In this document: in pieces, positions 1-64,000 of the stretch
How positions within the stretch are numbered: position 1 is the stretch's first letter
How the letters are laid out: every line of letters begins with the position of its first letter
Sequence record: NC_028927.1
Source: Escherichia phage slur02
Length of the DNA: 64,000 bases
Strand: one strand, 5' to 3'
Made by a program: the position numbers and the translations under genes
The notes under the pieces: model-generated
Databases searched by the model: none
Seen by the model: the letters and a program-made list of their open reading frames with translations, nothing else
What the model was told of the DNA's origin: nothing

Positions 1-1442
1 GCAATATCGATTCGTGCTTTTTCACCTTCACTGAATGAAGCATAACTAAAATCTTCACGACCACGGGATTTAATTGTCTCATTAAATTCTTCATCTAATG
101 TAAACACATAATCCGCTTCCATTATTTTAAGATAATGGTTAATCTGCTTATTAAATAATGGAATGTACTTTTTAATAATAGCACCTTTAATACCAGAATC
201 TTTGAGCATATCAGTCAAAATTCCTCGGTGGTATTTTTCCATTACTAAATTAGTTTTTGTCTTAACAATTTTATCAAGTTCTTCTTGAAGCAGTGCTATT
301 TCATCAGCATGGTCAATAAACTCAGAAGATGCTTTTTCTATAGCCGCTTTAACTTTTTTAGCTTTATCTACTGCTGCGATCAGAGATTGCTTTTTATTGC
401 GAATATCATTTGCCAACGACTGCTGAGTTTTAATATTATCTCGGTATTCATCAACAAGAACTTTTAAATTATCACGATGTGTTAAAAGCTGTTCAAACGA
501 ATGCGTACATTCAGAAACTTTATCTTTAATTTTAGAAACAACTTTATCACCTGAACTTAATTGTGACAAGCAGGTTGGACATAATCCGCCTTCGTGATAC
601 ATATTAATGACTTTATTATACGAGTCAATTTTTGATTTAATTAAAACTGCTTCTTGACCGATTTTATTAAATGCATCAGTCGGGTCTTCATCTAAAACAA
701 TATTAACTAATCTTTCATTAGCTTCTTCTATTTCCGATTTTAGCGTTCTAGCTTCTTTTGCCAAATCATCATACATATTTTGCAGACGAGTAAGGTTGTC
801 ACCAGTTAATTTTTTCTGGCGTTCAACGTTATCATTATATATTTTAATTTGTTGGATAATACTATCTTTTTTAACATCAAGCACTTGGTTCTGCGAATTT
901 AATTCGCGTATTAGTGCTTTATTAAGCTTATCCATTTCAGCTAATGTTCCTACCTCAAGCAGGTCTTCCACAAGCTTTCTTCGCGCAGGGGTCGACAAAC
1001 CCATGAAAGGGGTATACCCTGCTGTACCAAGGACAACAATCTGCTTGAAACTGGCATATGACATTCCGATAAGCTGTTCAAATTCTGCTTGGAAATCTTT
1101 ACTGCTGGCAGATTCATTAAGACGTGTACCGTTAACGGTGATTTCGAAAACGTTCGGTTTTTGTCCTCTTTTGATATAGTACTTTTTCTCATCATATTCC
1201 ATCCACAGTTCAACTAAAAGTTCTTTCTTATTTGTGCTGTTTATTAATTGACCTTTCTTTACATCGCGAAATGGCTTACCAAAAAGCCCAAATGTGATGG
1301 CTTCTAACATAGTAGACTTACCACCGCCATTTCGTCCAGTAATAAGAGTTTTTTGAACCTTATCTAGTTGAATGTCAATAGGATTTCCACCTACTGACAT
1401 TATATTTTGATACCTAACTCGGTTTAGTTTAAAATTCTTCAC
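1..1442 (-). CDS. 46: Recombination/repair ATPase gp46 (Rad50/SbcC-like); C-terminus cut by window edge
   Basis: Frame open from GTG at 1442-1440 to position 1; Walker A GRNGGGKST near N-terminus; ABC signature FSEGEKARIDIA at 1-44; AAGGAA RBS 6 nt upstream of GTG; alternative in-frame ATG at 1400. Confidence 0.85.
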   Translation of the reverse strand, partial: MKNFKLNRVRYQNIMSVGGNPIDIQLDKVQKTLITGRNGGGKSTMLEAITFGLFGKPFRDVKKGQLINSTNKKELLVELWMEYDEKKYYIKRGQKPNVFEITVNGTRLNESASSKDFQAEFEQLIGMSYASFKQIVVLGTAGYTPFMGLSTPARRKLVEDLLEVGTLAEMDKLNKALIRELNSQNQVLDVKKDSIIQQIKIYNDNVERQKKLTGDNLTRLQNMYDDLAKEARTLKSEIEEANERLVNIVLDEDPTDAFNKIGQEAVLIKSKIDSYNKVINMYHEGGLCPTCLSQLSSGDKVVSKIKDKVSECTHSFEQLLTHRDNLKVLVDEYRDNIKTQQSLANDIRNKKQSLIAAVDKAKKVKAAIEKASSEFIDHADEIALLQEELDKIVKTKTNLVMEKYHRGILTDMLKDSGIKGAIIKKYIPLFNKQINHYLKIMEADYVFTLDEEFNETIKSRGREDFSYASFSEGEKARIDI

Positions 1443-1702
1443 AAAAGATTCCTTTTAATGTATCTTTTAGACCATTCTATCATATCATCATAATCTAAAA
1501 AGTATTCATCAAATTCAGCCATGCAAACAACGCCTTGTGCTGCTTTTGATGTGATATAAATTATTCCAACATATCTAGAATCTTCTTCGGTGTAATCAAT
1601 ATTTGCTATGAATTCATCATTAATGTCAAATGTCGAAAACTTCACAGTATGCATCCTTAATACAAGATACAGCCATATCTTGTAATGATTTAGGTGTGTC
1701 AT
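1439..1702 (-). CDS. Hypothetical small protein (true start may be the internal Met)
   Basis: ORF track 87 aa; stop overlaps gene 46 GTG start (GTGA). Confidence 0.35.
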   Translation of the reverse strand: MTHLNHYKIWLYLVLRMHTVKFSTFDINDEFIANIDYTEEDSRYVGIIYITSKAAQGVVCMAEFDEYFLDYDDMIEWSKRYIKRNLL

Positions 1703-1889
1703 TATCTAAAATGTTGAAGTTAAAAGATACAGCCCAGTCAGTGCAGACTGTAACCTTTTTAATACAATTATCTTCAACCTCTAACGGTTCAAACCAATAT
1801 TCAATAATTTCTTTATGCCCAATATCATCTTTTACTTCGCATTCAAAATGCTGACTCATCATAACATTTTTAAATTCATCAAAAGTCAT
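1626..1889 (-). CDS. Hypothetical small protein
   Basis: ORF track 87 aa; start overlaps gp47 stop, typical T-even coupling. Confidence 0.4.
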   Translation of the reverse strand: MTFDEFKNVMMSQHFECEVKDDIGHKEIIEYWFEPLEVEDNCIKKVTVCTDWAVSFNFNILDNDTPKSLQDMAVSCIKDAYCEVFDI

Positions 1890-2905
1890 TGTGTTGCCTC
1901 TACATATAACTGATTTGCATATTGAATAAGTGCTTCACGGTCAGAATCAGTGATGTCTGGAATTGCATTAATGTATTCTTCCATCAACGTCTGAAGAGAT
2001 TGAACTTCAACTTCTTCACTGTCATCTGACTCGACAGAGTTATCAATTTTTGACACAACTCGTAATGAATGCACAACTTTTTCTAGTTCAGATTCGAACT
2101 TCGTTAGATTTTTGTCTACTTCAGTTACTATAACACGTACTGATAGATTTGTAAAATCTTTATAGTCAATTTTTCCTTTAAATGGATAATGAATTCTACG
2201 ATGCCAGGTAGTGTTGTTTGGAATAAATTCCATTCGTTCTGTTTCTGTATCAAACATCCAGAACCCACGAGGGTCATTCTCGTCACCTGCGGTTAGTGTC
2301 CATGGTGTCCCAATATATCTGACGTTAGCAGCCTCAGAGATAGTATGGAAGTGACCAGACCACACTTCTTTATAAGTCTTAAGGAAATCAGGTTCAAGAC
2401 CATGAGATTTCATTCCTTTATAAAAATAAAATCCGTTCAGTTCCCAGTGACCAACGCAAAAAGAAGCAGATGAAGTTTTGATGTGTTCAAGAATTTCACC
2501 AGTATTTTCTTCACACATCCAAGGAATTAAATCAATTAAACATCCGTCAAAATCTACTGTAGTAGGCTTATCATACACTTTAACATTAGGATATTTAGCC
2601 AAAAGCTCAGTAGAAGCATTTGGAGTTAAAGTATTTTTAAAGTGCATATCATGGTTTCCTACAACAGTATGCAGTGTAATACCAGCATCATCAAGCATTT
2701 GAACTATTTCACGAGCGAACTCCATAGTTTTATGCGTGATTGCTTTTCGCACATCAAAAATATCGCCGTATTGAATCCATGTAGTAATTCCATTTTTCTT
2801 AGAATATTCTATTGCTTGTTTAATTCCATCCAACTGAATGGATTGAATCCACTCATCATCGGCTTTAACACCTAAATGCCAATCACCTAAATTTAAAATT
2901 TTCAT
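1886..2905 (-). CDS. 47: Recombination nuclease gp47 (Mre11/SbcD-like phosphoesterase)
   Basis: 339 aa; calcineurin-like motifs GDWHLG, GDIFD, GNHD; adjacent to Rad50-like gene. Confidence 0.9.
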   Translation of the reverse strand: MKILNLGDWHLGVKADDEWIQSIQLDGIKQAIEYSKKNGITTWIQYGDIFDVRKAITHKTMEFAREIVQMLDDAGITLHTVVGNHDMHFKNTLTPNASTELLAKYPNVKVYDKPTTVDFDGCLIDLIPWMCEENTGEILEHIKTSSASFCVGHWELNGFYFYKGMKSHGLEPDFLKTYKEVWSGHFHTISEAANVRYIGTPWTLTAGDENDPRGFWMFDTETERMEFIPNNTTWHRRIHYPFKGKIDYKDFTNLSVRVIVTEVDKNLTKFESELEKVVHSLRVVSKIDNSVESDDSEEVEVQSLQTLMEEYINAIPDITDSDREALIQYANQLYVEATQ

Positions 2906-3065
2906 ATATCAAGAACCGTCATTGAAATGCAAAATAAAATTATTGAAATAAATCCATCTGGAGTGCTAAAGAACCCAATCCAACATGCTCTAGTGAATAG
3001 ATAAAATGCAAGAAAAAGTATCACATATCCAAGAAATATCATTATATCAAACTCCGTATAAAGCT

Positions 3066-3083
3066 AAAGGGCCGAAGCCCTTT
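3066..3083. terminator. Perfect hairpin at the agt 3' end, terminator-like in both orientations
   Basis: AAAGGGC-CGAA-GCCCTTT then TTATTTT on plus strand; agt stop lies in the stem. Confidence 0.5.
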
Positions 3084-4284
3084 ATTTTGTAATAATGTCA
3101 AACTGTTCTTTAAAGCAGAAGCTTGAATCTTGATGCTGATACAAAAATTCATACGCTTTTTCTCGCTCACGGTCATAAAGAGCTCGGTCAGATGACAGTT
3201 CTTTAATACGTTCAAACGTTGATTCCATATCATTTTCATCAAACCAAACGATACCGCTATCATGCGAGGTCAAAGGAGTATTATCAACACGGAATTTTAA
3301 ATTTTCGCCAGTAGATTTCCAAAATACCGGAATTGTTCCACATGCACCAAGCTCGAGGTGAGTATATTCTAAAGAGCGCTGTAAATATTTTTTGTCCAAC
3401 TTACTCAACTGATAACCAAATCCGGATTTACTCATACGTTCAAGCATTTCGCTATTTACATAACGGTCAAGAATTTGCGTTGGCAAATTAGGAGCAATTT
3501 TAATTTGGTCTACTTGATGAAGACGATAATACTCGTATGGAATTCCTTTTTCTTTAATAGGAATGAACGCTGGAGAACGTTCCAGACCTTCCATAATAGT
3601 ACTTAGTCCTGCAGGTTTAAGATGTTTTTCGTGAAAATCAAACATCTGATAAAAACCTTTCCATGTAGTCGTACGACCAATCCAGCGGTTGATATTCATA
3701 TTAATTTCAGAAACATCTTTCCAGTAGGTTGACCGAACCTTCGCAATATCCATAGGAGGCTGAAAGTTATATACTGTCGGCGCTTCTTCAATATCATCAA
3801 ACAAAGAAACTGTTTCAGGATACCATTCTTTCATCAGAACTTTATTAAAATCACCATTATCAGAATGGCTAAAAATAACATCAGCTCGACGAACAGTTTC
3901 TTCTAATCCCAAATTTCGACGCAAAGAAAGAGAAGAATGGTCATGCTGATAAACTACAACACGAACAGAAGGTTTAATGTTATCAATAATTTTTTTATAG
4001 TTATTAATAGTGTCTTCTTCAACCGAAGTAGCAGGAACTGAATTGATAATTAGAATATCACAATCATTTACCAGCTTAAGTGTTTTATCGTATTCTTTTG
4101 ACAATAAAACCGGAATTGAAAATGATTTATAATCATGTGCACAGTTACGAGTAAATGATTTATCTTTAGCATAAACCAAAGTTACTTCATGACCATTTTT
4201 AATAAACCAATCACGTTGCTCAAGAGAAAATTTAGTTACACCACAACCTTCAAGACCTCGAGCCATAAAAATACATACTTTCAT
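3082..4284 (-). CDS. agt: DNA alpha-glucosyltransferase
   Basis: 400 aa, near-identical over long stretches to my recollection of T4 alpha-gt (MKVCIFMARGLEGCGVTKFSLEQRDWF...FKEQFDIITK). Confidence 0.9.
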   Translation of the reverse strand: MKVCIFMARGLEGCGVTKFSLEQRDWFIKNGHEVTLVYAKDKSFTRNCAHDYKSFSIPVLLSKEYDKTLKLVNDCDILIINSVPATSVEEDTINNYKKIIDNIKPSVRVVVYQHDHSSLSLRRNLGLEETVRRADVIFSHSDNGDFNKVLMKEWYPETVSLFDDIEEAPTVYNFQPPMDIAKVRSTYWKDVSEINMNINRWIGRTTTWKGFYQMFDFHEKHLKPAGLSTIMEGLERSPAFIPIKEKGIPYEYYRLHQVDQIKIAPNLPTQILDRYVNSEMLERMSKSGFGYQLSKLDKKYLQRSLEYTHLELGACGTIPVFWKSTGENLKFRVDNTPLTSHDSGIVWFDENDMESTFERIKELSSDRALYDREREKAYEFLYQHQDSSFCFKEQFDIITK

Positions 4285-4337
4285 TTAATATCCTCTTTGT
4301 TTTGGTTTATTTTACCAAAATTTTATAAAGCAATATA

Positions 4338-4351
4338 GGAGCCGAAGCTCC
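4338..4351 (-). terminator. Stable hairpin (UUCG tetraloop on minus strand)
   Basis: GGAGC-CGAA-GCTCC; no strong U-run, may be an RNA-stability element. Confidence 0.35.
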
Positions 4352-4524
4352 TATCCACATAATACGCCATACAGAGGCTCATTAGAACTTTTAAATTTTA
4401 TGCGCTTATATTTTATAGTTCCTTCTGCTTTAGCTTTATCATGAGACTCTTTAAAGAGTCTCATCATTTCCTCTTTAGAGGAACGAATTTTATTATAATC
4501 TATTTCAGAAGTCTGGGTGTTCAT
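4351..4524 (-). CDS. Hypothetical 57-aa protein
   Basis: Own reading of minus strand (below the ORF track cutoff); stop codon runs into hairpin at 4338-4351. Confidence 0.25.
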   Translation of the reverse strand: MNTQTSEIDYNKIRSSKEEMMRLFKESHDKAKAEGTIKYKRIKFKSSNEPLYGVLCG

Positions 4525-4527
4525 CTT

Positions 4528-4734
4528 TCATAACTGCCACCATTTTTTGACTTGATAAGAATCAACCCACACTTTCATATTAGGGTCTGCTCTTACAATA
4601 GGAGGATTAACTTCTTTAATTGAACTATCATGGTATTCTTTTTCAGAAATTTTCACACAAAGATGACCATTCAAAGATTCAGTAAATCCTGCATTAATTT
4701 TAAGACGCTTGAATTTTACGTGTGTAAGCATCAA
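4528..4734 (-). CDS. Hypothetical small protein
   Basis: ORF track 68 aa. Confidence 0.3.
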   Translation of the reverse strand: MMLTHVKFKRLKINAGFTESLNGHLCVKISEKEYHDSSIKEVNPPIVRADPNMKVWVDSYQVKKWWQL

Positions 4735-5017
4735 TCATATCCTCAATTTGCGATCTAGTAGTCTTCCAAAGAATACTGATGAGTTCATCGTTATATGGCT
4801 GTTTTAGAATATCCCGACTTTTCTTGATAGCATATTCGTATTGAGCAAAATTATTGTTTTCAGCTGCAATCTGAGCGTGCTTATAAAGACGATTCAGTTC
4901 GCGTTTGTTTTTAGACAATAACTTATTTGCTTTTCTTTCTGCTTCAAGACGGTTCTTTTCTTCAATAGAAGAAATAAGCTTTTCCACTTCATCATTAATT
5001 TCGGGTTTATCAGTCAT
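4700..5017 (-). CDS. Hypothetical protein, charged/helical
   Basis: ORF track 105 aa. Confidence 0.5.
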   Translation of the reverse strand: MTDKPEINDEVEKLISSIEEKNRLEAERKANKLLSKNKRELNRLYKHAQIAAENNNFAQYEYAIKKSRDILKQPYNDELISILWKTTRSQIEDMIDAYTRKIQAS

Positions 5018-5018
5018 A

Positions 5019-5237
5019 TTATTTCTCTAATATAAAATAAAAATCATCATCTGTTAAATGATACCTGTAATTTAATTCTACACCATTAGATTTAAAAGCG
5101 GTATCATACGGATTTTCTGGATCAATATCAATGTCAAGAGCTAAAACTTCCCTGAGATACATTTTAAGTAAATAGGGAATAGCTTCAACTTCAGGTATTT
5201 CTTCCAAGAATCCGGAGAGGTTAATCGTTAGCCTCAT
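5019..5237 (-). CDS. Hypothetical small acidic protein
   Basis: ORF track 72 aa; tightly packed with gp55. Confidence 0.45.
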
Positions 5238-5778
5238 ATAAAAAATCCAAACTAGGAGAATCGTCTACAACACTTTTCTTTTCAGCCCCCGGTGTTCTAT
5301 AGGTTGATTCTTCGTAATGCGTCATTTTATCGTAGATGTCTTGAATAAAAGTTTCATCTACTAACGCAACCATATCGTCGTCACGGCTGTCATAGACATT
5401 GTGAACGAAGTAACTATATTTCTTTGCAACTTCCTTACGTTCTTTTTTAATACGTTGGACGAATGCATTAAAACAAGCTTGAGTTATATATGCATGTGGG
5501 TTTTTATATTTCGTTTCATCAAAATTATGAAGCCCCTTAATAGAAGCTTCTATACCATCTGCAATCATTTCTTGTTTCCAAGACTGGGTGTATCCTGAAA
5601 AGTTGAAACGTTTAGATAAGCCTTCTGCAATAAGCATAATGGCTAATCCGATAGTATCATTCTGACGAACTACTTTATTTGGGTCTTTATTATTTGCTAA
5701 TTCTGTTTTCCAATCAATAATAGCTTGTAAAAGCTCTTTATTGTTTACGTAATTATATTTAGGCTTAGTTTCTGACAT
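5221..5778 (-). CDS. 55: Late-transcription sigma factor gp55
   Basis: 185 aa from [20 protein letters not shown]..., matching recalled T4 gp55; ORF track adds two N-terminal residues. Confidence 0.9.
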
Positions 5779-5856
5779 TTTCACCTCTTAGCTCAATTCA
5801 TAGATCTATTATATCATAATATTTGAAGATCTATCTTAAAGCATAGAGGATATCAG

Positions 5857-6126
5857 TTATCTAAGTAAACAGTATGCTTGGAATACTTTTTCCATCATCT
5901 TTTTAAATTCATGAATATCTATATAATGACTAGTTAGATCAGCATGATATAAAAAGTCTAAAAACTTTTCATGTGTGCTAACATATTCGCTTTCATTTAA
6001 TTCAGAAACATGGCTTTCCCAATATCCAACACCAGTCTTATTTGGGAAAAATGAAATTTTCATGCATTGATCAACATAGAAAATGCCATAATTTTCAATA
6101 GTAATAGAAATATTAATAAATTTCAT
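5857..6126 (-). CDS. Hypothetical protein
   Basis: ORF track 89 aa. Confidence 0.45.
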   Translation of the reverse strand: MKFINISITIENYGIFYVDQCMKISFFPNKTGVGYWESHVSELNESEYVSTHEKFLDFLYHADLTSHYIDIHEFKKMMEKVFQAYCLLR

Positions 6127-6338
6127 ACATTCATCAGCTTAGCCGCTCCAAGAGCTGCATCTAGTGAATCAAATTGGTCAACATATTCAATCAATTCGCC
6201 GTAATTGGCATATAACCACCATTGGCTAAATTCATACTCAAGGATGAATCCATTTCCTTCAATTTGAGTTAAACCAATGTCATTTGTATTTACTTCATAC
6301 CCAGCGAGACGTAAATCGTTAATAAGAGCTTCGTTCAT
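6123..6338 (-). CDS. Hypothetical small acidic protein
   Basis: ORF track 71 aa; ATGA-type overlap with neighbours. Confidence 0.45.
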   Translation of the reverse strand: MNEALINDLRLAGYEVNTNDIGLTQIEGNGFILEYEFSQWWLYANYGELIEYVDQFDSLDAALGAAKLMNV

Positions 6339-6340
6339 AA

Positions 6341-6667
6341 TTATACCTTAGTAATTTTCAGGTCTGCAAATTTTTTCTTGCGTTGATTTTTCATGCGACG
6401 AATAGTTTTATCGGAAATTTCATGCTTTTGATAAGCTTTAGATTCTACACCAAAAGCTTTAACATCAAATTCTGACAAGATATATTGAACCAACAATTCA
6501 CGGATAGTATTACGTCCAATCTTCTGATCATTCTGTTTCATCGTCTGATGAAGCTCTTTTTCCCATTTATCCAAAATTTGAGGAGTTACAATATCGCCTT
6601 TTTCTAGCAAAGAAACTACTTTATCATATGCGTAAGAATTGATGGCGTTTTTAATTTGAATAGTCAT
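6341..6667 (-). CDS. Hypothetical protein with basic C-terminus
   Basis: ORF track 108 aa. Confidence 0.5.
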   Translation of the reverse strand: MTIQIKNAINSYAYDKVVSLLEKGDIVTPQILDKWEKELHQTMKQNDQKIGRNTIRELLVQYILSEFDVKAFGVESKAYQKHEISDKTIRRMKNQRKKKFADLKITKV

Positions 6668-6705
6668 ACATTATCCTCAATTACGTTAAAATTTTATTAT
6701 CCAAA

Positions 6706-6721
6706 AAGGGCCGAAGCCCTT
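6706..6721 (-). terminator. Hairpin terminator
   Basis: Minus strand AAGGGC-UUCG-GCCCUU then UUUUGG; stop codon of 6720-6920 in stem. Confidence 0.5.
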
Positions 6722-6920
6722 AGCTAAACTTTTTGGCACCCTTCCAGCCTTCATACATCATTGCGGCTGATATTAATATTGCTCCTGAGCAACTTGAATA
6801 TTTGTGATTCCAAAACCAGTTTAGAAAAACTTCGTCATCAATACCTTGGGCTATCATATTTTCAAAGAACTGACGACGAGCTTCGGCAATTCGCTGCGAT
6901 AATTTAGATTCAGGATTCAT
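6720..6920 (-). CDS. Hypothetical small protein
   Basis: ORF track 66 aa; stop embedded in hairpin 6706-6721. Confidence 0.45.
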   Translation of the reverse strand: MNPESKLSQRIAEARRQFFENMIAQGIDDEVFLNWFWNHKYSSCSGAILISAAMMYEGWKGAKKFS

Positions 6921-7136
6921 TTAAATTTTCCAATTACCATTTTCATCAATAAATTTAATCCAGTCATTTACTGACCACTTAGTTGTATCACCTTTTGGAG
7001 TAACATTTAAAGTGTATAACCCCTGCTTAAAAAGCATTCGTTTGATATTCATATTTTCCTCAGCTGTAACGATAACACTCGTTTGATTTACGTTTAGCAA
7101 CTCGTTGAGAAGTATTATAATCAAAATCATCGTCAA
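6921..7136 (-). CDS. Hypothetical small protein
   Basis: ORF track 71 aa; overlaps next ORF so start uncertain. Confidence 0.35.
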   Translation of the reverse strand: MTMILIIILLNELLNVNQTSVIVTAEENMNIKRMLFKQGLYTLNVTPKGDTTKWSVNDWIKFIDENGNWKI

Positions 7137-7353
7137 TGTAAACTGATTTTTTCAACTTTCTTACTTCACCGCGTAATTGACGATTTAGCTCATCTTTAAC
7201 TTCTGAATCAATACCTTTCATTCTACGCCATTTATCTGAGCGAAAAATGTTTTCAACCATATCTTTATGACTTACACCATCAGGAGCTTTACGCTTTCCG
7301 AAATAGTCATAATCACGTACTTTTAAATCTTTACGACGATACGTTTTACCCAT
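7060..7353 (-). CDS. Hypothetical basic protein
   Basis: ORF track 112 aa trimmed to internal Met (MGKTYRRKDLKV...), which overlaps the upstream stop. Confidence 0.4.
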   Translation of the reverse strand: MGKTYRRKDLKVRDYDYFGKRKAPDGVSHKDMVENIFRSDKWRRMKGIDSEVKDELNRQLRGEVRKLKKSVYIDDDFDYNTSQRVAKRKSNECYRYS

Positions 7354-7522
7354 GGAGTTTAATTTCCTTAGCAACTGAACTAAATACAGCACGATCACAA
7401 ACCATGCGTTTGTTCCATTTAATCACAGTATAATGAACATCTAGATCATCGACTGCTGTAACAATAACGATATGTCCGTTAACACGATAGTACTGGTCAA
7501 TTTTAATCTCTTTATCAACCAT
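7346..7522 (-). CDS. Hypothetical 58-aa protein
   Basis: Own reading (MVDKEIKIDQYY...); early promoter just upstream. Confidence 0.3.
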   Translation of the reverse strand: MVDKEIKIDQYYRVNGHIVIVTAVDDLDVHYTVIKWNKRMVCDRAVFSSVAKEIKLHG

Positions 7523-7552
7523 ATCAATTCCTCAAAGGTAATTCATATGTTA

Positions 7553-7581
7553 ATAATACCACGGTTTGAACCTGTTGTAAA
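7553..7581 (-). promoter_or_regulatory. Early (sigma70-type) promoter
   Basis: Minus strand TTTACA-17-TATTAT. Confidence 0.55.
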
Positions 7582-7680
7582 CAACTTTGTGAAAAATATT
7601 TTAGGGAATGATAAGAAAGGAACGATAGCTTAGAATGGTAATATACAGAATGTGAGAAAGAAAGGCCCAGAGGGCCCGTC

Positions 7681-8004
7681 TTAATCTTCTATGATATCTC
7701 TATCATATCCAAGTGAAATGAGAGTTTCTTTGAAGTGTTTAATGTTCTTTTGTCTAGAATCATTAATGAAAATGACTGGATAACGAATGTTAAGAGATGT
7801 GAATCCAGCGCGTTTAGCAAGAGATACAATCAGTGGACGATCATACTCAATCTTACCGTTATTTGTAAGAACTTTATAGAAAGTAAAAGGAGCATTGAGC
7901 TCCTTTAGAAGTTTTGTAACTGATTGACATCCAGGACAACGACCTACTTCATCTGGAATTCCATAGACTTCAATCTTATTCTTTAAGTTCGAGTTTTGTT
8001 CCAC
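7681..8004 (-). CDS. nrdH: Glutaredoxin-like protein NrdH
   Basis: CPGCQ redox motif; start taken as in-frame GTG with AAGGAA RBS, start uncertain. Confidence 0.65.
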   Translation of the reverse strand: MEQNSNLKNKIEVYGIPDEVGRCPGCQSVTKLLKELNAPFTFYKVLTNNGKIEYDRPLIVSLAKRAGFTSLNIRYPVIFINDSRQKNIKHFKETLISLGYDRDIIED

Positions 8005-8287
8005 GAGAAATAATTCCTTGGTAAGCCCAATAAGGAGGATTAACAGAATCCTCACCAGAGTTTTCTTCAGGAAAATAAACCTGGATAACAAATCCAGACG
8101 CATCAAAGGTAAAATAAACCGTAGGTAGTTCACCTAACAATTCGGCACGAGTATTAATTTCTTCGAGATCTCGTTCACGTCCAGCCCAAAAACTAGGATT
8201 TAGACTACATTCGTAAAAATAATAGTCATTACCGAACATATCAAAACCCTTCCAACTCTCTACCACATACCGCTCAAAACTAATCAT
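7976..8287 (-). CDS. Hypothetical protein
   Basis: ORF track 103 aa. Confidence 0.5.
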   Translation of the reverse strand: MISFERYVVESWKGFDMFGNDYYFYECSLNPSFWAGRERDLEEINTRAELLGELPTVYFTFDASGFVIQVYFPEENSGEDSVNPPYWAYQGIISRGTKLELKE

Positions 8288-8289
8288 AA

Positions 8290-8505
8290 TTAAGCCTTTT
8301 TATCAAGAACAGAATTCAGCTTGTTAGTAATTTTATCCAGACGCTCATTAAACTCACTAGAAGATAAGCCCTTTTCTGGAGAAATTAAACTAATAACGAA
8401 AAATATAGCAATAAAAGGAATAAGGAAAATAGCTCCAACTGCCATAAACAGAAAGAATGTTACAGTTGTAAGAAAATCAGCTAAACCTTTACGAAATTTA
8501 TACAT
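8290..8505 (-). CDS. Hypothetical small membrane protein
   Basis: ORF track 71 aa; hydrophobic core FFLFMAVGAIFLIPFIAIFFVISLI. Confidence 0.45.
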   Translation of the reverse strand: MYKFRKGLADFLTTVTFFLFMAVGAIFLIPFIAIFFVISLISPEKGLSSSEFNERLDKITNKLNSVLDKKA

Positions 8506-8620
8506 ATTTTACCCTTAATTAATTAACAAAGCATTGATAAGTACTAAACTATATTGGGAATAAAATTCTGGACCAAAATGAAAAATCATATCATTTATAG
8601 TATCCATAATGCAATTCAAT

Positions 8621-9091
8621 TTAATCATGTTTCCACACCCCATCGGTATTTGACCAAAGTCGCTGATTATCTGATCCTCGCCACAGCTTTTTAGTCGGAA
8701 GATTTTTCTCATACTTCCCATCAATAATAACATCAACATATTTAAGCATTTCTAGTTGTTTAATATCTTCAAACTTATATCCTGTCCACAACCAAATGCT
8801 TTTATTGGGATAAAGATTTTTTACTGTTTGAACCACAGAGTGAATCACATCTCTGTTATCAGGATAAAGAGGGTCACCCCCAGTTATAGTTAATCCTTCT
8901 ATATAATCATTATTCAAACATTCAATTAATTGTTCTAGTGTTTCACCAGTGAATGGAACACCATTTCTAGCATTCCATGTTGATTTATTATAACACCCTT
9001 CGCATTTATGCAAACAACCCGTAACGAAAAGAACGACCCTGCAACCAGGGCCATTCACAAAATCGCAAGGATAAAATCTATCATAATTCAT
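8621..9091 (-). CDS. nrdG: Anaerobic ribonucleotide reductase activase (radical SAM)
   Basis: 156 aa; CLHKCEGC radical-SAM cysteine motif; directly downstream of nrdD. Confidence 0.9.
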   Translation of the reverse strand: MNYDRFYPCDFVNGPGCRVVLFVTGCLHKCEGCYNKSTWNARNGVPFTGETLEQLIECLNNDYIEGLTITGGDPLYPDNRDVIHSVVQTVKNLYPNKSIWLWTGYKFEDIKQLEMLKYVDVIIDGKYEKNLPTKKLWRGSDNQRLWSNTDGVWKHD

Positions 9092-10905
9092 TGGTGTTTA
9101 ACCCTATGCATGATTTCTTTATTTTTACCGAGATTAAATCCGCGTTCGTTCGGATTTCCCAAATAACCACATGTTCTTCTTATTGTGTTCATCTTTTTAG
9201 GATCAGTTTCTCCACAGATAGAACAAACAAATCCGTTTTCAGTAGGAGTCATTTCATGGGTACTTCCGCATGTAAAACATTTATCTACTGGCATATTAAC
9301 ACCAAAATAATCTAAATGTTGTGCAGCATAATCCCAGACGGCCTCAAGCCCCTTTAAATTGTTTTTCATATCAGGAAGTTCAACATAAGAAATGTGACCA
9401 CCTGTCGCAATGAAATGATATGGCGCTTCACGAGAAATCTTTTCAAACGGAGTAATATTTTCTTCTACTGAAACATGGAAACTGTTAGTGTACCAGCCTT
9501 TATCGGTAACATCCTTTACATTTCCGTATTTTTCTGTATCGAGTTTACAGAAGCGATAACAAAGGTTTTCAGCAGGAGTAGAATATAAACTAAAAGCAAA
9601 TCCGGTTCTTTCAGTCCACTGTTTAAGATGAGCATTCATTTTAGTTAAAATTTCTCGTCCAATATCACGACCGACAAGAATATTCAATTCGTGAATACCA
9701 ATGTATCCTAAAGACACTGAACTTCTACCGTTTTTAAATAACTCAATTATGTCGTCATCAGGTTTAAGACGAACCCCGAATGCACCTTCTTGGTAAAGAA
9801 TAGGAGCAACAGTTGCTTTAACTCCTTTTAAGGAACTAATTCTACACATCAAAGCTTCAAAACATAAATCCATTCGTTCATTGAACAATTCGATAAATTT
9901 CTGTTCATTGAACTGTGTTCCAATATAAGAATCTAATGCGATACGAGGAAGATTCAGTGTTACAACACCGAGATTATTACGTCCATCAAGAATTTCATTG
10001 CCAGTCGAATCTTTCCATACGCCCAAGAAACTACGGCAACCCATTGGAGAAACAGGAACAGATGAACCAGTGATAGCTTTATTATTCTTAGCTGAAATAA
10101 TATCAGGATACATCCTTTTGCTTGCGCACTCTAGAGCAAGTTGCTTAATGTCGTAATTCGGATCGTCTTTATAAAGATTAACGCCTTCTTCAACGAACAT
10201 AACAAGCTTAGGGAAAATAGGAGTTATTCCATCACGACCAAGACCTTTAATACGATTTTTCAGAATTGCTTTCTGAATCATTCGTTCAGTCCAGTCAGTT
10301 CCCGTACCAAATGTAATTGTTACAAAAGGAGTTTGTCCGTTTGAACTAAAGAGAGTATTTACTTCATATTCATAAGCTTGGAATGCATCGTATACGTCTT
10401 TTTCTGTTTTAGATTGAGCATAATTCAGTGCATCGGCGATTTGCCATTTTTCTGCATCCTCAATATGTTTTGCATAGGTGCGTTTAACATAAGGAGAAAG
10501 TACTTTATCTACATTCGCAAAAGTCGTTCCGCCGTATTGGTGAGAAGCAACCTGTGCAGTAATTTGTGCCATAATTGCAGTAGCAACTCCAATTGATTTA
10601 GGAGTTTCAATCTGTGCATTACCAAGCTTAAATCCGTTCTCAAGCATTCCTTTTAAATCTACTAAACAGCAATTAGTAAATGGAAGAGCAGGGGAATAAT
10701 CAATATCATGGAAATGAATAATTCCGCTTTCATGCGCTTTCATAATAAAAGACGGGACCATATTTTTGGCAATGTGTTTAGACACAATACCAGCCATAAG
10801 GTCCCGTTGAGTTGGAAAAACACGAGAATCTTTATTAGCATTCTCGTTTAAAAGGTCTTTATTAGTTTTATGAATCAATCCTTCAATTTCTTTTTCAATT
10901 GTCAT
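9088..10905 (-). CDS. nrdD: Anaerobic ribonucleoside-triphosphate reductase
   Basis: 605 aa uninterrupted; C-terminal glycyl-radical motif RTCGYLG and Cys-rich zinc site CFTCGS...CSICG. Confidence 0.92.
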   Translation of the reverse strand: MTIEKEIEGLIHKTNKDLLNENANKDSRVFPTQRDLMAGIVSKHIAKNMVPSFIMKAHESGIIHFHDIDYSPALPFTNCCLVDLKGMLENGFKLGNAQIETPKSIGVATAIMAQITAQVASHQYGGTTFANVDKVLSPYVKRTYAKHIEDAEKWQIADALNYAQSKTEKDVYDAFQAYEYEVNTLFSSNGQTPFVTITFGTGTDWTERMIQKAILKNRIKGLGRDGITPIFPKLVMFVEEGVNLYKDDPNYDIKQLALECASKRMYPDIISAKNNKAITGSSVPVSPMGCRSFLGVWKDSTGNEILDGRNNLGVVTLNLPRIALDSYIGTQFNEQKFIELFNERMDLCFEALMCRISSLKGVKATVAPILYQEGAFGVRLKPDDDIIELFKNGRSSVSLGYIGIHELNILVGRDIGREILTKMNAHLKQWTERTGFAFSLYSTPAENLCYRFCKLDTEKYGNVKDVTDKGWYTNSFHVSVEENITPFEKISREAPYHFIATGGHISYVELPDMKNNLKGLEAVWDYAAQHLDYFGVNMPVDKCFTCGSTHEMTPTENGFVCSICGETDPKKMNTIRRTCGYLGNPNERGFNLGKNKEIMHRVKHQ

Positions 10906-11375
10906 TTTAAACTCTTTCTAAGCTGCTTCTTAAATGAAGCTATTAACTGTGTTTTAGTGTCAGATTCATTATATTCAAATCCTCTTTGAAGCATCTCGGC
11001 CATCATTTCCTCTTTTCCTAAACGAGAAAATTCCTTTGATTTATCTCCAACAAAGTTAGGGTGAATATTATTTTGGGTGTAATCGGATTTTAAATAAGTA
11101 AGTAAATTTTCTAACCATTCAAGATAATCAACACCCTGTCCCTTTAAGCCAGAACGATTAAATTTATGCTTCATTTGACCTTCTGCGGCATTGCAGAGAT
11201 TACAAAGCAATCCACGTACTTTTCCTGCTTTTGGTCCATTTAATTCATGGTCATGGTCAAGGTGATTAGCTTGAACATCAGGATTTAGTTCTCGTTGGCA
11301 AATTAAGCATTTACCATTTTGTGCATCATAAAATTTCTGTTTTTCTTCTTTATATAATTTGCCAGTCAATAACAT
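10902..11375 (-). CDS. 49: Endonuclease VII (Holliday junction resolvase)
   Basis: 157 aa; HLDHDHELNGPKAGKVRGLLCNLCN core as recalled for T4 gp49. Confidence 0.9.
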   Translation of the reverse strand: MLLTGKLYKEEKQKFYDAQNGKCLICQRELNPDVQANHLDHDHELNGPKAGKVRGLLCNLCNAAEGQMKHKFNRSGLKGQGVDYLEWLENLLTYLKSDYTQNNIHPNFVGDKSKEFSRLGKEEMMAEMLQRGFEYNESDTKTQLIASFKKQLRKSLK

Positions 11376-11416
11376 AATAAACCCTTACCTTAAATAGATA
11401 AGGGTATTTATTATTT

Positions 11417-11920
11417 TCAAGTATTGTAAAACATTTGATTCAATCGCTTATATTGCCGAATCTTTTGGTCAGAAAAAGAAATTTGGGTTTCAAGCCATTC
11501 AATATATTCTGCCGCAGCTTGCATTAAATTTCCTTCATAGCCATCGTTATTTTCTTGTGCAGCTAATTTAGCTAATGCGTATGAAATACGTTCACCTTGA
11601 AAATCGGCTTTAGACTTCTGAACAGCTTGATTAGTTCGCTCTACAACTTCTTCAATTTCGCCATTTTCGACTGATTCAGTATTCCACAAGCACCAATACG
11701 TAATTGGCTTATCATAGATGTTAATAATCTTTCCATCAGAAAGTTCAATTTCAATAATTCCAGTATCAGGTTCTATATCATCTTCACATTCTTTTGCAAG
11801 TTCACGAACTTTAAAGACAGTACCTGCACTAAGTTCCGGCCAGTAATTACATAGCCCTGTATCAGCACGATTAATTCTAAACCACTTATCTACTGTAATC
11901 ATGTCCCATCTCCATATCAA
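11417..11920 (-). CDS. Hypothetical protein
   Basis: ORF track 167 aa. Confidence 0.55.
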   Translation of the reverse strand: MIWRWDMITVDKWFRINRADTGLCNYWPELSAGTVFKVRELAKECEDDIEPDTGIIEIELSDGKIINIYDKPITYWCLWNTESVENGEIEEVVERTNQAVQKSKADFQGERISYALAKLAAQENNDGYEGNLMQAAAEYIEWLETQISFSDQKIRQYKRLNQMFYNT

Positions 11921-12024
11921 TTAAGTCATTTATCGTTGGTTCATTATACACCGTTTCTTCATCAGTGTAAACCGGTTCTTCCGGCTCTGGCTCTACAGTT
12001 TCCCATCTAGCCGCCCACCAAGGT

Positions 12025-12234
12025 TTAACCCCGAAGCTTATTAAGTTCTTCATAATCAATCCAGGATTCTAATCCTGATGGCAAATCAGATTCAATTTCC
12101 CAAAGAAGTTCTTCAATTTTCTGAAGACGATCTAGTTCTTCGGCTGGAATAGTAACCATTGACGGAGCTCGTGATACACTAATATCGTAAATCATATTTA
12201 CCCCAGTTTGACCATGCAATCGCCGTATTTCCAC
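12025..12234 (-). CDS. Hypothetical small protein
   Basis: ORF track 69 aa. Confidence 0.4.
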   Translation of the reverse strand: MEIRRLHGQTGVNMIYDISVSRAPSMVTIPAEELDRLQKIEELLWEIESDLPSGLESWIDYEELNKLRG

Positions 12235-12413
12235 TTAGAAATAGACTTTTCACCGTTAGAATAATAAACTTCGAGTTTAGCACGATTATTTTTAATTTGA
12301 ATAACCTTGGCTGTCATCAAAGTTCCATACCCATAGTAAACTGCAACTTCATCACCTACATATACCGCGCTTCCGCGGTAATCGTGAATATAGTCAGTTC
12401 CTTCGAGCATCAT
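12198..12413 (-). CDS. Hypothetical small protein
   Basis: ORF track 71 aa. Confidence 0.4.
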   Translation of the reverse strand: MMLEGTDYIHDYRGSAVYVGDEVAVYYGYGTLMTAKVIQIKNNRAKLEVYYSNGEKSISKWKYGDCMVKLG

Positions 12414-12673
12414 TTAAAATATTCTCGCAGTTGGTCAAATCCACCAATATGACTTCCATCAGGAGCAAATACCTGAGGCATTGTCAAGCCGATTTGAGTA
12501 TCACGACCTAGTTTCGTTAGAAGCTCAGCGATTTTCTCATCATCAAAAACACCTTTTTCCGGCATAATGTTGATAAATTCAAACGGCTGTTTCTTCACGG
12601 TCAAAAGACGTTTTGCATTATCGCAATACACACATTTGTGGATGTTGCTATCATAACCATATACTTTAAACAT
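12410..12673 (-). CDS. nrdC: Thioredoxin/glutaredoxin
   Basis: 87 aa; CVYC active site near N-terminus. Confidence 0.8.
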   Translation of the reverse strand: MFKVYGYDSNIHKCVYCDNAKRLLTVKKQPFEFINIMPEKGVFDDEKIAELLTKLGRDTQIGLTMPQVFAPDGSHIGGFDQLREYFK

Positions 12674-12674
12674 A

Positions 12675-12917
12675 TTATTCCTTAATTCCTAGTACTTGTT
12701 TAAAAGTCTCGTCGTAATCAAGACTTTGGCCCGTTTGTTCTTTATGTTTGTATATAATATCACTTACTTCTGATAGCATATTTTTATATGAACGAGTTAA
12801 AGCAGATTTAAGCACACTGTATCTATCAGGAAATTTACCATGTTCATTATAATAAGCTATTGCTAATTCACGGACTGCCTTTTCAGCAGCCTCCATATAT
12901 TCTTTACGCTTGGTCAT
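12675..12917 (-). CDS. Hypothetical protein
   Basis: ORF track ORF trimmed to internal Met ([13 protein letters not shown]...), which gives a TAATG-type junction. Confidence 0.4.
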
Positions 12918-13221
12918 TTTCTTCTCGGTCAAATCGGTGTTTACAATGGCGGCATTTATAACGAAGATTACTAGTCTGCCAATGGACCAATTGCACCTGT
13001 TCAGTTCCACATTCAGGGCAATTAGGAACGTTTTTAGAAGCCCTTTCGCGACGTTTAACCATAGCCATAATGGCATCCCATGCTGGAGGTTTAAAATCTA
13101 AATCGTCACAACCATGAATCTTTCCACGCATTTCCATATCATCTTCCTCACCAGCCATAATAATTTTAATTAAACTGGAATTACTTGAAGCTGCAATGTC
13201 TTCTAATAGACGCTTTTTCAT
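12904..13221 (-). CDS. Hypothetical zinc-ribbon protein
   Basis: 105 aa; CPECG...CRHCKH four-Cys motif. Confidence 0.5.
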
Positions 13222-14147
13222 TTCAATACCTCAATAGCATTACGTAAACCATTTGCTTTTGCATTAAGAGCTTTTAACAATTTGGTGTGTTCTGCAATTT
13301 GGGCTTCAACTTCAATCAAACGAGCATTGAGATATTCGCGTTCTTCACTCAGATTATCAACCTTTTCTACTTTAGGCTCTTTTACAACTGTCTTATATGT
13401 ATTAGGGTTCTTCAGTTTAATTAGAATGCGTGAACTGTATAACATTGAACCATTATCTTCGGTTTCGTCATACATTTCTACTACATCCATAATTTTTAAC
13501 ATCATGCGGAGTTTATAAGACAACGAACGAATAGTTTTGTTGTGCTTATTAATTTCTTTAGCTGTCATGGTGCCGAGATTACGTGAGTAATAATAAGGAA
13601 CCTGGATATTAATTAATACTGATGAACCACCTGGCTTGTGTGTTACTTCATCAGCAATAACCCAATCCTTAACATGAACTGTATTTGTACGGTCATCGCC
13701 CGCGGTAAATAGTTTGCGAGCATGCTTAAAAAGCATATTCACTTGGTCATTGAATTGACAAGCAAATTTATCAGCAAATTTAGTTTCAGGAATGGTAGAT
13801 AACCAATCAGCCAAATGGGTCTTTTTAACATCGTTAACAATAGTAAATTCAACCAAATCAGTTATAGATGTCTCAGATTTAATAAAGCTCGGCTTCATAA
13901 AGTTTTTAATGTTATCGCGAGCTACAGTAGAAGATAACATACGAGAACGTTTAAACCATTGAAGCAAATTGCCCAACGAATGAGAATAAGCGTTTTGAGT
14001 ATCTTTACAGATATGATTTTCCTGGCCAACATATTGAAGGAAATCACGAAGAATATTATTGATTACTGCTCTGTGTCCGATCTGATAATTACGGTGTTTA
14101 GTAATAAGACTGTCAAAATAATCAATATAATGTTTACGAGTTTTCAT
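13218..14147 (-). CDS. Hypothetical protein with C-terminal coiled coil
   Basis: 309 aa; C-terminal heptad-like segment [42 protein letters not shown]. Confidence 0.6.
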   Translation of the reverse strand: MKTRKHYIDYFDSLITKHRNYQIGHRAVINNILRDFLQYVGQENHICKDTQNAYSHSLGNLLQWFKRSRMLSSTVARDNIKNFMKPSFIKSETSITDLVEFTIVNDVKKTHLADWLSTIPETKFADKFACQFNDQVNMLFKHARKLFTAGDDRTNTVHVKDWVIADEVTHKPGGSSVLINIQVPYYYSRNLGTMTAKEINKHNKTIRSLSYKLRMMLKIMDVVEMYDETEDNGSMLYSSRILIKLKNPNTYKTVVKEPKVEKVDNLSEEREYLNARLIEVEAQIAEHTKLLKALNAKANGLRNAIEVLK

Positions 14148-14199
14148 ATTCTTCTCACTTGGTTAATGATTTATACTCCGAGCCATCCTTGGCTTTAAA

Positions 14200-15201
14200 T
14201 TACTTAATTAACTGTAAAGCTTGTTCAAGACGATCAAGACGATTAACGGATTCTTCCCAAATCTTTTTAGCCTGCTCATATTCTTTCTGCGCTTTATTAG
14301 AAATTTCTAGAACTTCTTTATAAGCTTTTTCTAGTGCAATAACTTCTGGACGAATTTCTACCGGTTCAGGAGAATCATCAAGATTATCCATTAGTTCCTC
14401 AAGGGTAGTTTCTTCTTTAGGAGTATTCACAATTTCATCACATTTTTGTTGGTAAATTTCTTTATCAGTCGGTGAGTACGCACACTTTACTTCACGAAGA
14501 CTAACTACAATTTTATATCCTTCCCAACCGCATATATTCTTAAAAGGATATGTATGAATATTTTCTACTGTTTCCATACAAAGTAATGCGGTCTCTAATT
14601 GACGAGTTATAGTGCTAGCAATTGAGAAAAATTTATTAATGTTCTTTTGGTTAGTTTCTGGTGTAAAAAATCCATAATTCACAAAAATAGCTACTTTATT
14701 TTTATCAAGTTCATATTCTTTTATGATAATCATATCAGAAGCCAAAGGATGAATTTGACGATAATCACCATAACATAATTTAGAAGCTGATTTTAGAATT
14801 TGCTTCTTAAAAAGTCTGAAATTACTAATCCAACGACGAGTAAAAATATTCTCAGGGTCTTCTTTATTATTAAGATGATAAGAATTAACATCACCGAACC
14901 AATTATATCCTACTACATCTTTGGTTCGTTTAATTTCTTTCCCAAAATTACCAAGAATATCCCGATTAACCAAATATGAAAGAAGACGAGACTCTTTAAA
15001 GGTTTTCTTGATAACATCTTTATCTACACGGCTAGAAATTTTACGAATTTCATGAATAAATTTAGTAGAAGAAACAATACTTGCATCAACACTATTGAGC
15101 CATTGATTGATAATAGAAAGAACGATATTTTGACCAAACATCGGTATAGCTTTATCATCAATAACGCTATTGAATGATTTGATATATTCGTTACGAGTCA
15201 T
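14200..15201 (-). CDS. Hypothetical protein with C-terminal coiled coil
   Basis: Start moved to Met 11 because the track start lies inside the promoter -10 at 15230-15235; GAGGAG RBS. Confidence 0.6.
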   Translation of the reverse strand: MTRNEYIKSFNSVIDDKAIPMFGQNIVLSIINQWLNSVDASIVSSTKFIHEIRKISSRVDKDVIKKTFKESRLLSYLVNRDILGNFGKEIKRTKDVVGYNWFGDVNSYHLNNKEDPENIFTRRWISNFRLFKKQILKSASKLCYGDYRQIHPLASDMIIIKEYELDKNKVAIFVNYGFFTPETNQKNINKFFSIASTITRQLETALLCMETVENIHTYPFKNICGWEGYKIVVSLREVKCAYSPTDKEIYQQKCDEIVNTPKEETTLEELMDNLDDSPEPVEIRPEVIALEKAYKEVLEISNKAQKEYEQAKKIWEESVNRLDRLEQALQLIK

Positions 15202-15229
15202 ATTAATCTCCTCATTAGAAAGTAAGAAC

Positions 15230-15258
15230 ATTATACCACATCTTTGTGGCGAAGTAAA
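15230..15258 (-). promoter_or_regulatory. Early (sigma70-type) promoter
   Basis: Minus strand TTTACT-17-TATAAT. Confidence 0.6.
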
Positions 15259-16284
15259 CTAGTTTAGTGCATTTAGTGCATTGTTCAGTTTAGAACGTTG
15301 CTTTGTCAGATTTTGAACCCTTGACTGAGCTTGTTCTAACACCTTTTCAGCTTCTAGCACTTCATTGGTCGCTTTAACGAGTTCATCATCTACTGCCTTA
15401 AGAGACTTCTCAATCGCGTCAGCGTGCCATTTTTCTACAGGTTTAAGACTCGGATTTTCAACAGGAAGAAAATTCACTTTATTGAATTTCCATGCATCAT
15501 TATTACCTGAACTATACATCCAAAATTTAGAATCGTTTGATGAGTAATTGGATAAATTTAAATTTAAGTTATCTTGCACTTCTTGCTTTTTCTCTTGCGG
15601 GACTTCGTCCTTTCTCAAAAAATCGTATTTAAATGAAACGATCATATCAAGTTCATATGTTGTCGTATCTAACTTAAATCGTTCAAAACGAGGTAAAATC
15701 TTAGATTGAACAGCAGCAACAACATCCATATACTTAAATGCTTCTGTCAACTGTGATTTAAGGCATTCACAAATTGAAAGAGAATTTTTTGTATTAGGTT
15801 TAAAGCTAATTCGTGCAGTTCTATTATTTTCTTTTAACGGTCTTACTTCCATCTGAAGAGTATAACCATCAAATTTCAGATTCTTTAAGTTAATATCAGA
15901 ACCTTTTAATCGACTAGCCGTAGACAAAATTTGCTTTAATTGTTTACGGAATAGAGCAATAAATCTCCATTCAAGACGATAATGATTTGGATTAAAAAAT
16001 CCTGTTGATAAATCAACCTTACTCTGACCAACGCCTTGAACAAATAGAGGATTTTTATAATCAATAGTTTTACAGAAATCGGTGAGCTGCTCACGAGCAG
16101 TCATTTGTGTAATATATCCCGCTTTACTAAAATGACGTAACCATTCACTGCTATTCATATATTTAAAGTGAATGGAACTATTAACTCTATCAGGGTCTAA
16201 ATTATTTTGGCACAAAAATGTCATAACATTACGGGTATAGCTAGCATTACGAACCATATCTTCAATTTGAGAACGAGTTTTCAT
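15259..16284 (-). CDS. Hypothetical protein with C-terminal coiled coil
   Basis: 341 aa; starts MKTR like 13218-14147; coiled-coil tail. Confidence 0.6.
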   Translation of the reverse strand: MKTRSQIEDMVRNASYTRNVMTFLCQNNLDPDRVNSSIHFKYMNSSEWLRHFSKAGYITQMTAREQLTDFCKTIDYKNPLFVQGVGQSKVDLSTGFFNPNHYRLEWRFIALFRKQLKQILSTASRLKGSDINLKNLKFDGYTLQMEVRPLKENNRTARISFKPNTKNSLSICECLKSQLTEAFKYMDVVAAVQSKILPRFERFKLDTTTYELDMIVSFKYDFLRKDEVPQEKKQEVQDNLNLNLSNYSSNDSKFWMYSSGNNDAWKFNKVNFLPVENPSLKPVEKWHADAIEKSLKAVDDELVKATNEVLEAEKVLEQAQSRVQNLTKQRSKLNNALNALN

Positions 16285-16292
16285 GGTGTTCC

Positions 16293-17201
16293 TTAAGATT
16301 TAAGTAAATCAACAATTTTAATTAATTTTTCACGCTCAGATTTAGCTTTACTACTCAGTCCAGATAGTCTGAAAATTTCATCGTCATATTGTTGAATAGA
16401 AATATTCAGCTCTTCAATCTGCTTATTAAAATAATCAATTTGTTCAGAATGTTTTTCGTTACTACGAACTGGTACAGGTTTTGTAGGCAATTTAGTTGAA
16501 CTGGATTCATCCGGGCGATAAATTAAAATACAACTTGAACCAATAGGGCATTTAGCACCAGATGAATATTCTAATGTTCCGGCTTCTTTTAAAACTTCAA
16601 AAGCTAAACAGAGATGATGCCCCATATTAACATAATCTGTAGAGTGAGCTCTGATATAATAATCATCGCCGCGAATACTAAATTTAAAGCATTTAAGGTC
16701 TTCTGTATTATTGGTCTTAAAAATCATTTGTTTATCTAGACCTTTAGCTAATCGAGCGCCTAATGCTAATAATCGTCGTTGATTTTCCCACAAATCCGTA
16801 ATCATTTGATCGAATGATAATTTAGGCATTAGTCGACCATAAAGGTCATATCCTTTATTATAATTGCGAAGGATTTCACTCGCATTAATACGAGACAACG
16901 CTCCAATTTTATTAAGGGCTTTCATGATGCGATCAGATAAACTCATTCCAGACCCGTTTGTTCGCTGTAAATGTTTATCTAATCCAAACCCAATATCAAC
17001 TTTAAACTTATCTAAAATTTCTGCATGAACATCTCTGTCAATAACATTCAAATCCAAAGTTGGGTTAAATCTATGAAAAAATTTATCTGGCTCTCCACGA
17101 CGAAGTACAGTCCATTCATTCAATTTTTTATTAACTAAAGATTTAATTACTGCATTGACATTATTAATTACTACTGACATATTTTCCTCACTCAATTTCA
17201 A
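16293..17201 (-). CDS. Hypothetical protein with C-terminal coiled coil
   Basis: 302 aa; coiled-coil tail. Confidence 0.6.
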   Translation of the reverse strand: MKLSEENMSVVINNVNAVIKSLVNKKLNEWTVLRRGEPDKFFHRFNPTLDLNVIDRDVHAEILDKFKVDIGFGLDKHLQRTNGSGMSLSDRIMKALNKIGALSRINASEILRNYNKGYDLYGRLMPKLSFDQMITDLWENQRRLLALGARLAKGLDKQMIFKTNNTEDLKCFKFSIRGDDYYIRAHSTDYVNMGHHLCLAFEVLKEAGTLEYSSGAKCPIGSSCILIYRPDESSSTKLPTKPVPVRSNEKHSEQIDYFNKQIEELNISIQQYDDEIFRLSGLSSKAKSEREKLIKIVDLLKS

Positions 17202-17595
17202 TTTTACTAAATACGCAGAATATGATGGAAAAGACTATATAAGCACCGCATACAGATTGAACTAATACCATTCCAAAGAACCAAACAATATTATCAAACA
17301 ATGTCTGTTTTACGTCGAAAGGACGTAAACTTACAGTAATATTATCGCCTTTTTCTATTGATGAATACATCTCTGGGGAAATATATTCACTAAATCTATA
17401 ACCGTCTTTGAGTTCATATACGGCAATAAACGATAAACTAGACCCCTTTCCTTGAGTTCCTGTAAGGGTATTAACTACAGTAACATCATAATCTTTATAA
17501 TGCATATAATCATTAATTGCGTAATAACCATATGCAATTACTATACATAAACAACATATCAATAAATTCAATCTTTTAATTATCAACTGTTTCAT
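17188..17595 (-). CDS. Hypothetical membrane protein
   Basis: 135 aa; hydrophobic segments at both ends. Confidence 0.5.
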   Translation of the reverse strand: MKQLIIKRLNLLICCLCIVIAYGYYAINDYMHYKDYDVTVVNTLTGTQGKGSSLSFIAVYELKDGYRFSEYISPEMYSSIEKGDNITVSLRPFDVKQTLFDNIVWFFGMVLVQSVCGAYIVFSIIFCVFSKIEIE

Positions 17596-17624
17596 AATAA
17601 TCTCAATTAAAAGGGCTTAGAACC

Positions 17625-17649
17625 ATTATACCATCCTTGGTATAAAGCG
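17625..17649 (-). promoter_or_regulatory. Possible MotA-type middle promoter
   Basis: Minus strand CCGCTTTA (MotA-box-like) then 12 nt then TATAAT. Confidence 0.4.
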
Positions 17650-17650
17650 G

Positions 17651-18178
17651 TTATGCGAGTACCGTCTTTAACCGTTCTTCAAACTTCCGAAGAGTATTCT
17701 GGCGTTCAGCTCTTTGCTTTTTGTAAGTTTCAATACGCTCTGAAATGAGAGTGTATCGTTCATTTACTGATTCTTTCATAAAATCAGGAATTTCACGAGA
17801 AGCTTTAATCTCGTCAAATTTATCAATAACAGCTTGCTCTTCAGCAATTAAGTTATCATACATCAAAATATCTTTCTTGATGAACTCAATATCTTCTTGA
17901 GTTACACGAGATAATTTAGATGCTTTATCCTTTTTGTACTGTTCGTTAGTATCACGAGACCAGTGTAATGTACGATTTTTATTCGTATTTTTGTAAATTT
18001 CTACAATACCAATCTCATCAATAATAACGATCCAATTCCAACGAGATTTGTAAATTTGCCCTCCATCAACTGTGATTTCACCTCCGATTGAGATGTCATT
18101 AAAGAACTTGCTTTGTGCTTCTGATTTAAATTTACCATCATTGTAATTTACCAGGTTGAAAATATCTTTAGCGTTCAT
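17651..18178 (-). CDS. Hypothetical protein
   Basis: 175 aa; GGAGG RBS; early promoter at 18207-18235. Confidence 0.55.
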   Translation of the reverse strand: MNAKDIFNLVNYNDGKFKSEAQSKFFNDISIGGEITVDGGQIYKSRWNWIVIIDEIGIVEIYKNTNKNRTLHWSRDTNEQYKKDKASKLSRVTQEDIEFIKKDILMYDNLIAEEQAVIDKFDEIKASREIPDFMKESVNERYTLISERIETYKKQRAERQNTLRKFEERLKTVLA

Positions 18179-18206
18179 TTTCTGTTCCTCCGTAGTTGAT
18201 AGTTGT

Positions 18207-18235
18207 ATAGTACCACAGAGGAACAGTCTTGTAAA
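18207..18235 (-). promoter_or_regulatory. Early promoter with conserved leader
   Basis: Minus strand GTTTACA-17-TACTAT then ACAACTATCAAC. Confidence 0.6.
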
Positions 18236-18238
18236 CCA

Positions 18239-18553
18239 CTAAAAGAAACTTCTTTCACAATTTTTTCCACTGAACCACGCGCTCACTGCTTTCTTAGTCT
18301 CAGGAGCAGTGTTATCCATAAACCATTCAAAGGCAGCCTTTTTATGATTCTGGAGGGCTTCTCGGGCTTTAATCTGCTCACGGTCTATTAACACTAACAT
18401 ATGAGCCTTTCTTGTCACCAAGGGCTTCTTATGATTTTTTGAATACTCCCAGTCATTTGTCCATCGCATTGTCGTTGCGAATTGAAATACAGCTTCTTTA
18501 ATTTTAGTTTCGTAAATTTCACGAGCCTTTGAGTATAACATCATTACCTCCAT
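18239..18553 (-). CDS. Hypothetical protein
   Basis: ORF track 104 aa. Confidence 0.5.
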   Translation of the reverse strand: MEVMMLYSKAREIYETKIKEAVFQFATTMRWTNDWEYSKNHKKPLVTRKAHMLVLIDREQIKAREALQNHKKAAFEWFMDNTAPETKKAVSAWFSGKNCERSFF

Positions 18554-18642
18554 TTACCAGTTTAATTCTAGTCATCTTTTTGATGGCAGTCCATATAATC
18601 TATTTCTGAACTGCCTTTTTATCTTAGAAGTCCTCTTATGAA

Positions 18643-19611
18643 TTATTTCAGAAGAGTAACCTCAGCAATTTCTTCCCAACCGTTTTTGTCGGTCATAATA
18701 AAGTCAGCAAGATAAAGAGCAGTACGCAGTGAAACATTGCGTAAACGATTAACATTGACTTTCATCCATGATAATGCTTTATAAGTTTCTTCATCAGAAA
18801 GACCGCGCTTTTGCATCATGTCGGTTGAAAGAATAACATCTTCAACCCTGACCATAATTTCTTCATTAGTGTGAACACCCAAATCCAAATAAACTGAGCG
18901 GGACACTAATGCTTGTAAATGTGGAGCAAGTTTAGTACCACGGTCTAATTCGCGGTCAATGTCAACGTTTGTGATAAAAACAATCGTTCCTTTAAATTCA
19001 AACTCACGCTCAATGCCTTTTTCTTCTAAGTAAGAAGATGCAGTGCTCCAGCAGACTTTACGGGTCTCTCCAGTGTCCAGAGCAGCTTTCAGAAGATTAA
19101 GAATGTCCATATCAGAGAAAACATCCACATCATCAATCAAAAGGACAGAATTCTCTTCACGATTATTCCAAAGCTGTTCATAAAGACCGATACCGGAGAT
19201 TTTACCGTTAATGCTTTTATATTCAATGTATCCAATATCATTTGCTTTATTTAAAGCTTTATCTAAAGAATACGTTTTACCAATACCTGCCGCACCAGAG
19301 ATAATTAATGAACGAATGTTTCCGTTAATAATACCATTCGTCATCATTCCCATAACATTAAATCTTTTATTAATGCGGGTTTTCATATCTTCATACGATT
19401 CTTTAACTTCTTCAACTTTTACACCATCATATGAAATGTCTGATTTGTAAACCCAAACACCGCGACGTTTACCGTCAATTTCAACAAAAACTTTACCATC
19501 TCCTTGCGCATCTACCGGAGCATTATCTGGGAACCATTCGCCTAAGAGCTCAAAAGTTCCAGAGATTTCTTTACCGAAGTAGATACCCTTATTGATAGTT
19601 ACAGTTTTCAT
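18643..19611 (-). CDS. AAA+/P-loop ATPase, unknown role
   Basis: Walker A GAAGIGKT and Walker B LLIDDVD; start moved to Met 49 (MKTVTINK, GGAG RBS) because the track extension translates promoter sequence. Confidence 0.6.
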   Translation of the reverse strand: MKTVTINKGIYFGKEISGTFELLGEWFPDNAPVDAQGDGKVFVEIDGKRRGVWVYKSDISYDGVKVEEVKESYEDMKTRINKRFNVMGMMTNGIINGNIRSLIISGAAGIGKTYSLDKALNKANDIGYIEYKSINGKISGIGLYEQLWNNREENSVLLIDDVDVFSDMDILNLLKAALDTGETRKVCWSTASSYLEEKGIEREFEFKGTIVFITNVDIDRELDRGTKLAPHLQALVSRSVYLDLGVHTNEEIMVRVEDVILSTDMMQKRGLSDEETYKALSWMKVNVNRLRNVSLRTALYLADFIMTDKNGWEEIAEVTLLK

Positions 19612-19645
19612 TTTATTCTCCAAATCCGTATCAGTTGATAGTTGT

Positions 19646-19674
19646 ATAGTACCATAAAGCTTTATGCTTGTAAA
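19646..19674 (-). promoter_or_regulatory. Early promoter with conserved leader
   Basis: Minus strand GTTTACA-17-TACTAT then ACAACTATCAAC; upstream of AAA+ ATPase gene. Confidence 0.6.
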
Positions 19675-19694
19675 CAACTTTGTGAAAAATTTTT

Positions 19695-19724
19695 GAAATA
19701 AAAAAAGGGAGCCCGAAGGCTCCC
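19695..19724 (-). terminator. Rho-independent terminator after nucleotidyltransferase gene
   Basis: Minus strand GGGAGCC-UUCG-GGCUCCC then UUUUUUAUUU. Confidence 0.7.
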
Positions 19725-19726
19725 TA

Positions 19727-20740
19727 TCATTTATAATAACTTCGGTGGTTTTCAAGATAAACCTGTTCGAGGAAATTATTCCAAAAGCTCATATCTACTG
19801 TTTTAGGCATACCATTCTTAGAAGCTTCAGTAGATGCTGCTTCTACTTGATCGACCACATCTTCCAAAAACTCTTGAACCGTTTTAAATGGATGTTTACC
19901 CAACTTCACGTCGAGAATAAATGGAGCGTCTTGAAGTGGATAAACCAAGTCACCAGTTTTGTAAATTTCCAATAGTTGAAGTCCACCACGACAAGCATGG
20001 CTCAGAGCTTTCCAGTCAATGCCTTCATTGGCTTCGGCCTTTCGAGCGCGTTCACCATATTCAGCATCTAATTTGTTCAGTGACTGCTTAAGCTCAATAA
20101 GAGAAAGCGTTGTCTGATATTTACGACCCAACACTGTGTAAAACGTCTGTGGGCCTGTTTTCTCATGATTATGGAACACCCATTCACAGAATTCGTTTTC
20201 TGGAAGACGATGCTTAATATCTTCAACTTTAGTACGACGCTGCTTAATGGAACCGTCTTCTTGGTAATCAACCCATTGCTCAGGGATTTGATTAACTACT
20301 TTCAATACATCACGTAATGCAGCCAAACGAGAACCCTTGACACCGTATTTAGAAGCTTGCTTGCGGACATATCCTAAATAGGATTTCATGTTAGTCGTAT
20401 AAAAACGAGAACGGTTGTCTTGAATAAACTTCCACACATCAGGCAAATCTGATTTAACTACTAGCTCAGGTGGAGTGTGAAGCATATCCAATGCTACGGT
20501 TTCACCATCTGCTGCTAATTTAAAGAAATATTTAAGACTGTATAGTTCATGGTCAATATCATCTTTAGTGTTTTTAGATGATGTATTGTTAGTATTTTTA
20601 CTCATATGCTCTTTAACATTTCCGATAAGAATATCGCGAGCAGGAGGAACAAAGATTTCTTTAAAATCTACATCAGATTCTGGGGTAGAAGTTCCATAAA
20701 GATGACTACCAAAATAGCTTTTCATTACTGTTTTCATCAT
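19727..20740 (-). CDS. Pol-beta superfamily nucleotidyltransferase-fold protein, unknown role
   Basis: 337 aa; N-terminal GSHLYGTSTPESDVDF (G[GS]x10DxD) with downstream acidic strand TVALDMLH. Confidence 0.6.
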   Translation of the reverse strand: MMKTVMKSYFGSHLYGTSTPESDVDFKEIFVPPARDILIGNVKEHMSKNTNNTSSKNTKDDIDHELYSLKYFFKLAADGETVALDMLHTPPELVVKSDLPDVWKFIQDNRSRFYTTNMKSYLGYVRKQASKYGVKGSRLAALRDVLKVVNQIPEQWVDYQEDGSIKQRRTKVEDIKHRLPENEFCEWVFHNHEKTGPQTFYTVLGRKYQTTLSLIELKQSLNKLDAEYGERARKAEANEGIDWKALSHACRGGLQLLEIYKTGDLVYPLQDAPFILDVKLGKHPFKTVQEFLEDVVDQVEAASTEASKNGMPKTVDMSFWNNFLEQVYLENHRSYYK

Positions 20741-21198
20741 TCAGCCTTATATTCAATAACAGGACATACTTTAGCTTTACGAGCTTTTAAAAATTCGACG
20801 ATAATCGATTTCTTGGGTTGAATAGGAGGTAAACCTTTATACGCTCTATCAATATTTTCTACGTGTAAAGCATAATCCTTTTTCCATTTATAATCTTTAT
20901 ATTTTTCACGCAAATGTGCAGGAATAACAAATGAACCGATAATAAGTAAAACAACCAAAAGCGCAAGTATAAATGCTGATGGAAGCAAAGTCCATAAACT
21001 ACCGAAAATAAGCCAACGTTGTAGGCTTTCTGCACAAATAATTGTTAACCCTACGAGTATAGCACACCCAAAAATAGAAACGAAAAATGTAGGAATGGCA
21101 ATAGACCAAAAATATGCGCATAATGTCTTAGGTCGTTGCCATTCATCGTTAAACAATTTGAATAATTTATAGTGCCAAGAGTTTTCATTAATAATCAT
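20737..21198 (-). CDS. Hypothetical membrane protein
   Basis: 153 aa; three hydrophobic helices. Confidence 0.5.
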   Translation of the reverse strand: MIINENSWHYKLFKLFNDEWQRPKTLCAYFWSIAIPTFFVSIFGCAILVGLTIICAESLQRWLIFGSLWTLLPSAFILALLVVLLIIGSFVIPAHLREKYKDYKWKKDYALHVENIDRAYKGLPPIQPKKSIIVEFLKARKAKVCPVIEYKAE

Positions 21199-21200
21199 AA

Positions 21201-21722
21201 TTATCCTTTCATTGAAGGCGTAATGGTTGTTAAATACTTAATCATAGCTTCAGCTTCTGATTTTGATAATGAAATTTCTCCATTGTTTTGACGAATAGAA
21301 ATAAAATCCGGATGACGGTCACCACCAGCTTTTAAAACACACATATAAGTATCAACTTCACCTTCAATATTTGAAATGATTGAAGCAGTTCCACATGAAT
21401 GTGGTTTTTGATAAATCAATGCAGCTTTTCTTCCACCATTTGACTGTTCATAGGCTTTTAATACATCAAACAAATCAGTTCTTTTATCAATAGCTAAAAT
21501 GTTATTTTCATCTTCAATGTTAAATCCTTCGGATACTTCATAAAGCGTTACCCATAAATCACCGATGTCAATAACAGCATTTACTTTTCCACGGCTTTCA
21601 AGAGTATGACAAATTTTCTTGATTTCGTCATAACTCATTTTAATAATATCATCTCCTTGACTAAGGAAGATGTCATTTTTAAATTCAACACGAATTAAAC
21701 CACTTTCACTTGAAATAAACAT
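21201..21722 (-). CDS. Hypothetical protein, paralog of 21729-22274
   Basis: 173 aa; C-terminus SEAEAMIKYLTTITPSMKG parallels neighbour. Confidence 0.55.
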   Translation of the reverse strand: MFISSESGLIRVEFKNDIFLSQGDDIIKMSYDEIKKICHTLESRGKVNAVIDIGDLWVTLYEVSEGFNIEDENNILAIDKRTDLFDVLKAYEQSNGGRKAALIYQKPHSCGTASIISNIEGEVDTYMCVLKAGGDRHPDFISIRQNNGEISLSKSEAEAMIKYLTTITPSMKG

Positions 21723-21728
21723 ATTTCC

Positions 21729-22274
21729 TCACTTTGAAATCATAGTTGGAATAACAGAATCAAGATAAGTCTTTAGTGCAATAGCTTCGTCTTTGGTAAA
21801 TGTGACAATATGTGCTCGAAAATCATCAATTTGACGAATAGTTAAGACATCTCCATCTTCATAACATTTTGATACGTTTAAAACAGTTTCATCATTCTGA
21901 TTGCAAGCGTTAGTAATAATAGCATTGCAATTTTTAAACCATTTTAAACTATGTTTTCTTTCATTAGAATAATAAAAATATTTAATCTTATCTATAAAAC
22001 TATCCCAATGGATAACTGATAAGCATATTGACTCGCTTTCAATATTAAATCCTGGGCATGAAGAATAAAAATGAATTTTATGCTTATCATTAATGCTTAC
22101 AATTTTATCAGTATAAGGATTTTCAATTTTGGTTAAATGAATGATTTCACTAGGCGTAAAATACAGCATATCGTCTTCTTGTGTCAAACGATACATATTA
22201 TTTACTTTTTCTATAGCCAATTCACCAAAAAGTGAACTAACTTCTAATACTAATCGTTTCGCCGCTACCGTCAT
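21729..22274 (-). CDS. Hypothetical protein, paralog of 21201-21722
   Basis: 181 aa; C-terminus KDEAIALKTYLDSVIPTMISK; early promoter at 22407-22435. Confidence 0.55.
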   Translation of the reverse strand: MTVAAKRLVLEVSSLFGELAIEKVNNMYRLTQEDDMLYFTPSEIIHLTKIENPYTDKIVSINDKHKIHFYSSCPGFNIESESICLSVIHWDSFIDKIKYFYYSNERKHSLKWFKNCNAIITNACNQNDETVLNVSKCYEDGDVLTIRQIDDFRAHIVTFTKDEAIALKTYLDSVIPTMISK

Positions 22275-22406
22275 TACATACTCCTCTGAATCATATCAAT
22301 AATGTTGTTTACCAGATTATAAGTAAACATTGGGTAATTATATTGAATCATCACATACACAACAAACAAAACTTTCATTCTCTTCTCCTTGGCAGTTGAC
22401 AAGATT

Positions 22407-22435
22407 ACTATACCATAACCTTGCCAACTTGTAAA
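22407..22435 (-). promoter_or_regulatory. Early (sigma70-type) promoter
   Basis: Minus strand GTTTACA-17-TATAGT. Confidence 0.55.
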
Positions 22436-22601
22436 CCATTAAATGACGTTTTCAATAAAATTCTGAAGCTTTGTATGAGCATCAACCATGATTTTCATTT
22501 CTTCTTTGGCGAAAGCTATACCTCTTTCCCGAGAAGAACACTCATAGTCAGAAACTGCATTAGCATATTCTTCAATTAACTTCATTAAAAACATCTGCTT
22601 T

Positions 22602-22796
22602 TCAGTTTTCATTATTCCACCTAATCATTTCAAGATATTGAACTAACTTAGCTTTAGATTTATCCAAATCCTTTTTAGCTGCTTCTATACCGTCGTATGA
22701 ATATCCTTCACAATGCTCAACTGCTAATTGATATGAATCTATTTCAATATCACGTGCTAATTTAATGATTTTTTCAAACTGTTCGCGTGTTAGCAT
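22602..22796 (-). CDS. Hypothetical small protein
   Basis: ORF track 64 aa. Confidence 0.4.
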   Translation of the reverse strand: MLTREQFEKIIKLARDIEIDSYQLAVEHCEGYSYDGIEAAKKDLDKSKAKLVQYLEMIRWNNEN

Positions 22797-22798
22797 AC

Positions 22799-23002
22799 TT
22801 AAACTCTCGTATTATGATCGATAATTTCATCAAGAAACATATCTAACGCTTCTACAGCATTATTAACTTTATCTTCAAGTTCTTCAATACTTTTATTTGC
22901 AATGCCTGACGAAAACCAAGCAAAGTCACTAAGTTCCTCATCTGCTTTACGAATTAAAGCTACCAATTCCTTAATTTTATCCGCTTGTTCGATACTAATC
23001 AT
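22799..23002 (-). CDS. Hypothetical small acidic protein
   Basis: ORF track ORF trimmed to Met 13 (TAATG junction). Confidence 0.4.
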   Translation of the reverse strand: MISIEQADKIKELVALIRKADEELSDFAWFSSGIANKSIEELEDKVNNAVEALDMFLDEIIDHNTRV

Positions 23003-23190
23003 TATTCCACCACATATGAAAGAGAGAATATTGCACACGCCATGTGAGTTGCAACTTCATCACACATATTATAACGTTTCTTAAGAAATTCTACAAGTTC
23101 TTCACTAGTAACTTCATCCATGTCGACGAAAAAATCACCATTAATGATGACGTAGATATTTCCTTCTTGATTAAGTGCTTCAATTTTCAT
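23002..23190 (-). CDS. Hypothetical small protein
   Basis: ORF track ORF trimmed to Met 16 because the extension overlaps the promoter at 23219-23247; GAGGAG RBS. Confidence 0.45.
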
Positions 23191-23218
23191 GATGTTCTCC
23201 TCTTTATCCGATAGTTGT

Positions 23219-23247
23219 ATAGTACCACAGCTCAAACGGAAAGTAAA
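23219..23247 (-). promoter_or_regulatory. Early promoter with conserved leader
   Basis: Minus strand TTTACT-17-TACTAT then ACAACTATC. Confidence 0.55.
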
Positions 23248-23257
23248 CCGGTAAAAT

Positions 23258-23280
23258 GAAAAAAGTCTCCCGAAGGAGAC
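23258..23280 (-). terminator. Rho-independent terminator
   Basis: Minus strand GUCUCC-UUCG-GGAGAC then UUUUUU. Confidence 0.65.
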
Positions 23281-23285
23281 TAATG

Positions 23286-23672
23286 TTATTCGAGGGAAAG
23301 AAGATACTTACTCTGGTAAAACATTCCAGTAATATCATCTATCGTGCTTTGGATGGCTGGAGGCATTTCTTTATAAATGCTGTTAGATTGGTCTAGTATG
23401 TGATCAATCATTTTAATTGTGTCGGTAGGAAGTTTACTGGCATCTGGAATTGAAGGTGTGTATTTTCTACCAGAATACCCCAAATATTGCTCACCAAATT
23501 TATCAATCAAATCTGGCAACTCGGAGAAAATAAAATCGTATGCTTTGTGTCTAGCATAACTTTTAGTTTCAAAATGTGCAGAATGAAAATAAGCTTGTGC
23601 AGCCATTAATAAACCTAAGTATTCATCTGCCTTTGAAGGTTTTCCACTTTGTGAAAAGTCGCTGAATTTCAT
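23286..23672 (-). CDS. Hypothetical protein
   Basis: 128 aa; hairpin at 23265-23280 right after the stop. Confidence 0.5.
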
Positions 23673-23962
23673 TCAGTCTCCAATTTAATGTTCATAATTC
23701 TAGCGTATGATTGTGCCATCTCCGCGCCTCGCTCTATACATTCAAAATCAGAAGAGCACGGGTCATTTTTATAGGTCGTTCTCATAAAACTATAGAATTG
23801 TTCAGACGATTCTACGCTTTTATTTTCAAAAAGCATATAAACGTGCCTAATACCAGATTCCATAAATTTATCAAAATGAGGATCGACATTCGCTTCAATC
23901 GGTGGAGATAAAACAAATGACAATCCTAGCATGGCAAATAGTGCCGTTGCTTTTAAGGCCAT
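23669..23962 (-). CDS. rI: Lysis-inhibition antiholin RI (periplasmic, signal-anchor)
   Basis: 97 aa; N-terminal hydrophobic MALKATALFAMLGLSFVLSPPIEA; matches recalled T4 RI and its position just before tk. Confidence 0.7.
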   Translation of the reverse strand: MALKATALFAMLGLSFVLSPPIEANVDPHFDKFMESGIRHVYMLFENKSVESSEQFYSFMRTTYKNDPCSSDFECIERGAEMAQSYARIMNIKLETE

Positions 23963-23974
23963 AAAGGCCTCCTA

Positions 23975-24187
23975 TCATTTTTGTCCTGTATTTACTTTAT
24001 GCCGATGCACGGCCTTAACTTTATCAAGGTATTTTTCAAAATTTCGCAATCTAGTATAGTCTGCCGGAGATTGGTTGAGTGATACTTCTCGACGCAAAGC
24101 TGAAATGATATTTCCAACTTCCCTACGAATTTCATCTAATTGAAGCACAGTAAGATTGCGAAGTTGCTTTTCAGTTAATTGTAGCAT
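23975..24187 (-). CDS. Hypothetical small basic protein
   Basis: ORF track 70 aa. Confidence 0.45.
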
Positions 24188-24229
24188 ATATACCCCTTTA
24201 GTTAGATAAACCTATTTATAACTTTTGCA

Positions 24230-24811
24230 CTAACCGAGCTTTTTAGTTAATTCATTCCAATGTTTTCTACACAAAGAAACATAAATTTCATCACCAATAC
24301 AGATTTGATTACCTTCTTTAACTGGTGTTCCATCTTCCATTAATCGAGCTGTCATAATCGCTTTTTTACCACAATGACAAACTGCTTTTAATTCAATAAG
24401 TTTATCTGCAATCGCTAAAAGTTCTTTAGAACCTTCAAATAATTTTCCAGCGAAATCAGTCCTTAATCCATAAGCCATAACAGGAACATTATATGTATCA
24501 ACAATTCGGCTCAATTGATGCACTTGTTCAGTTTTTAAAAACTGAGCTTCATCTACAAATACGCAATGAATATCTTTTTGTGCTTCAGCCCATTTATAGA
24601 ACTCGAAAATATCCATATCATCTGTAATAATATTCGCTTCCTGTTTAATTCCAATGCGAGAAACAACTTCACAGACAGAATCGCGAGTATCAATAGCAGG
24701 CTTAAGAACTAATACACTCATTCCACGTTCTTTATAATTATGTGCAGCAGTCAAAAGAGAAGCAGATTTTCCAGCATTCATTGCTGCATAAGTAAAAATT
24801 AAACTCGCCAT
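24230..24811 (-). CDS. tk: Thymidine kinase
   Basis: 193 aa; P-loop AAMNAGKS; Cys-rich C-terminus. Confidence 0.9.
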   Translation of the reverse strand: MASLIFTYAAMNAGKSASLLTAAHNYKERGMSVLVLKPAIDTRDSVCEVVSRIGIKQEANIITDDMDIFEFYKWAEAQKDIHCVFVDEAQFLKTEQVHQLSRIVDTYNVPVMAYGLRTDFAGKLFEGSKELLAIADKLIELKAVCHCGKKAIMTARLMEDGTPVKEGNQICIGDEIYVSLCRKHWNELTKKLG

Positions 24812-24820
24812 ATCACCTTC

Positions 24821-25006
24821 TTAAAGCGTATTCACATAAGCTATTAATTCATTTTCTTTCTTATCAAACCGATCAGCAAATTCTTCCTGCTGTTCGGGAG
24901 ATAGCGGGCCGTATTCATCATAAAAGGTGTTTGCTTCTGTATGCTCATCTAGAAGTTCATGGATAAGCTCAAACAATTTATCTTTTTGTTCTTTACTCAG
25001 ACTCAT
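24821..25006 (-). CDS. Hypothetical small acidic protein
   Basis: ORF track 61 aa. Confidence 0.4.
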   Translation of the reverse strand: MSLSKEQKDKLFELIHELLDEHTEANTFYDEYGPLSPEQQEEFADRFDKKENELIAYVNTL

Positions 25007-25176
25007 ATATTAATTTCCAGGAGTTTTAAGATAATTCGCTTTTGCTTAAATATTTCCATCGTTAAATGATCAATATCTTTTTGACCAATTCCAATAGCAA
25101 AACCCTTATTTACGGCAAGTTCAATTAAATTATCAATATTGCGTAAAACTTCATAACGTAACTCAAAATTATTCAT
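25003..25176 (-). CDS. Hypothetical 57-aa protein
   Basis: Own reading (MNNFELRYEVLRNID...); ATATGA overlap with downstream ORF. Confidence 0.3.
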   Translation of the reverse strand: MNNFELRYEVLRNIDNLIELAVNKGFAIGIGQKDIDHLTMEIFKQKRIILKLLEINI

Positions 25177-25400
25177 TTTGGTTCACCTTCTTTAACGAAA
25201 TCAGGATAAGGATAAAATCCTGAATAAAATCCTTCACCTTTATGATTGATGCATCCTTTATTAGAACAATAGCACCAATAATCGAAATCACAAGCCATTT
25301 CATCGTTGCATAAAGCAAAAACAACCGGCCACTTACACTTTTCACAGTGGGCATTTTTAAGAATACTAGTTTGGCTCATAACCATGTAACCTTTAAGCAA
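25173..25400 (-). CDS. Hypothetical Cys-rich small protein
   Basis: 75 aa with 9 Cys. Confidence 0.4.
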   Translation of the reverse strand: MLKGYMVMSQTSILKNAHCEKCKWPVVFALCNDEMACDFDYWCYCSNKGCINHKGEGFYSGFYPYPDFVKEGEPK

Positions 25401-25588
25401 TATTCTTCTACATGTTGTTTACGACCTTTCTTATCAATAAAGGTATATTCAACGAATGTTCCAATGTAGTCTTTATCTACATCATGTGGACTATTAATTG
25501 GACATTTAGTACGGCAAATGCGTTCCCATTGACGAATAATTACTGCTTTGTTTTTAGGATCAAACGGATGTGGGTAATGCACTTTCAT
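25376..25588 (-). CDS. Hypothetical small protein
   Basis: ORF track 70 aa. Confidence 0.4.
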   Translation of the reverse strand: MKVHYPHPFDPKNKAVIIRQWERICRTKCPINSPHDVDKDYIGTFVEYTFIDKKGRKQHVEEYCLKVTWL

Positions 25589-26039
25589 AATCCACCACTA
25601 TTAAATCAATATCAGGAGTAAACATGTCGATTAATTTAGAAACCTTATCCCAATCGCCGCCAGCAATACCACAACCTATGCGTGGAATGTAAATTACCGG
25701 TTTAAACAAAAGGGTTTCTGCCTGTAGATTTAATTCTATCATGCAGTTTACTAAAGCACCATAATCAAGATTAGGACCTGGTTCGTATTGCGTATACAGG
25801 TTATAGCATATACCAAAACCATTAGGTTTATGTTTAAAAACAATAGACATATCGCCTAATTTATCACGAGAACCGTACTCAGTAGTGGTTTTATCTATTT
25901 CTAAAATTTTGGGATAGGCTCTTGCTAATTGACCAGCTACACCTGAACCCATAGTATGAAAACAATTGCACCCGTGCGCAATAATATTACCTTGAAGAAA
26001 TAGGGCGACAATATCGCCCTTGATATATTTTACAATCAT
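25560..26039 (-). CDS. Macro-domain-like protein (putative ADP-ribose binding/hydrolase)
   Basis: 159 aa; GDIVALF...NIIAHGCNCFHTMGSGVAGQLARAYP and later IPRIGCGIAGGDW resemble macro-domain signature blocks. Confidence 0.55.
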   Translation of the reverse strand: MIVKYIKGDIVALFLQGNIIAHGCNCFHTMGSGVAGQLARAYPKILEIDKTTTEYGSRDKLGDMSIVFKHKPNGFGICYNLYTQYEPGPNLDYGALVNCMIELNLQAETLLFKPVIYIPRIGCGIAGGDWDKVSKLIDMFTPDIDLIVVDYESALPTSV

Positions 26040-26377
26040 CTAGTACTCAATCCTCGATTATAAGAATCTACCAAACGGTCAACCATTGAATGACAAGCGG
26101 CTTTATCTTTCTCCTCCGCAACTGAACATTCTAAGGTATTCCACTTTTTAGCATATCGTTTTAACAATGTATCATTTTTGTATCTGCTTGATTTATCTCT
26201 TTCTCCGTCTTTATATGCATATATTAATTTCTGCGCAAATTCAGCTTGGCATGCTTTATTTTTCCCGCAATAATCCGCTGCAGTACGGTTTACATACTCT
26301 CTAATTTCAGTATATGATGTATCTGCTAACGCAGAAAATGAAATTAATCCTATACATAAAACCAAAATTTTAGTCAT
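26036..26377 (-). CDS. Hypothetical secreted protein
   Basis: 113 aa; signal peptide MTKILVLCIGLISFSALA. Confidence 0.5.
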   Translation of the reverse strand: MTKILVLCIGLISFSALADTSYTEIREYVNRTAADYCGKNKACQAEFAQKLIYAYKDGERDKSSRYKNDTLLKRYAKKWNTLECSVAEEKDKAACHSMVDRLVDSYNRGLSTR

Positions 26378-26915
26378 TTACTATTTCCAAAAGTTTATTA
26401 TTTTTAAGGTAATTAGCCTTTTCTAGGACTTCAGAAGCATATTTAGAACCTGCTTTAACATTCCATCCCGAATTATAAGAGGATATTGCTTTTCTTATAT
26501 CGCCCTTATGTATATTTAACCAATAAGAAAGTTCAATGTACGCCCAGGAAGCTGAATTGGACCGTTTATTCAACATTCTTTTTATTTCAGCATCGGTCAT
26601 ATTATAACCAAGTTCCTTAACTCTTGCTCGCATAGTAGGCAAATAATTTTGGAACATTCCGTAGGCGTGATGCTTTGCTTTAGATTTTAAATTAACTCCG
26701 CCAGAGCTTTCTTGCCATAAAATAGCAGCCATTATATGACCCAATCCGCTCTTGTGGATATTTTTGTGTGTTTTATATTTTCCATCCTTAGAAAATTGTT
26801 CCCCGAATTGATACGCGTAACGCATGTTATCGAGTTGGACATTACTGAAAGTATGCTCGGAGCTATGTGCCATCATTGAAATGGCCAATAGACCAGCGAG
26901 TAGTGCTTTTCTCAT
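26370..26915 (-). CDS. Secreted lytic-transglycosylase-like protein
   Basis: 181 aa; signal peptide; WQESSGG...AYGMFQ block typical of SLT domains. Confidence 0.65.
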   Translation of the reverse strand: MRKALLAGLLAISMMAHSSEHTFSNVQLDNMRYAYQFGEQFSKDGKYKTHKNIHKSGLGHIMAAILWQESSGGVNLKSKAKHHAYGMFQNYLPTMRARVKELGYNMTDAEIKRMLNKRSNSASWAYIELSYWLNIHKGDIRKAISSYNSGWNVKAGSKYASEVLEKANYLKNNKLLEIVND

Positions 26916-26922
26916 GCTTACC

Positions 26923-27384
26923 TCATTGAGTTTTAATTACTGCTTTAGAAGCCTTTCCTGGTAAACGACGACTGTTGATAATTGCCATCCTGCATTGAAG
27001 TGACGGGTCTTTGAACTTCTCATTAGGCTTACAAACCGTAAATCCAAGCCAAAGATTTCCATCTGTGATTTCTAAACGTCCAGGACGATATTCAACCCCA
27101 TCAATAAAATCCTCGTCAATGTCAGGACGCGGAGGCATACTCAGGAATTCATTAACTTCTAAAACATGGTCTTTTATTTTATGGAATAATTCAAAAACAT
27201 ATGTCTCATCAATCTCCCGTTGAATTGCACGATCAAGAAGATGTTGAGAATATTTTAGATGAAACGATGAGACTCCTGCTGCTTTTGATGCCTCACGAAT
27301 CTCATTGTTAATTTGACGAAACTCCGACTCAAAGTGACGACGAAGCTTATTTCGACGGATAAAAACTTCTGTATTGATAGTCAT
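26923..27384 (-). CDS. regB: Endoribonuclease RegB
   Basis: 153 aa matching recalled T4 RegB (MTINTEVFIRRNKLRRHFESEF...); early promoter at 27412-27440. Confidence 0.85.
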   Translation of the reverse strand: MTINTEVFIRRNKLRRHFESEFRQINNEIREASKAAGVSSFHLKYSQHLLDRAIQREIDETYVFELFHKIKDHVLEVNEFLSMPPRPDIDEDFIDGVEYRPGRLEITDGNLWLGFTVCKPNEKFKDPSLQCRMAIINSRRLPGKASKAVIKTQ

Positions 27385-27411
27385 GTTGTTCTCCTCTTAA
27401 CTGATAGAAAA

Positions 27412-27440
27412 ATTATACCACAGTCAAGAGGAAAAGTAAA
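27412..27440 (-). promoter_or_regulatory. Early promoter upstream of regB
   Basis: Minus strand TTTACT-17-TATAAT. Confidence 0.6.
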
Positions 27441-27443
27441 CAG

Positions 27444-27722
27444 TTATTCTTTAAATCTAATCAATTTATTCATAGACTTTGAAACTTCTGCACGAACCTC
27501 ATGTAAGTTTTTAAGCTGTTCAAGACGCTGCTCATAGTAAGCAATTTCATCTTCTTCGAGACAGTCCTGTGAATCTTCTTTAAGATAGCGTGCATAGTCC
27601 TGGAAAGCTTTACGGACTACTTCCTGGAAGTCATCAAGACTTTGAATTTTCTTAGGAGCGGCAGATACACGACGAGGGGCAGTATAATACTCATAACCAA
27701 ACCCTGCACTTAATTGAGCCAT
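27444..27722 (-). CDS. Hypothetical small protein
   Basis: ORF track ORF trimmed to Met 15 (TAATG junction). Confidence 0.5.
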
Positions 27723-28024
27723 TAGTATTTTTCCTCTGGTTGGAACACAGCACGGCAAGCCCACATACTTGCTTCTTTGAGTTTCGTTTTAGCAATAGTT
27801 AACTGATCGAGGCTTTCGGCGTAATTCTTCGCGAGTTCATCATCTTCACAGCTATCAAATGCTTCCCAGAATTCATCGTATAAAGCGTCAAAGATAAGTC
27901 CTAAACGAACTTCAGCGTCTTTGATAGCATTCACTTTACCGATTTTCTCTTCAGTATGCGGCTTATAACCTTTAATGTCTTCAATCATATTTGACTTCCT
28001 CACCAGTACATAAATCGTATTCAA
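27722..28024 (-). CDS. Hypothetical small acidic protein
   Basis: ORF track 100 aa; start may be the internal Met. Confidence 0.45.
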
Positions 28025-28202
28025 CTAAACGAATAGGTTCATGAATGCCATATCCCTGAACAGAAATTTCTGTAGTAGGATAAATTCCATCAATATCACC
28101 CATATTCCAGGCTTCGTTAAATTGCTGTTCGCCTGAATTACTAAACCACTCGGCGAAAGCATTTAGCACATCTTTAGAACCTTCAATAATTATCTTTGCC
28201 AT
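27981..28202 (-). CDS. Hypothetical small protein
   Basis: ORF track 73 aa. Confidence 0.4.
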   Translation of the reverse strand: MAKIIIEGSKDVLNAFAEWFSNSGEQQFNEAWNMGDIDGIYPTTEISVQGYGIHEPIRLVEYDLCTGEEVKYD

Positions 28203-28564
28203 TATAAGCTCTCAGTAAAGGTACGAGCAATAACGTCGCGCTGCTGTTCCGGAGTCAGAGAGTTAAAGCGAACTGCATAACCGGATACACGGATGGTCAG
28301 CTGCGGATATTTTTCCGGATGCTTAACTGCATCTTCCAGAGTTTCACGACGCAGAACGTTAACGTTCAGGTGTTGACCACCTTCAATTTTAACTGTAGGC
28401 TGTGGCTCAATTTCAATTTCACGAGCATGCAAACCGTAGAAAATTTCTGGGTCTACAAAAGAGTCCTCTTTAAAGGTTTTAGAGACAATAATTCGTGCTT
28501 GAATACCATCTTCAAAATAAATAGTACCTTTATGTGTGCCTTCAAGAATTTGATATGCTTTCAT
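28202..28564 (-). CDS. Autonomous glycyl-radical cofactor (GrcA/YfiD-like)
   Basis: 120 aa; C-terminus [29 protein letters not shown] is the glycyl-radical motif and matches my recollection of E. coli GrcA. Confidence 0.8.
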
Positions 28565-28571
28565 ATAAACC

Positions 28572-28898
28572 TCAATTAGAAAATAAATTTATCCAAGATT
28601 GTTCTTTAATTAAAAATGGCTCAGAATCATATGCCATTAAACTTTGGGTGATTAGTCCTTTAAAAGGTCCATCAATAAATTCCATGGTAAAATATGGAAT
28701 TTTATTCATTAACTGTGCGTTAGGAGCAGTGCACAAAACTCTGCATCCTTTGAATACACCTTTTTGTAATTTGTATTGCTTGGGATAAAATTCGCTTAAA
28801 ATGTTGTTATTTGCCAAAATTTCAAAATGATTTACCAATTTATTTTTAATAGTTTTTGGCGAAAAATAGAGATATTCGAAAAGCTGTGTGTCTGTCAT
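28572..28898 (-). CDS. Hypothetical protein
   Basis: ORF track ORF trimmed to Met 19. Confidence 0.45.
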
Positions 28899-29494
28899 TA
28901 TTGCATTCCGATTACGAAAAACTGTGGACGAGTAATACCACCAATGCAACATTTACTATTACAGCAGTAGTGTACAGTGTCAATATGGACGCTATAAATC
29001 TTATCCATATCAGGAGATTTGACAGGCTCATCAATTATATACAAAATTCGCGAAAGCGATAAACCTCTGAACTTGCTTCCTTTATTACCAATAAAACTGC
29101 GTACAGAATCAGTAAATAAACGAAAACGTATATCATCATTAGAATAACGCGAAAATTCCTTTTTAATGTTATTTGCAGAAATTTTAGCGTAAGCTGAAGT
29201 ATTAGAAAGAACAATAACTGTTCCGCCATCATACAGCCAATTAGCAGCAAAGTTAGTCACAGCAATTGATTTACCAGATTGACGTCCACCATCTATACGA
29301 AGTGTGCAGTACTGTTTAAGTAATTCTTCAAATGGCGGGATATATTCGTTTTTACAAATTTCTTCTACTCTAGCATCAGAATGGTGTGTAAAAGCATTCA
29401 TCAGGGATAGATACGGGCCAGTTAAAAATGTTCTCATATTTTCTCTCTTAATTTTTGGGCCATTCCATGGCACATGAGTTGTCCATTCCTGCAT
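28898..29494 (-). CDS. Hypothetical P-loop NTPase
   Basis: 198 aa; Walker A-like GGRQSGKS. Confidence 0.5.
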   Translation of the reverse strand: MQEWTTHVPWNGPKIKRENMRTFLTGPYLSLMNAFTHHSDARVEEICKNEYIPPFEELLKQYCTLRIDGGRQSGKSIAVTNFAANWLYDGGTVIVLSNTSAYAKISANNIKKEFSRYSNDDIRFRLFTDSVRSFIGNKGSKFRGLSLSRILYIIDEPVKSPDMDKIYSVHIDTVHYCCNSKCCIGGITRPQFFVIGMQ

Positions 29495-29572
29495 TACCCA
29501 TTACCGCGCTTTGGCTCGACCTTATCACAGGTTGGCGGGAATACCTCAAATGAGGTCCAGGCTGTTCCCATA

Positions 29573-30046
29573 TTATTTGAACGATTTAACGTACTGAATA
29601 GAACCTTTACTATTTACAAAGGCAATTTTACCATTTTTATTATACATGGTAGCAGTACGTTGATAACCATAAGTTTGTTTACCAGATTGATAACCAACTA
29701 ATGCGAAATTATCTTCGCCCATTTTATTCTGTTTAGCGCGAATGCGTTCATGACCATGTGCCATAAGAACCTTAGCATCACCGGTTGCAATGGATCGACG
29801 AGTTTTTTCATCTTCAACTGTATTAACAAAGTCGTCAAATGAATCAAATTTAGCATGAGATTTATTATACAGTTTTCCATCTACTGCATAATTATATCCC
29901 TGTACATCCATCTCAACTTCTGTACCATCATCCAATACAGCAGTGATTTTTTGACCTTTTTTAAATTTCAAAAGATCAGTAAAAGATTCAGCAATAATTT
30001 GAGAATTAATAGCTGCTTCAGTGATAAATTCTTGATATGTTTTCAT
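29573..30046 (-). CDS. Internal-protein-like capsid protein
   Basis: 157 aa; N-terminal MKTYQEFITEA resembles the T-even capsid targeting sequence cleaved by prohead protease. Confidence 0.6.
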   Translation of the reverse strand: MKTYQEFITEAAINSQIIAESFTDLLKFKKGQKITAVLDDGTEVEMDVQGYNYAVDGKLYNKSHAKFDSFDDFVNTVEDEKTRRSIATGDAKVLMAHGHERIRAKQNKMGEDNFALVGYQSGKQTYGYQRTATMYNKNGKIAFVNSKGSIQYVKSFK

Positions 30047-30062
30047 ATGATTCCTTTAATTT

Positions 30063-30380
30063 TTATTCTTTAGGAAAATTTTTAGAATATGCGTCGTAAA
30101 GCTTATTTCCAATACGACGAAAAACTCTAGCTGCAAAACGATTTTCTGGGTTTTTAATCATAATTTGCATCATATAAGTACCCGCGTCTGAAAGAGCTTC
30201 TTCATAGTACCCGTTAATTTCTTTAAGAGTCCTACGTTTACCACCAGGACCATCAACAGTGATTTTCCATTTACCTGTAGAAGTGCGACTCGGCGGCTCA
30301 ACTTGTTCAATCCAAATATAACCGCCTTCTACACGTTGTCCTGCAGCAGATTCTGCAATAAATTCTTGATATGTTTTCAT
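30063..30380 (-). CDS. Internal-protein-like capsid protein
   Basis: 105 aa; N-terminal MKTYQEFIAESA; basic. Confidence 0.6.
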   Translation of the reverse strand: MKTYQEFIAESAAGQRVEGGYIWIEQVEPPSRTSTGKWKITVDGPGGKRRTLKEINGYYEEALSDAGTYMMQIMIKNPENRFAARVFRRIGNKLYDAYSKNFPKE

Positions 30381-30389
30381 ATGTTTCCT

Positions 30390-30806
30390 TTAAATGTAAA
30401 TATTTTTACCGTAATACTTATACCAATGTGGTTTCATTAAAATTTTTTCATCAAGTCGTTGTTGACTCAATTTAATAGCTGATTTGCATGGATTATAATC
30501 ATTTTTCCATTCTACTGGAATATCGCTGATGTCAGGAACTTCAGTATCTTTTATACTGAACCCTCGTTTTAAGCATTCCGTTATAATGTCTAATTGACGC
30601 TTTCGCAAAAATTCTAACTTATCGTAAAAGAACGTAACATGACCAGAACCTAAAATAAACTCGGAAGATATTTTAAAATCTTTAACGCGCTTACCGTTTG
30701 CCACATGCTTACGAACTATACCAAAAACACGTGGCAATTCACGGTATTCTGCGATTAAATGTTGATCAGCAAGTTCAGATACTAAAGTCAAATTAATACG
30801 AGTCAT
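30390..30806 (-). CDS. denV: Endonuclease V (pyrimidine-dimer DNA glycosylase)
   Basis: 138 aa; [17 protein letters not shown]...WYKYYGK as recalled for T4 DenV. Confidence 0.9.
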
Positions 30807-30831
30807 TTTATCCCTCCAAGTAACTGTGAAT

Positions 30832-30860
30832 ATACTATCACAATTCTAGGAGAAAGTAAA
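30832..30860 (-). promoter_or_regulatory. Early promoter upstream of denV
   Basis: Minus strand TTTACT-17-TAGTAT. Confidence 0.5.
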
Positions 30861-30865
30861 CAACT

Positions 30866-31834
<969 letters not shown>

Positions 31835-31853
<19 letters not shown>

Positions 31854-32323
31854 TCAGTGATAAAGCTATTTAAATTTTGGGTATATTTCTTTTCATCAAA
31901 AATCTTTTGTTGTCTGCGTAAACGCCATGGCATTTCAATGAACGTGTACCATATCCCAGATAATATTGCTGCTGTAAAAATATTAACAAGTATGGTTAAA
32001 ATAATCCAATCTCCCGTTCTGTCTACTGGACTTTCTCCAAAGAAGCAAAATACAAATGATGTCACAGGAAAACTAATAATGTACCACAGAATCATAATTT
32101 TATCTGTGAACCAATCAGCATTTGTTAACTTAGCACGACCATTATGAATACACACGAATTTATCATCTGTTATAATAGATGGCTTAGCTGCTTGATATCC
32201 CATTCTAAACTCCCTAATCAACAAATTTTTCATATCTTCGGAACAACCATTCCAGTCAACTCTATTAACTGAAATGCCATCATCCCCATCATCTAAATCA
32301 TACCAGCGAGTTTTTAAAATCAT
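31835..32323 (-). CDS. Hypothetical membrane protein (paralog family)
   Basis: 162 aa; two hydrophobic helices; C-terminal ITECRKLK. Confidence 0.5.
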
Positions 32324-32682
32324 TTAATTTTCCTACAATCACTCACAAACTCTTCCATTGATTCTTTTTCAATATAAGACATGTAGCTATTATATTCCTT
32401 TAATTGTATTTTGTAATCCTTTTTTCTTTGCCAATTTATTTTAAAATTATCATAATGAAAATATAACATGGTACCAAAGAATGAAAATAATGAAATAATT
32501 TTAGTATAGTGAAGTTCACTCCAAACTTCTATTATATTTACTGTGCCGTCAATGTTTAAAATAAGACAGTCAATTAACAATCCAAAAAGACTACCCGCAA
32601 GAGCTGCAGCCAACGCTACAGCAAAAATTAAAAATGACTCAGGAAGAGAATATTTGACTTTATTTAGTTTTGGCTTTTGCAT
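32320..32682 (-). CDS. Hypothetical membrane protein (paralog family)
   Basis: 120 aa; two hydrophobic helices; C-terminal VSDCRKIK. Confidence 0.5.
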   Translation of the reverse strand: MQKPKLNKVKYSLPESFLIFAVALAAALAGSLFGLLIDCLILNIDGTVNIIEVWSELHYTKIISLFSFFGTMLYFHYDNFKINWQRKKDYKIQLKEYNSYMSYIEKESMEEFVSDCRKIK

Positions 32683-33077
32683 CGTGATTCCTTAACAAAT
32701 TTCATAATTTCATCAAATTCATGCGCAGCAAGTTTAAGCTGATGTTCCTTTTTAATCTTTTTACACTGAGCTTTCCAATCACGTACACGTTTACGATAGT
32801 GTCTTCCTTGATACCAGTATCCTATCCAATTTATAGGTACTAATAAAAGCGGAACTACCAATGGAAGAATTAGTGTTGCTCCAAATATTGCACCAGATTC
32901 AATATCAGTCATAACGTCTATAACTATTCCAGCAATCAGCAGAATCACAAATGATACGGCTACCACAGGACCTATTAACACATCAGTAGAAATTATCTGA
33001 CGCTTTAATTCATACTTCAACGGTTTACTTGGAAGGTATAGTGATGGCTTTGACATATTCTCTACATTCCTTAACAA
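32664..33077 (-). CDS. Hypothetical membrane protein (paralog family)
   Basis: 137 aa; two hydrophobic helices; C-terminal VKESRCKSQN. Confidence 0.5.
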   Translation of the reverse strand: MLRNVENMSKPSLYLPSKPLKYELKRQIISTDVLIGPVVAVSFVILLIAGIVIDVMTDIESGAIFGATLILPLVVPLLLVPINWIGYWYQGRHYRKRVRDWKAQCKKIKKEHQLKLAAHEFDEIMKFVKESRCKSQN

Positions 33078-33630
33078 ATTTTTCTAATAATAAATCGCTT
33101 TCAAAATTGGGATTTTCTACGAATTTATCAAAAAGATCATCAACAATAGTTAAGATATTCTTTTTACTAAGAATACGTTTATTTTCATGCTTCGTTTCAG
33201 AATCAACTATAAGAGTAAAGAAATATTTCTTGCCCTGAAATTTTACAGTAGTATCAATATAGAATAAATTTGACTTTTGTAAATTACGTTTAAACCATGC
33301 ATCACTTAAACTATAAACACCAAGATAATCATAATCGTCGTTTAAATAACATACTGTCCATTCAGGAGAAATGAAATCAGTAAATTCAACATCAAAATCA
33401 CATGTTAATGAATGAATTGATTCAATACTGTTAATAAGTATTCCAGGACGTATTAAAGACTTTTTACCTTTATAAAATCCAGAAAGACTTTCATCAGTTT
33501 CATATGAAGAACCCCAATAATAATTACGTCCTTCTGCCATACGTTTAAGAGCATTTAATAATTGGTCTGGAACATCAACCTGTCTTTGGAACTCTTCAAA
33601 CATTGAATTGAAATCACTTTGCATTTTCAT
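33025..33630 (-). CDS. Hypothetical protein
   Basis: ORF track 201 aa. Confidence 0.5.
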   Translation of the reverse strand: MKMQSDFNSMFEEFQRQVDVPDQLLNALKRMAEGRNYYWGSSYETDESLSGFYKGKKSLIRPGILINSIESIHSLTCDFDVEFTDFISPEWTVCYLNDDYDYLGVYSLSDAWFKRNLQKSNLFYIDTTVKFQGKKYFFTLIVDSETKHENKRILSKKNILTIVDDLFDKFVENPNFESDLLLEKFVKECREYVKAITIPSK

Positions 33631-33650
33631 TCCTACTTACTCCAAGTAAT

Positions 33651-33667
33651 AGGGGCCGAAGCCCCTT
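33651..33667 (-). terminator. Intergenic hairpin
   Basis: AGGGGC-CGAA-GCCCCT between 33672-34265 and 33025-33630; weak U-run. Confidence 0.35.
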
Positions 33668-33671
33668 ATCA

Positions 33672-34265
33672 TTATTTCAGAGAATTAATGTATTCCTGAA
33701 CATCGGCAGAGGTAGTTTCAACCCCAGAAATATTGCCATTAAAGGTTTCAACTCGAGCAAGAGTATCTTCAATATCAACCTTAGTCAGTGCTGCAATTTC
33801 AACTACATCATCAGCAGTACTAATTCCAAGGGCATTTGCTGCACGAGTTTCACGGATATATTCCAATTTAACTGCAAGTTCTTGGCGAGCATCATCCAAT
33901 TCAACTACTTTCTTGGCGATTTCAATTCGCATTTCAGCATAACCATCAGCTTTAGTAGTCAACTGTTCAGCTGTTCGACGATATAGCAAGCCGAGTTTAG
34001 CATGCATTGTTACATCTTGACCTTCAGAAAGAAGCTTGCGAATTTCACGCTCTTTTGATTCGGCCTGTCGATTCTTTTCGACAATAAGTTCACGAATACG
34101 TTTTTCTTCATTAATAGATTTAACAGAAGCAGTTTTTAGATCTTTAATCTTATCAAGTAGTTTTGCTGCCGCAGCAGTATACTGTTCTTCAACAGATAGA
34201 TTTTTAGCCATAGCAGAACCAAGTTTAGTGCGAATAAACTCAACAATTTTCTTCAGTGTGTTCAT
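33672..34265 (-). CDS. Hypothetical coiled-coil protein
   Basis: 197 aa; extended heptad-like charged segments. Confidence 0.55.
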
Positions 34266-34322
34266 AGTATTTCCTTAGGTTGGTATAATTAGATAATATC
34301 ACGTTTCTAATAGATTGTAAAC

Positions 34323-34658
34323 TTATTCTTCGTCTAGCTCGTCGATAAAGGCGTCGATGGCCTCGACAACGGCATCATTGATAGCCAATAAAATAAAATC
34401 ATCGTCAGTACCTTTAGAAGATTTTAAAGCATTGATATATGCTTGGTTGGCGAGTTCCCAAGCCTTTTTAAAATAAGGAGCTTCATCATCGGGGCCAACG
34501 AAACGTACGCCTTCAAAGATACGGTTAGCATAATCCAATACCCACTGTACAGGCATGTTTTGAGAACGTTCGTTAAACTCTTTAAATTCCTTAGATTCAA
34601 AAAGCTCTTCAGGATAATCATTTCTATTACAAAAAGCTTTACTAAAGTTACGTTTCAT
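34323..34658 (-). CDS. Hypothetical acidic protein
   Basis: 111 aa; early promoter at 34685-34713. Confidence 0.5.
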   Translation of the reverse strand: MKRNFSKAFCNRNDYPEELFESKEFKEFNERSQNMPVQWVLDYANRIFEGVRFVGPDDEAPYFKKAWELANQAYINALKSSKGTDDDFILLAINDAVVEAIDAFIDELDEE

Positions 34659-34684
34659 AATGTTTTCCTTGTGATGATAAGTCT

Positions 34685-34713
34685 ATAGTAACGCCTTCAT
34701 ACTTAGATGTAAA
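34685..34713 (-). promoter_or_regulatory. Early (sigma70-type) promoter
   Basis: Minus strand GTTTACA-17-TACTAT then AGACTTATCA. Confidence 0.55.
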
Positions 34714-34867
34714 CTATTTCAACATCGCCTTTTGCTGTTTTATAACCTTCAGCCCAAGATACAACCGAGTTTTTATCTGAAGATTCAAATTCTGGCATTG
34801 GGCTTTCGCCAATGTTCACGCAGTATGTTTCTTCATTTTCGTCGAACCAAATAATTAAAGTAGTCAT
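34703..34867 (-). CDS. Hypothetical 54-aa protein
   Basis: Own reading (MTTLIIWFDENEETYC...); GGAG RBS; promoter at 34904-34932. Confidence 0.3.
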   Translation of the reverse strand: MTTLIIWFDENEETYCVNIGESPMPEFESSDKNSVVSWAEGYKTAKGDVEIVYI

Positions 34868-34903
34868 TTATTTCTCCGTTTCTGTATTTGTTTTGATAAG
34901 TCT

Positions 34904-34932
34904 ATAATAACACCATCCTTGGTGTTTGTACA
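34904..34932 (-). promoter_or_regulatory. Early (sigma70-type) promoter
   Basis: Minus strand TGTACA-17-TATTAT then AGACTTATCA. Confidence 0.45.
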
Positions 34933-34935
34933 CAA

Positions 34936-35199
34936 TTATTTCATATTATTGAAATATTCTTCTGCGATTTCGTCGTTATCATGGTAAACTTTAGAAGACA
35001 GTTTAACATAACCTTCAGCAGTGAACATGTTAATCACAACCTTTACAGTATACCACTGACCATCTTCATTACCCATTACTGCGTAAGTTTCAAACATCGG
35101 ATGGTCAGGACCGATAACTTTAATATCATTCACTGTACGACCGAAATCTTCTGAAACACATTTCATAAAGAAGTTGAACAGCTCACCGTAATTATCCAT
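34936..35199 (-). CDS. Hypothetical protein
   Basis: ORF track ORF trimmed to Met 22 because the extension (MPFHGTIQLS) translates the promoter at 35243-35271; GGAG RBS. Confidence 0.5.
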   Translation of the reverse strand: MDNYGELFNFFMKCVSEDFGRTVNDIKVIGPDHPMFETYAVMGNEDGQWYTVKVVINMFTAEGYVKLSSKVYHDNDEIAEEYFNNMK

Positions 35200-35242
35200 T
35201 TCATTCTCCAAGTTGTTTTCTGTATCAGTAGTTGATAGTTGT

Positions 35243-35271
35243 ATAGTACCATGGAAGGGCAAGGATGTAAA
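35243..35271 (-). promoter_or_regulatory. Early promoter with conserved leader
   Basis: Minus strand GTTTACA-17-TACTAT then ACAACTATCAAC. Confidence 0.6.
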
Positions 35272-35400
35272 CCGTTTTGTGAAAAAATTTTTAAAAAGTT
35301 TTGGGGAATTCTAGGGCAGGAAGGGGAAATCAAAGGATAGGATAATATATTATAAAGGGTAGAAACTAAATGATGTCTAGAGAGGCCTGGAAAGGCCTAG

Positions 35401-35436
35401 ATACCAAAAAGCCCCAACCTTTCGGTCGGGGCTAAG
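35401..35436 (-). repeat. 36-bp direct repeat copy 1 (contains terminator hairpin)
   Basis: ATACCAAAAAGCCCCAACCTTTCGGTCGGGGCTAAG, identical to 35960-35995; minus strand folds GCCCCGACC-GAAA-GGUUGGGGC followed by UUUUUGG. Confidence 0.85.
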
Positions 35437-35440
35437 AATG

Positions 35441-35914
35441 TTATTTGATTTGTTTAGCAGACCAAATGCGATCTTTAATAATTTTTTGGATGTCTTCAAC
35501 ATACTCTAGGTCATGAGCATGTGGATTATCTTTGAAACTATAAGCACGAGCTAGTTTTTGGCCTTCAGTTTTGATTACTAAAAGCTCTTTAAGGATAGCT
35601 TCATATTTGGAGATAATTCCTTTAACAATATTTTTTTCTTGTGCAGCTTTAGGATCTGCTTTAGGAGCAGGTTTACCCGAAGCCTTTGCAAAAGCAGCGC
35701 CAGTAGCAACTAAACTTTTCCAGGCCATACTAACTGCATTTCCCGTAAATCCTTCCGCTTTCATGTCGCGTGCGAACTGGAATCGCGATTCATCAGAAGC
35801 ATCTTTATAGGAATATTTACCCGCTGTAATGGCTGCTTTTGCGACAGCTTGAATTTCGGTGCTAGATGCTTCATTTAACACCGCTTCATTTAAAAATTGA
35901 GTATATGATTTCAT
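35441..35914 (-). CDS. Internal-protein-like gene in a repeat-flanked cassette
   Basis: 157 aa; N-terminal MKSYTQFLNEA resembles the capsid targeting sequence; Ala/Lys-rich; flanked by identical 36-bp repeats. Confidence 0.6.
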   Translation of the reverse strand: MKSYTQFLNEAVLNEASSTEIQAVAKAAITAGKYSYKDASDESRFQFARDMKAEGFTGNAVSMAWKSLVATGAAFAKASGKPAPKADPKAAQEKNIVKGIISKYEAILKELLVIKTEGQKLARAYSFKDNPHAHDLEYVEDIQKIIKDRIWSAKQIK

Positions 35915-35954
35915 CTTATTTCCTGTTTTAATTCGTGGATTTAATATACTACTA

Positions 35955-35962
35955 TATTTATA
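35955..35962 (-). promoter_or_regulatory. Late promoter motif upstream of cassette gene
   Basis: Minus strand TATAAATA about 40 nt upstream of ATG at 35914; overlaps edge of repeat copy 2. Confidence 0.45.
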
Positions 35963-35995
35963 CCAAAAAGCCCCAACCTTTCGGTCGGGGCTAAG
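35960..35995 (-). repeat. 36-bp direct repeat copy 2 (contains terminator hairpin)
   Basis: Identical 36-mer on the other side of CDS 35441-35914. Confidence 0.85.
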
Positions 35996-36039
35996 CCTTG
36001 CGGCAACCTTGTCGGGGTTCCACCTGCTAAGGCAAGTGT

Positions 36040-36300
36040 TTGTACGAAACGCCGGGATTCGAACCCGGTTATTAAGCAGTTGACGCTACTCAATATTTTT
36101 AAAAGGCCATATCTCGACCATATCCGAACGTTCCGTCAAAAACGCTACTCGGCTTACGGCAAAGATATTTCCTCGAATCGATAATTCGGTGCGCCGTTTC
36201 TGCTGTGATGTAAGAGGGCATCAATAAACGCAAAGATTATTAACGCAATTCCTTACTCAGGGAACATCAGTCCGACGACTTACCGGTAGCGACCCGGTTT
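36040..36300 (-). ncRNA. Possible tRNA-like stable RNA region; boundaries not determined
   Basis: Noncoding stretch downstream of the tRNA cluster containing a T-arm-like element (CCGGG-TTCGAAT-CCCGG, 36052-36068) without a canonical cloverleaf. Confidence 0.3.
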
Positions 36301-36301
36301 C

Positions 36302-36652
36302 TTAATATTCTTTTAAAGCATCAATCTGTTTACGGCGTTCACGCCATAAATCAATTGCTTCATACGCGGATTCAACATTTCGAATTGGACGGCATTTATA
36401 TAAAGATTTGTGATTTTGATATTGCGTAGATAACGGAATTTTATCTAAAAGGTCTTTACGTTCAAAGTATTCGTAACCATCTAAGCCAAATGAACGATTT
36501 TTGAGAAATTGCCAATGACCAAATTCGTTTTGAATATAAATATAATCCGCATGTTGATAAAGTAAATTAATTTCACGAAATGAGATATGTTTTTCATATT
36601 CATTGAAGTAAAATGTTAAATCATGAACTACTAAATAAACATTACCTTTCAT
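36302..36652 (-). CDS. Hypothetical protein next to tRNA cluster
   Basis: ORF track 116 aa; no homing-endonuclease motif seen. Confidence 0.45.
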   Translation of the reverse strand: MKGNVYLVVHDLTFYFNEYEKHISFREINLLYQHADYIYIQNEFGHWQFLKNRSFGLDGYEYFERKDLLDKIPLSTQYQNHKSLYKCRPIRNVESAYEAIDLWRERRKQIDALKEY

Positions 36653-36670
36653 ATTTTCCTCACTTATAAT

Positions 36671-36746
36671 TGGTCGAGGCAGTAGGGATCGAACCTACGA
36701 CCTAGGACTTAGAAGGTCCTTGCTCTTCCTTCTGAGCTATGCCCCG
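36671..36746 (-). tRNA. tRNA-Arg (anticodon UCU), CCA encoded
   Basis: Manual cloverleaf: acceptor CGGGGCA/TGCCTCG, T-arm GTAGG-TTCGATC-CCTAC, anticodon loop CUUCUAA. Confidence 0.75.
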
Positions 36747-36750
36747 TAAT

Positions 36751-36826
36751 TGGGGTGACCGATGGGAGTCGAACCCATGACTACGAGAATCACAATCTCG
36801 AGTTCTACCAACTGAACTACGGCCAC
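36751..36826 (-). tRNA. tRNA-His (anticodon GUG), CCA encoded
   Basis: Manual fold: acceptor GTGGCCG/CGGTCAC, discriminator C, anticodon stem CGAGA/TCTCG with loop UUGUGAU; no G at -1. Confidence 0.6.
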
Positions 36827-36940
36827 ATTAATACCTACTCCAACAATCAAGATGTCTTCACACGAAATTAAGAGAAGAGTGATCAGTTCAACCCCTATAA
36901 TCGCGTCAAGTAGATATTAATGTGACAGTTGTCACAAATT

Positions 36941-37015
36941 TGGCGGACGTGATAGGATTCGAACCTATAACCAATCGCTTAACAGGCGATCGCTCTACCA
37001 TTGAGCTACACATCC
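36941..37015 (-). tRNA. tRNA-Asn (anticodon GUU), CCA encoded
   Basis: Manual fold: D-arm GCTC-AATGGTA-GAGC, anticodon stem ATCGC/GCGAT with loop CUGUUAA, T-arm ATAGG-TTCGAAT-CCTAT. Confidence 0.65.
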
Positions 37016-37019
37016 AAAT

Positions 37020-37106
37020 TGGTGGGGAGTGGTGGAGTCGAACCACCCGAGTCGCAATGACAATGAATTTACAGTCCACACCGCTACCTCTACGGGATAA
37101 CTCCCC
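37020..37106 (-). tRNA. tRNA-Tyr (anticodon GUA), long variable arm, CCA encoded
   Basis: Anticodon loop CUGUAAA, T-arm GGTGG-TTCGACT-CCACC, acceptor GGGGAGT/ACTCCCC. Confidence 0.6.
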
Positions 37107-37118
37107 TAATTCATAATT

Positions 37119-37193
37119 TGGTGGCCCTGGGTGGAATTGAACCACCATCTGGCGATTATGAGTCGCTTGCTTGAACCTTCCAGCTACAGGGCC
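37119..37193 (-). tRNA. tRNA with CAU anticodon (Ile in T4, or Met), CCA encoded
   Basis: Anticodon loop CUCAUAA; T-arm GGTGG-TTCAATT-CCACC; acceptor GGCCCTG/CAGGGCC. Confidence 0.65.
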
Positions 37194-37194
37194 T

Positions 37195-37270
37195 TGGTGC
37201 TGATTGACGGAATCGAACCGCCGACGTCCTCATTACAAGTGAGTTGCTCTACCTACTGAGCTAAATCAGC
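37195..37270 (-). tRNA. tRNA-Thr (anticodon UGU), CCA encoded
   Basis: Anticodon loop CUUGUAA; acceptor GCTGATT/AATCAGC. Confidence 0.7.
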
Positions 37271-37276
37271 AAAAAC

Positions 37277-37366
37277 TGGCGGAGGCGATAGGATTTGAAC
37301 CTATGAGTCGCCGGAGCGACTGCCGGTTTTCAAGACCGGTGCATTAAACCACTCTGCCACGCCTCC
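37277..37366 (-). tRNA. tRNA-Ser (anticodon UGA), long variable arm, CCA encoded
   Basis: Anticodon stem CCGGT/ACCGG with loop CUUGAAA; variable arm hairpin; acceptor GGAGGCG/CGCCTCC. Confidence 0.7.
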
Positions 37367-37368
37367 AG

Positions 37369-37442
37369 TCTCCATACAAGGATTTGAACCTTGGACCTCC
37401 TGATCCCAAATCAGGCGCTCTACCAAACTGAGCTACACGGAG
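37369..37442 (-). tRNA. tRNA-Pro (anticodon UGG), no encoded CCA
   Basis: Anticodon stem CCTGA/TCAGG with loop UUUGGGA; 3' end only 2 nt from tRNA-Ser 5' end. Confidence 0.7.
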
Positions 37443-37452
37443 TAAATTAAAT

Positions 37453-37526
<74 letters not shown>

Positions 37527-37531
37527 AAATT

Positions 37532-37618
37532 TGGTGCGAGAAGTGGGACTCGAACCCACAAGGAAATCATTCCGCAGCATTTTAAGTGCTGTGCCTTTAC
37601 CAATTTGACCATTCTCGC
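37532..37618 (-). tRNA. tRNA-Leu (anticodon UAA), long variable arm, CCA encoded
   Basis: Anticodon stem CAGCA/TGCTG with loop CUUAAAA; acceptor GCGAGAA/TTCTCGC. Confidence 0.7.
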
Positions 37619-37619
37619 G

Positions 37620-37692
37620 CTGGGAATAAAGGACTCGAACCTTTGCATCCTGGAATCAAAATCCAGTGCCTTACCAACTTGGCTAATTCCCA
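37620..37692 (-). tRNA. tRNA-Gln (anticodon UUG), no encoded CCA
   Basis: Anticodon stem CTGGA/TCCAG with loop UUUUGAU; 3' end 1 nt from tRNA-Leu 5' end. Confidence 0.7.
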
Positions 37693-37789
37693 ATTATTAA
37701 CAAAGGCTCTTTAGCAAGAACCCTTGATGATAGAGGGTATTAATCAGTGCGGTATGAGTTAATAATAACAAATAATTCTTAAAGCATAT

Positions 37790-38083
37790 TTACCATTTAT
37801 GATAATACATATTTACGATGCATTCAAGACCCAAAGGATTCTTGAAAATATCATATTCAAGAGGACCTTTTTCTGTTTCAATAAAGAAATCAAAATTTAC
37901 TGTATTAAATTTACGGTCTTCCTTCACTAATTTAACTTGAGAAGATGAACGGTCAACATAAACCTTTTCAACTTCAAAACATGTTAAAATGCCATAATCA
38001 TCAATCAAGGCTTTAGCTGCTTCTTGATCATATTTATATCCATTTTCAATGGATGATACTTTAGCATAAAGAATCATTATCAA
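37790..38083 (-). CDS. Hypothetical protein
   Basis: ORF track 97 aa. Confidence 0.45.
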   Translation of the reverse strand: MIMILYAKVSSIENGYKYDQEAAKALIDDYGILTCFEVEKVYVDRSSSQVKLVKEDRKFNTVNFDFFIETEKGPLEYDIFKNPLGLECIVNMYYHKW

Positions 38084-38502
38084 CCTTCATCAACAATAGT
38101 ATGAGTATGGGCATTTACAATTTGCCACCAATCAAAGCGATTAGAACCATACATCGGTTTGTTTTCATTTTCTTTGATAATATCACGAAGTTCATCTTCA
38201 GTAGCGGCTTTCGCGATTAAATCAGCATATCCACCACGAGGATAATAATTATCACCTGCAAAAAGTAAAAAGTTTGGTTTAATGTTATTGAACTCTTCAA
38301 GAGTAATAACTGTTCCTGATGGTAGTTGAACAATCTCTACATATTTATATCCTAATTTTTGAGCAGCATCTACTGCTTCAAGCAAAGTATCATGAGCCCA
38401 TCCAATTTGACAACCTGGCTTTTCAGATGGATTAGCCTGATAATCCGCGTACACTTTATACATTCTATTCACCTTTAGAAATTTTATCCGTAACGACAGC
38501 AA
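38080..38502 (-). CDS. Hypothetical protein
   Basis: ORF track 140 aa. Confidence 0.5.
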   Translation of the reverse strand: MLSLRIKFLKVNRMYKVYADYQANPSEKPGCQIGWAHDTLLEAVDAAQKLGYKYVEIVQLPSGTVITLEEFNNIKPNFLLFAGDNYYPRGGYADLIAKAATEDELRDIIKENENKPMYGSNRFDWWQIVNAHTHTIVDEG

Positions 38503-38650
38503 TTAAACCAATTAAAAATGCTACTACAAGTGAAAAAACATTTTCTGCTGTAGTTAATAATCCGCATATAAATCCAACAAACATTGAAAAACTAAAAGCA
38601 GAAGCAGAAATTGCAATAGCAACATTTCGAATTAATTCACAGCGTTTCAT
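38465..38650 (-). CDS. Hypothetical small membrane protein
   Basis: 61 aa, single hydrophobic helix; promoter at 38679-38707. Confidence 0.4.
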   Translation of the reverse strand: MKRCELIRNVAIAISASAFSFSMFVGFICGLLTTAENVFSLVVAFLIGLIAVVTDKISKGE

Positions 38651-38678
38651 TTTATTCTCCTCAGTAGTTGATAGGGTA

Positions 38679-38707
38679 ATAGTATCACTACTAAAACCCT
38701 ATGTAAA
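38679..38707 (-). promoter_or_regulatory. Early promoter with conserved leader variant
   Basis: Minus strand GTTTACA-17-TACTAT then TACCCTATCAAC. Confidence 0.55.
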
Positions 38708-38720
38708 CAACTTTGTGAAA

Positions 38721-39417
<697 letters not shown>

Positions 39418-39418
<1 letters not shown>

Positions 39419-40143
39419 TATAGTACCTTTAGTGTATTTTTAATTTTAGAAAAAAGTTCTTCAAGAGAACCATCGTTTGTAATTACTAAATCGCCATCAC
39501 GAATTGGCAATCCAGCTTCTGTAATATGTGTATCATTGGATTTTTGACCAGGACGAACTACATGAATTACTGTAGCACCCATCGCCCTAGCCGCATCCAT
39601 TTCATGATCTTGACGAGTATCAGGAACGATATAATAATCATAACCTGAGTTAAATTTATCAAGATAATCTAAAGCAAATAATTTTACCCAGTACATGCGG
39701 TCGAAGTTATTAACAATCAAATCCGTACCTAGGGCTTGCATCAGACGACGGACTGACCATTGATCTTCAATATTATTTATAACGTCAATAATCTTGTTAA
39801 TTGCTACAGAATTAACTGATTCTTGTCCTTCGTCATCAAAAACAAACACACCCTTAATTGGGCTTTTACCGTTAAGATAGCAAAATGCTTGTTCCATAAT
39901 CGTGATTACTTCTGATTTAGTCAGATTTAAATTAGTCTCACGATCATAGTCAATTCCTTCAAACTCTTTACGAGTTAAGCAAGGATAGTCAGTGTTTTCT
40001 GCAAATACGCCCCATGCATAAGCCAATGCATCCTTAATAGGACCAGCAAGTTGGTATTTAACTGCAGAATAATTGCTCATGATAAAATCAGCAGTAGTAT
40101 CTTTTCCACTACGCTTTACACCGCTTAAAAAGATTAGTTTCAT
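39418..40143 (-). CDS. 1: Deoxynucleoside monophosphate kinase
   Basis: 241 aa from MKLIFLSGVKRSGKDT (P-loop); ORF track adds 13 N-terminal residues. Confidence 0.9.
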
Positions 40144-40192
40144 GTGTTTCTCCTCAAATTTAATTAAGATTATAACACACAAAACTGAAGCA

Positions 40193-40723
40193 TTAAACTT
40201 CTGCTATAATTTTTCCATCTTTTTCTACTTGAAAATATGTGTAAGGAATCGTTGCAGTACATACTAAAGCCGGGTCTGAATCTTCTGTGTAGCTAAATTC
40301 TACTTCAGATAGGTCAGAAACCCAAGGCTTATAAAAATTTATTGACATCACGATTTCAGTTTTGCTATTATCTAAGATGTAAAGCGTAATGTACTCAGGA
40401 CCTGTTTTTTGGGCAGTATTTTCACCTGTAAGATAGTTGCTAGTTCCTAGCATCCATTCATACATTCCTATCCACGACTTAAGTTCTTCATCAACTATAA
40501 ATCTCACAATGAGTGGATCATACTCAAATGTAACACCTGGACGTTGTGCTCGGCCCAGTCCAAACGGCCCAGTCACGGTATCAGTAACAGGTATTCTAAT
40601 TCCTGGAATAGGAACTGACTGAGCATTTAAAGTAAAAGCAGATGTAGTATTACTATGTGGTATTGATACTACAAAGTTAGTTGTATTTGCTTGGTTAAAA
40701 ATTTGTTGCAGAGCTTGCGACAT
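40193..40723 (-). CDS. 3: Tail tube terminator / sheath stabiliser gp3
   Basis: 176 aa from internal Met (MSQALQQIF...); size and position as T4 gp3. Confidence 0.85.
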   Translation of the reverse strand: MSQALQQIFNQANTTNFVVSIPHSNTTSAFTLNAQSVPIPGIRIPVTDTVTGPFGLGRAQRPGVTFEYDPLIVRFIVDEELKSWIGMYEWMLGTSNYLTGENTAQKTGPEYITLYILDNSKTEIVMSINFYKPWVSDLSEVEFSYTEDSDPALVCTATIPYTYFQVEKDGKIIAEV

Positions 40724-40829
40724 ATATTCCTCATAATGCTTTATAACTGTTGGTGGTATAATGGGTCTAAGTCCCTTCCATTCAATTCCATTTAGAACAA
40801 ACAACAGAAAAGAATGGAAGATAATAGAA

Positions 40830-41654
40830 TTAAATATTTGACCAGACTTTGTTTGCAGAGAAACGTTTTCCTTTTGAAACGAACTGCTGAAGTGGCATCA
40901 ACACAACGTTCGCCCAGTCTTTCGGGGCGATTTCAACAAGGCTACCCATAATATTACCAGGTATATATGCCTTAATCATTTGGTCTGCGCCCCTAAATCC
41001 TTTCACTTGACTCCAATCAATTTTTAATTTCGTTTTATTAGTAATAGTAGGTGTATTTGCATATTGCTTTAAAAGCTCTTCTAGGAATTGCTGACGAGCT
41101 TTAGGTGGAATATAGTGCAAGTTTAATCCGTACATTAAGTTATGCTTACCTAAACCAAGATAAATTATCAAAGGAAATTTATCCCAGTAAGGAAGAGTTT
41201 CCTTGTGTTTAGCATCATAAGCAAAAGCATATATTCGTCCCGGCTGCGGGCGAACAACTTTATGTCCTTTTACTTGCTTAATAGTTTCAGCAAACCATTT
41301 TCTGGTTTTATTATTAATTGCTGCGCCTTCATTACGAATTTTATCACGCAATGTTTGTCTGAATGAATTTATCATAAGCAGTTGTCTTTCTTGCTTATTG
41401 AGCTTATTCATTGGTTTTGATTCAAGCTTTTGAATCTTTTCAGCCGTTTTAATTCCCGAAGCATATTTTGACATTGCCGAAGTAAACGTAGAGTATTTGA
41501 TTCCTCTTTCTTCAGCAAATTGCTTTCCTGTCATTCCTTTTGCTTTGGCCTTTTTATATTCAAGACCTATTTGAATCCATTTCTTTTCGTTTAATGATTG
41601 CTTAACCTTTGGAACTTGGGGAGTGCTTTCATTAATTATTTGAAAAATAGCCAT
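40830..41654 (-). CDS. 2: DNA end protector gp2
   Basis: 274 aa, basic; size and order as T4 gp2. Confidence 0.85.
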
Positions 41655-42106
41655 TATGCCCCCTTAAAGCCAAGAGCTCGTAATCCATCTTCTGTTAGAA
41701 TTCTAAATTTTATTCCACGCTTTTCAGCTAAAGATTGTGCTGCTTTCCATTTGTCGGTATTAACGGAATATGTATAAATTTCATTCATAAATCTTTTCTT
41801 CGCTGCAGTTGTTAGATGTGCTGGTTTAACTGGTGGTTGTGTTTCTTTTTTAGGTTTTATTTCAATAAAAAATTCTTGTCCAGAAGAATCTTTCATCCAA
41901 ATATCCATGAAGTATCTACGTTTTTTCCCTTCGGCATTACAAAAATAAGGAATTACTGCTGTTTCACTACCCCATGCAATAATTTCTGGATTTTTATCTA
42001 ACCATTCAAAAAAGAATTTTTCCCAATTTGATCTATACGTAATTTTTTTAGGGTCACCTCTATACTTTGATATATTTTTAGGAACCCATTTTCCAGAATA
42101 TGCCAT
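41654..42106 (-). CDS. 4: Head completion protein gp4
   Basis: 150 aa; size and order as T4 gp4. Confidence 0.85.
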
Positions 42107-42117
42107 TGGATTCTCCT

Positions 42118-42140
42118 TATAAATAGATAATATATTTATA
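42118..42140. promoter_or_regulatory. Divergent late promoters between gene 4 (minus) and gene 53 (plus)
   Basis: TATAAATA on plus strand at 42118-42125 and on minus strand at 42133-42140. Confidence 0.6.
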
Positions 42141-42153
42141 AACAGGAGGGCCC

Positions 42154-42744
42154 ATGCTCTTTACATTTTTTGATCCGATTGAATATGCGGCCAAAACGGT
42201 GAATAAAAACGCGCCGACTATTCCTATGACAGATATTTTTAGAAACTATAAAGACTATTTCAAACGTGCTCTTGCGGGATACCGCTTACGTACTTATTAT
42301 ATTAAAGGTTCACCTCGTCCCGAAGAATTAGCAAATACTATATATGGAAATCCACAGTTGTATTGGGTTTTATTGATGTGTAATGATAATTATGACCCGT
42401 ATTATGGATGGATTACTTCGCAAGAAGCTGCTTATCAAGCATCTATACAAAAATACAAAAATGTAGGTGGAGACCAAATAGTATATCATGTGAATGAGAA
42501 TGGTGAAAAATTTTATAATTTAATATCATACGATGATAATCCATATGTTTGGTATGATAAAGGCGATAAAGCTAGAAAATATCCTCAATACGAAGGAGCA
42601 CTTGCTGCGGTCGATACGTATGAAGCTGCTGTTCTTGAAAATGAAAAACTTCGTCAAATAAAAATAATAGCAAAATCAGACATTAATTCATTTATGAACG
42701 ACCTTATACGTATAATGGAGAAATCTTATGGAAATGATAAGTAA
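42154..42744 (+). CDS. 53: Baseplate wedge protein gp53
   Basis: 196 aa; TATAAATA late promoter at 42118-42125. Confidence 0.85.
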   Translation: MLFTFFDPIEYAAKTVNKNAPTIPMTDIFRNYKDYFKRALAGYRLRTYYIKGSPRPEELANTIYGNPQLYWVLLMCNDNYDPYYGWITSQEAAYQASIQKYKNVGGDQIVYHVNENGEKFYNLISYDDNPYVWYDKGDKARKYPQYEGALAAVDTYEAAVLENEKLRQIKIIAKSDINSFMNDLIRIMEKSYGNDK

Positions 42745-44455
42745 TAACCTTAATTGGTTTGTTGGTGTTGTTGAAGATAGAATGGACCCATTAAAATTAG
42801 GTCGTGTTCGTGTTCGTGTTGTTGGTCTGCATCCACCTCAAAGAGCACAAGGTGATGTAATGGGTATTCCAACTGAAAAATTACCATGGATGTCAGTTAT
42901 TCAACCTATAACTTCTGCAGCAATGTCTGGAATTGGAGGCTCCGTTACTGGACCGGTAGAAGGAACTAGAGTTTATGGTCATTTTTTAGACAAATGGAAA
43001 ACTAACGGAATTGTCCTTGGCACGTATGGTGGAATAGTTCGCGAAAAACCGAATAGACTTGAAGGATTTTCTGACCCAACTGGGCAATATCCTAGACGTT
43101 TAGGAAATGATACTAACGTACTAAACCAAGGCGGAGAAGTAGGATATGATTCGTCTTCTAACGTTATCCAAGATAGTAACTTAGACACCGCAATAAATCC
43201 CGATGATAGACCACTATCAGAGATTCCAACTGATGATAATCCAAACATGTCAATGGCTGAAATGCTTCGCCGTGATGAAGGATTAAGACTAAAAGTTTAT
43301 TGGGATACCGAAGGATATCCCACAATTGGTATTGGTCATCTTATCATGAAGCAGCCAGTTCGTGATATGGCTCAAATTAATAAAGTTTTATCAAAACAAG
43401 TTGGTCGTGAAATTACTGGAAACCCAGGTTCTATTACAATGGAAGAAGCGACGACTTTATTTGAGCGTGATTTGGCTGATATGCAACGTGACATTAAATC
43501 ACATTCTAAAGTAGGACCAGTCTGGCAAGCTGTCAACCGTTCTCGTCAAATGGCATTAGAAAATATGGCATTTCAGATGGGTGTTGGCGGTGTAGCTAAA
43601 TTTAACACAATGTTAACTGCCATGTTAGCAGGAGATTGGGAAAAAGCATATAAAGCCGGTCGTGATTCATTGTGGTATCAACAAACAAAAGGCCGTGCAT
43701 CCCGTGTTACCATGATTATTCTTACGGGGAATTTGGAATCATATGGTGTTGAAGTGAAAACTCCAGCTAGGTCTTTATCGGCAATGGCTGCGACTGTAGC
43801 TAAATCTTCTGACCCTGCTGACCCTCCTATTCCAAATGACTCGAGAATTTTATTCAAAGAACCAGTTTCTTCATATAAAGGCGAATATCCTTATGTGCAT
43901 ACAATGGAAACTGAAAGCGGACATATTCAGGAATTTGATGATACCCCTGGGCAAGAACGATACAGATTAGTTCATCCAACTGGAACTTATGAAGAAGTAT
44001 CACCGTCAGGAAGAAGAACAAGAAAAACTGTTGATAATTTGTATGATATAACCAACGCTGATGGTAATTTTTTGGTAGCCGGTGATAAAAAGACTAACGT
44101 CGGTGGATCAGAAATTTATTACAACATGGATAATCGTCTTCACCAAATAGATGGAAGCAATACGATATTTGTTCGAGGCGATGAAACTAAGACGGTTGAA
44201 GGTAATGGAACTATCCTAGTTAAAGGTAATGTTACTATTGTAGTTGAAGGTAATGCTGACATTACAGTTAAAGGAGATGCTACCACTTTAGTTGAAGGTA
44301 ATCAAACTAATACAGTAAATGGAAATCTTTCTTGGAAAGTTGCTGGGACAGTTGATTGGGACGTTGGTGGTGATTGGACAGAAAAAATGGCATCTATGAG
44401 TTCTATTTCATCTGGTCAATACACAATTGATGGATCGAGGATTGACATTGGCTAA
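42728..44455 (+). CDS. 5: Baseplate hub / tail lysozyme gp5
   Basis: 575 aa; central lysozyme domain EMLRRDEGLRLKVYWDTEGYPTIGIGHL parallels gene e; C-terminal VEGNxT beta-helix repeats. Confidence 0.95.
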   Translation: MEMISNNLNWFVGVVEDRMDPLKLGRVRVRVVGLHPPQRAQGDVMGIPTEKLPWMSVIQPITSAAMSGIGGSVTGPVEGTRVYGHFLDKWKTNGIVLGTYGGIVREKPNRLEGFSDPTGQYPRRLGNDTNVLNQGGEVGYDSSSNVIQDSNLDTAINPDDRPLSEIPTDDNPNMSMAEMLRRDEGLRLKVYWDTEGYPTIGIGHLIMKQPVRDMAQINKVLSKQVGREITGNPGSITMEEATTLFERDLADMQRDIKSHSKVGPVWQAVNRSRQMALENMAFQMGVGGVAKFNTMLTAMLAGDWEKAYKAGRDSLWYQQTKGRASRVTMIILTGNLESYGVEVKTPARSLSAMAATVAKSSDPADPPIPNDSRILFKEPVSSYKGEYPYVHTMETESGHIQEFDDTPGQERYRLVHPTGTYEEVSPSGRRTRKTVDNLYDITNADGNFLVAGDKKTNVGGSEIYYNMDNRLHQIDGSNTIFVRGDETKTVEGNGTILVKGNVTIVVEGNADITVKGDATTLVEGNQTNTVNGNLSWKVAGTVDWDVGGDWTEKMASMSSISSGQYTIDGSRIDIG

Positions 44456-44984
44456 TATACTTCCAATGAGCGCTGATTTAGGAGAATCCATGGAAGGTTC
44501 TTCTATCGACGTCACCTTTACCGCTCAATTAGAAACAGGTGAAACGTTAGTATCTATAAATATAACTAGTTACGAAGAAACTCCTGGGGTTTTAGTAGAA
44601 GAAAATCGCTTATACGGAACATATGAATCTGTGTTTGGATTTGGAAATGACGCGTTGAAATATCGTTTAGGTGATGAATTTAAAACTGCTGCTTCATGGG
44701 AAGAACTTCCTACTGATTCTGACACTCAGTTGTATTTGTGGAAAGCTCCTAAAAACCTCCAGAAGACATTCACTTACGAAGTAACATTAATATATGACTA
44801 CCAAGAACAAAGTGAATCTGGAGGTTCTGGCAGTAATTCTAGGTCATCTTCTGATACTACTGAACCAACGGATCCTCCTGCTCCAATAAGAAAAACTCTC
44901 GTTAAAAATTATACTAAAACTATAGTTGGAAATTGGAGTCGTTGGGCTAATAAACTGAGAAGCTATGTGTATGAGAGGCCATAA
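44427..44984 (+). CDS. 5.1: Hypothetical protein in the gp5.1 position
   Basis: 185 aa; lies between gene 5 and the PAAR gene. Confidence 0.55.
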
Positions 44985-45278
44985 ATGTCAGGATTAAGTT
45001 ATGATAAGTGTGTTACTGCTGGCCATGAAGCGTGGCCTCCAACAGTTGTGAATGCTACACAAAGTAAAGTATTCACTGGAGGAATTGCTGTTCTAGTAGC
45101 AGGCGATCCAATTACAGAACATACAGAAATTAAAAAGCCATATGAAACACATGGCGGAGTGACACAACCTAGAACTTCTAAGGTATATGTCACAGGAAAG
45201 AAAGCTGTTCAAATGGCTGATCCAATATCATGCGGTGATACTGTGGCTCAGGCATCATCTAAAGTATTCATTAAATAG
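44985..45278 (+). CDS. 5.4: PAAR-repeat spike-tip protein gp5.4
   Basis: 97 aa; compact Gly/Val-rich fold, size and position as T4 gp5.4. Confidence 0.8.
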
Positions 45279-45286
45279 GATTTAAA

Positions 45287-47269
45287 ATGGCAAATACCCC
45301 TGTAAATTATCAATTAACAAGAACAGCAAATGCTATTCCCGAGATATTCGTCGGGGGTACGTTTGCTGAAATAAAACAAAACCTCATTGAATGGCTTAAT
45401 GGCCAAAATGAATTTTTGGATTATGATTTTGAAGGCTCAAGATTAAACGTTCTGTGTGACCTTTTGGCTTATAATACGCTGTACATTCAACAGTTTGGTA
45501 ATGCTGCTGTGTATGAAAGCTTTATGCGTACTGCTAACTTACGAAGTTCAGTTGTTCAAGCTGCACAAGATAACGGATATTTACCTACTTCAAAATCCGC
45601 TGCGCAGACCGAAATTATGTTAACATGCACCGACGCATTGAATAGGAATTACATTACTATTCCTCGCGGAACTCGCTTTTTAGCATATGCAAAAGATACT
45701 TCTGTTAATCCATATAACTTCGTTTCTACCGAAGACGTTATTGCCATTCGTGATAAAAATAACCAATATTTTCCGCGTTTAAAATTGGCCCAGGGACGTA
45801 TAGTAAGAACTGAAATCATTTATGATAAATTAACACCTATTATCATTTATGATAAAAATATTGATAGAAACCAGGTTAAATTATATGTTGATGGAGCGGA
45901 ATGGATTAACTGGACGAGAAAGTCAATGGTTCATGCTGGTTCAACATCAACGATTTACTATATGCGTGAAACTATTGATGGAAACACTGAATTCTATTTT
46001 GGCGAAGGTGAAATTTCTGTTAATGCTTCTGAAGGAGCTTTGACCGCTAATTATATCGGAGGTCTTAAACCTACCCAGAACTCTACGATTGTTATTGAGT
46101 ACATCAGTACTAACGGTGCAGATGCGAATGGCGCAGTCGGATTTTCATATGCAGATACATTAACAAATATAACTGTCATCAATATTAATGAAAATCCAAA
46201 CGACGACCCAGATTTTGTCGGAGCAGATGGCGGCGGTGATCCAGAAGATATTGAGCGTATTCGCGAATTGGGTACTATTAAACGCGAAACTCAGCAACGA
46301 TGCGTAACTGCGACTGACTACGATACATTCGTTTCAGAGAGATTTGGTTCTATTATTCAAGCTGTTCAGACTTTCACTGATTCTACTAAACCTGGGTATG
46401 CATTTATTGCTGCTAAACCTAAATCAGGATTGTATTTAACTACTGTGCAACGTGAAGATATTAAAAATTATCTCAAAGACTATAATTTAGCTCCTATTAC
46501 GCCATCAATTATTTCTCCTAATTATCTTTTTATTAAGACTAATTTAAAAGTCACATATGCTTTAAATAAACTACAAGAATCCGAGCAGTGGCTTGAAGGT
46601 CAAATAATTGATAAAATTGATCGTTATTATACCGAAGATGTAGAAATTTTTAACTCGTCTTTCGCTAAATCTAAGATGTTAACTTATGTAGATGATGCAG
46701 ATCATTCTGTCATTGGTTCATCAGCGACTATTCAAATGGTTCGTGAAGTACAAAACTTCTATAAAACACCTGAAGCAGGTATTAAATACAATAATCAAAT
46801 AAAAGATCGTTCTATGGAATCTAATACGTTTTCATTTAATTCTGGACAAAAGGTTGTAAATCCTGATACTGGTTTAGAAGAAGATGTATTATATGACGTT
46901 CGTATAGTATCAACAGACCGAGATTCTAAAGGAATTGGTAAAGTTATTATTGGTCCATTTGCTTCTGGCGATGTTACAGAAAATGAAAACATTCAGCCAT
47001 ATACAGGCAATGATTTTAATAAATTAGCAAATTCTGATGGACGCGACAAATACTATGTTATCGGTGAAATAAATTATCCGGCTGACATGATTTATTGGAA
47101 TATCGCTAAAATTAATTTAACATCTGAAAAATTTGAAGTTCAGACTATTGAATTATATTCTGACCCAACCGATGATGTTATCTTTACTCGCGATGGTTCA
47201 CTGATTGTATTTGAAAATGACTTACGTCCACAATACTTAACTATCGATTTGGAGCCTATATCACAATGA
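45287..47269 (+). CDS. 6: Baseplate wedge protein gp6
   Basis: 660 aa; size and order as T4. Confidence 0.85.
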   Translation: MANTPVNYQLTRTANAIPEIFVGGTFAEIKQNLIEWLNGQNEFLDYDFEGSRLNVLCDLLAYNTLYIQQFGNAAVYESFMRTANLRSSVVQAAQDNGYLPTSKSAAQTEIMLTCTDALNRNYITIPRGTRFLAYAKDTSVNPYNFVSTEDVIAIRDKNNQYFPRLKLAQGRIVRTEIIYDKLTPIIIYDKNIDRNQVKLYVDGAEWINWTRKSMVHAGSTSTIYYMRETIDGNTEFYFGEGEISVNASEGALTANYIGGLKPTQNSTIVIEYISTNGADANGAVGFSYADTLTNITVININENPNDDPDFVGADGGGDPEDIERIRELGTIKRETQQRCVTATDYDTFVSERFGSIIQAVQTFTDSTKPGYAFIAAKPKSGLYLTTVQREDIKNYLKDYNLAPITPSIISPNYLFIKTNLKVTYALNKLQESEQWLEGQIIDKIDRYYTEDVEIFNSSFAKSKMLTYVDDADHSVIGSSATIQMVREVQNFYKTPEAGIKYNNQIKDRSMESNTFSFNSGQKVVNPDTGLEEDVLYDVRIVSTDRDSKGIGKVIIGPFASGDVTENENIQPYTGNDFNKLANSDGRDKYYVIGEINYPADMIYWNIAKINLTSEKFEVQTIELYSDPTDDVIFTRDGSLIVFENDLRPQYLTIDLEPISQ

Positions 47270-50200
47270 CAGTAAAAGCACCTTCAGTCACTAGTCTCAG
47301 AATTTCCAAGTTATCCGCAAATCAGGTGCAAGTACGCTGGGATGACGTTGGTGCTAATTTCTACTATTTTGTAGAAATCGCTGAGACAAAAACAGACTCG
47401 GGGGAAAATCTCCCGAGTAATCAATACAGATGGATTAACTTAGGATATACTGCAAATAACAGCTTCTTTTTTGATGATGCTGATCCATTGACATCATACA
47501 TTATCAGAGTAGCTACAGCTGCGCAAGATTTTGAGCAGTCTGATTGGATTTATACCGAAGAGTTTGAAACTTTTGCTACAAATGCTTATACATTTCAAAA
47601 CATGATTGAAATGCAATTAGCCAATAAATTCATTCAGGAAAAATTTACTCTTAATAATTCTGATTATGTTAATTTTAATAATGACACTATAATGGCTGCA
47701 TTGATGAATGAATCATTTCAATTCAGCCCATCGTATGTTGATGTTTCATCAATAAGTAATTTTATTATTGGTGAAAATGAGTATCATGAAATACAAGGTT
47801 CCATTCAGCAAGTATGTAAGGATATTAACCGAGTTTATTTGATGGAATCAGAAGGGATTCTATATCTTTTTGAGCGTTATCAACCCGTGGTTAAAGTATC
47901 TAATGATAAAGGACAAACCTGGAAAGCTGTAAAGCTCTTCAATGACCGTGTAGGATATCCTTTATCTAAGACAGTATATTACCAATCTGCGAACACTACA
48001 TACGTTCTAGGATACGACAAGATTTTCTATGGCCGCAAATCTACTGATGTTAGATGGTCAGCCGATGATGTCAGATTTAGTTCTCAGGATATAACATTTG
48101 CTAAACTTGGCGACCAACTTCATTTAGGATTTGATGTAGAAATTTTTGCCACTTACGCGACTTTGCCAGCGAATGTATACCGCATTGCAGAAGCTATTAC
48201 TTGCACCGATGATTACATTTACGTTGTCGCCAGAGACAAAGTTAGATACATAAAAACGAGTAATGCACCTATAGATTCTGATCCATTATCTCCAACATAT
48301 TCGGAAAGACTTTTTGAACCTGATACTATGACTATAACCGGAAATCCTAAAGCGGTATGCTATAAAATGGATTCTATCGGTGATAAAGTTTTTGCTCTTA
48401 TTATTGGTGAAGTTGAAACATTAAATGCTAATCCTAGAACATCAAAAATAATTGATTCCGCTGATAAAGGAATATATGTTTTAAATCATGACGAAAAAAC
48501 ATGGAAAAGAGTTTTTGGTAATACCGAAGAAGAAAGAAGACGTATTCAACCCGGATATGCGAATATGTCAACTGACGGTAAATTAGTTTCTCTGTCTTCG
48601 AGTAATTTTAAATTTTTAAGTGATAATGTTGTTAATGACACTGAAACTGCAGCAAAATATCAGTTAATTGGTGCTGTCAAATATGAATTTCCTCGTGAAT
48701 GGCTAGCTGATAAGCATTATCATATGATGGCATTTATAGCGGATGAAAAATCTGATTGGGAGACTTTTACTCCTCAACCAATGAAATACTACGCAGAACC
48801 GTTCTTTAACTGGTCTAAAAAATCTAACACACGCTGTTGGATAAACAACTCCGATAGGGTTGTAGTAGTTTATGCTGATTTAAAATACACTAAAGTTATA
48901 GAAAATATTCCGGAAACATCACCAGATAGATTAGTTCATGAATACTGGGATGATGGCGATTGTACTATAGTAATGCCAAATGTTAAATTCACTGGATTTA
49001 AAAAATATGCATCTGGGATGCTTTTCTATAAAGCCTCTGGTGAAATAATTTCTTACTATGATTTTAACTATCGTGTGAGAGATACAGTAGAAATTATTTG
49101 GAAGCCAACTGAAGTATTTTTAAAAGCATTTTTACAAAACCAAGAGCATGAAACTCCTTGGTCGCCTGAAGAAGAGCGTGGATTGGCTGACCCTGATTTA
49201 AGACCATTGATTGGCACAATGATGCCTGATTCTTATTTGTTGCAGGATTCGAATTTTGAGGCATTTTGCGAAGCATATATTCAGTATCTTTCTGATGGAT
49301 ATGGAACTCAGTATAACAATTTACGAAATTTAATTCGTAACAAATATCCACGAGAAGAGCATGCATGGGAATATTTGTGGTCAGAGATATATAAAAGAAA
49401 CATTTATTTAAATGCTGACAAACGTGATGCTGTTGCAAGATTTTTCGAATCACGTAGCTATGATTTTTATTCTACTAAAGGAATTGAAGCATCATACAAG
49501 TTTCTTTTTAAAGTTCTTTATAATGAAGAAGTTGAAATTGAAATTGAATCTGGGGCTGGTACTGAATATGACATAATCGTTCAATCTGATTCTTTGACTG
49601 AAGATTTAGTAGGACAAACGATTTATACAGCCACAGGAAGATGTAATGTTACTTATATAGAAAGAAGTTATTCTAATGGTAAATTGCAATGGACCGTAAC
49701 TATTCATAATCTTTTGGGAAGATTAATTGCTGGTCAAGAAGTTAAAGCAGAAAGACTCCCTAGTTTTGAAGGCGAAATTATTCGTGGAGTTAAAGGAAAG
49801 GATTTGCTTCAAAACAATATAGACTATATTAATAGAAGTCGATCATATTATGTAATGAAAATTAAATCCAATTTACCTTCTTCCCGTTGGAAATCTGACG
49901 TTATTCGTTTTGTTCATCCAGTAGGATTTGGATTTATAGCAATTACACTTTTAACAATGTTTATTAATGTTGGTTTAACTCTTAAACATACAGAGACTAT
50001 AATTAATAAATACAAAAACTATAAATGGGATTCTGGATTGCCTACTGAATATGCTGATAGAGTAGCTAAATTAACTCCAGCTGGTGAAATTGAGCATGAT
50101 TCAGTAACAGGCGAAGCAATTTATGAGCCTGGCCCAATGGCTGGTGTAGAATATCCTCTTCCTGATGACTATAATGCTGAAAATAATAATTCAATATTTC

Positions 50201-50364
50201 AAGGTCAATTGCCGTCTGAACGACGTAAATTAATGAGTCCTTTATTTGATGCATCTGGAACAACATTTGCGCAATTTAGAGATTTAGTTAATAAACGTCT
50301 AAAAGACAATATAGGAAATCCAAGAGACCCTGAAAATCCAACACAGGTTAAAATAGATGAATGA
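47266..50364 (+). CDS. 7: Baseplate wedge protein gp7
   Basis: 1032 aa; size and order as T4. Confidence 0.85.
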   Translation: MTVKAPSVTSLRISKLSANQVQVRWDDVGANFYYFVEIAETKTDSGENLPSNQYRWINLGYTANNSFFFDDADPLTSYIIRVATAAQDFEQSDWIYTEEFETFATNAYTFQNMIEMQLANKFIQEKFTLNNSDYVNFNNDTIMAALMNESFQFSPSYVDVSSISNFIIGENEYHEIQGSIQQVCKDINRVYLMESEGILYLFERYQPVVKVSNDKGQTWKAVKLFNDRVGYPLSKTVYYQSANTTYVLGYDKIFYGRKSTDVRWSADDVRFSSQDITFAKLGDQLHLGFDVEIFATYATLPANVYRIAEAITCTDDYIYVVARDKVRYIKTSNAPIDSDPLSPTYSERLFEPDTMTITGNPKAVCYKMDSIGDKVFALIIGEVETLNANPRTSKIIDSADKGIYVLNHDEKTWKRVFGNTEEERRRIQPGYANMSTDGKLVSLSSSNFKFLSDNVVNDTETAAKYQLIGAVKYEFPREWLADKHYHMMAFIADEKSDWETFTPQPMKYYAEPFFNWSKKSNTRCWINNSDRVVVVYADLKYTKVIENIPETSPDRLVHEYWDDGDCTIVMPNVKFTGFKKYASGMLFYKASGEIISYYDFNYRVRDTVEIIWKPTEVFLKAFLQNQEHETPWSPEEERGLADPDLRPLIGTMMPDSYLLQDSNFEAFCEAYIQYLSDGYGTQYNNLRNLIRNKYPREEHAWEYLWSEIYKRNIYLNADKRDAVARFFESRSYDFYSTKGIEASYKFLFKVLYNEEVEIEIESGAGTEYDIIVQSDSLTEDLVGQTIYTATGRCNVTYIERSYSNGKLQWTVTIHNLLGRLIAGQEVKAERLPSFEGEIIRGVKGKDLLQNNIDYINRSRSYYVMKIKSNLPSSRWKSDVIRFVHPVGFGFIAITLLTMFINVGLTLKHTETIINKYKNYKWDSGLPTEYADRVAKLTPAGEIEHDSVTGEAIYEPGPMAGVEYPLPDDYNAENNNSIFQGQLPSERRKLMSPLFDASGTTFAQFRDLVNKRLKDNIGNPRDPENPTQVKIDE

Positions 50365-51361
50365 TTCAAGTGTTATCTATCGTGCGATAGTTACTTCAAA
50401 ATTTAGAACAGAAAAAATGTTGAATTTTTATAATTCAATTGGAAGTGGTCCGGATAAAAACACTATCTTTATCACATTTGGAAGATCAGAACCGTGGTCA
50501 TCAAATGAAAATGAGGTGGGCTTTGCCCCACCTTATCCAACCGATTCTGTATTAGGCGTAACTGACATGTGGACGCATATGATGGGAACAGTAAAGGTTC
50601 TTCCATCAATGCTTGATGCTGTTATTCCTCGCAGAGATTGGGGAGATACTAGATATCCGGATCCATACACATTTAGAATTAACGATATTGTAGTGTGTAA
50701 CTCAGCTCCTTACAACGCTACTGAATCTGGCGCGGGTTGGTTAGTGTATCGTTGTTTAGATGTTCCTGATACCGGAATGTGTTCAATAGCATCTTTAACT
50801 GATAAGGATGAATGCCTTAAATTAGGCGGAAAATGGACACCTTCTGTTAGGTCAATGACTCCTCCTGAAGGTCGAGGAGATGCTGAAGGAACAATTGAAC
50901 CTGGGGACGGATATGTTTGGGAATATCTTTTTGAGATTCCGCCTGATGTATCTATAAATAGATGCACGAATGAATATATCGTGGTTCCTTGGCCTGAGGA
51001 ATTAAAAGAAGACCCGACTAGATGGGGATATGAAGATAATCTCACTTGGCAACAAGATGATTTTGGATTAATTTACCGTGTTAAGGCAAATACTATCCGT
51101 TTTAAAGCATATTTAGATTCAGTTTATTTTCCTGAAGCTGCATTGCCAGGAAATAAAGGATTTAGACAAATATCAATAATCACGAATCCTCTTGAAGCTA
51201 AAGCTCATCCAAATGACCCAAACGTTAAAGCTGAAAAGGATTATTATGACCCAGAAGATTTAATGAGGCATTCGGGTGAAATGATTTATATGGAAAATAG
51301 GCCACCTATTATTATGGCAATGGATCAGACAGAAGAAATCAATATTCTGTTTACATTTTAA
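50357..51361 (+). CDS. 8: Baseplate wedge protein gp8
   Basis: 334 aa; followed by terminator hairpin at 51367-51389. Confidence 0.85.
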   Translation: MNDSSVIYRAIVTSKFRTEKMLNFYNSIGSGPDKNTIFITFGRSEPWSSNENEVGFAPPYPTDSVLGVTDMWTHMMGTVKVLPSMLDAVIPRRDWGDTRYPDPYTFRINDIVVCNSAPYNATESGAGWLVYRCLDVPDTGMCSIASLTDKDECLKLGGKWTPSVRSMTPPEGRGDAEGTIEPGDGYVWEYLFEIPPDVSINRCTNEYIVVPWPEELKEDPTRWGYEDNLTWQQDDFGLIYRVKANTIRFKAYLDSVYFPEAALPGNKGFRQISIITNPLEAKAHPNDPNVKAEKDYYDPEDLMRHSGEMIYMENRPPIIMAMDQTEEINILFTF

Positions 51362-51366
51362 ATTAA

Positions 51367-51389
51367 GGGAGCCCATGGGCTCCCTTTTT
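51367..51389 (+). terminator. Rho-independent terminator after gene 8
   Basis: GGGAGCC-CATG-GGCTCCC then TTTTTCTTT. Confidence 0.65.
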
Positions 51390-51392
51390 CTT

Positions 51393-51400
51393 TATAAATA
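51393..51400 (+). promoter_or_regulatory. Late promoter of gene 9
   Basis: TATAAATA 25 nt upstream of ATG. Confidence 0.6.
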
Positions 51401-51424
51401 CTATAAACTCATAAGGAAACCGCT

Positions 51425-52291
51425 ATGTTCATTCAAGAACCAAAGAAATTGATTGATACCGGCGAAATTGGTAACGCTTCTACTGGTGATATCTTATTCG
51501 ACGGTGGTAATAAAATTAATAGTGATTTTAATGCAATTTATAATGCGTTTGGCGATCAACGTAAAATGGCAGTAGCAAATGGCACCGGAGCAGATGGTCA
51601 AATTATCCATGCTACTGGATATTATCAAAAACACTCTATTGCTGAGTATGCAACTCCAGTAAAAGTTGGCACTAGACATGATATTGATACCTCTACTGTA
51701 GGTGTTAAAGTTATCATTGAAAGAGGAGAACTTGGCGATTGTGTTGAATTCATTAATTCTAATGGATCAATATCAGTTACTAATCCTTTAACGATTCAGG
51801 CTATTGATTCAATTAAAGGTGTTTCAGGTAATTTGGTAGTAACTACTCCATATAGTAAAGTTACTTTACGCTGTATTTCATCTGATAATTCTACGTCGGT
51901 TTGGAATTATTCTATTGAAAGCATGTTTGGTCAAAAGGAATCACCAGTTGAAGGTACGTGGAATATTTCTACATCTGGATCAGTTGACATTCCATTGTTT
52001 CATCGCACTGAATATAACATGGCTAAATTGTTAGTTACATGCCAGTCAGCAGATGGAAGAAAAATTAAAACAGCAGAAATAAATATTCTTGTGGATATTG
52101 TTAATTCAGAGGTCATTTCTTCTGAATATGCTGTCATGCGAGTTGGGAATGAAACCGAAGAAGACGAAATCGCTAATATTGCATTTAGTATTAAAGAAAA
52201 TTATGTAACGGCGACTATAAGTTCTTCAACTGTCGGTATGAGAGCAGCAGTTAAAGTTATCGCTACGCAGAAAATCGGGGTGGCTCAATAA
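51425..52291 (+). CDS. 9: Baseplate protein gp9 (long tail fibre socket)
   Basis: 288 aa; TATAAATA at 51393-51400. Confidence 0.85.
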   Translation: MFIQEPKKLIDTGEIGNASTGDILFDGGNKINSDFNAIYNAFGDQRKMAVANGTGADGQIIHATGYYQKHSIAEYATPVKVGTRHDIDTSTVGVKVIIERGELGDCVEFINSNGSISVTNPLTIQAIDSIKGVSGNLVVTTPYSKVTLRCISSDNSTSVWNYSIESMFGQKESPVEGTWNISTSGSVDIPLFHRTEYNMAKLLVTCQSADGRKIKTAEINILVDIVNSEVISSEYAVMRVGNETEEDEIANIAFSIKENYVTATISSSTVGMRAAVKVIATQKIGVAQ

Positions 52292-54099
52292 TGAAACAAA
52301 ATATTAATATCGGTAATGTTGTAGATGATGGTACCGGTGACTACCTGCGTAAAGGTGGTATAAAAATAAATGAAAACTTTGATGAGCTTTATTACGAGCT
52401 TGGTGACGGTGATGTTCCATATTCAGCTGGTGCCTGGAAAACTTATAATGCTTCATCAGGACAAACATTAACAGCAGAATGGGGAAAATCATACGCTATT
52501 AATACATCTTCTGGAAGAGTGACTATAAATCTTCCAAAGGGTACAGTTAATGATTACAACAAGGTAATTAGAGCTAGAGACGTATTTGCTACATGGAACG
52601 TCAACCCAGTTACACTAGTAGCTGCTTCCGGCGATACGATTAAAGGGTCTGCAGTACCAGTTGAAATTAATGTTCAATTCAGCGATTTAGAACTAGTGTA
52701 TTGTGCCCCAGGACGTTGGGAATATGTCAAAAATAAACAAATTGACAAAATTACCAGTTCAGACATTAGTAATGTAGCTCGTAAAGAATTTTTAGTCGAA
52801 GTCCAAGGACAAACGGACTTTTTAGATGTTTTCCGTGGAACTAGTTATAATGTAAATAACATCAGAGTAAAACATCGCGGTAACGAATTGTATTACGGTG
52901 ACGTGTTTAGCGAAAACAGCGATTTTGGCTCTCCAGGTGAAAATGAAGGAGAACTGGTTCCTCTTGATGGATTTAATATTCGATTAAGACAGCCTTGTAA
53001 TATTGGTGACACTGTTCAAATTGAAACATTTATGGATGGTGTATCGCAGTGGAGAAGTTCATATACAAGACGTCAAATTAGATTGTTAGATTCAAAATTA
53101 ACGTCAAAAACTTCTTTAGAAGGAAGCATTTACGTTACTGATTTATCAACAATGAAATCAATTCCATTTTCTGCTTTTGGATTAATTCCAGGAGAACCTA
53201 TTAATCCCAACTCTCTTGAGGTTCGTTTTAATGGGATTTTGCAGGAATTGGCTGGAACAGTTGGAATGCCATTATTTCATTGTGTTGGTGCCGATTCAGA
53301 CGATGAAGTAGAATGCTCTGTTTTAGGTGGAACTTGGGAACAATCTCATACCGATTATTCAGTTGAAACTGATGAAAACGGCATACCGGAAATTTTACAT
53401 TTCGATAGAGTATTTGAGCATGGTGACATTATCAATATCACCTGGTTTAATAATGATTTGGGTACATTATTAACGAAAGATGAGATTATTGATGAAACTG
53501 ATAATCTCTATGTATCGCAAGGACCAGGGGTAGATATTTCAGGTGATGTAAATTTAACAGACTTCGATAAAATTGGTTGGCCAAATGTAGAAGCAGTTCA
53601 ATCTTATCAACGCGAATTTAATGCTGTTTCAAATATCTTTGATACGATTTATCCTATTGGAACTATATATGAAAACGCTGTTAATCCAAACAACCCTGTT
53701 ACATATATGGGATTCGGCTCATGGAAATTATTTGGGCAAGGAAAAGTTTTAGTTGGATGGAATGAAGATATTTCGGACCCTAACTTTGCTCTAAATAACA
53801 ACGATTTAGATTCGGGTGGAAATCCTTCACATACTGCAGGTGGAACAGGCGGTTCTACTTCTGTTACATTGGAAAATGCTAATCTTCCTGCAACTGAAAC
53901 AGATGAAGAAGTTCTAATAGTTGATGAAAATGGATCAGTCATTGTTGGTGGGTGTCAATACGATCCAGATGAATCCGGTCCAATTTACACTAAATACCGT
54001 GAAGCTAAAGCATCTACTAACTCTACTCACACTCCGCCAACATCAATAACTAACATTCAACCATATATTACAGTTTATCGTTGGATAAGGATTGCATAA
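52291..54099 (+). CDS. 10: Baseplate protein gp10
   Basis: 602 aa; size and order as T4. Confidence 0.85.
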
Positions 54100-54758
54100 T
54101 GAGTTTACTTAATAATAAAGCGGGAGTTATTTCCCGCTTAGCCGATTTTCTTGGTTTTAGACCTAAAGCTGGTAATATAGATGTAATGAATCGTCAATCA
54201 GTTGGGTCAGTGACAATTTCTCAATTAGCGAAAGGATTTTATGAACCAAACGTAGAATCAGCTATTAATGACGTTCATAATTTTTCTATAAAAGACGTTG
54301 GTACAATTATTACTAATAAAACTGGTGTTTCTCCTGAAGGTGTTTCTCAAACTGATTATTGGGCATTTTCTGGAACTGTAACAGACGATTCTCTTCCTCC
54401 TGGTTCGCCTGTTACGGTATTAGTATTTGGTCTTCCAGTTTCAGCAACAACTGGAATGACGGCAATTGAGTTTGTTGCAAAAGTTCGTGTTGCCCTTCAA
54501 GAAGCTATTGCGTCATTTACTGCTATCAACTCATATAAAGACCATCCAACAGATGGTAGTAAATTAGAAGTTACTTATTTAGATAATCAAAAACATGTAT
54601 TAAGCACATATTCTACATATGGAATAACTATTTCGCAGGAAATTATTTCTGAGTCTAAACCTGGCTACGGTACATGGAATTTATTAGGCGCACAAACTGT
54701 AACTTTAGATAATCAGCAGACTCCTACAGTATTTTATCATTTTGAGAGAACAGCATGA
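54099..54758 (+). CDS. 11: Baseplate protein gp11
   Basis: 219 aa from [14 protein letters not shown]; ORF track adds 6 residues. Confidence 0.85.
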
Positions 54759-56338
54759 GTAATAATACATATCAACACGTTTCTAATGAATCTCGTTATG
54801 TAAAATTTGATCCAACTGGTACAAATTTTCCGGAAGAGATTACTGATGTTCAGGCTGCTATAGCAGCCATTTCTCCTGCTGGCGTAAATGGAGTTCCTGA
54901 TGCATCGTCAACAACAAAGGGAATTTTATTTCTTGCCACTGAACAGGAAGTTATAGATGGAACTAATAATACCAAAGCAGTTACACCAGCAACGTTGGCA
55001 ACAAGATTATCATATCCAAACGCAACTGAAACTGTTTACGGATTAACAAGATATTCAACCAATGATGAAGCCATTGCCGGAGTTAATAACGAATCTTCTA
55101 TAACTCCGGCTAAATTTACTACAGCAATTAATCACATTTTTGATACACGAATTTCTTCTGAAAGTTCACTTGGCGTTATTAAGTTATCATCTCTACCGCA
55201 AGCATTAGCTGGTGCAGATGATACTACTGCAATGACTCCATTAAAAACGCAGCAGTTAGCTATTAAATTAATTGCGCAAATTGCTCCTTCTGAAACCACA
55301 GCTACCGAATCGGACCAAGGTGTTGTTCAATTAGCAACAGTAGCGCAGGTTCGTCAGGGAACTTTAAGAGAAGGCTATGCAATTTCTCCTTATACGTTTA
55401 TGAATTCATCTGCTACTGAAGAATATAAAGGCGTAATTAAATTAGGAACACAGTCAGAAGTTAACTCGAATAATGCTTCTGTTGCTGTTACTGGTGCAAC
55501 TCTTAATGGTCGTGGTTCTACAACGTCAATGAGAGGCGTAGTTAAATTAACTACAACTGCCGGCTCACAGAGTGGAGGTGATGCTTCATCAGCACTAGCT
55601 TGGAATGCTGACGTTATCCATCAAAGAGGCGGTCAAACTATTAATGGAACACTCCGCATTAATAACACGCTTACAATAGCTTCAGGTGGAGCAAATATTA
55701 CCGGAACAGTTAACATGACCGGTGGTTATATTCAAGGTAAGCGTGTCGTAACACAAAATGAAATTGATAGAACTATTCCTGTCGGAGCTATTATGATGTG
55801 GGCCGCTGATAGTCTTCCTAGTGATGCTTGGCGTTTTTGCCACGGTGGAACTGTTTCAGCATCAGATTGTCCATTATATGCTTCTAGAATTGGAACAAGA
55901 TACGGCGGAAGTTCATCAAATCCTGGATTACCTGATATGCGTGGTCTTTTTGTTCGCGGCTCTGGTCGTGGCTCTCACTTAACAAATCCAAATGTTAATG
56001 GTAATGACCAGTTTGGTAAGCCTAGATTAGGTGTAGGTTGTACTGGTGGATATGTTGGTGAAGTACAAAAACAGCAGATGTCTTATCATAAACATGCTGG
56101 TGGATTTGGTGAGCATGATGATTCTGGAGCATTCGGTAATACCCGTAGATCAAATTTTGTTGGTACACGTAAAGGACTTGACTGGGATAACCGTTCATAC
56201 TTCACCAATGACGGATATGAAATTGACCCGGCATCACAACGAAATTCCAAATATACATTAAATCGTCCTGAATTAATTGGAAATGAAACACGTCCATGGA
56301 ACATTTCTTTAAACTACATAATTAAGGTAAAAGAATGA
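54755..56338 (+). CDS. 12: Short tail fibre gp12
   Basis: 527 aa; size and order as T4. Confidence 0.9.
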
Positions 56339-57798
56339 CAGATATTGTACTGAATGACTTACCATTCGTTGACGGCCCTCCTACAGAGGGCCAGAGCCGC
56401 ATTTCCTGGATTAAAAACGGCGAAGAAATATTAGGAGCTGACACACAGTATGGAAGCGAAGGTTCAATGAATAGACCTACAGTTTCTGTACTAAGAAATG
56501 TTGAAGTTCTTGATAAAAACATTGGAATACTTAAAACATCTTTAGAAACCGCAAATAGTGATATTAAAACCATCCAGGGCATCTTAGATGTATCTGGTGA
56601 TATAGAAGCTTTAGCACAAATAAGTATCAATAAAAAGGATATTTCTGATCTCAAAACGCTAACCAGTGAACATACAGAAATATTAAATGGAACTAATAGT
56701 ACTGTTGACAGCATTCTTGTTGATATTGGTCCATTTAACTCCGAGGCCAACTCTGTATACAGAACGATCAGAAATGATTTACTGTGGATAAAGCGTGAAC
56801 TTGGACAATACACTGGTCAAGATATTAATGGTCTTCCTGTTGTAGGAAATCCTAGTAGTGGAATGAAGCATCGCATTATTAATAATACTGATGTCATTAC
56901 TTCACAGGGAATACGTTTAAGTGAATTAGAAACAAAATTTATTGAATCTGATGTAGGTTCTTTGACCATTGAAGTTGGTAATCTTCGCGAAGAGCTTGGA
57001 CCGAAACCACCGTCTTTTTCACAAAACATTTACAGCCGCTTAAATGAAATTGACACTAAACAGACAACAGTTGAGTCTGACATTAGTGCTATTAAGACCT
57101 CAATAGGATATCCAGGAAATAATTCGATTATTACGAGTGTTAATACAAACACTGATAATATTGCATCTATTAATTTAGAGCTAAATCAAAGTGGAGGTAT
57201 TAAACAGCGTTTAACCGTTATTGAAACTTCTATTGGTTCAGATGATATTCCTTCGAGTATTAAAGGCCAAATCAAAGATAATACAACTTCAATCGAATCT
57301 TTAAATGGAATCGTCGGTGAAAACACTTCATCTGGTTTAAGAGCGAATGTTTCGTGGTTAAACCAAATTGTTGGAACTGATTCTAGCGGTGGACAACCTT
57401 CTCCTCCTGGGTCTCTTTTAAACCGAGTTTCTACAATTGAAACTTCTGTTTCAGGCTTGAATAATGATGTTCAAAACCTACAAGTAGAGATTGGTAATAA
57501 CAGCACAGGAATTAAAGGGCAAGTTGTAGCGTTAAATACTTTAGTAAATGGAACTAATCCAAACGGTTCAACTGTTGAAGAACGCGGATTAACCAATTCA
57601 ATAAAAGCTAACGAAACCAACATTGCATCAGTTACACAAGAAGTGAATACAGCTAAAGGCAATATATCTTCTTTACAAGGCGATGTTCAAGCTCTCCAAG
57701 AAGCCGGTTATATTCCTGAAGCTCCAAAAGATGGCCAAGCTTACGTTCGTAAAGACGGCGAATGGGTATTACTTTCTACCTTTTTATCACCAGCATAA
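56335..57798 (+). CDS. wac: Fibritin (whisker antigen control)
   Basis: 487 aa; long coiled-coil segments; C-terminal foldon [27 protein letters not shown]. Confidence 0.9.
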
Positions 57799-57801
57799 CA
57801 T

Positions 57802-57817
57802 GGGGCCGCAAGGCCCC
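57802..57817 (+). terminator. Hairpin after wac
   Basis: GGGGCC-GCAA-GGCCCC; no U-run, probably a processing/stability hairpin. Confidence 0.35.
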
Positions 57818-57829
57818 AAAGGATTTTAA

Positions 57830-59531
<1,702 letters not shown>

Positions 59532-59572
59532 TAAATATTATAAACTAATTAAAGCCCAGATTAGGAGAAATC

Positions 59573-62713
<3,141 letters not shown>

Positions 62714-62741
62714 TATTAAAGCATATTAAAGAGGATTAAAA

Positions 62742-64000
62742 ATGACTTTATTATCTCCGGGCATTGAGCTCAAAGAAACTACGGTTCAAAGCACCGTGGT
62801 TAATAACTCTACTGGTACAGCAGCTTTGGCCGGTAAATTCCAGTGGGGTCCTGCTTTTCAAATTAAACAGGTTACAAATGAAGTAGATTTAGTTAATACT
62901 TTTGGTCAACCTACAGCTGAAACTGCTGACTATTTTATGTCTGCAATGAATTTCTTACAATACGGAAATGATTTGCGAGTTGTGCGTGCTGTCGATAGAG
63001 ATACCGCTAAAAACTCATCTCCGATTGCCGGTAATATTGAATACACTATTTCTACCCCAGGTAGTAACTACGCGGTTGGAGATAAAATCACTGTTAAGTA
63101 TGTTTCAGAAGATGTTGAAACAGAAGGTAAAATTACTGAAGTAGATGCTGATGGAAAAATTAAGAAAATTAATATTCCTACCGCAAAAATTATCGCTAAA
63201 GCGAAAGAAGTAGGCGAATATCCAGCATTAGGTTCTAACTGGACTGCGGAAATTTCTTCGTCTTCCTCTGGTTTAGCTGCAGTAATAACTCTTGGAAAAA
63301 TTATTACTGATTCTGGTATTTTATTAGCTGAAATTGAAAATGCCGAAGCTGCTATGACAGCTGTTGACTTTCAAGCAAATCTCGAAAAATATGGAATTCC
63401 AGGAGTAGTAGCTCTTTATCCAGGCGAGTTGGGCGATAAAATCGAAATTGAAATCGTATCTAAAGCTGACTACGCAAAAGGTGCTTCTGCATTACTCCCA
63501 ATTTATCCAGGTGGCGGAACACGCGCATCTACTGCCAAAGCAGTGTTTGGATATGGACCACAAACTGATTCACAATACGCTATTATAGTTCGTCGCAATG
63601 ATGCTATTGTTCAAAGCGTTGTTCTTTCAACGAAGCGTGGTGAAAAAGATATTTACGATAGTAACATCTATATTGATGACTTTTTCGCAAAAGGTGGTTC
63701 AGAATATATTTTCGCAACTGCACAAAACTGGCCAGAAGGCTTCTCTGGAATTTTAACTCTGTCTGGTGGTTTATCATCAAATGCTGAAGTAACAGCAGGA
63801 GATTTGATGGAAGCTTGGGACTTCTTTGCTGACCGCGAATCTGTTGATGTTCAGTTGTTTATTGCGGGTTCTTGTGCCGGTGAATCTTTAGAAACAGCAT
63901 CTACTGTCCAAAAACACGTCGTTTCAATTGGTGATGCTCGTCAAGATTGCTTAGTATTGTGCTCACCACCACGTGAAACTGTAGTTGGAATTCCTGTAAC
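62742..64000 (+). CDS. 18: Tail sheath protein gp18, N-terminal part (runs off window)
   Basis: ATG at 62742 after TATAAATA at 62706-62713; reads MTLLSPGIELKETTVQSTVVNNSTG; open to window end. Confidence 0.9.
   Translation, partial: MTLLSPGIELKETTVQSTVVNNSTGTAALAGKFQWGPAFQIKQVTNEVDLVNTFGQPTAETADYFMSAMNFLQYGNDLRVVRAVDRDTAKNSSPIAGNIEYTISTPGSNYAVGDKITVKYVSEDVETEGKITEVDADGKIKKINIPTAKIIAKAKEVGEYPALGSNWTAEISSSSSGLAAVITLGKIITDSGILLAEIENAEAAMTAVDFQANLEKYGIPGVVALYPGELGDKIEIEIVSKADYAKGASALLPIYPGGGTRASTAKAVFGYGPQTDSQYAIIVRRNDAIVQSVVLSTKRGEKDIYDSNIYIDDFFAKGGSEYIFATAQNWPEGFSGILTLSGGLSSNAEVTAGDLMEAWDFFADRESVDVQLFIAGSCAGESLETASTVQKHVVSIGDARQDCLVLCSPPRETVVGIPV

What the first reader, a model, noticed from the sequence alone, without database searches (positions are those of the whole stretch)
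13218..17201. Four consecutive genes ending in a predicted coiled coil
Four back-to-back minus-strand ORFs of about 300-340 aa have dissimilar bodies but each ends in a roughly 40-residue heptad-like amphipathic tail (for example LEKAYKEVLEISNKAQKEYEQAKKIWEESVNRLDRLEQALQLIK). Two start MKTR. A promoter sits between members (15230-15258). A shared C-terminal oligomerisation or docking module on variable N-terminal domains would suggest a family of interchangeable effectors or adaptors.
Basis: seen in the sequence. Interest (0 to 1): 0.5.

Follow-up and report, generated by a model that had tools for sequence, protein, structure and literature searches.

The report
T4 nrdC.3–nrdC.6 coiled-coil paralog array
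The four genes are the known but mostly uncharacterised phage T4 genes nrdC.3 to nrdC.6: old tandem duplicates that share one whole-length design ending in a conserved coiled-coil-like helix. One of them (nrdC.5) has already been shown to switch off the bacterial defence protein Dsr1.

Summary
Window 13218-17201 (minus strand) carries four adjacent ORFs, each ending in a 48-57-residue heptad helix, and a T4-early-type promoter sits at 15230-15259.

The window is a Tequatrovirus (100% identical to phage slur04), and the ORFs are T4 nrdC.3, .4, .5 and .6. Their bodies are not unrelated. Four lines of evidence show one superfamily found only in T4-like phages (Straboviridae):
- profile-profile comparison;
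- a colinear merged alignment;
- bridging sequences;
- two AlphaFold models that hit the same uncharacterised T4-like phage proteins.

The shared design is an N-terminal helical domain, a conserved helix pair, a ββαββ domain, a disordered linker, and a long C-terminal helix. The tails are homologous to each other, share one heptad register, and are the best-conserved part of each family. One tail carries an indel of exactly seven residues.

The gene order C6-C5-C4(-C3) is kept across the non-Tequatrovirus loci sampled. Published work shows that T4 nrdC.5 neutralises Dsr1.

Best reading: a duplicated set of early accessory, probably counter-defence, proteins that oligomerise through the tail. 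That function is inferred for .3, .4 and .6. Interest is moderate.

The parts
13218..14147 (-). nrdC.3 orthologue (309 aa). It is a paralogue of nrdC.4, and its central ~240 codons are a hypervariable allele.
   Evidence: It falls in phrog_1435 together with NrdC.4. BLASTP against NrdC.4 gives E=2e-7, and body-only hhalign gives E=3e-14. DNA identity to T4 is 70%, against 91-98% for the neighbouring genes.
14200..15201 (-). nrdC.4 orthologue (333 aa from the ATG preceded by GAGGAG). The ORF is open up to 15231, but that ATG lies inside the -10 box.
   Evidence: Matches phrog_1435. Close homologues carry PF26897.
15259..16284 (-). nrdC.5 orthologue (341 aa, Pfam DUF7235). It is 94% identical to T4 NrdC.5, the published anti-Dsr1 gene.
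   Evidence: Pfam PF23882 at 400.5 bits, cut-off 30. Identity to T4. Literature: PMC9391042. AF2 model.
16293..17180 (-). nrdC.6 orthologue (295 aa from the ATG preceded by GAGG). The TTG at 17201 is an unlikely start.
   Evidence: Matches phrog_2257. Homologues carry PF26899. AF2 model.
13221..13376 (-). NrdC.3 C-terminal heptad helix (52 aa, PKVEKVDNLSEEREYL...LRNAIEVLK).
14203..14346 (-). NrdC.4 C-terminal heptad helix (48 aa, EVIALEKAYKEV...LEQALQLIK).
   Evidence: The last 20 residues are ~85% conserved across alignment members whose overall identity to the window protein is ~36-50%.
15262..15435 (-). NrdC.5 C-terminal heptad helix (58 aa).
   Evidence: AF2 predicts a single helix at 284-340 with pLDDT ~80-90. 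Heptad score 0.82-0.88. The family carries an indel of exactly 7 residues in this helix.
16296..16448 (-). NrdC.6 C-terminal heptad helix (51 aa).
   Evidence: AF2 predicts a single helix at 245-294..
15436..15615 (-). NrdC.5 disordered, Pro/Asn/Ser-rich linker between the body and the tail. Each paralogue has an equivalent variable-length linker.
   Evidence: pLDDT <50 for residues 224-283. In NrdC.6, residues 227-240 are <50. The merged alignment shows 0-60-residue length variation here.
15230..15259 (-). T4-early-type sigma-70 promoter in front of nrdC.4 (GTTTACT, 17 nt with TGG, then TATAAT).

Best explanation
The region is the nrdC.3-nrdC.4-nrdC.5-nrdC.6 block of a T4-type phage. It is a tandem array of anciently duplicated, strongly diverged paralogues of one protein superfamily found only in T4-like phages (Straboviridae).

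Each protein has the same five parts in the same order:
1. an N-terminal helical domain, starting M-(K)-T-R in three of the four;
2. a conserved helix pair (motif RW/F..FR....IL..A.[KR]L..GD);
3. a ββαββ domain;
4. a disordered linker of variable length;
5. a ~50-residue C-terminal amphipathic helix with an unbroken heptad pattern, ending in L-x-x-[AI]-[LIV]-x-x-[LI]-[KN].

The genes are probably transcribed early, from sigma-70-type T4 early promoters (inferred from promoter matches; PMC9391042 calls nrdC.5 an early gene). T4 phages that have lost nrdC.5 still grow on E. coli MG1655, and natural isolates carry deletions inside the array, so at least part of it is dispensable.

Shown: the homology, the architecture, the heptad periodicity and conservation of the tails, and the conserved gene order.

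Shown by others for T4: nrdC.5 expressed alone lets a deletion phage grow on cells carrying the SIR2-domain defence protein Dsr1.

Inferred:
- The tail forms a parallel coiled coil that makes each protein a dimer or trimer.
- The globular head binds a host target.
- The paralogues were retained because each neutralises a different host defence or other host factor.
- NrdC.3 is currently in an arms race or undergoing allele exchange.
For: Identity:
- The window is 100% identical to phage slur04, and the genes map to T4 nrdC.3-.6.

Homology of the bodies:
- C3 vs C4: BLASTP E=2e-7; hhalign on bodies only, E=3e-14.
- C4 vs C5: hhalign E=3.9e-5 over 244 colinear columns; E=7.7e-5 with the tails removed.
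- C4 vs C6: E=0.002 over 196 colinear columns.
- The pairwise residue offsets agree with each other (C4 62 = C6 83; C4 60 = C5 44; C5 52 = C6 89).
- The merged alignment shows four colinear motif blocks.
- Distant representatives hit several body HMMs. P0244 hits C5 at 5e-8, C4 at 3e-4, C6 at 3e-4 and C3 at 1e-3. P0232 combines a C4-like body with a C5-like tail.

Structure:
- The two AF2 models have the same order of secondary-structure elements.
- Both models hit the same four uncharacterised proteins of phages I take to be T4-like (Mineola, Cronus, Merlin, fHe-Yen9-01) at E 3e-7 to 8e-4 over their full length.

Tails:
- Heptad scores lie at the 98-99.9th percentile.
- All four have the same register relative to the shared C-terminal motif.
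- The C5 family has an indel of exactly 7 residues.
- Positions a/d and e/g are more conserved than b/c/f in three of the four families; in the small NrdC.3 set only a/d stands out.
- The tail is the most conserved 20-aa block in three of the four families and second-best in NrdC.3.

Gene order:
- The order C6-C5-C4(-C3) is kept in 13 of 15 loci. One locus (L006) has C6-C5-C3 and one carries a deletion.

Function:
- PMC9391042.

Dispensability and plasticity:
- Natural deletion in phage ACG-C40.
- C5::C3 fusion P0120.
- nrdC.3 DNA is 70% identical to T4, against 94-98% for most neighbouring genes.
Against: - The C6 links are individually weak (hhalign E 0.002-0.07, probabilities <15%). They rest on consistency between comparisons, on structure and on bridging sequences.
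- The NrdC.5 model is only moderate (mean pLDDT 69.5), and its alignment was seeded with the putative paralogues.
- No oligomer prediction or dedicated coiled-coil program could be run.
- The e/g charge-pair count says nothing about homo- versus hetero-pairing.
- Counter-defence activity is known for one member only, in T4, and its mechanism is unpublished in what I could search.
- No similarity to any solved structure or characterised inhibitor was found, so the head domains give no functional clue.
Confidence: 0.6

Rival explanations
1. One reading: unrelated N-terminal effector domains that each acquired the same C-terminal docking or oligomerisation cassette by domain shuffling.
For: - Pairwise identity of the bodies is <25%, and most BLASTP pairs are non-significant.
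- P0232 combines a C4-like body with a C5-like tail.
- P0241 carries a C5 tail on an unrelated 110-aa N-terminus.
Against: - Body-only profile comparisons are significant or mutually consistent.
- The motif blocks are colinear.
- The secondary-structure order is the same, and the BFVD hits are shared.
- Bridging sequences hit all four body HMMs.
- The N-terminus of P0241 has no match in 50,697 phage records. It looks like a deletion or frameshift product, as do P0229, P0239 and P0240.
Confidence: 0.07
2. The paralogues are subunits of one hetero-oligomeric complex, held together by a heteromeric coiled coil of the different tails. They would not be independent effectors.
For: - C6, C5 and C4 types co-occur in the same order in every non-Tequatrovirus locus examined except L006.
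- Each family's tail is distinct yet very strongly conserved, including the e/g positions and some outward-facing positions. This is what partner-specific pairing would select for.
- All tails share one register and one end point.
Against: - nrdC.5 alone, from a plasmid, restored growth of a T4 deletion clone on Dsr1 cells (PMC9391042). However, the paper text I could read does not say which neighbouring genes that clone retained.
- Phage ACG-C40 keeps only nrdC.6.
- L006-type phages have C3 in place of C4.
- The e/g charge analysis shows no preference for hetero-pairs.
Confidence: 0.2
3. The family has a host-takeover or housekeeping role unrelated to immunity, for example binding DNA or a host machine early in infection. 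On this view the anti-Dsr1 effect of NrdC.5 is a special or indirect case.
For: - The family is conserved across phages of Escherichia, Yersinia, Klebsiella, Erwinia, Serratia, Citrobacter, Pectobacterium, Enterobacter and Acinetobacter that I take to be T4-like. That is broader than expected for a strain-specific anti-defence gene.
- NrdC.3 residues 30-86 match the SAM-like N-terminal domain of tyrosine recombinases far below threshold.
Against: - Genes in the array are dispensable, are deleted in nature and in the laboratory, and nrdC.3 is hypervariable. This is typical of accessory counter-defence genes.
Confidence: 0.2
4. The tails are not intermolecular coiled coils. They would be single stable helices, or amphipathic helices that pack back on the protein's own conserved helix pair.
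For: - AF2 monomer models cannot tell these cases apart.
- The helix pair and the tail are the two best-conserved segments in NrdC.5 and NrdC.6, which could reflect an intramolecular contact.
- Several core positions hold Ala, Ser or Arg.
Against: - A 23-60-residue disordered linker separates tail and body in the two modelled proteins.
- The a/d hydrophobic pattern is unbroken over 6-8 heptads, with a heptad-sized indel.
- The composition is not the E/K/R-only type of a single alpha-helix.
Confidence: 0.12

Closest known systems
Phage T4 NrdC.5 (DUF7235, PF23882), the anti-Dsr1 counter-defence gene of Srikant, Guegler & Laub 2022 (PMC9391042)
   Same: The window's third ORF is its orthologue: 94% identity, the same position in the genome, and a Pfam score of 400 bits. 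The other three ORFs are its paralogues with the same architecture.
   Different: Activity against Dsr1 has been shown only for the T4 protein. Its mechanism, its oligomeric state and the role of the tail are unpublished as far as I could find. The paralogues have no known target.
DSAD1 of Bacillus phage SPbeta (inhibitor of the SIR2 NADase DSR2)
   Same: It is a phage protein that neutralises a defence-associated sirtuin. DSAD1 does so by binding the defence protein directly (PMC10973363 and related papers listed). This is the most plausible model for how NrdC.5 works.
   Different: DSAD1 did not appear among the listed BFVD hits, and nothing related turned up in the PDB searches. No direct comparison with DSAD1 was made. 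The host and the phage lineage are different. This is an analogy in function only.
T4 internal proteins IPI/IPII/IPIII (accessory proteins that share a short common targeting sequence on otherwise different bodies)
   Same: They are a set of T-even accessory proteins with one conserved terminal module and variable remainders. At least IPI and IPIII act against host defences (PMC9391042).
   Different: In the internal proteins the shared module is an N-terminal capsid-targeting sequence that is cleaved off. Here it is a C-terminal heptad helix, and the bodies are themselves homologous.
T4 dmd-tifA-adfA 'anti-TA island'
   Same: It is a cluster of adjacent, early, non-essential T4 genes that each counter a different host defence (PMC9391042).
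   Different: As far as I know, those genes are unrelated to each other (not tested here). The nrdC.3-.6 block is a paralogue array.

Membership tests
Orthologues of T4 nrdC.3, nrdC.4, nrdC.5, nrdC.6 | Same position and order between nrdC.2 and nrdC.7, downstream of nrdC.10/.11 and upstream of nrdC. | tested here: met
   Annotated regions of vB_Eco_NR1, slur04, T4 and ACG-C40.
Orthologues of T4 nrdC.3, nrdC.4, nrdC.5, nrdC.6 | Full-length sequence identity to the T4 proteins. | tested here: met
   Identities are 60% (C3, a divergent allele), 95% (C4), 94% (C5) and 97% (C6).
Pfam DUF7235 (PF23882) | Score above the gathering threshold (30 bits). | tested here: met
   NrdC.5 scores 400.5 bits, E=6.9e-120, across the full-length profile. 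The other three ORFs do not match this model directly.
Pfam PF26897 (NrdC.3/.4 type) and PF26899 (NrdC.6 type) | Score above the Pfam threshold. | tested here: inconclusive
   These models are not in the local Pfam copy (one search gave no hit). All close homologues in the protein collection carry the precomputed assignment. PHROG equivalents: phrog_1435 (E=1e-116 and 6e-169) and phrog_2257 (E=3e-153).
One superfamily comprising all four proteins | Statistically supported homology outside the tail. | tested here: met
   Body-only hhalign: C3-C4 E=3e-14, C4-C5 E=7.7e-5, and C6 weak (0.04) but with consistent offsets. Bridging sequences. Shared BFVD hits of the C5 and C6 models.
Coiled coil | Unbroken heptad periodicity of hydrophobic a/d residues over at least 4-5 heptads in a predicted continuous helix. 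| tested here: met
   6-8 heptads, at the 98-99.9th percentile of the window background. AF2 predicts single helices of 57 and 50 residues.
Coiled coil | Evolutionary signature: indels in multiples of seven, and a/d/e/g more constrained than b/c/f. | tested here: met
   7-residue indel in the C5 family. Mean conservation for a/d, e/g and b/c/f is 0.81/0.71/0.75 (C3), 0.71/0.69/0.57 (C4), 0.49/0.47/0.38 (C5) and 0.75/0.72/0.52 (C6). C3 does not show the e/g part of the pattern. One counter-example is a 33-residue gap in the L016 C4 tail.
Coiled coil | Actual oligomerisation (dimer, trimer or hetero-oligomer). | not testable with these tools
   No multimer prediction was available. The e/g charge count was uninformative.
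Anti-Dsr1 counter-defence protein | Restores phage growth on cells expressing Dsr1. | not testable with these tools
   Shown only for T4 nrdC.5 (PMC9391042). It is inferred for the 94%-identical window protein and unknown for the paralogues.
Known defence or anti-defence profile libraries, and solved structures | Any significant match. | tested here: not met

The most novel reading that the evidence does not exclude
The nrdC.3-.6 block would be a duplicated battery of oligomeric inhibitors. The conserved coiled-coil stalk gives multivalency, or docks to a common partner. The diverging heads each disable a different host immune sensor (Dsr1 for NrdC.5; other SIR2/NADase or unrelated systems for NrdC.3, .4 and .6). 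The hypervariable NrdC.3 head would record an ongoing arms race. This would be a phage counterpart of a multigene immune-evasion family, conserved across T4-like phages.
Probability: 0.3. Interest if true: 0.6.

Novelty: new member of a known kind. Interest (0 to 1): 0.4.

Why it matters
Only one of these four conserved T4 genes has a known role. If they form one family with a common stalk-and-head design, two things follow.

First, three long-standing 'hypothetical' T4 genes become candidate counter-defence genes, each with an obvious experiment: delete it, plate the phage on wild E. coli or defence libraries, and complement.

Second, the conserved tail becomes a handle for mechanism, through truncation and swapping in the existing Dsr1 assay.

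The result also corrects a widespread annotation error. Many GenBank records call these genes 'thioredoxin' only because their names derive from the neighbouring nrdC gene.

Tried and rejected
- NrdC.8 (17651-18178) also ends in a high-scoring heptad tail, so I tested whether it belongs to the family. hhalign against all four families and the merged profile found nothing (best E=0.0045, over 47 N-terminal columns, probability 8%). I treat it as separate.
- PDB by sequence, NCBIfam and PADLOC gave nothing above threshold. The sub-threshold XerD/SAM-like match of NrdC.3 residues 30-86 has no fold support and was dropped.
- Weak BFVD matches of the NrdC.5 model to ~130-aa tail-completion and tail-terminator proteins (E 0.007-0.05) were judged a generic α/β resemblance.
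- Counting g-e' charge pairs to predict homo- versus hetero-pairing of the tails found too few charged pairs to say anything.
- P0241 looked like a genuine 'foreign body + C5 tail' chimera. Its N-terminus has no match in the phage collection. Similar short products (P0229, P0239, P0240) look like frameshift or deletion ORFs that simply run into the old stop codon, so this is not evidence for modular shuffling.
- The search for related loci with the merged alignment failed because no stretch was conserved enough.
- Literature searches for accession, DUF and PHROG identifiers returned only unrelated papers. Two searches failed on term length. Miller et al. 2003 was not held. The AntiDefenseFinder and EVADES main texts do not mention nrdC.5.
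- From memory only: the NrdC.4 tail contains R-L-D-R-L-E at positions g-a-b-c-d-e. This fits the R-h-x-x-h-E 'trimerisation motif' described for short coiled coils. It is an untested lead.

Full report
**What the region is.** The 7.4 kb around the finding is 100% identical to Escherichia phage slur04 and 97-99% identical to hundreds of Tequatrovirus genomes. In records annotated with T4 names, the four ORFs are nrdC.3, nrdC.4, nrdC.5 and nrdC.6. They lie between nrdC.2 and nrdC.7, on the strand that also carries nrdC (the phage thioredoxin gene). The ORFs are 13218-14147 (309 aa), 14200-15201 (333 aa), 15259-16284 (341 aa) and 16293-17180 (295 aa). The annotated ATGs are preceded by GAGGAG and GAGG.

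**Checking the observation.**
- A simple heptad score (fraction of a/d positions that are hydrophobic, minus hydrophobics elsewhere, with a Pro/Gly penalty, in 35-residue windows, best of seven registers) peaks in the last ~50 residues of each of the four proteins.
- The terminal windows lie at the 97.8-99.9th percentile of all windows from the 72 ORFs of >=100 aa in the 64-kb window. They beat shuffles of their own residues (p 0.0005-0.0125).
- AlphaFold2 predicts one uninterrupted helix for residues 284-340 of NrdC.5 and 245-294 of NrdC.6. Each follows a low-confidence linker.
- 'Two start MKTR' is correct, and NrdC.4 starts MTR.
- The promoter is GTTTACT-17 nt-TATAAT, with TGG directly before the -10 hexamer. 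To my knowledge GTTTAC plus an extended -10 is the T4 early-promoter signature. GTTTAC-N15-18-TATAAT occurs four times in the window, all on the minus strand, against 0.14 expected.
I could not run a dedicated coiled-coil program.

**The bodies are not unrelated.**
- PHROGs already places NrdC.3 and NrdC.4 in one family (phrog_1435). BLASTP aligns them over 226 residues (25% identity, E=2e-7).
- I built family alignments from database homologues and from related loci.
- Profile-profile comparison gave C3-C4 E=7e-14, and 3e-14 with the tails cut off. It gave C4-C5 E=3.9e-5 over 244 colinear columns, and 7.7e-5 with the tails cut off. It gave C4-C6 E=0.002 over 196 colinear columns.
- The C6 links are weak one by one, but the residue offsets of the three pairwise alignments agree exactly (C4 62 = C6 83; C4 60 = C5 44; C5 52 = C6 89).
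- A plain MAFFT alignment of 26 members of all four families lines up the same blocks. These are the N-terminal M(K)TR..I, F[KS]x[SA][RG]xL[ST]...A[RS][DE]xL..F.K, RW/F...FR....IL..A.[KR]L..GD, and L...L..A[LF]..M..V, followed by a β-strand, a variable linker and the tail.

**Size of the superfamily.** A profile of that merged alignment, run against 1.84 billion representative proteins, found only 26 clusters at E<=0.001. The hits with a source name are T4-like phages or phage-sized contigs, so the superfamily is tiny and appears phage-restricted. Several distant full-length representatives hit more than one body HMM. P0244 hits C5 at 5e-8, C4 at 3e-4, C6 at 3e-4 and C3 at 1e-3. P0238, P0243 and P0245 behave similarly. 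P0232 has a C4-like body and a C5-like tail. These sequences bridge the families.

**Structure.**
- The NrdC.5 model (mean pLDDT 69.5) and the NrdC.6 model (79.8) have the same order of elements: N-terminal helices, a helix pair (104-127 and 123-144), ββαββ (143-218 and 165-221), a disordered linker (224-283 and 227-240), and the long terminal helix.
- Against predicted viral structures, both models hit the same uncharacterised ~310-375-aa proteins of Klebsiella phage Mineola, Erwinia phage Cronus, Citrobacter phage Merlin and Yersinia phage fHe-Yen9-01. The E-values were 3e-7 to 8e-4, over the full length.
- The NrdC.6 model also hit proteins of Acinetobacter, Pectobacterium and Enterobacter phages that I take to be T4-like.
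- Sequence searches of the PDB, NCBIfam and PADLOC were empty.
- A caveat: the alignments given to AlphaFold contained the presumed paralogues, so the two models are not fully independent tests.

**The tails.**
- The best heptad register, found independently for each tail, is the same relative to a shared C-terminal motif, L(d)-x-x-[AI](g)-[LIV](a)-x-x-[LI](d)-[KN](e). All four proteins stop 0-1 residue after it. The same ending recurs in the distant representatives. The tails are therefore homologous, not convergent.
- Within the NrdC.5 family, the only indel in the tail is exactly seven residues.
- Positions a/d and e/g are more conserved than b/c/f in the NrdC.4.5 and .6 families. In the small NrdC.3 set only a/d stands out.
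- The last 20-40 residues are the most conserved 20-aa block in the NrdC.4.5 and .6 families and the second-best in NrdC.3. The best C-terminal blocks show 85% mean pairwise identity in NrdC.4, 71% in NrdC.5, 77% in NrdC.6 and 88% in NrdC.3.
- In the NrdC.4 and NrdC.6 tails, some outward-facing positions are invariant too. This hints (inference) at a partner beyond self-association.

**Genomic behaviour.**
- In 15 loci sampled from T4-like phages, the order C6-C5-C4 is constant. NrdC.3 is an extra copy seen in the Tequatrovirus loci and in one other lineage (L006), which has it in place of C4.
- The block is plastic. Phage ACG-C40 has a deletion running from the 5' end of nrdC.5 to the 3' end of nrdC.3. 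P0120 is an in-frame C5::C3 fusion joined at a (K/Q)VN microhomology. Sf25 has an internal duplication in NrdC.6. Several database entries are frameshifted fragments.
- nrdC.3 is a local island of divergence. Its DNA is 70% identical to T4, against 91-98% for all ten neighbouring genes, and its first 60 nt and last 30 nt are nearly identical to T4.
- Across 652 phage records, nrdC.3 falls into three allele classes.

**Function.** Srikant, Guegler and Laub (eLife 2022, PMC9391042) found that a laboratory-evolved T4 deletion clone could no longer infect E. coli ECOR17. [quoted passage not shown] I found no later paper on the mechanism, or on nrdC.3.4 or .6. The window's NrdC.5 is 94% identical to the T4 protein.

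**Interpretation.**
- Firmly supported: a tandem array of whole-length paralogues with a conserved C-terminal heptad helix.
- Well supported by the literature: at least one member is a counter-defence protein.
- Inferred: the tail makes each protein a parallel coiled-coil oligomer, the head binds a host target (for NrdC.5, probably Dsr1 directly, by analogy with DSAD1 and DSR2), and the paralogues persist because they have different targets.
- Main rival: the paralogues are subunits of one hetero-oligomer. The conserved co-occurrence of three distinct, strongly conserved tails favours it. The sufficiency of nrdC.5 alone and natural phages with partial arrays argue against it. It cannot be excluded with these tools.
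It is wrong in treating the bodies as unrelated.

**Novelty and score.** The genes themselves are long known, and each has a Pfam or PHROG family. New here, as far as my searches reach, are three things: the union of the four into one superfamily with the anti-Dsr1 protein, the defined head-linker-stalk design, and the nrdC.3 hypervariable island. These results are useful and directly testable, but not surprising for a T4 accessory region. Interest is 0.4.

Noticed in passing
window 13247-14087 (inside nrdC.3): This is a hypervariable island. nrdC.3 DNA is 70% identical to T4, while all ten neighbouring genes are 91-98% identical. The first 60 nt and last ~30 nt of the gene are 97-100% identical. 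Across 652 phage records the protein falls into three classes (>=95%, ~75-79% and ~60% identity to the window copy). This looks like allele or cassette exchange, or an arms race.
   Followed up: partly
L010 5805-6216 (phage vB_EcoM_ACG-C40); proteins P0120, P0122: Natural rearrangements occur inside the array. ACG-C40 has a deletion from the 5' end of nrdC.5 to the 3' end of nrdC.3. P0120 is an in-frame NrdC.5::NrdC.3 fusion joined at a (K/Q)VN microhomology and is seen on a 167-kb contig. Shigella phage Sf25 NrdC.6 (P0122) carries an 83-aa internal duplication.
   Followed up: partly
window 17651-18178 (nrdC.8, minus strand): NrdC.8 (175 aa) also ends in a high-scoring heptad helix (score 0.72-0.76, 99.6th percentile). 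It shows no detectable homology to the NrdC.3-.6 superfamily by hhalign. It may be a second, independent coiled-coil-tailed early protein in the same transcription unit.
   Followed up: yes
L016 (IMGVR_UViG_2974741249_000001) 8446-8871 and 10781-11752: In this one phage, both the NrdC.8 orthologue and the NrdC.4 orthologue lack 33 residues inside their C-terminal helices. 33 is not a multiple of seven. Whether this is coincidence, an assembly artefact or linked change is unknown.
   Followed up: no
window 15229-15231 versus 15199-15201: The upstream ATG that gives the 343-aa form of NrdC.4 (annotated that way in several T4 records) overlaps the TATAAT of the early promoter and has no Shine-Dalgarno sequence. 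Transcripts from this promoter would start downstream of it, so the 333-aa MTRNEY form is the likely product.
   Followed up: partly
annotation of hits: Many GenBank and UniRef records label nrdC.3-.10 homologues 'thioredoxin' or 'putative thioredoxin'. Of the gene products I scanned (nrdC.3-.8), none has a thioredoxin Pfam match, and the label appears to have spread from the gene names. One record calls NrdC.5 'putative 39.7 kDa protein'.
   Followed up: partly
window 7114-7143, 11943-11972, 27412-27441 (minus strand): Three further perfect GTTTAC-N-TATAAT sites lie on the early-gene strand (4 observed against 0.14 expected in the whole window). They are likely T4 early promoters of neighbouring units.
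   Followed up: no
window 19706-19725: A perfect 8-bp GC-rich hairpin (AGGGAGCC-TTCG-GGCTCCCT) followed by a T-run on the minus strand lies upstream of the nrdC.10 coding start, at the position where vB_Eco_NR1 annotates a terminator between its nrdC.11-like gene and nrdC.10. It is a probable intrinsic terminator just upstream of a TTTACA-17-TACTAT promoter-like site at 19674-19646.
   Followed up: no
protein P0241 (173 aa): An ORF whose last ~55 residues are an exact NrdC.5-type tail, while its first ~110 residues match nothing in 50,697 phage records. It is either a rearranged locus in an unsampled phage or an assembly or frameshift product.
   Followed up: partly
window 13890-14060 (NrdC.3 residues 30-86): There are sub-threshold matches to the N-terminal SAM-like (core-binding) domain of tyrosine recombinases: Pfam PF02899 at E=0.075 and NCBIfam XerD-type models at E=0.0013-0.013, all far below cut-off. 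Fold search does not support them.
   Followed up: partly

Follow-up and report, generated by a model that had tools for sequence, protein, structure and literature searches.

The locus examined here raises the question of whether a 159-aa open reading frame (ORF) in the tk-regB accessory region of a T4-like phage encodes a macrodomain and, if so, whether this protein could reverse or consume the ADP-ribose marks and signals of bacterial defences such as DarTG and Thoeris, as was proposed in an original prediction. The window is the whole stretch of DNA that was analysed, 64,000 nucleotides from Escherichia phage slur02 (NC_028927.1). The 3.2 kb surrounding the gene are 100% identical in DNA to Escherichia phage slur04 (LN881729.1/NC_042130; Straboviridae, Tequatrovirus) and 98-99% identical to many other T4-like coliphages. 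We have chosen to refer to this version of the gene as the slur04 allele, and to its product as the macro protein.

Gene neighbourhood

Read in the sense of transcription, the minus-strand genes are, in order, regB, vs.1, vs, the macro gene, tk.3, a Cys-rich ORF, a 57-aa ORF, a tk.2-like ORF and tk (Table 1), which agrees with the predicted placement in the tk-regB accessory region. The overlap between the stop codon of vs and the start codon of the macro gene suggests that the two may be translationally coupled and carried on one transcript, within a leftward array that is the equivalent of the regB-tk region in T4. A Shine-Dalgarno-like motif, GAGGA, is located upstream of the macro ATG and ends 11 nt away from it. 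Promoter-like sites were not enriched between positions 24000 and 28000 (13 found, 14.9 expected), and the sole plausible site in this interval lies upstream of regB. A terminator-like hairpin within the macro ORF was examined and judged not functional. No ART domain was detected in the nine flanking ORFs that were scanned, and the macro gene is adjoined by vs and tk.3, with no darT.

Table 1. Features of the macro gene and of its surroundings (positions in the window; strand in brackets where assigned)
Feature	Position	Strand	Remarks
regB	26923-27384	(-)	Pfam REGB_T4
vs.1	26370-26915	(-)	SLT domain
vs	26036-26377	(-)	
ATGA, overlap of vs stop codon and macro start codon	26036..26039	(-)	Read from the sequence
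Macro gene, 159-aa ORF	25560..26039	(-)	ATG start; ORF listing and translation; positional counterpart of T4 tk.4/adfM
First ADP-ribose-binding loop, residues 22-36, HGCNCFHTMGSGVAG	25932..25976	(-)	Predicted; invariant columns
NLYTQ, residues 80-84	25788..25802	(-)	Q84 at the catalytic Lys position of TARG1/DarG
Second, diphosphate-binding glycine-rich loop, residues 119-130, PRIGCGIAGGDW	25650..25685	(-)	Predicted; invariant columns
Core of the diverged (recombined) cassette	25555..25915	(.)	DNA identity to T4 40-73%, sliding profile
tk.3	25376-25588	(-)	DUF7202
Cys-rich ORF	25173-25379	(-)	PF23895
57-aa ORF	25003-25176	(-)	
tk.2-like ORF	24821-25006	(-)	
tk	24230-24811	(-)	

Fold and family of the macro protein

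The two blocks that had been quoted as resembling the macrodomain signature, GDIVALF...NIIAHGCNCFHTMGSGVAGQLARAYP and IPRIGCGIAGGDW, were found letter for letter in the translation of the 159-aa ORF. The search against the Pfam Macro profile that the original prediction had named as a check gave a match above the gathering score: PF01661 was matched with 33.1 bits (E=6.1e-8) over profile positions 2-117 of 118, the gathering score being 22 bits. A sequence search of the PDB with the macro protein returned only macrodomains, with single-sequence E-values of 1.4e-10 for BT1257, 1.2e-9 for yeast Poa1p, 1e-7 for SCO6735, 2.4e-5 for Mycobacterium tuberculosis DarG and 9e-3 for TARG1. When a profile of 58 homologues was used instead, the E-values were 8e-19 for BT1257, 1.9e-16 for TARG1, 4.7e-15 for SCO6735, 1.5e-14 for Poa1p and 4.4e-12 for DarG. 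All of the profile matches at E<1e-5 in the PDB belong to one of these five proteins, and coronavirus macrodomains reached only E~7e-3. In total, homologues of the macro protein were found in 2851 phage records.

The structural model is in agreement with these searches. AlphaFold2, supplied with an alignment of phage homologues from which the T4 sequence had been left out, yielded a model with a mean pLDDT of 94.5 and a pTM of 0.89, in which strands and helices alternate. Foldseek matched this model to 166 PDB chains at E<=1e-3, the top ones being TARG1, Poa1p, BT1257 and DarG (probability 1.00, TM 0.72-0.79), and the order of the macrodomain classes was the same as in the PDB profile search. 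The model and its matches display the three-layer alpha/beta/alpha macro fold. The resemblance is far beyond chance, and the assignment as a macrodomain, which the original prediction had offered as a likeness, is solid, being borne out by Pfam, AlphaFold2 and Foldseek alike. The closest neighbours, in sequence and in structure, are members of the ALC1-like/TARG1-like macro class and not of the MacroD, PARG or viral nsP3 classes.

The best structural matches are human TARG1/OARD1 (PDB 4J5R), yeast Poa1p (6LFR) and Bacteroides BT1257 (2FG1). BT1257, which has no assigned function, shares with the macro protein a Gln at the Lys position and the AGG loop. Poa1p, described as a phosphatase, carries insertions. 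The macro protein is as similar to Poa1p as it is to DarG, which is a counterpoint to the function favoured below.

DarG (PDB 5M3I, 5M31), the antitoxin side of the comparison with DarTG2, has the same fold (Foldseek 1e-7, TM 0.72-0.74) and presumably the same substrate. It was the only PADLOC match of the macro protein and the best of two weak NCBIfam matches, in which model NF048014 was aligned over positions 2-138 of 338 with 27.6 bits, the cut-off being 250. DarG differs in possessing Lys80 and a C-terminal DarT-binding domain and in adjoining darT, whereas the macro protein has Gln84, measures 159 aa and is encoded as an orphan within an array of phage genes. We also considered whether the macro protein is itself a DarG, and rejected this on the score and the length, on the missing Lys in the FPTK motif position and on the missing adjacent darT.

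Conserved residues and the glutamine at position 84

In the alignment of 58 homologues, the invariant residues are G8, H22, G23, N25, C26, G33, A35, D49, N80, Y82, Q84, P119, G122, G124 and W130. A second set of 81 sequences, comprising slur04, T4 and IMG/VR loci, retained N25, C26, G33, A35 and D49 as invariant and also supported the invariance of the loop 2 residues P119, G122, G124 and W130. Q84 was present in each of the 80 homologues of this set that cover the position. The two glycine-rich loops, MGSGVAG (residues 30-36) and IGCGIAGG (residues 121-128), are both present, together with the conserved Asn.

A difference from TARG1 and DarG is found at position 84. Q84 was placed opposite K84 of TARG1 by hhalign, and likewise by hmmsearch against the PDB chain of TARG1; hhalign against the M. 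tuberculosis DarG macrodomain placed it opposite K80, with NLYTQ pairing with NFPTK. At the position of TARG1 Asp125 the macro protein has A126. The Lys84/Asp125 dyad of TARG1 is thus replaced by Gln84 and Ala126. The absence of both the DarG/TARG1 catalytic Lys and the TARG1 Asp is a further counterpoint to the favoured function.

This arrangement, namely a Gln at the Lys position, no TARG1-type Asp and an AGG loop, is that of SCO6735 from Streptomyces coelicolor (PDB 5E3B), where the equivalence of the two Gln residues is transitive: Q84 corresponds to SCO6735 Gln85 by alignment through TARG1 and DarG, whose Lys residues (K84 and K80) are equated with Gln85 in PMC9411070, and SCO6735 in a search of the PDB with a C-terminal fragment was aligned over the loop 2 segment only. 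In this loop, PRIGCGIAGGDW of the macro protein is near-identical to PRIGCGLAGGTW of SCO6735 and to PRIGCGLAGGKW of BT1257, whereas TARG1 has the unlike PRIGCGLDRLQW. SCO6735 lacks the Lys and the Asp of TARG1 and cannot act without Gln85, which takes the place of the Lys (PMC9411070). It hydrolyses the link between ADP-ribose and thymidine in DNA, probably by means of an activated water, and confers protection against DarT; activity is wholly lost in Q85A and Q85E, and Q85A abolishes the hydrolysis of thymidine-ADPr (PMC9411070). Like the macro protein, SCO6735 is an ALC1-like, stand-alone single domain with a PRIGCGxAGGxW loop; the protection against DarT is a property established for SCO6735. 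It differs in being a bacterial DNA-damage-inducible protein and in that the mobile loop following the Gln is longer and rich in Lys. Judging from these alignments, we would place the macro protein among the ALC1-like macrodomains, as one of the Gln type.

Relation to T4 Tk.4

In T4 (NC_000866), the slot between tk.3 and vs is occupied by tk.4, which encodes 155 aa and is annotated as 'phosphatase; contains A1pp phosphatase motif'. The macro gene occupies the same tk.3-vs slot and is the positional ortholog of tk.4. The two proteins, of 159 and 155 aa, align end to end without gaps with 56-57% amino-acid identity over the full length and share all of the family-invariant residues, including H22, N25, D49 and Q84. 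Loop 2 reads IGCGIAGGDW, the family consensus, in the slur04 allele and IGAGIGKGNW in T4, so that the slur04 allele is the nearer of the two to the consensus. As another counterpoint to the favoured function, 43% of the positions, including loop 2, differ from the T4 protein that was tested.

The function of the T4 counterpart has been addressed by HIDEN-SEQ, in which a T4 transposon library was grown on a host expressing DarTG2 (bioRxiv, November 2025; 10.1101/2025.11.20.689424). tk.4 was the single significant T4 hit on DarTG2, and a clean tk.4 knockout sensitised T4 to this system; the gene was named adfM, for anti-DarT factor Macrodomain (10.1101/2025.11.20.689424). The authors describe Tk.4 as structurally similar to the M. 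tuberculosis DarG macrodomain; in their words, it 'seems likely' that ADP-ribose is removed enzymatically from DNA (10.1101/2025.11.20.689424). In our search of the literature on Tk.4 together with ADP-ribose, only this preprint and a comparative-genomics paper from 2006 were found.

A second phage protein, PhiKZ gp104, has also been named AdfM (Cell Reports 2026; PMC13309987). In vitro it removes the ADP-ribose that DarT2 attaches to the second T of the TNTC motif, and the removal of thymidine-ADPr is reduced in the N23A mutant (PMC13309987). Both gp104 and the macro protein are phage-encoded orphan macrodomains with a conserved Asn, N25 of the macro protein aligning with N23 of gp104; the action against DarTG2 is that of gp104. 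In contrast to the macro protein, gp104 is a true DarG-clade, Lys-type protein with an FPTK motif (E=9e-25 to M. tuberculosis DarG, 5M3I), and it is imported into the phage nucleus. Its relationship to the slur04 family is confined to the profile level (hhalign E=6e-9, 21% identity). The two proteins named AdfM, in T4 and in PhiKZ, belong to different clades.

The idea of DarTG reversal by a phage macrodomain thus holds for the T4 counterpart, where it is supported by genetics, and for the analogous PhiKZ protein. It is not new. The slur04 gene already bears the product name "Macro domain protein" in GenBank (LN881729; CUL01958.1), T4 tk.4 has its A1pp annotation, and the function in T4 is described in the preprint. 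The gene is real and the core of its interpretation right, but both were known, as an annotation and, for the T4 counterpart, as a function.

Exchange of the gene among T-even phages

With regard to the genes surrounding the macro gene, very few differences from T4 are observed. Protein identity between slur04 and T4 is 99.5% for tk, 95.7% for tk.3, 97.4% for vs, 99.4% for vs.1 and 100% for regB, against 56-57% for the macro protein. At the DNA level, the flanks are 91-100% identical to T4 in most 60-nt windows, one window in vs reaching 83%, and the 5' part of the macro gene is 83-86% identical. The reverse pattern was observed with IMG/VR locus L003, which we take to be a JS98-like phage: the macro ORF is 81-93% identical in DNA, whereas the flanks reach only 40-70%, and the macro alleles of slur04 and L003 are ~94% identical, whereas protein identity is 70% for tk, 45% for vs and 67% for vs.1. 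Given that the macro gene has diverged from T4 between near-identical flanks and that L003 displays the converse, the macro gene is a recombined cassette. Exchange of cassettes is a common pattern for anti-defence genes. Among 50,697 phage records, about 311 carry the slur04-type allele at >=90% identity, while the 57% allele is the one present in T4, T2 and many other phages. On the strength of this divergence, the tested T4 protein and the slur04 protein should probably not be treated as interchangeable by default.

The Cys-rich neighbouring ORF

The neighbouring 75-aa ORF (25173-25400) had been credited with 9 Cys and with a possible role as a zinc-binding partner of the macro protein. The count is 7 Cys, together with 2 His. 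Translation probably begins at the ATG at 25379, giving 68 aa; this ATG coincides with the GenBank start and with the beginning of the match to the Pfam family PF23895, 'Phage zinc binding domain' (E=2.6e-29). A zinc-binding fold is plausible on the basis of this match.

The role as a partner did not survive comparison with other genomes. The ORF is absent from T4 between tk.2 and tk.3, and it adjoins the macro gene in 11 of the 26 T4-like loci that carry the latter. It accompanies the slur04-type allele in L003, L004, L006 and L022 and the T4-type allele in L013, and it is missing beside the slur04-type allele in L005. The more distant macro-bearing loci mostly lie outside the tk/vs.1 context (51 of 55), and only one of these distant loci, L043 (32% identity), gave a weak match to the ORF. 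Since the ORF is absent from T4, where tk.4 alone scored on DarTG2, and is variably present elsewhere, it is not an obligate partner and was rejected as such. The block contains several small genes that vary in this way, of which the ORF is one.

Proposed function and alternatives

The reading that we favour, with a probability of roughly 0.72, is that the macro protein, as the slur04 allele of Tk.4/AdfM, is a stand-alone ADP-ribosyl hydrolase whose macrodomain is of the TARG1/DarG/SCO6735 (ALC1-like) class, and which most likely acts against DarTG2 and probably uses SCO6735-type catalysis. It builds on the observed fold, family, conserved residues and synteny with T4 tk.4. Moreover, the phage-homologue profile matches all three of the hydrolases in the PDB that act on thymidine-ADPr in DNA, namely TARG1, SCO6735 and DarG. 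In the proposed mechanism, the DarT2 toxin of the host would ADP-ribosylate thymidines, within TNTC motifs, in single-stranded phage DNA and thereby block replication. The macro protein would bind ADP-ribose through its two glycine-rich loops and cleave the N-glycosidic bond to thymine N3, which would restore replicable DNA and neutralise DarTG2. Gln84, which is invariant, would hold the distal ribose and an activated water in place with the help of Asn25, probably as in SCO6735, for which simulations show the Gln in contact with the ring oxygen of the distal ribose. TARG1 and DarG, in contrast, depend on Lys for their chemistry. As DarG and SCO6735 also inhibit DarT by direct binding (PMC9411070), protection need not be purely catalytic.

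The first alternative concerns the cassette exchange. The slur04-type allele may be functionally non-equivalent to T4 AdfM, in which case a swap between T-even genera would have brought in a Gln-type macrodomain with another range of substrates or toxins, and the tk.4 slot would be a hot spot for ADP-ribose erasers that match the defences of the host. We regard this as unlikely. Such a range might, for example, take in further variants of DarT2, RNA that carries uracil-ADPr or direct binding of DarT2.

It is also possible, but improbable, that the macro protein acts on small derivatives and not in DNA repair, either as a Poa1p-like ADP-ribose-1''-phosphate phosphatase or as a hydrolase of O-acetyl-ADP-ribose or ADP-ribose metabolites. 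Poa1p is among the best matches (E=1.2e-9, TM 0.79), and a phosphatase is what is suggested by the A1pp annotation of T4 tk.4 and by the label of PHROG 335, 'phosphatase'. Of the Poa1p residues that are mutated in deposited structures (H23, S30 and F152), H23 and S30 have counterparts in H22 and T29, which were placed opposite them, while F152 was not placed. Iyer et al. have argued that phage macrodomains act mostly on small ADPr derivatives (PMC9503650). Against these points, the sole known phenotype of T4 tk.4 is sensitivity to DarTG2. Many macrodomains show weak Appr1p phosphatase activity in vitro, which is rarely physiological, and the T4-type RNA repair by Pnk/Rnl is not known to proceed by way of Tpt1/KptA, the source of Appr>p; both considerations count against a phosphatase.

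A comparably small chance is given to the reversal of other ADP-ribose marks, such as uracil- or ribose-linked marks placed on RNA by other host toxins, Glu/Asp-linked marks on protein or the marks of the phage enzymes Alt, ModA and ModB, or to the degradation of Thoeris-type ADPR signals. Such breadth has precedents, given that uracil-ADPr on RNA is a further substrate of TARG1, DarG and SCO6735 (PMC13036486) and that SCO6735 and TARG1 act on proteins too (PMC9411070), although in the T4 screen tk.4 was found only with DarTG2 (10.1101/2025.11.20.689424). We found no data that tie Tk.4 to RNA, protein, Alt/Mod or Thoeris targets, and the proposed link to Thoeris in particular was encountered neither in the analysis of the locus nor in the literature on Tk.4. 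The marks of the Alt and Mod enzymes are Arg-linked, a type that the ALC1-like macro class is not known to cleave, and the known anti-Thoeris proteins are sponges of unrelated folds.

Very unlikely, finally, is a stoichiometric inhibitor that would bind DarT2, or sequester its product or substrate, without catalytic turnover as the main action: inhibition of DarT in vitro persists in the catalytically dead mutants DarG K80A, TARG1 K84A and, above all, SCO6735 Q85A, an effect termed 'interaction-inhibition' (PMC9411070), and the fast turnover of alleles at the locus is the pattern expected of a protein-protein interface in an arms race, but the macro protein is without the C-terminal DarT-binding domain of DarG (159 aa; 27.6 versus 250 bits), PhiKZ AdfM acts enzymatically, and the strict invariance of the active site, even among distant homologues in phages, suggests that catalysis is what has been selected for.

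Significance

DarTG systems stop phages by ADP-ribosylating phage DNA. With AdfN as an eraser on the guanine side and AdfM on the thymine side, phages carry orphan 'antitoxins' against DarTG. The macro gene is a further instance of the eraser on the thymine side and adds little as a discovery. The T4-type AdfM family, however, has no counterpart of the DarG/TARG1 catalytic Lys and resembles the Gln-type enzyme SCO6735. Moreover, the difference of more than 40% between alleles among closely related T-even phages could reflect selection by different host defences.

Results

Compared with T4, the macrodomain gene of slur04 (macro gene) showed only 40-73% identity at the DNA level and 56-57% at the protein level, while its flanks were 91-100% identical in most DNA windows and the flanking proteins were 96-100% identical. 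The pattern was reversed in L003, an IMG/VR locus of a 170.5-kb phage, which we take to be JS98-like. Here, the macro ORF shared 81-93% of its DNA and 94% of its protein sequence with that of slur04, and the genes flanking it just 45-70%. Judged from these identities, the gene forms a cassette that has undergone recombination.

Features in and around the macro gene
Feature	Coordinates	Strand	Remarks
Macro cassette, window	25555-26035
Macro cassette, T4 comparison locus (L002)	4923-5390
Macro cassette, L003	3001-3477
GC-rich hairpin, 8-bp stem	26002-26020	-	Codons 7-13 of the macro gene; flagged as terminator-like
vs (valyl-tRNA synthetase modifier)	26036-26377		Directly upstream of the macro gene; ATGA overlap with its start
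57-aa ORF	25003-25176		PHROG 3452; without Pfam match
68-aa Cys-rich ORF	25173-25379		With 7 Cys, 2 His and a match to Pfam PF23895 'Phage zinc binding domain'

The hairpin within the macro gene, AGGGCGAT-ATT-GTCGCCCT (about -13 kcal/mol), is kept by every allele that encodes KGDIVAL at this site, those of T4 and the JS98-like type included, and is missing from homologues with other residues there. Within the hairpin, the KGDIVAL alleles differ only by loop changes or by the replacement of a wobble pair with a Watson-Crick pair, and no compensatory changes were seen among the alleles compared. Conservation of the hairpin may be a simple consequence of the KGDIVAL codons.

Between tk and tk.3 (window 24811-25400), the small genes of slur04 are also unlike those of T4: T4 tk.1 has no counterpart, the tk.2-like ORF shares only 54% identity with T4 tk.2, and the 57-aa and 68-aa ORFs are additional to the T4 set. 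On the other side of the macro gene lies vs, the T4 gene for which the HIDEN-SEQ preprint (10.1101/2025.11.20.689424) reports the strongest depletion in minimal medium.

In the GenBank record LN881729.1 (L001), several unrelated neighbouring genes (26370-26915, 27444-27722 and further upstream) are labelled 'Endoribonuclease RegB'; among them are vs.1 (26370-26915), whose product carries an SLT transglycosylase domain, and the vs.3 and vs.7 homologues. A match to Pfam REGB_T4 is confined to 26923-27384, and the surplus labels look like annotation carry-over.

Discussion

The name AdfM (anti-DarT factor Macrodomain) has been given independently to two phage macrodomains, PhiKZ gp104 (PMC13309987) and T4 Tk.4 (10.1101/2025.11.20.689424). 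PhiKZ gp104 is a DarG-clade macrodomain of the Lys-type (FPTK) at the catalytic lysine position of TARG1/DarG, whereas T4 Tk.4 and the slur04 protein are of the Gln-type (YTQ) and are nearer to BT1257 and SCO6735. The catalytic mechanism of gp104 likely differs from that of the T4 and slur04 proteins, a difference which the common name masks.

Follow-up and report, generated by a model that had tools for sequence, protein, structure and literature searches.

The gene considered here lies on the minus strand of a 64,000-nucleotide stretch of the Escherichia phage slur02 genome (NC_028927.1), which we call the window and which belongs to a Tequatrovirus. It is vs.6, a grcA-like coding sequence of 120 amino acids at 28202-28564, identified from the list of open reading frames, from its Pfam, NCBIfam and PDB matches, and as the orthologue of T4 Vs.6 (also called Y06I). 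Its stop codon, TAA at 28204-28202, overlaps by one nucleotide with the ATG of vs.5, the gene that follows it (27981-28202, minus strand, ORF list). A Shine-Dalgarno-like GAGG (28570-28573, minus strand), read from the sequence, is placed 5 nt upstream of the vs.6 ATG and is overlapped by the end of vs.7, the open reading frame upstream (28572-28952, minus strand, ORF list). In the same region, regB was located at 26923-27384 by a Pfam match. Such tight packing suggests that vs.6 may be co-transcribed with its neighbours; a scan for promoter and terminator consensus sequences around the gene returned counts at chance level, with no signal above it.

Along its coding strand, vs.6 is made up of segments that differ in character. 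A phage-type 5' part, codons 1-59 (28388-28564, minus strand), is distinguished by its GC content, codon usage, nucleotide identities and dN/dS. It is followed by a host-derived tract of 173 nt, delimited by codon alignments, GC content and megablast, which runs from the second nucleotide of I60 through T117 (28214-28386, minus strand) and includes the GGT codon of G95, the predicted radical glycine of the RVSGY motif (28280-28282, minus strand). A phage-type tail of three codons, E118-S119-L120 (GAG AGC TTA; 28205-28213, minus strand), bounds the host tract on its right.

Neither the gene nor its function is new, since both are known from T4 vs.6/Y06I and many phage genomes already have an annotated gene for the identical protein. 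The T4 orthologue (NP_049730) carries the annotation autonomous glycyl radical cofactor, and the exact slur02 protein occurs under that name on 187 contigs of T4-like phages; at the DNA level, vs.6 is 100% identical to a gene labelled “grcA” in Escherichia phage slur04. When the two proteins were aligned, T4 Vs.6/Y06I and the slur02 protein were identical at 119 of 120 residues (99%), which bears out the homology to Y06I that an earlier note on this DNA had proposed. The T4 reference has H73 where slur02, like the host, has R73, and the two genes also differ by synonymous changes at I112 and in the final three codons. T4 vs.6 likewise sits between vs.5 and vs.7 and has the same mosaic structure as the slur02 gene. 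We assign the slur02 gene to the T4 vs.6 orthologue group on the basis of this high identity and of its place between vs.5 and vs.7 in the tk-vs-regB-denV region, where 3.7 kb of the window (25890-29573) align colinearly with T4 and are 95.8% identical to it. The gene is syntenic in T4, RB69, CC31 and Jiaodavirus, was found in six of six T4-like genomes in 2006 (PMC1524935), and is also present in Mosigvirus, Jiaodavirus, Karamvirus, Slopekvirus, Aeromonas T4-likes, T5-like phages and jumbo phages.

The earlier note, which was made from the sequence alone, had described a 120-residue open reading frame ending in a glycyl-radical motif and had taken its product for a protein of the GrcA/YfiD type. 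Both descriptions hold. The frame occupies 28202-28564 and ends exactly as described, and Pfam PF01228 (Gly_radical) matches residues 61-101 with E=2.8e-18. The best PDB match is E. coli GrcA/YfiD (6OWR, E=8.6e-42), to which the last 60 residues align with 60 of 60 identical, and the next is PflB residues 697-759 (E=5e-26). The radical glycine is present as claimed, with G95 aligning with PflB G734 and GrcA G102 in the RVSGY loop. The 6OWR entry is an NMR structure of a domain identical to the vs.6 radical domain.

Membership of the GrcA/YfiD family was tested against NCBIfam TIGR04365 and InterPro IPR011140. The best NCBIfam match is TIGR04365 “spare_glycyl” (GrcA), with 153.3 bits and E=3.7e-45 over residues 20-120, a score that stays below the equivalog cutoff of 170 bits because the N-terminal half is divergent. 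By that cutoff, the vs.6 product would be classed as a GrcA-like relative and not as a curated equivalog. Like members of the family, which are of about 14 kDa, the protein is small and stand-alone; it carries a PFL-type glycyl-radical domain in its C-terminal part, and that domain has its radical glycine (G95) in the RVSGY loop. The N-terminal halves are weakly but significantly homologous: the phage half aligns colinearly with GrcA residues 1-60, and BLASTP of the two halves alone found 14 of 39 residues identical (36%) with E=1e-5, a value that applies to a single comparison.

E. coli GrcA/YfiD (P68066; 6OWR) has the same architecture, being also a small stand-alone protein with a disordered-type N-terminal half and a glycyl-radical domain. 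Its residues E68-L127 are identical to E61-L120 of the phage protein, which is 7 residues shorter, and its G102 corresponds to phage G95. The N-terminal halves align over the 39-residue stretch only. Unlike E. coli GrcA, vs.6 belongs to a virulent phage, whose codon usage it shows in its 5' half. The radical domain of PflB (residues 697-759; 1H16, 2PFL) shares 49 of 63 residues (78%) with vs.6 by a hand count and has the same RVSGYAVRF radical loop. This C-terminal domain is the part of PflB that is lost or disabled on oxygen cleavage and is replaced by GrcA; unlike it, the vs.6 radical domain is not fused to a catalytic barrel.

What might such a protein do for the phage? Only two PFL spare parts have been validated, YfiD and Y06I; both receive their glycyl radical from the PFL activase (PFL-AE) and bind to cleaved PFL (PMC8683613). 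T4 Y06I is cited as restoring activity to oxygen-cleaved PFL in vitro (Wagner et al. 2001, as cited in PMC8683613), and the G102 radical of GrcA abstracts a hydrogen from C419 of PflB (PMC12338860). YfiD consists of a disordered stretch, residues 1-60, and a structured domain, residues 61-127, which inserts into PFL, with the disordered half promoting both binding to cleaved PFL and activation (PMC8683613). In light of these properties, we propose that the slur02 vs.6 protein is a PFL-type spare part like GrcA/YfiD and not one of an NrdD type. As judged from its identity to Y06I at 119 of 120 residues, it would be expected to rescue oxygen-cleaved PFL. Because YfiD's N-terminal half governs binding and activation, the kinetics or partner preference of the phage protein could differ, given its own divergent N-terminal half. 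In the literature searched, we found no documentation of an in vivo benefit of vs.6 to any phage.

The two parts of the gene have very different relationships to the host. The earlier note had held the C-terminal half to be nearly identical to the host protein, and a nucleotide-level check agrees, with query positions 179-363 matching grcA at 97.8% (E=4e-83) in all 5,426 complete E. coli genomes. In a codon alignment with E. coli grcA, codons 1-59 are approximately 45% identical in DNA and an abrupt switch follows, with the 173-nt tract holding one difference, which is synonymous (I112, ATT vs ATC). Over 171 nt of the tract, the window has 1 difference from E. coli and a Mosigvirus-type IMG/VR contig (L097) has 0, whereas over the same 171 nt E. 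coli itself has 13 differences from Citrobacter amalonaticus, 21 from K. pneumoniae and 29 from Salmonella. This identifies the tract as Escherichia DNA specifically. In the tail that follows, GAG AGY YTR is common to other phage lineages, whereas the host has GAA AGC CTG.

The composition of the gene changes at the same place. With a GC content of 0.49, where the window as a whole has 0.353, the tract ranks in the top 0.6% of 171-nt windows, and its codons include CTG for five of five leucines (6% in phage usage) and CCG for three of three prolines. The 5' part has a GC content of 0.345 and phage codon usage. Four Tevenvirinae genera share it at 72-98% nucleotide identity, its identity to Slopekvirus is 57-61% and that to host grcA 38-51%, and its dN/dS among phages of 0.11-0.29 indicates purifying selection. 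With respect to the protein, the tract corresponds to the structured domain (YfiD 61-127) and the phage-specific part to the disordered half (YfiD 1-60). When the whole 64 kb was compared by megablast with the 5,426 complete E. coli genomes, the tract was the only matching stretch. Each E. coli genome also has a weaker second match place (80-90%), which is taken to be pflB, and some 200 plasmid matches of the window fall on the phage tRNA cluster and not on vs.6.

Here, we propose that vs.6 is a phage gene derived long ago from grcA, in which host DNA has recently replaced the 3' domain, and thus a case of gene conversion and not of capture, as far as can be read from these alignments. Only a 173-nt internal tract is recent host DNA, and the event is therefore better described as partial gene replacement. 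The “recent capture” of the earlier note is right for the tract but not for the gene, which is old and whose 5' half is common to four genera of Tevenvirinae. The tract appears to end at the limits of phage-host sequence similarity, as would fit homologous recombination. In such a scheme, the old phage-specific 5' half would be kept and E61-T117 would be overwritten through homologous recombination with the grcA of the current host.

Other origins of the tract were considered and ruled out. Transfer from phage to host is contradicted by the host GC content and host codons of the tract, and the distances of the E. coli tract from the other hosts (13, 21 and 29 nt) fit vertical descent, with 5'-part identities of 88, 85 and 85%. 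An assembly chimera is excluded by the presence of the tract in 641 independent phage records, including T4, T2 and RB69. Finally, pflB was rejected as the donor, with grcA matching at 97-100% and pflB-type matches at 80-90%.

The E. coli tract is widespread among phages, with 641 records of the phage collection at 95% identity or more and 300 at 99% or more. Tequatrovirus and Mosigvirus, both of which infect E. coli, have this tract. Many of them are 100% identical, including T2, wV7 and one T4 record, and RB69 is at 98.8%. A parallel situation is found in phages of Klebsiella. In the Jiaodavirus phages KP17 and Nispero and in contig L117, a tract with the same boundaries lies 3-5 nt from K. 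pneumoniae grcA, the K. pneumoniae alleles being those of gut-metagenome contigs whose protein is exactly GRCA_KLEP7. The KP17 and Nispero tracts differ from E. coli at 20-22 nt, and the tract of KP182 lies 11 nt from the nearest K. pneumoniae allele sampled. The third-position GC content of the Jiaodavirus tracts is host-like (0.60-0.63), and 106 records of Klebsiella phages have a match of 95-99% to the K. pneumoniae tract. Across the tract, the window and KP17 differ at 21 positions, a number equal to that between E. coli and K. pneumoniae, and in the 5' part the slur02 and KP17 phages group together. Since the tract follows the hosts and the 5' part groups the phages, the two halves of the gene have incongruent histories. 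We propose that the same replacement took place independently in the Klebsiella Jiaodavirus lineage, with K. pneumoniae grcA as the apparent donor.

Comparisons among closely related phages bear on how often this has happened. Tequatrovirus (n=9) and Mosigvirus (n=6) are separated by 9 fixed differences, all of them in the 5' part and none in the tract (Fisher p=0.002), and the two regions are similarly polymorphic (24 vs 31 sites for 5' part and tract, respectively). Between the window and L097, dS falls from 0.45 in the 5' part to 0.023 over the tract. Two pairs have the opposite pattern: L097 and KAW3E185 have no synonymous difference in the 5' part as against 6 across the tract, and Nispero and KP182 are identical in the 5' part and differ at 10 tract sites, with several KP182 variants matching variants in other Klebsiella alleles. 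Closely related phages may thus carry tracts of differing age or source.

The window also encodes an anaerobic ribonucleotide reductase system, which the earlier note had set alongside vs.6. Both genes are present at 8621-10905 and are supported by Pfam, nrdG at 8621-9091 (minus strand; ORF; Fer4_12 and Radical_SAM) and nrdD at 9088-10905 (minus strand; ORF; NRDD 5e-171 and Gly_radical; motif RRTCGYLG), but they are not adjacent to vs.6, lying approximately 17 kb from it and outside the vs.6 unit. The suggestion that NrdD might be a target of rescue finds no support in the sequence. BLASTP of the vs.6 protein against the phage's own NrdD gave no significant similarity (E=2.7) and no alignment over the RTCGYLG loop, as against 78% identity to the PflB C-terminus; by this comparison, the vs.6 radical domain shows no likeness to the C-terminal radical domain of NrdD. 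A metabolic connection between the two systems can still be envisaged. Most characterised class III RNRs use formate, which PFL produces, as their reductant (PMC4493059), and a link from vs.6 through formate to NrdD is plausible.

One alternative for the function of vs.6 is that its product serves as a spare part or radical donor for the phage NrdD and is activated by NrdG. The co-occurrence of nrdD and nrdG in the same genome would favour this, an early annotation paper guessed at a role in nucleotide metabolism (PMC1524935), and the authors of the YfiD work speculate that other GREs may have spare parts (PMC8683613). We nevertheless consider it very improbable, given the lack of significant similarity to the NrdD radical domain just described, a vs.6 radical domain that is instead 78% identical to PflB 697-759 and 100% to GrcA, a copied tract that follows the host grcA allele and not nrdD, and the 17 kb between the genes. 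Another option is that the phage N-terminal half gives the protein a new purpose, such as that of a decoy titrating PflA or blocking PflB. This half is far from GrcA and yet kept among phages (dN/dS 0.11-0.29), it is the half that controls binding and activation in YfiD (PMC8683613), and the whole protein scores under the GrcA equivalog cutoff. Against such a role stands the reported behaviour of T4 Y06I, which accepts activation by PFL-AE and gives cleaved PFL its activity back in vitro (Wagner 2001, in the account given by PMC8683613). A radical glycine kept within an exact copy of the host domain also makes more sense in a functional cofactor than in an inhibitor. A decoy thus seems improbable to us.

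With regard to the history of the gene, the whole of it might have been captured recently from E. coli, with the N-terminal half diverging afterwards. The 60 identical C-terminal residues, the nucleotide identity of approximately 98-100% to E. coli grcA and the colinear, weakly homologous N-terminal halves could be read in this way. However, identity falls from approximately 100% to approximately 45% within one codon, the 5' half has phage codon usage and is shared at 72-98% by four Tevenvirinae genera with different hosts, and the gene is syntenic in T4, RB69, CC31 and Jiaodavirus and was in all six T4-like genomes of 2006 (PMC1524935). A recent whole-gene capture is thus already contradicted, and we find it scarcely credible. 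Even less credence is due to the idea that a domain acquired long ago owes its nucleotide identity to extreme purifying selection or to convergent codon usage, and not to recent exchange. The protein domain is indeed near invariant across hosts and phages, but Enterobacter phage CYPEBC003 and contigs L103-L105 encode the same 60 residues with 29-31 nucleotide differences, and the host genera themselves differ at 13-29 of 171 nt. Third-position identity to E. coli is 95-98% in the tract as against approximately 50-65% in other phage lineages, and the tract uses CTG and CCG, codons that the phage otherwise avoids. Judged by the synonymous sites, this reading too is already contradicted. A more serious competitor accepts the conversion but allows only one per host genus, the tract then having spread among the T-even genera by phage-phage recombination. 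It is general knowledge that T-even phages recombine readily in co-infection, and the variants of the tract are arranged star-like about the E. coli sequence, as is possible from a single recent introduction followed by spread. Genus-specific sequence abuts the 5' edge of the tract, however, and a partly genus-typical tail (TTG vs CTA) lies at its 3' edge; with such flanks, transfer between phages would need crossovers near the same edges. Moreover, L097 and KAW3E185, and likewise Nispero and KP182, have identical 5' parts with 6-10 tract sites differing, and several of the KP182 variants are as in other Klebsiella alleles. This evidence is suggestive and not decisive, and we regard a single conversion per host genus as unlikely, though with an appreciable chance of being correct. 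Repeated conversion within T-evens from different host alleles is probably the better description, the 15-18 sequences compared being suggestive of it.

Taken together, we consider it very probable that vs.6 encodes a GrcA-type PFL cofactor and is a mosaic of an old 5' half and a radical domain overwritten from host grcA. With less assurance, we lean towards the view that the radical domain of phage GrcA is kept host-matched by recurrent, domain-sized conversion from the host chromosome. The effect would be that the part of the protein that must fit host PflB and PflA stays host-matched. The “recent capture” would then be corrected to a recent and probably recurrent gene conversion of domain size, which is a modestly interesting side result.

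How might this mosaic protein act during infection? When oxygen is low or fluctuating, the host activase PflA would install the radical on G95 of vs.6, and the C-terminal domain of vs.6 would substitute for the oxygen-cleaved radical domain of host PflB. The conversion of pyruvate into acetyl-CoA together with formate could be restored in this way after the shut-off of host gene expression, and we infer that the formate could also feed the phage class III RNR (NrdD). As a hypothesis for why T4-like phages retain the gene, vs.6 may sustain PFL, and with it the supply of ATP and of formate for the class III RNR, in a gut where oxygen fluctuates.

With the gene itself already known, what may merit attention is the pattern at the nucleotide level, in which 173 nt of a core host gene, at up to 100% identity, sit within a virulent T-even phage and are delimited exactly by the structured radical domain. 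If the proposal is correct, the phage matches its interface with host PflB and PflA by copying and not by mutation, and vs.6 would count as a “host-tracking” auxiliary gene, carried by virulent phages that break down the DNA of their host. If the conversion is ongoing, vs.6 would furthermore be a natural and easily assayed reporter of host-to-phage recombination in lytic infection. We found no description of the nucleotide-level mosaic or of the parallel Klebsiella case in the searchable literature, the scope of which does not extend to the primary T4 papers.

The nearest conceptual precedent for the mosaic that is known to us is psbA of cyanophages, in which intragenic recombination between host and phage occurs and the phage copy swaps segments with host alleles to give mosaic genes. 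As with vs.6, this is a phage copy of a host metabolic gene that exchanges segments with host alleles. Unlike psbA, the proposed exchange in vs.6 involves one defined structural domain with fixed boundaries, takes place in a virulent coliphage that degrades host DNA, and is matched to the host genus in parallel in two phage lineages.

No near-identical copy of a Salmonella-type tract was found in the phage records searched (best 87%), and the homologues of Karamvirus, Slopekvirus, T5-like, Aeromonas, Pasteurellaceae-type and jumbo phages are 70-85% identical to any host grcA sampled. Host tracking at the DNA level is therefore not universal. In these homologues, third-position identity is near 50-65%. 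Host-type amino acid signatures are seen among them, LLDAVEH in Slopekvirus and NPDKYPQ in Pasteurellaceae-type contigs, and may reflect older exchanges.

Within the tract, the 173-nt part of vs.6 that is near-identical to E. coli grcA, the T4 reference gene (NC_000866; L003, positions 5558-5920 of that locus) carries one non-synonymous change, R73H (CGT>CAT), and is otherwise identical to the host. In a second T4 record, OZ209023 (hit H51 of the phage-collection search), the tract is 100% identical to that of E. coli, and the R73H change of the T4 reference may be a laboratory-stock mutation. The tract of another Tequatrovirus, Escherichia phage Nami (L254, 77-439), differs from that of E. 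coli at 10 positions, with N67H and I91S among the resulting changes, the latter lying 4 residues N-terminal to the radical glycine. These differences could reflect relaxed selection, an old tract that was never converted, or sequencing errors. The E. coli tract was also found, at 99.4% identity, in a 142-kb record (PV654520; hit H70) named “Pseudomonas phage vB_PSGBLB0006” and labelled as a phage of Pseudomonas aeruginosa, where host mislabelling or contamination is likely.

Homologues of grcA occur in other phage groups as well. In T5-like phages (Salmonella phage Kenya-K44; L089, 158-788) and Aeromonas T4-like phages (avDM5; L090, 226-1345), the homologue lies within or beside a tRNA gene cluster, whereas in the T-evens it is placed differently. 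Jumbo-phage contigs (L116, L118 and L119, of 345-357 kb, and L139, of 235 kb) also code for proteins that resemble GrcA and keep the RVSGY motif intact. Codon usage in these genes, which are old, fully ameliorated copies, is extremely AT-rich: across the radical domain, GC at third positions is 0.08-0.17.

Some of the “viral” IMG/VR contigs among the search matches carry genes of bacterial type, namely a host-type grcA whose nearest match is from Yersinia, at 91% (L120), and the 3' ends of pflB (L160-L170). Such contigs probably represent host DNA that was misclassified or that flanks a prophage. The 275-kb plasmid record “plasmid unnamed4” of Klebsiella sp. WOUb02 (L024) has a full-length grcA of host type among its annotated genes, an unusual location for a core chromosomal gene.

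As for the surroundings of vs.6 in slur02, the second gene downstream is a 100-aa ORF at the T4 vs.4 position (window 27722-28024, minus strand) that matches the Pfam Acb2/Tad1 hairpin domain (PF24729; E=1.2e-19), a family of anti-CBASS/anti-Thoeris nucleotide sponges from phages. On this domain match, vs.6 adjoins a predicted anti-defence gene. Elsewhere in the window, 11 tRNA genes (Arg-tct, His, Asn, Tyr, Met, Thr, Ser, Pro, Gly, Leu-taa, and Gln) are clustered on the minus strand at window 36671-37692, and parts of this cluster (about 36955-37444) are matched at 80-90% identity by approximately 200 E. coli plasmids. These plasmids, of about 90-140 kb and for the most part non-mobilizable, may be phage-plasmids with related tRNA genes.

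Follow-up and report, generated by a model that had tools for sequence, protein, structure and literature searches.

The locus lies on the minus strand of the window, by which we mean the whole 64-kb stretch of phage DNA that was analyzed, and it contains two genes, designated ip10 and ip4 below, between the endonuclease V gene denV and a homologue of vs.8 (Table 1). A sequence-only reading of this DNA had picked out two neighboring minus-strand open reading frames for a common MKTYQEFI leader, and both were recovered, one encoding a 105-aa protein that begins with MKTYQEFIAESA (Ip10) and the other a 157-aa protein that begins with MKTYQEFITEAA (Ip4). A six-frame scan of the 64-kb window detected an MKTYQEFI-type start in these two open reading frames only. 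The spacings on the minus strand are 9 nt between denV and ip10, 16 nt between ip10 and ip4, and approximately 135 nt between ip4 and vs.8.

Table 1. Features of the ip10-ip4 locus in window coordinates, in the direction of transcription (CTS, capsid targeting sequence; IP, internal protein)
Feature	Position	Strand	Remarks
Two late promoters TATAAATA	31374..31394	minus	Upstream of e; same pair in T4
e (lysozyme)	31360..30866	minus	Followed by a 59-nt spacer to denV
Early-promoter-like GTTTAC box and stem-loop	30807..30868	minus	Between e and denV; -18.3 kcal/mol, z -3.95
denV (endonuclease V), divergent allele	30390..30806	minus	Pfam Pyr_excise, phrog_1183
Repeat copy 1	30345..30405	minus	denV 3' end/cassette 5' UTR, ribosome site, ip10 leader
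ip10	30063..30380	minus	105 aa; very probably a CTS-bearing internal protein
CTS-coding segment of ip10	30351..30380	minus	MKTYQEFIAE, predicted gp21 cut after E10; 10/10 to the IPII/IPIII leader
Repeat copy 2	30011..30071	minus	ip10 3' end, ribosome site, ip4 leader; crossover region relative to GiZh-type phages
ip4 (ipIV)	29573..30046	minus	157 aa; very probably a CTS-bearing internal protein
Propeptide-coding segment of ip4	29987..30046	minus	MKTYQEFITE (cut after E10) and second I-A-E site (after E20), predicted
vs.8 homologue	28898..29437	minus	Conserved right flank of the IP slot; 98% identity to T4 Vs.8 residues 41-219

The likeness of the two gene starts extends to the DNA level. A 34-nt string covering the ribosome site and the leader, AAAGGAAWCATATGAAAACATATCAAGAATTTAT, occurs exactly twice (30024-30057 and 30358-30391), was found in none of 100 shuffles, and falls within a 61-nt direct repeat, the copies of which are 82% identical and lie 334 nt apart. 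The shared start is thus real and far beyond chance. Past the leader the two proteins diverge, as had been noticed from the sequence alone, and no similarity between them was detected by Smith-Waterman comparison against shuffles once the first 12 residues were removed.

The 1.5-kb region of the locus was 100% identical to the Escherichia phages slur04, slur11, and slur13 (Tequatrovirus), and matches were obtained in 635 phage records. An 18-kb stretch of the slur04 RefSeq record as well as both ends of the window coincided with the window base for base. Since slur04 equals the window in every stretch compared, its annotation is applicable directly, with window coordinates obtained by subtracting 17811 from slur04 coordinates. 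Genes for a head maturation protease and for head scaffolding proteins are annotated in slur04 at 84.8-86.9 kb, outside the window. An alpha-glucosyltransferase gene is located inside the window and, according to the slur04 annotation, a beta-glucosyl-HMC-alpha-glucosyltransferase gene just outside it; with these two genes, the phage makes glucosylated hmC DNA. Two adjacent Alt-like ADP-ribosyltransferase genes are annotated at slur04 104711-108865, also outside the window; Alt of T4 is another head protein that is packaged and injected.

Both proteins matched named families. Ip4 was aligned over its full length with Pfam DUF7412 (319.4 bits, 5.7e-96, residues 1-157 of the 158-position profile, at a gathering cut-off of 27 bits) and with phrog_3155, described as 'internal virion protein'. 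The earlier statement that the 157-aa body has no recognizable motif therefore needs qualification, as the body falls in a catalogued family, but DUF7412 itself carries no functional motif. Ip4 is identical to IpIV of phage T2, shares 99% identity with Ip4 of phage K3, and is called Ip4 or IpIV in the records of RB51, AR1, ime09, and GiZh. The family is small (14 clusters with 61-99% identity) and belongs to T4-like phages throughout; ip4 DNA is widespread, being found in 459 phage records that include Klebsiella T4-like phages at approximately 72% identity. Ip10 matched phrog_3966 and was 99% identical (96/97 residues) to Ip10 of phage Pol (CAA84455) and 71% identical to Ip10 of Shigella phage SP18, and 163 phage records contain its body, among them those of RB69 (ORF124c) and VR20 (ip10). 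Deposits of the 1990s already name both proteins (CAA84455 for Ip10 and Q38388 for Ip4), and a 1994 article by Repoila et al. is reportedly what later papers cite for IP genes of such kind. The 105-aa and 157-aa open reading frames are very probably ip10 and ip4 of the T-even internal protein (IP) class, residing in the denV-proximal hypervariable IP locus. Both genes already have names and catalogue entries, and the class to which they belong is understood in its mechanism.

The relation of the protein bodies to the classical internal proteins of T4 was assessed by several methods. Without the first 12 residues, comparisons among Ip4, Ip10, and T4 IPI, IPII, and IPIII gave z < 2 in all seven pairs (Smith-Waterman, 500 shuffles). 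BLASTP of IPII and IPIII to the two proteins aligned the first 12-17 residues only, with the single exception of a 98-aa alignment between IPII and the 157-aa protein at 27.6% identity, which was lost once the leader was removed. Identity of the leader is also the main source of the 91% hhalign probability against T4 IPII. Alignment to IPII and IPIII gave no full-length match for the body of Ip4 or Ip10, the leader alone aligning convincingly, and orthology to T4 IPI, IPII, or IPIII was rejected, since the similarity seen by BLASTP, leader-stripped Smith-Waterman, and hhalign is leader-driven only. That Ip4 and Ip10 might nevertheless be T4 ipII and ipIII orthologues rearranged into a different order, to which the same leader and neighborhood, the similar sizes (105 versus 100 aa and 157 versus 193 aa), and the label 'IpII internal head protein' on some database records of the 105-aa protein could point, is refuted at the sequence level by leader-free scores no better than those of shuffles and by the assignment of the two pairs to different PHROG and Pfam families, and we give it practically no credence.

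The bodies also proved distinctive in structural and profile searches. A search of solved structures by sequence with Ip4 and Ip10 gave no significant match; weak matches to filamin, CsgH, and a designed Kelch-like protein (SAKe) were dismissed as noise, and NCBIfam returned nothing above cut-off for either protein. AlphaFold2 models were of fair confidence (pLDDT 75.7 for Ip4 and 80.9 for Ip10), and Foldseek comparison of the Ip4 model with viral models found no match but Ip4 itself. An alignment profile of Ip10 run against 1.84 billion representative proteins recovered one genuine new relative, P0020, while three giant repeat proteins from the same search were rejected as spurious, their scores being summed over 8-14 low-complexity repeats. 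Neither a catalytic motif nor a known inhibitor fold was evident in the bodies of Ip4 and Ip10.

The leaders, in turn, match the T4 capsid targeting sequence (CTS), in support of what the sequence-only reading had proposed. T4 IPII and IPIII both start with MKTYQEFIAE, which is matched at 10/10 positions by Ip10 and at 9/10 by Ip4 (A9T, giving MKTYQEFITE). In work from Lindsay Black's laboratory that established the CTS mechanism, the first 10 residues of IPIII were sufficient for loading proteins into the prohead core, and by mutagenesis CTS residues 4 and 7 were found to control targeting, and cleavage by the gp21 prohead protease was found to depend on residues 8 and 10 and to be prevented by Asp at position 10 (PMC9026906). 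All of these experimentally important residues, Y4, F7, I8, and E10, are retained in both Ip4 and Ip10. A CTS-like start is also present in the 54-aa gp61.1 (MKTFKEFIKED in T4 and MKTYKEFIKED in slur04, with F/Y4, F7, I8, and E10), the homologue of which is the only other such start in slur04; gene 61.1 adjoins the primase gene, outside the window and distant from both IP loci.

The propeptide of Ip4 appears to extend beyond the CTS. Both E10 and E20 are invariant across 12 members of the Ip4 family (61-99% identity), and E10 is also invariant in the alignment of the Ip10 family. In an hhalign comparison, QIIAE/S of Ip4 was placed opposite STITE/A of T4 IPI with a probability of 57%, and the next ~30 residues aligned weakly. 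Because mature IPI has 76 residues and its precursor 95, the IPI propeptide comprises 19 residues (PMC3012670). In Ip4, gp21 probably cuts after Glu20 as well as after Glu10, and we infer from these alignments that maturation would leave ~137 aa of Ip4, beginning with Ser21, and 95 aa of Ip10, beginning with Ser11. Without their first 10 residues, the two proteins have a pI of 9.1-9.6 and are thus basic, like IPII and IPIII.

The promoter/stem-loop element between e and denV is homologous to those that precede ipIII and ipII in T4, where denV, too, has an element of this type in front of it; IP-associated elements of this sort have been mentioned previously (PMC2839356). No canonical late promoter TATAAATA was found between e and ip4, the sole upstream pair in the stretch being the one that precedes e, and consensus scans for sigma-70 promoters and terminators gave counts at shuffle level. 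Lacking promoters of their own and following denV at spacings of 9 nt and 16 nt, ip10 and ip4 probably depend for their transcription on the promoter/stem-loop in front of denV and on the late promoters in front of e; denV is probably co-transcribed with ip10 and ip4 immediately downstream.

At the other end of the locus, a G+C-rich piece of ~130 nt (29438-29572, minus strand) separates the ip4 stop from the conserved vs.8 start. Nucleotide-level conservation of this piece covers T4, T2, and GiZh and, for its core, reaches as far as RB69 and VR20. Any reading frame common to these phages is interrupted by indels (1, 6, and 7-9 nt), so that the N-terminus of the 219-aa Vs.8 annotated in T4 is probably over-extended. 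The piece was also considered as a structured RNA and rejected, having no Rfam match, no covariation, and an unremarkable folding energy.

The arrangement of promoters bears on a second alternative, according to which the shared 5' end is a mere duplicated translation-initiation region and the proteins are cytoplasmic, early, and unpackaged. No late promoter stands directly before ip10 or ip4, DNA conservation at the ribosome site and over the first codons includes synonymous sites, and our literature search gave no proteomic evidence, no report of virion proteomics of Ip4 or Ip10 or of work on 'DUF7412' having been found. However, T4 ipII and ipIII are equally devoid of a canonical late promoter of their own, and between genera the synonymous codons of the leader change while the peptide is retained, which argues that selection acts on the leader peptide. 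We consider an unpackaged, cytoplasmic pair of proteins very improbable. The identity of Ip4 and Ip10 and their packaging and processing as CTS-bearing internal proteins are, taken jointly, highly likely and at best close to certain.

The position of the two genes relative to denV was compared with that in T4 and other phages. In the direction of transcription, the order is e-denV-ip10-ip4-vs.8 in the window and e-ipIII-ipII-denV-vs.8 in T4. The sequence-only reading correctly held that the order differs from T4, and the plus-strand order denV-ipII-ipIII-e that it gave for T4 is accurate. It placed the genes upstream of denV on the minus strand; the strand is right, but the genes lie downstream (3') of denV in transcription, at lower plus-strand coordinates. 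The denV allele shares 78% identity with T4 denV in both DNA and protein, compared with 94-96% DNA identity in the flanks, and homology to T4 is regained precisely at the stop codon of ip4, the counterpart of the denV stop in T4 (BLASTN). Over 58 nt (30408-30351), the window shares 98% identity with the 5' UTR and leader of T4 ipII. At 30390-30408, the last six codons of denV (AAA AAT ATT TAC ATT TAA) equal the 5' UTR before T4 ipII, which indicates a common history of the 3' end of denV and the UTR of the IP cassette. In RB69, too, denV is followed directly by a CTS gene.

IP genes flank denV on one side or the other in T4, T2, GiZh, RB69, and VR20. In T2, e is followed by ip4 after the stem-loop downstream of e, and the 757 nt with denV and ip10 (window 30060-30816) are missing. 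GiZh and RB32-like phages have the order e-denV-ip4, RB69 has e-ORF127c-denV followed by three CTS genes, and VR20 has e-ip5-denV-ip10-CTS ORF-ip7. Junction-specific queries of 50,697 phage records yielded 164 denV-to-ip4 junctions, 98 from the e stem-loop to ip4, 53 from ip10 to ip4, and 25 from denV to ip10, the last query being as in the window. The e/denV/vs.8 region that holds ip10 and ip4 is one of two hypervariable IP loci, the other being the ipI locus by 57B; more than 30 IP variants have been reported (PMC2839356), and the plasticity of the two loci is documented (PMC2839356, PMC9026906). Among the variants of the e/denV/vs.8 locus, the order in the window is moderately common.

No other classical IP gene was found in the whole slur04 genome, ipI, ipII, and ipIII being absent. 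At the ipI locus (window 38465-39176), trna.4 follows 57B after ~70 nt with no IP gene between them, unlike in T4. A tRNA cluster at approximately 36671-37692 holds 11 tRNA genes, including those for His, Asn, Tyr, and Met, compared with 8 in T4, and has no segB homing endonuclease gene.

The leader repeat coincides with the points at which related phages differ. Aligned with GiZh, the window fell into two collinear blocks; the 49 nt of GiZh common to both blocks are the leader repeat. The GiZh junction has the copy-1 variant of the ribosome site, AAAGGAAACAT, upstream and ip4-type codons (ATC ACT GAA) downstream. The crossover accordingly maps within the 26-nt identical core, as copy-1 sequence lies on its upstream side and copy-2 sequence on its downstream side. 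Read from the aligned DNA, the difference between the window and GiZh is a clean gain or loss of a 334-nt unit. One ip4 body is found behind three contexts, namely a T4-ipIII-type UTR in T2, a T4-ipII-type UTR in GiZh, and the ip10 3' end in the window. Synonymous codons of the leader are shared within a genome, Thr3 being ACT throughout VR20 and ACA in T4 and the window. In our reading, this pattern reflects leaders that recombine or evolve in concert.

By analogy with T4 IPIII, the CTS formed by the 10 N-terminal residues would bind Ip4 and Ip10 to the scaffolding core of the assembling prohead, and the gp21 prohead protease would cut both proteins after Glu10 (I-x-E), the probable second cut after Glu20 leaving ~137 residues of Ip4, while Ip10 would keep 95. 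The basic mature proteins would then remain in the head with the DNA and be injected together. They may act early against a host defense, by precedent a type IV restriction enzyme of the GmrSD family, the substrate of which is glucosyl-hmC DNA. The locus itself would vary by gain and loss of whole cassettes via recombination inside the repeated ribosome-site-plus-leader DNA.

The precedent for such a function comes from T4, in which the injected proteins Ip1, Ip2, and Ip3 were each shown to inhibit a single, specific GmrSD type IV restriction enzyme, without cross-protection (PMC12373910). When ip4-10 were tested against GmrSD variants in the same study, no interaction proved reproducible, and T2, which carries exactly the same Ip4, is restricted by GmrSD-ECOR17 and GmrSD-ECOR21 (PMC12373910). 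On the analogy with the T4 proteins, injected anti-defense proteins are the most likely role of Ip4 and Ip10, a reading to which we assign slightly less than an even chance.

The alternative that survives best is a mainly structural role, in which Ip4 and Ip10 would fill the scaffold core, neutralize DNA charge, or influence head-assembly kinetics as IPIII does, rather than inhibit a defense. With ipI, ipII, and ipIII absent, Ip4 and Ip10 are the sole abundant CTS proteins of the phage, and a structural contribution like that of IPIII is possible particularly because other abundant IPs are lacking; T4 IPIII mutants are slower in head assembly and reach ~40% of the normal burst size (PMC9026906). 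Both the basic pI of the two proteins and the outcome of the published GmrSD tests (PMC12373910) are in line with such a role. On the other hand, the T4 IP genes are dispensable on laboratory hosts (PMC9026906), and most ip4-carrying phages have no ip10, denV-to-ip4 junctions outnumbering ip10-to-ip4 junctions by 164 to 53. Such gain and loss between phages, together with unrelated bodies, is more readily reconciled with a function in an arms race than with a conserved structural function, and we regard a mainly structural role as unlikely. Structural and anti-defense roles are compatible and do not exclude each other.

Returning to the anti-defense reading, we tentatively propose a broader scheme, in which the ribosome-site-plus-CTS repeat (34-49 nt) would be the crossover site of an integron-like cassette exchange that swaps injected proteins, and Ip4 and Ip10 would neutralize defenses outside the tested GmrSD variants; this we hold as possible but doubtful. 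Ip4 is found very widely (459 records) and Ip10 commonly (163 records), and all three T4 IPs are specific inhibitors of type IV restriction. A slur04-like phage, with Ip10 and Ip4 only and without Ip1-3, offers a clean background for target finding, and the targets bear on host-range prediction for therapeutic T4-like phages.

Among known systems, T4 IPII and IPIII share with Ip4 and Ip10 an identical or near-identical CTS, ribosome site, and 5' UTR, the same neighborhood, and the character of small basic proteins. They differ in their mature bodies, which are unrelated, in the location of their genes on the opposite side of denV, and in having known GmrSD targets, none of which has so far been assigned to Ip4 or Ip10. 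T4 IPI/IPI*, the inhibitor of GmrSD-CT596, has in common with Ip4 a two-step propeptide in which the CTS is followed by a second I-x-E site ~10 residues on. In the promoter/stem-loop (PeSL) cassettes of T4-type phages, the likeness lies in the GTTTAC box and stem-loop, which bound the window locus and recur between the T4 IP genes; unlike in those cassettes, the breakpoints among the window, GiZh, and T2 lie in the ribosome-site/leader repeat, and ip10 and ip4 have no stem-loop of their own.

Homologues of Ip10 occur in Pol, SP18, VR7/VR20, and RB69 (ORF124c), all within phrog_3966, and the metagenomic P0020 is a 149-aa CTS protein related to Ip10 with an extra N-terminal domain. The VR20 gene occupies the slot directly downstream of denV, as in the window, whereas in RB69 the CTS gene ORF125c sits between denV and the ip10 homologue, which, unlike the window copy, is C-terminally truncated or frameshifted (90 aa). 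The closest counterparts are Ip4/IpIV of T2 and K3, in which the protein is the same and only the upstream neighbor differs, ip4 of T2 following directly after e with no denV.

Follow-up and report, generated by a model that had tools for sequence, protein, structure and literature searches.

Why should three consecutive genes of a T4-like phage each encode a small protein with hydrophobic segments and much the same charged tail, and what might that tail do? The question is raised by the minus strand of Escherichia phage slur02 (NC_028927.1), in the 64,000-nucleotide stretch that was analysed (the window, to which all positions refer). Three consecutive ORFs lie here at 31835-32323 (162 aa), 32320-32682 (120 aa) and 32664-33077 (137 aa if read from a TTG). 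The phage belongs to Tequatrovirus and its DNA is 100% identical to that of phage slur04 across the stretch. On the basis of this identity, the available annotations and matches to PHROG family profiles, the three ORFs are the T4 genes e.2, e.3 and e.4. The profile matches are full-length, with phrog_2203 for e.2 (E 2e-78), phrog_2330 for e.3 (E 2e-60) and phrog_2604 for e.4 (E 1e-69), while homologues at 81% identity or above carry PF26896 (Phage_T4_Y06M) in the case of e.2 or PF26873 (Phage_T4_Y06O) in the case of e.4. The three genes are placed between e.5 and nudE, in an order common to T4, slur04 and NR1, and the wider order e.6-e.5-e.4-e.3-e.2-nudE-e is as in T4. All of the flanking genes described here are also on the minus strand. 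The head of the cluster, e.6 (33672..34265), encodes a 197-aa coiled-coil hairpin protein. It is followed by e.5 (33025..33630), which encodes a 201-aa soluble protein, is translationally coupled to e.4 and has a homologue carrying PF26876 (Phage_T4_Y06P). The Nudix hydrolase gene nudE (e.1; 31398..31838), identified by annotations and a Pfam NUDIX match (E 1.5e-13), is the last gene of the coupled run.

These genes are already known as long-catalogued T4 ORFs without an assigned function, and the triplet as first described is therefore ordinary. The T4 entries Y06M/Y06N/Y06O_BPT4 in UniProt and the Pfam families Phage_T4_Y06M and Phage_T4_Y06O are names with no function attached. e.4 and e.3 are respectively 86% and 88% identical to their T4 orthologues. 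In the case of e.2, the laboratory T4 gene is truncated (102 aa), whereas the slur02 gene is intact. Searches of Pfam (a set without the PF26896 and PF26873 models), NCBIfam, PADLOC and PDB sequences with e.2-e.6 returned nothing meaningful. Some NCBI records name e.3/e.4 homologues as sulfurtransferase, but no rhodanese or sulfurtransferase match was obtained in NCBIfam or Pfam. A literature search by gene name yielded noise, and in T4 omics and screening papers e.2-e.4 appear only in the supplements and nowhere in the main text.

The sequence-only reading had described three overlapping ORFs, and all three are present. The third, however, is a protein of 130 aa starting at the ATG at 33056 (e.4, 32664..33056, minus strand) rather than one of 137 aa starting at the TTG at 33077. 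This start is almost certainly correct, given that the phrog_2604 profile covers residues 8-137 of the TTG-start ORF, that two public annotations use the ATG, that e.4 homologues from four genera begin MSKP/MS.LYLPS, and that AAGGAA precedes the ATG while no sequence resembling a ribosome-binding site lies upstream of the TTG. With this correction the genes overlap by 32 nt (e.5/e.4), 19 nt (e.4/e.3), 4 nt (e.3/e.2, as ATGA) and 4 nt (e.2/nudE).

Each of the e.2, e.3 and e.4 proteins is predicted, from hydropathy and the distribution of K+R, to be a two-helix hairpin of the inner membrane with both ends in the cytoplasm. The two hydrophobic helices per protein noted earlier are thus borne out, with the reservation that the second helix of e.3 is weak. 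e.2 (31835..32323, minus strand) would comprise a cytoplasmic N-domain of 75 aa and, after the hairpin, a basic tail of 33 aa with FITECRKLK at its end. Its helix 1 spans residues 76-96 (32036..32098; mean Kyte-Doolittle 2.0, free of charged residues) and helix 2 residues 106-129 (31937..32008; mean 1.9). The corresponding segments of e.4, whose tail ends KFVKESRCKSQN, are residues 26-49 (32910..32981; mean 2.7) and 56-80 (32817..32891; mean 1.9). Overall, the segments of e.2 and e.4 have mean values of 1.9-2.7, and peak 19-residue windows of 2.1-2.9. The e.3 protein (32320..32682, minus strand; annotated e.3; tail end EEFVSDCRKIK) has one strong segment at residues 17-42 (32557..32634; mean 2.5) and a weaker second, KIISLFSFFGTMLYFHY, at residues 61-77 (32452..32502; mean 1.0); the orthologues in other genera (RB69, LQ5, M719) are plainly hydrophobic at this second segment. 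K+R residues number 3-4 ahead of helix 1 and 4-6 past helix 2, against 0-1 in the loop, a distribution that fits cytoplasmic placement of both ends. The predicted periplasmic loop measures 6-18 residues. An AF2 model of e.2 built with 19 sequences reached a pLDDT of 51 and did not resolve the N-domain. Within Tequatrovirus the tail is the most conserved part (93-95% mean pairwise identity) and the membrane core the least (77-85%). Indeed, in the P0183 variant the core has been swapped with the tails left intact.

Local duplication and divergence had been proposed for the whole triplet. The comparisons support this for e.3 and e.4 but not for e.2, which shares only its tail with the other two. 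By profile-profile comparison, e.3 and e.4 are diverged tandem paralogues: hhalign of the cross-genus family alignments gives Prob 96% and P 4e-9 over 59 columns, and P 6.6e-6 over 46 columns when the terminal tail motif is removed. The score of 55 compares with at most 19.7 for reversed and shuffled controls. When the e.4 HMM was run on 1410 six-frame ORFs of T4, e.3 was ranked second (E 0.007), and the two N-termini have M-x-K-P-x-L in common. An exact 16-nt direct repeat, found by repeat search and reading AAATTTGTTAAGGAAT on the coding strand, is present both at the e.4/e.3 junction (32687..32702) and at the e.5/e.4 junction (33066..33081), upstream of e.3 and e.4 respectively. In the case of e.2 versus e.3, the similarity (P 4.6e-6) is lost once the tail motif is removed (P 0.06), and the idea that e.2 duplicates e.3 was dropped as unsupported; its body differs from those of e.3 and e.4. 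Direct BLASTP among the three proteins aligns the termini only (E 0.007 for the e.2/e.3 tails). Profile alignments restricted to Tequatrovirus were too shallow (Neff 1.2) and likewise matched only termini, so that the cross-genus alignments were needed; merging e.3 and e.4 in one MAFFT alignment put the tails out of register, and no search profile was made from it. The e.3 family is tiny: an exhaustive HMMER search with its profile returned 5 clusters, all of them e.3 orthologues, with no link to e.4 or e.2. A viable phage carries a natural in-frame e.4::e.2 fusion from which e.3 has been deleted.

What the three proteins do have in common is a C-terminal box with the consensus hydrophobic-[E/N/D]-x-F-[I/V]-x-x-C-[R/K]. 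It reads FITECR in e.2 (31847..31864), FVSDCR in e.3 (32332..32349) and, as a variant, FVKESRC in e.4 (32679..32699), all on the minus strand. The soluble neighbour e.5 ends in the same box, FVKECR (33061..33078, minus strand), just upstream of the e.4 start. Since the box is also present on this non-membrane protein, the common tail is no evidence of gene duplication. In a cross-genus alignment of e.5 only 7 columns are invariant, and these include F, C, R and E of the box. The similarity between the charged tails is real and not due to chance, as judged by pattern counts in the window and in T4. The pattern [FILVMWY][IVLM]x[ED]C[RK] has 3 matches in the six frames of the window, lying 3-11 residues from the C-termini of e.2, e.3 and e.5, and 4 in the whole T4 genome, namely the e.2, e.3 and e.5 sites and one antisense match; about 0.2 matches near C-termini would be expected in the T4 genome. 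Of the 407 genes that lie between e.6 and lysozyme gene e in 33 related loci, 118 carry the box, as against 0 of the 515 other genes in these loci. It occurs on 21 protein bodies that are unrelated by BLAST, and the number of box-bearing hairpin genes per genus ranges from 1 to 5. The consensus residues are present at high frequency, with F in 95%, I/V in 95%, R in 89% and a hydrophobic residue at position -3 in 89%. The existence of a single conserved C-terminal peptide on all four proteins e.2-e.5, with e.4 as the variant case, appears to be new, as does its occurrence in other genera on a large number of unrelated small proteins encoded in this variable region.

The box also coincides with signals for the next gene. 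In e.2 and e.3 its AGG-AAA codons form the ribosome-binding sites of nudE and e.2 respectively, the latter followed by the ATGA stop/start overlap. In e.4 the ribosome-binding site of e.3 is provided by AAG-GAA and the start codon of e.3 is contained in CGA-TGC. The next gene's ATG most often lies 20 nt past the F codon of the box. With the box placed across the ribosome-binding site and start of the following gene, the genes e.5-e.4-e.3-e.2-nudE are arranged for coupled translation. The locus clearly illustrates how a peptide motif can share its nucleotides with a signal for translation initiation. Nevertheless, selection acts on the box peptide, as its synonymous codons vary freely. Cys is encoded by TGT in 59 cases and TGC in 48, Arg by all six codons with interchange between the CGN and AGR families, and Ile as in the background, with only a mild leaning of Phe to TTT (71% vs 55%). 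AGR codons are enriched about three-fold among box Arg codons (52% vs 16%) and, together with the coincidence of box and ribosome-binding site, this argues for conservation partly at the RNA level. The possibility that an out-of-frame ATG overlapping the Cys codon (NNA-TGY) dictates the box Cys was rejected, since the residue ahead of it varies widely.

These observations bear on several explanations in which the box, or the hairpins, would serve other ends. It is conceivable that the box has no protein function and is a by-product of junction constraints (ribosome-binding site plus start) or a DNA linker for cassette shuffling, its carriers being otherwise unrelated accessories. Its constant position just upstream of the next start would then be explained, as would the AAG-GAA, GAG-GAA or AGG-AAA codons that form a ribosome-binding site within it, the enrichment of AGR codons, the 16-nt repeat at two junctions, and the fusion and variable hairpin gene number already described. 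However, the box is present at only 3 of approximately 148 tightly coupled T4 junctions and absent from the 515 genes outside its region. The codons for F, I/V and C are not rich in purines and show about as much variation at their synonymous sites as the background does, Arg moves between codon families, the variable residue before Cys leaves the latter unforced by the ATG, and in an e.5-like gene of LQ5 the box is located 17 nt upstream of the ribosome-binding site; we consider a by-product of this type quite unlikely. Even less probable, to the point that we give it little weight, is a signal of the capsid-targeting type, akin to the N-terminal MKTYQEFIAE of the neighbouring internal head proteins, which would tie the box-bearing proteins to the prohead core on the membrane or to I-x-E, the site of the gp21 protease. 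T4 prohead assembly begins on the inner membrane, and the two peptides share a [hydrophobic]-[E/N/D/Q]-x-F-I-x-E core. This core occurs 6 times in the T4 genome, with 5 of these within the 4.7 kb from ipII to e.7 (IPII, IPIII, e.2, e.5 and e.7), and two internal-protein genes with a MKTYQEFIAE-type N-terminus lie at 29572-30380 of the window. Both are short conserved terminal peptides on unrelated bodies, the targeting sequence being encoded in the adjacent variable region. In contrast to the targeting sequence, the box is C-terminal and is defined by a C-R dipeptide that the targeting sequence lacks. Furthermore, the E needed for I-x-E cleavage is found in only 39% of boxes, the e.4 and e.5 proteins are early whereas the internal proteins accumulate late, and the resemblance was noticed after the fact. 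The C-terminal tails by which gp43, gp55 and gp33 bind the gp45 clamp are similarly short conserved terminal peptides on unrelated proteins, but the box is without the clamp-binding consensus.

A role in superinfection exclusion or lysis timing, as had been put forward from the sequence, would require the hairpins to act in the membrane itself, either in the manner of T4 Imm or as a class II holin or antiholin encoded beside the lysozyme gene. Several features are in keeping with this, including the small size, the two helices, the basic cytoplasmic C-tail, the position two genes upstream of e, and a variable membrane core that could reflect an arms race. The resemblance to the superinfection immunity protein Imm (83 aa, two TM helices) extends to early expression, an inner-membrane location, dispensability and the same phage group; early expression would also suit exclusion, and dispensability an accessory role. 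Class II holins and pinholins such as S21 of phage 21 similarly have two TM helices, cytoplasmic ends (predicted for e.2-e.4), a charged C-tail and an endolysin gene nearby. T4 lysis depends on holin T. Nonetheless, hhalign comparisons with T4 Imm, Imm.1, Sp, rI, rIII, holin T and Ac revealed no profile similarity (best P 0.0018 in 48 comparisons). In the case of Imm, Prob was 0.2-5% (best P 0.007), hmmsearch against the imm ORF gave E 3 or worse and there was no Pfam match; for Spackle (Sp), as for holin T, rI and rIII, Prob was <1%, and there is no holin family match. Sp is moreover a periplasmic inhibitor of the gp5 lysozyme, whereas the predicted hairpins expose only their loop of 6-18 residues to the periplasm. 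Imm has neither a long conserved cytoplasmic tail nor the box, whereas in e.2-e.4 it is the cytoplasmic tail that is conserved, and not the helices or the short periplasmic loop, and the same tail occurs on soluble proteins. The T4 e.2-e.4 RNAs are classed as early, not late (PMC9697503 supplement), and early RNA and proteins were detected for this gene set, the e.4 and e.5 proteins being early while internal proteins accumulate late (PMC9697503). Transposon insertions into e.2-e.6 of T4 are tolerated, with hits at 27 of 27 (e.2), 37 of 37 (e.3) and 42 of 43 (e.4) sites marking these three as non-essential, in contrast to the essential e with 4 of 45 (HIDEN-SEQ supplement). CRISPRi-ART guides against e.2-e.4 are scored 'Not Fit', and T4 itself has a truncated e.2. 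Exclusion and lysis timing thus find no support here, and we regard either role as unlikely.

The reading that we favour, at a probability of roughly 0.5, is that e.2, e.3 and e.4 are early, non-essential hairpin anchors whose C-terminal box docks one common partner, for which e.6 is the preferred candidate. The hairpin would then be a membrane anchor only, and the cytoplasmic tail the working part with the box as a short docking peptide. Were the tail to dock a common partner, e.2-e.4 would either keep it on the inner membrane in the early phase of infection or compete for it against e.5 and other soluble proteins with the box. Against this reading, neither the transposon nor the CRISPRi screens in T4 saw a phenotype for these genes. 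The common box turns "hypothetical membrane proteins" into a testable system.

The e.6 protein may be the box partner. It is a conserved coiled-coil protein whose single-sequence AF2 model, a generic coiled-coil hairpin, resembles PspA/Vipp1, although no match to these was found at the sequence level. Speculatively, the hairpins could be functional counterparts of PspB/PspC/LiaI, which anchor PspA homologues, in a module of phage origin by which the membrane is protected or reshaped. PspB/PspC, LiaI and PspM are likewise small membrane proteins with cytoplasmic helical tails, LiaI being a two-helix hairpin, and e.2-e.4 lie downstream of the gene for the PspA/Vipp1-like model; however, there is no significant sequence similarity and the box has no counterpart in Psp/Lia proteins. 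The e.4 family did align with E. coli PspB (P 4.7e-4, Prob 32%, 37 columns covering a helix and the juxtamembrane region), but this narrowly surpasses the best of the null comparisons (P 0.0018) and is treated as noise-level, and none of the other comparisons of the hairpin families with PspB, PspC or PspD was significant. The broader proposal that T4-like phages encode a Psp-like module, with a putative PspA/Vipp1/ESCRT-III-type e.6 recruited or regulated through the box by e.2-e.5 and other carriers, is one to which we assign a low probability. If true, it would represent a short linear motif system of a new kind, which within a single variable genome region has come to be carried by about 20 protein bodies unrelated to one another. 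Should e.6 be both the partner and truly PspA/Vipp1-like, then T4 would possess membrane-maintenance machinery of its own, with a bearing on the way in which infected cells maintain an energised membrane during injection, abortive-infection attacks and lysis inhibition. Strict co-occurrence of e.6 and the box does not hold, as RB43-type phages have an e.6 homologue with no box proteins beside it. The pair formed by e.6 and a box-bearing e.5-like protein is kept even in an Aeromonas phage.

The three overlapping ORFs picked out in the sequence-only reading correspond, by PHROG profiles and public annotations, to the T4 genes e.2 (31835-32323), e.3 (32320-32682) and e.4, all on the minus strand. 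As already known T4 ORFs, the triplet is in itself ordinary. The feature is real, with a correction to the start of the third ORF: e.4 almost certainly begins at ATG 33056 (130 aa) and not at TTG 33077, since the PHROG profile match begins at residue 8 of the TTG-started ORF, the ATG is used in two annotations, orthologues of other genera start at the equivalent Met, and an AAGGAA is found upstream of the ATG only, with none before the TTG. The gene order e.6, e.5, e.4, e.3, e.2, nudE (e.1), e (lysozyme) is conserved. Over 31300-33700 the DNA shows 100% identity to Escherichia phages slur04, slur11 and teqsoen, and megablast finds matches of at least 80% identity in 512 phage records. Overlaps measure 32 nt for e.5/e.4, 19 nt for e.4/e.3, and 4 nt for both e.3/e.2 and e.2/nudE.

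Each ORF had been credited with two hydrophobic helices. Hydropathy bears this out for e.2 and e.4 (two segments each, mean Kyte-Doolittle 1.9-2.7, peak 19-residue window 2.1-2.9). In e.3 of this phage the first helix is strong and the second weaker; the orthologues from RB69, LQ5 and M719 have a clearly hydrophobic second helix. Lys and Arg residues number 3-4 ahead of helix 1, 0-1 in the loop of 6-18 residues and 4-6 past helix 2, and on this distribution the hairpins are predicted to keep both ends in the cytoplasm. A low-confidence AF2 model of e.2 (pLDDT 51) places helices at 69-96 and 103-161. In T4, the e.2-e.6 RNAs are early, and all five proteins have been detected, classed as early (e.4 and e.5), middle (e.2 and e.6) or late (e.3) (PMC9697503 supplements). 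T4 e.2-e.8 tolerate transposon insertions throughout, in contrast to the essential e (bioRxiv 10.1101/2025.11.20.689424, supplement 7), and CRISPRi-ART guides on e.2-e.6 have no fitness effect (PMC11879866, supplement 25). We found no paper giving a function for e.2-e.6. The triplet comprises early, dispensable, predicted hairpin membrane proteins, arranged for translational coupling. 

The proposal that the triplet arose by local duplication holds for e.3 and e.4 and is unsupported for e.2. Pairwise BLASTP and shallow profiles found similarity at gene ends only, and the e.3/e.4 link emerged from cross-genus family alignments (sequences from the window, T4, RB69, LQ5, M719 and Kpn6N). These gave a probability of 96% and P 4e-9 across 59 columns that stretch from helix 2 as far as the C-terminus (P 7e-5 with strict orthologues alone), the score of 55 comparing with at most 19.7 for reversed and 30 column-shuffled controls. 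Removal of the conserved box in the tail left P 6.6e-6 over 46 columns. An exact 16-nt repeat is common to the e.5/e.4 and e.4/e.3 junctions, and the starts that follow it are alike (ATG-TCAAAGCCA and ATG-CAAAAGCCA). Persistence of the profile similarity through these controls, together with the shared repeat, identifies e.3 and e.4 as diverged tandem paralogues. By comparison, e.2 matches e.3 with P 4.6e-6 over 26 columns and P 0.06 once the box is removed, so that the reading of e.2 as a duplicate of e.3 was dropped for lack of support; an additional 75-residue N-domain also sets it apart from e.3 and e.4.

The similarity of the tails is genuine and extends beyond the membrane proteins. The soluble e.5, upstream of e.4, ends ...EKFVKECREYVK..., and a six-frame scan of the window finds the pattern [FILVMWY][IVLM]x[ED]C[RK] exactly 3 times, in each case at a C-end, namely those of e.2, e.3 and e.5; e.4 carries a variant. 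The whole T4 genome holds 4 matches, the same three ends and one antisense, against an expectation near C-termini of about 0.2. Of only 7 invariant columns in a six-genus alignment of e.5, 4 are the F, C, R and E of the box. We surveyed loci anchored on e.6, fetching 34 from IMG/VR (54-100% e.6 identity) and analysing 33. A relaxed box, [FWYLM][IVL]xxC[RK] within the last 22 residues, occurs in 118 of the 407 genes lying between e.6 and lysozyme gene e, against 0 of 515 others on the same strand. Among 94 distinct tails the consensus is a hydrophobic residue at position -3 (89%), E/N/D at -2, F (95%), I/V (95%), two variable residues, C and R (89%), followed by 0-15 residues. Without their tails the carriers sort into 21 groups that BLAST does not connect, comprising soluble proteins like e.5, a number of small soluble families and some 14 groups of membrane proteins with one or two helices. 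In 26 more membrane proteins of these loci, the e.4 lineage among them, C is replaced by V, I, M or S; a single phage has 1-5 membrane proteins bearing either the box or this variant, up to 4 in a row. An Aeromonas phage retains e.6 and, next after it, a 289-aa protein with the ending ...LFIDYCRR..., while RB43-type phages have an e.6 homologue and no adjoining box. As far as could be found, neither this shared box nor its confinement, across genera, to a single genomic interval has been described, and both are readily testable. The sole other relaxed-box match in the window (...YVSLCRKHW...), internal to thymidine kinase (window 24230-24811, minus strand), was set aside as chance.

An RB69 ORF133c-type protein (locus L018, 10352-10657; 101 aa, two helices), ending ...LENFIKECRGK, is an additional box-bearing Mosigvirus hairpin, separate from e.3 and e.4. 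Between e.3 and e.2, Mosigvirus- and Dhakavirus-type loci (L003 1746-2541, L004 1034-2073 and many of L017-L046) contain a run of 3-6 small soluble ORFs (65-101 aa), all terminating in W-[V/F/Y]-x-S-S-x-x-C at the extreme C-terminus (GAWVSSSALC, GGWVASSHTC, QGWVSSSYSC). They make up another tandem family, united by a C-terminal motif of its own.

The box always lies immediately upstream of the next start codon, the commonest distance from the F codon being 20 nt (F-I-x-x-C-R-K with an ATGA overlap). Its codons AAG-GAA, GAG-GAA or AGG-AAA supply the ribosome-binding site, and AGR makes up 52% of box Arg codons against 16%, a three-fold enrichment; peptide and translation signals therefore occupy the same nucleotides. 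However, Cys is encoded by both TGT (59) and TGC (48), all six Arg codons are in use, and the box is absent at about 148 other tightly coupled T4 junctions, making a purely nucleic-acid origin the less likely explanation. Ile codons match background and Phe codons lean mildly towards TTT. An overlapping ATG is ruled out as the cause of the Cys because the preceding residue is highly variable. The conserved entity is the amino acids, despite the overlap with start signals, and the C-terminal peptide of e.2-e.5 and many other proteins of the region is under selection.

Natural variation is consistent with helices that serve as an exchangeable anchor, the function residing in the cytoplasmic ends. 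Among Tequatroviruses, mean pairwise identity is lowest in the membrane core (77-85%) and highest in the C-tail (93-95%). In mosaic e.4 alleles (homologues P0183-P0186) both helices and the loop are swapped for very different sequence, the N- and C-terminal cytoplasmic parts remaining nearly identical. The viable phage OP555981.1 (L050 3001-3321; P0096) carries an in-frame e.4(1-31)::e.2(88-162) fusion with e.3 deleted; the fusion point, CCTGTG, is common to helix 1 of both genes, and the hybrid retains the two-helix layout. In laboratory T4, e.2 is truncated to 102 aa (L005 2860-3168 / L010 17631-17939), compared with the intact 162 aa here, and its remainder persists as a 63-aa ORF with the box still at its end.

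We suggest that the box may be a docking peptide for one common partner, which the hairpins would display at the inner membrane. The favoured candidate is e.6, the cluster's most widespread gene (1105 phage records). Its single-sequence AF2 model (pLDDT 74, >90 at roughly residues 40-120) is a long helical hairpin, for which the best nine Foldseek matches in the PDB are all Vipp1, aligned over the full length (lowest E 2e-4); the ninth match in BFVD is a phage protein annotated PspA/IM30. If e.6 is the partner, e.6 and the hairpins would resemble PspA and its small membrane anchors. The sequence-only reading had pointed instead to superinfection exclusion or lysis timing. Such a role inside the membrane appears less likely, and the idea finds no support, the best of 48 profile comparisons of the triplet against further T4 membrane or lysis proteins reaching P 0.0018. 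We also consider less likely a capsid-targeting-type signal, despite a resemblance between the box of e.2, e.3 and e.5 and the core Q-E-F-I-x-E of the capsid-targeting sequence MKTYQEFI[AT]E, with which the adjoining internal-head-protein genes start (29572-30046 and 30063-30380, minus strand). Five of six genome-wide T4 matches to [LIFVMY][ENDQ]xF[IV]xE lie between ipII and e.7.

The product of e.7 (34323-34658, minus strand) ends ...AIDAFIDELDEE, which is box-like (hydrophobic-x-x-F-I-x-E) and has no Cys-Arg. Homologues of e.3 and e.4 (P0002, P0005, P0101, P0109 and others) are named 'sulfurtransferase' by NCBI; this looks like a propagated misannotation, as no NCBIfam or Pfam model backs it. 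The name 'host specificity protein', given to e.6 in some RAST records, likewise has no model-based support. Two in-frame ATGs are available to nudE (31838 and 31853, minus strand): the upstream one, which falls in the Glu-Cys codons (GAA-TGC) of the e.2 box and lacks a ribosome-binding site, is used in one T4 record (151 aa), and the downstream one, preceded by AGGA, in slur04 (146 aa). A promoter-like site (34293-34321, minus strand) lies immediately upstream of e.6. After the e.6 stop and ahead of the e.5 start, the coding strand contains a GGGGC-UUCG-GCCCC hairpin (33651-33666) that no T-run follows and that is probably mRNA-stabilising or a processing element rather than a terminator.
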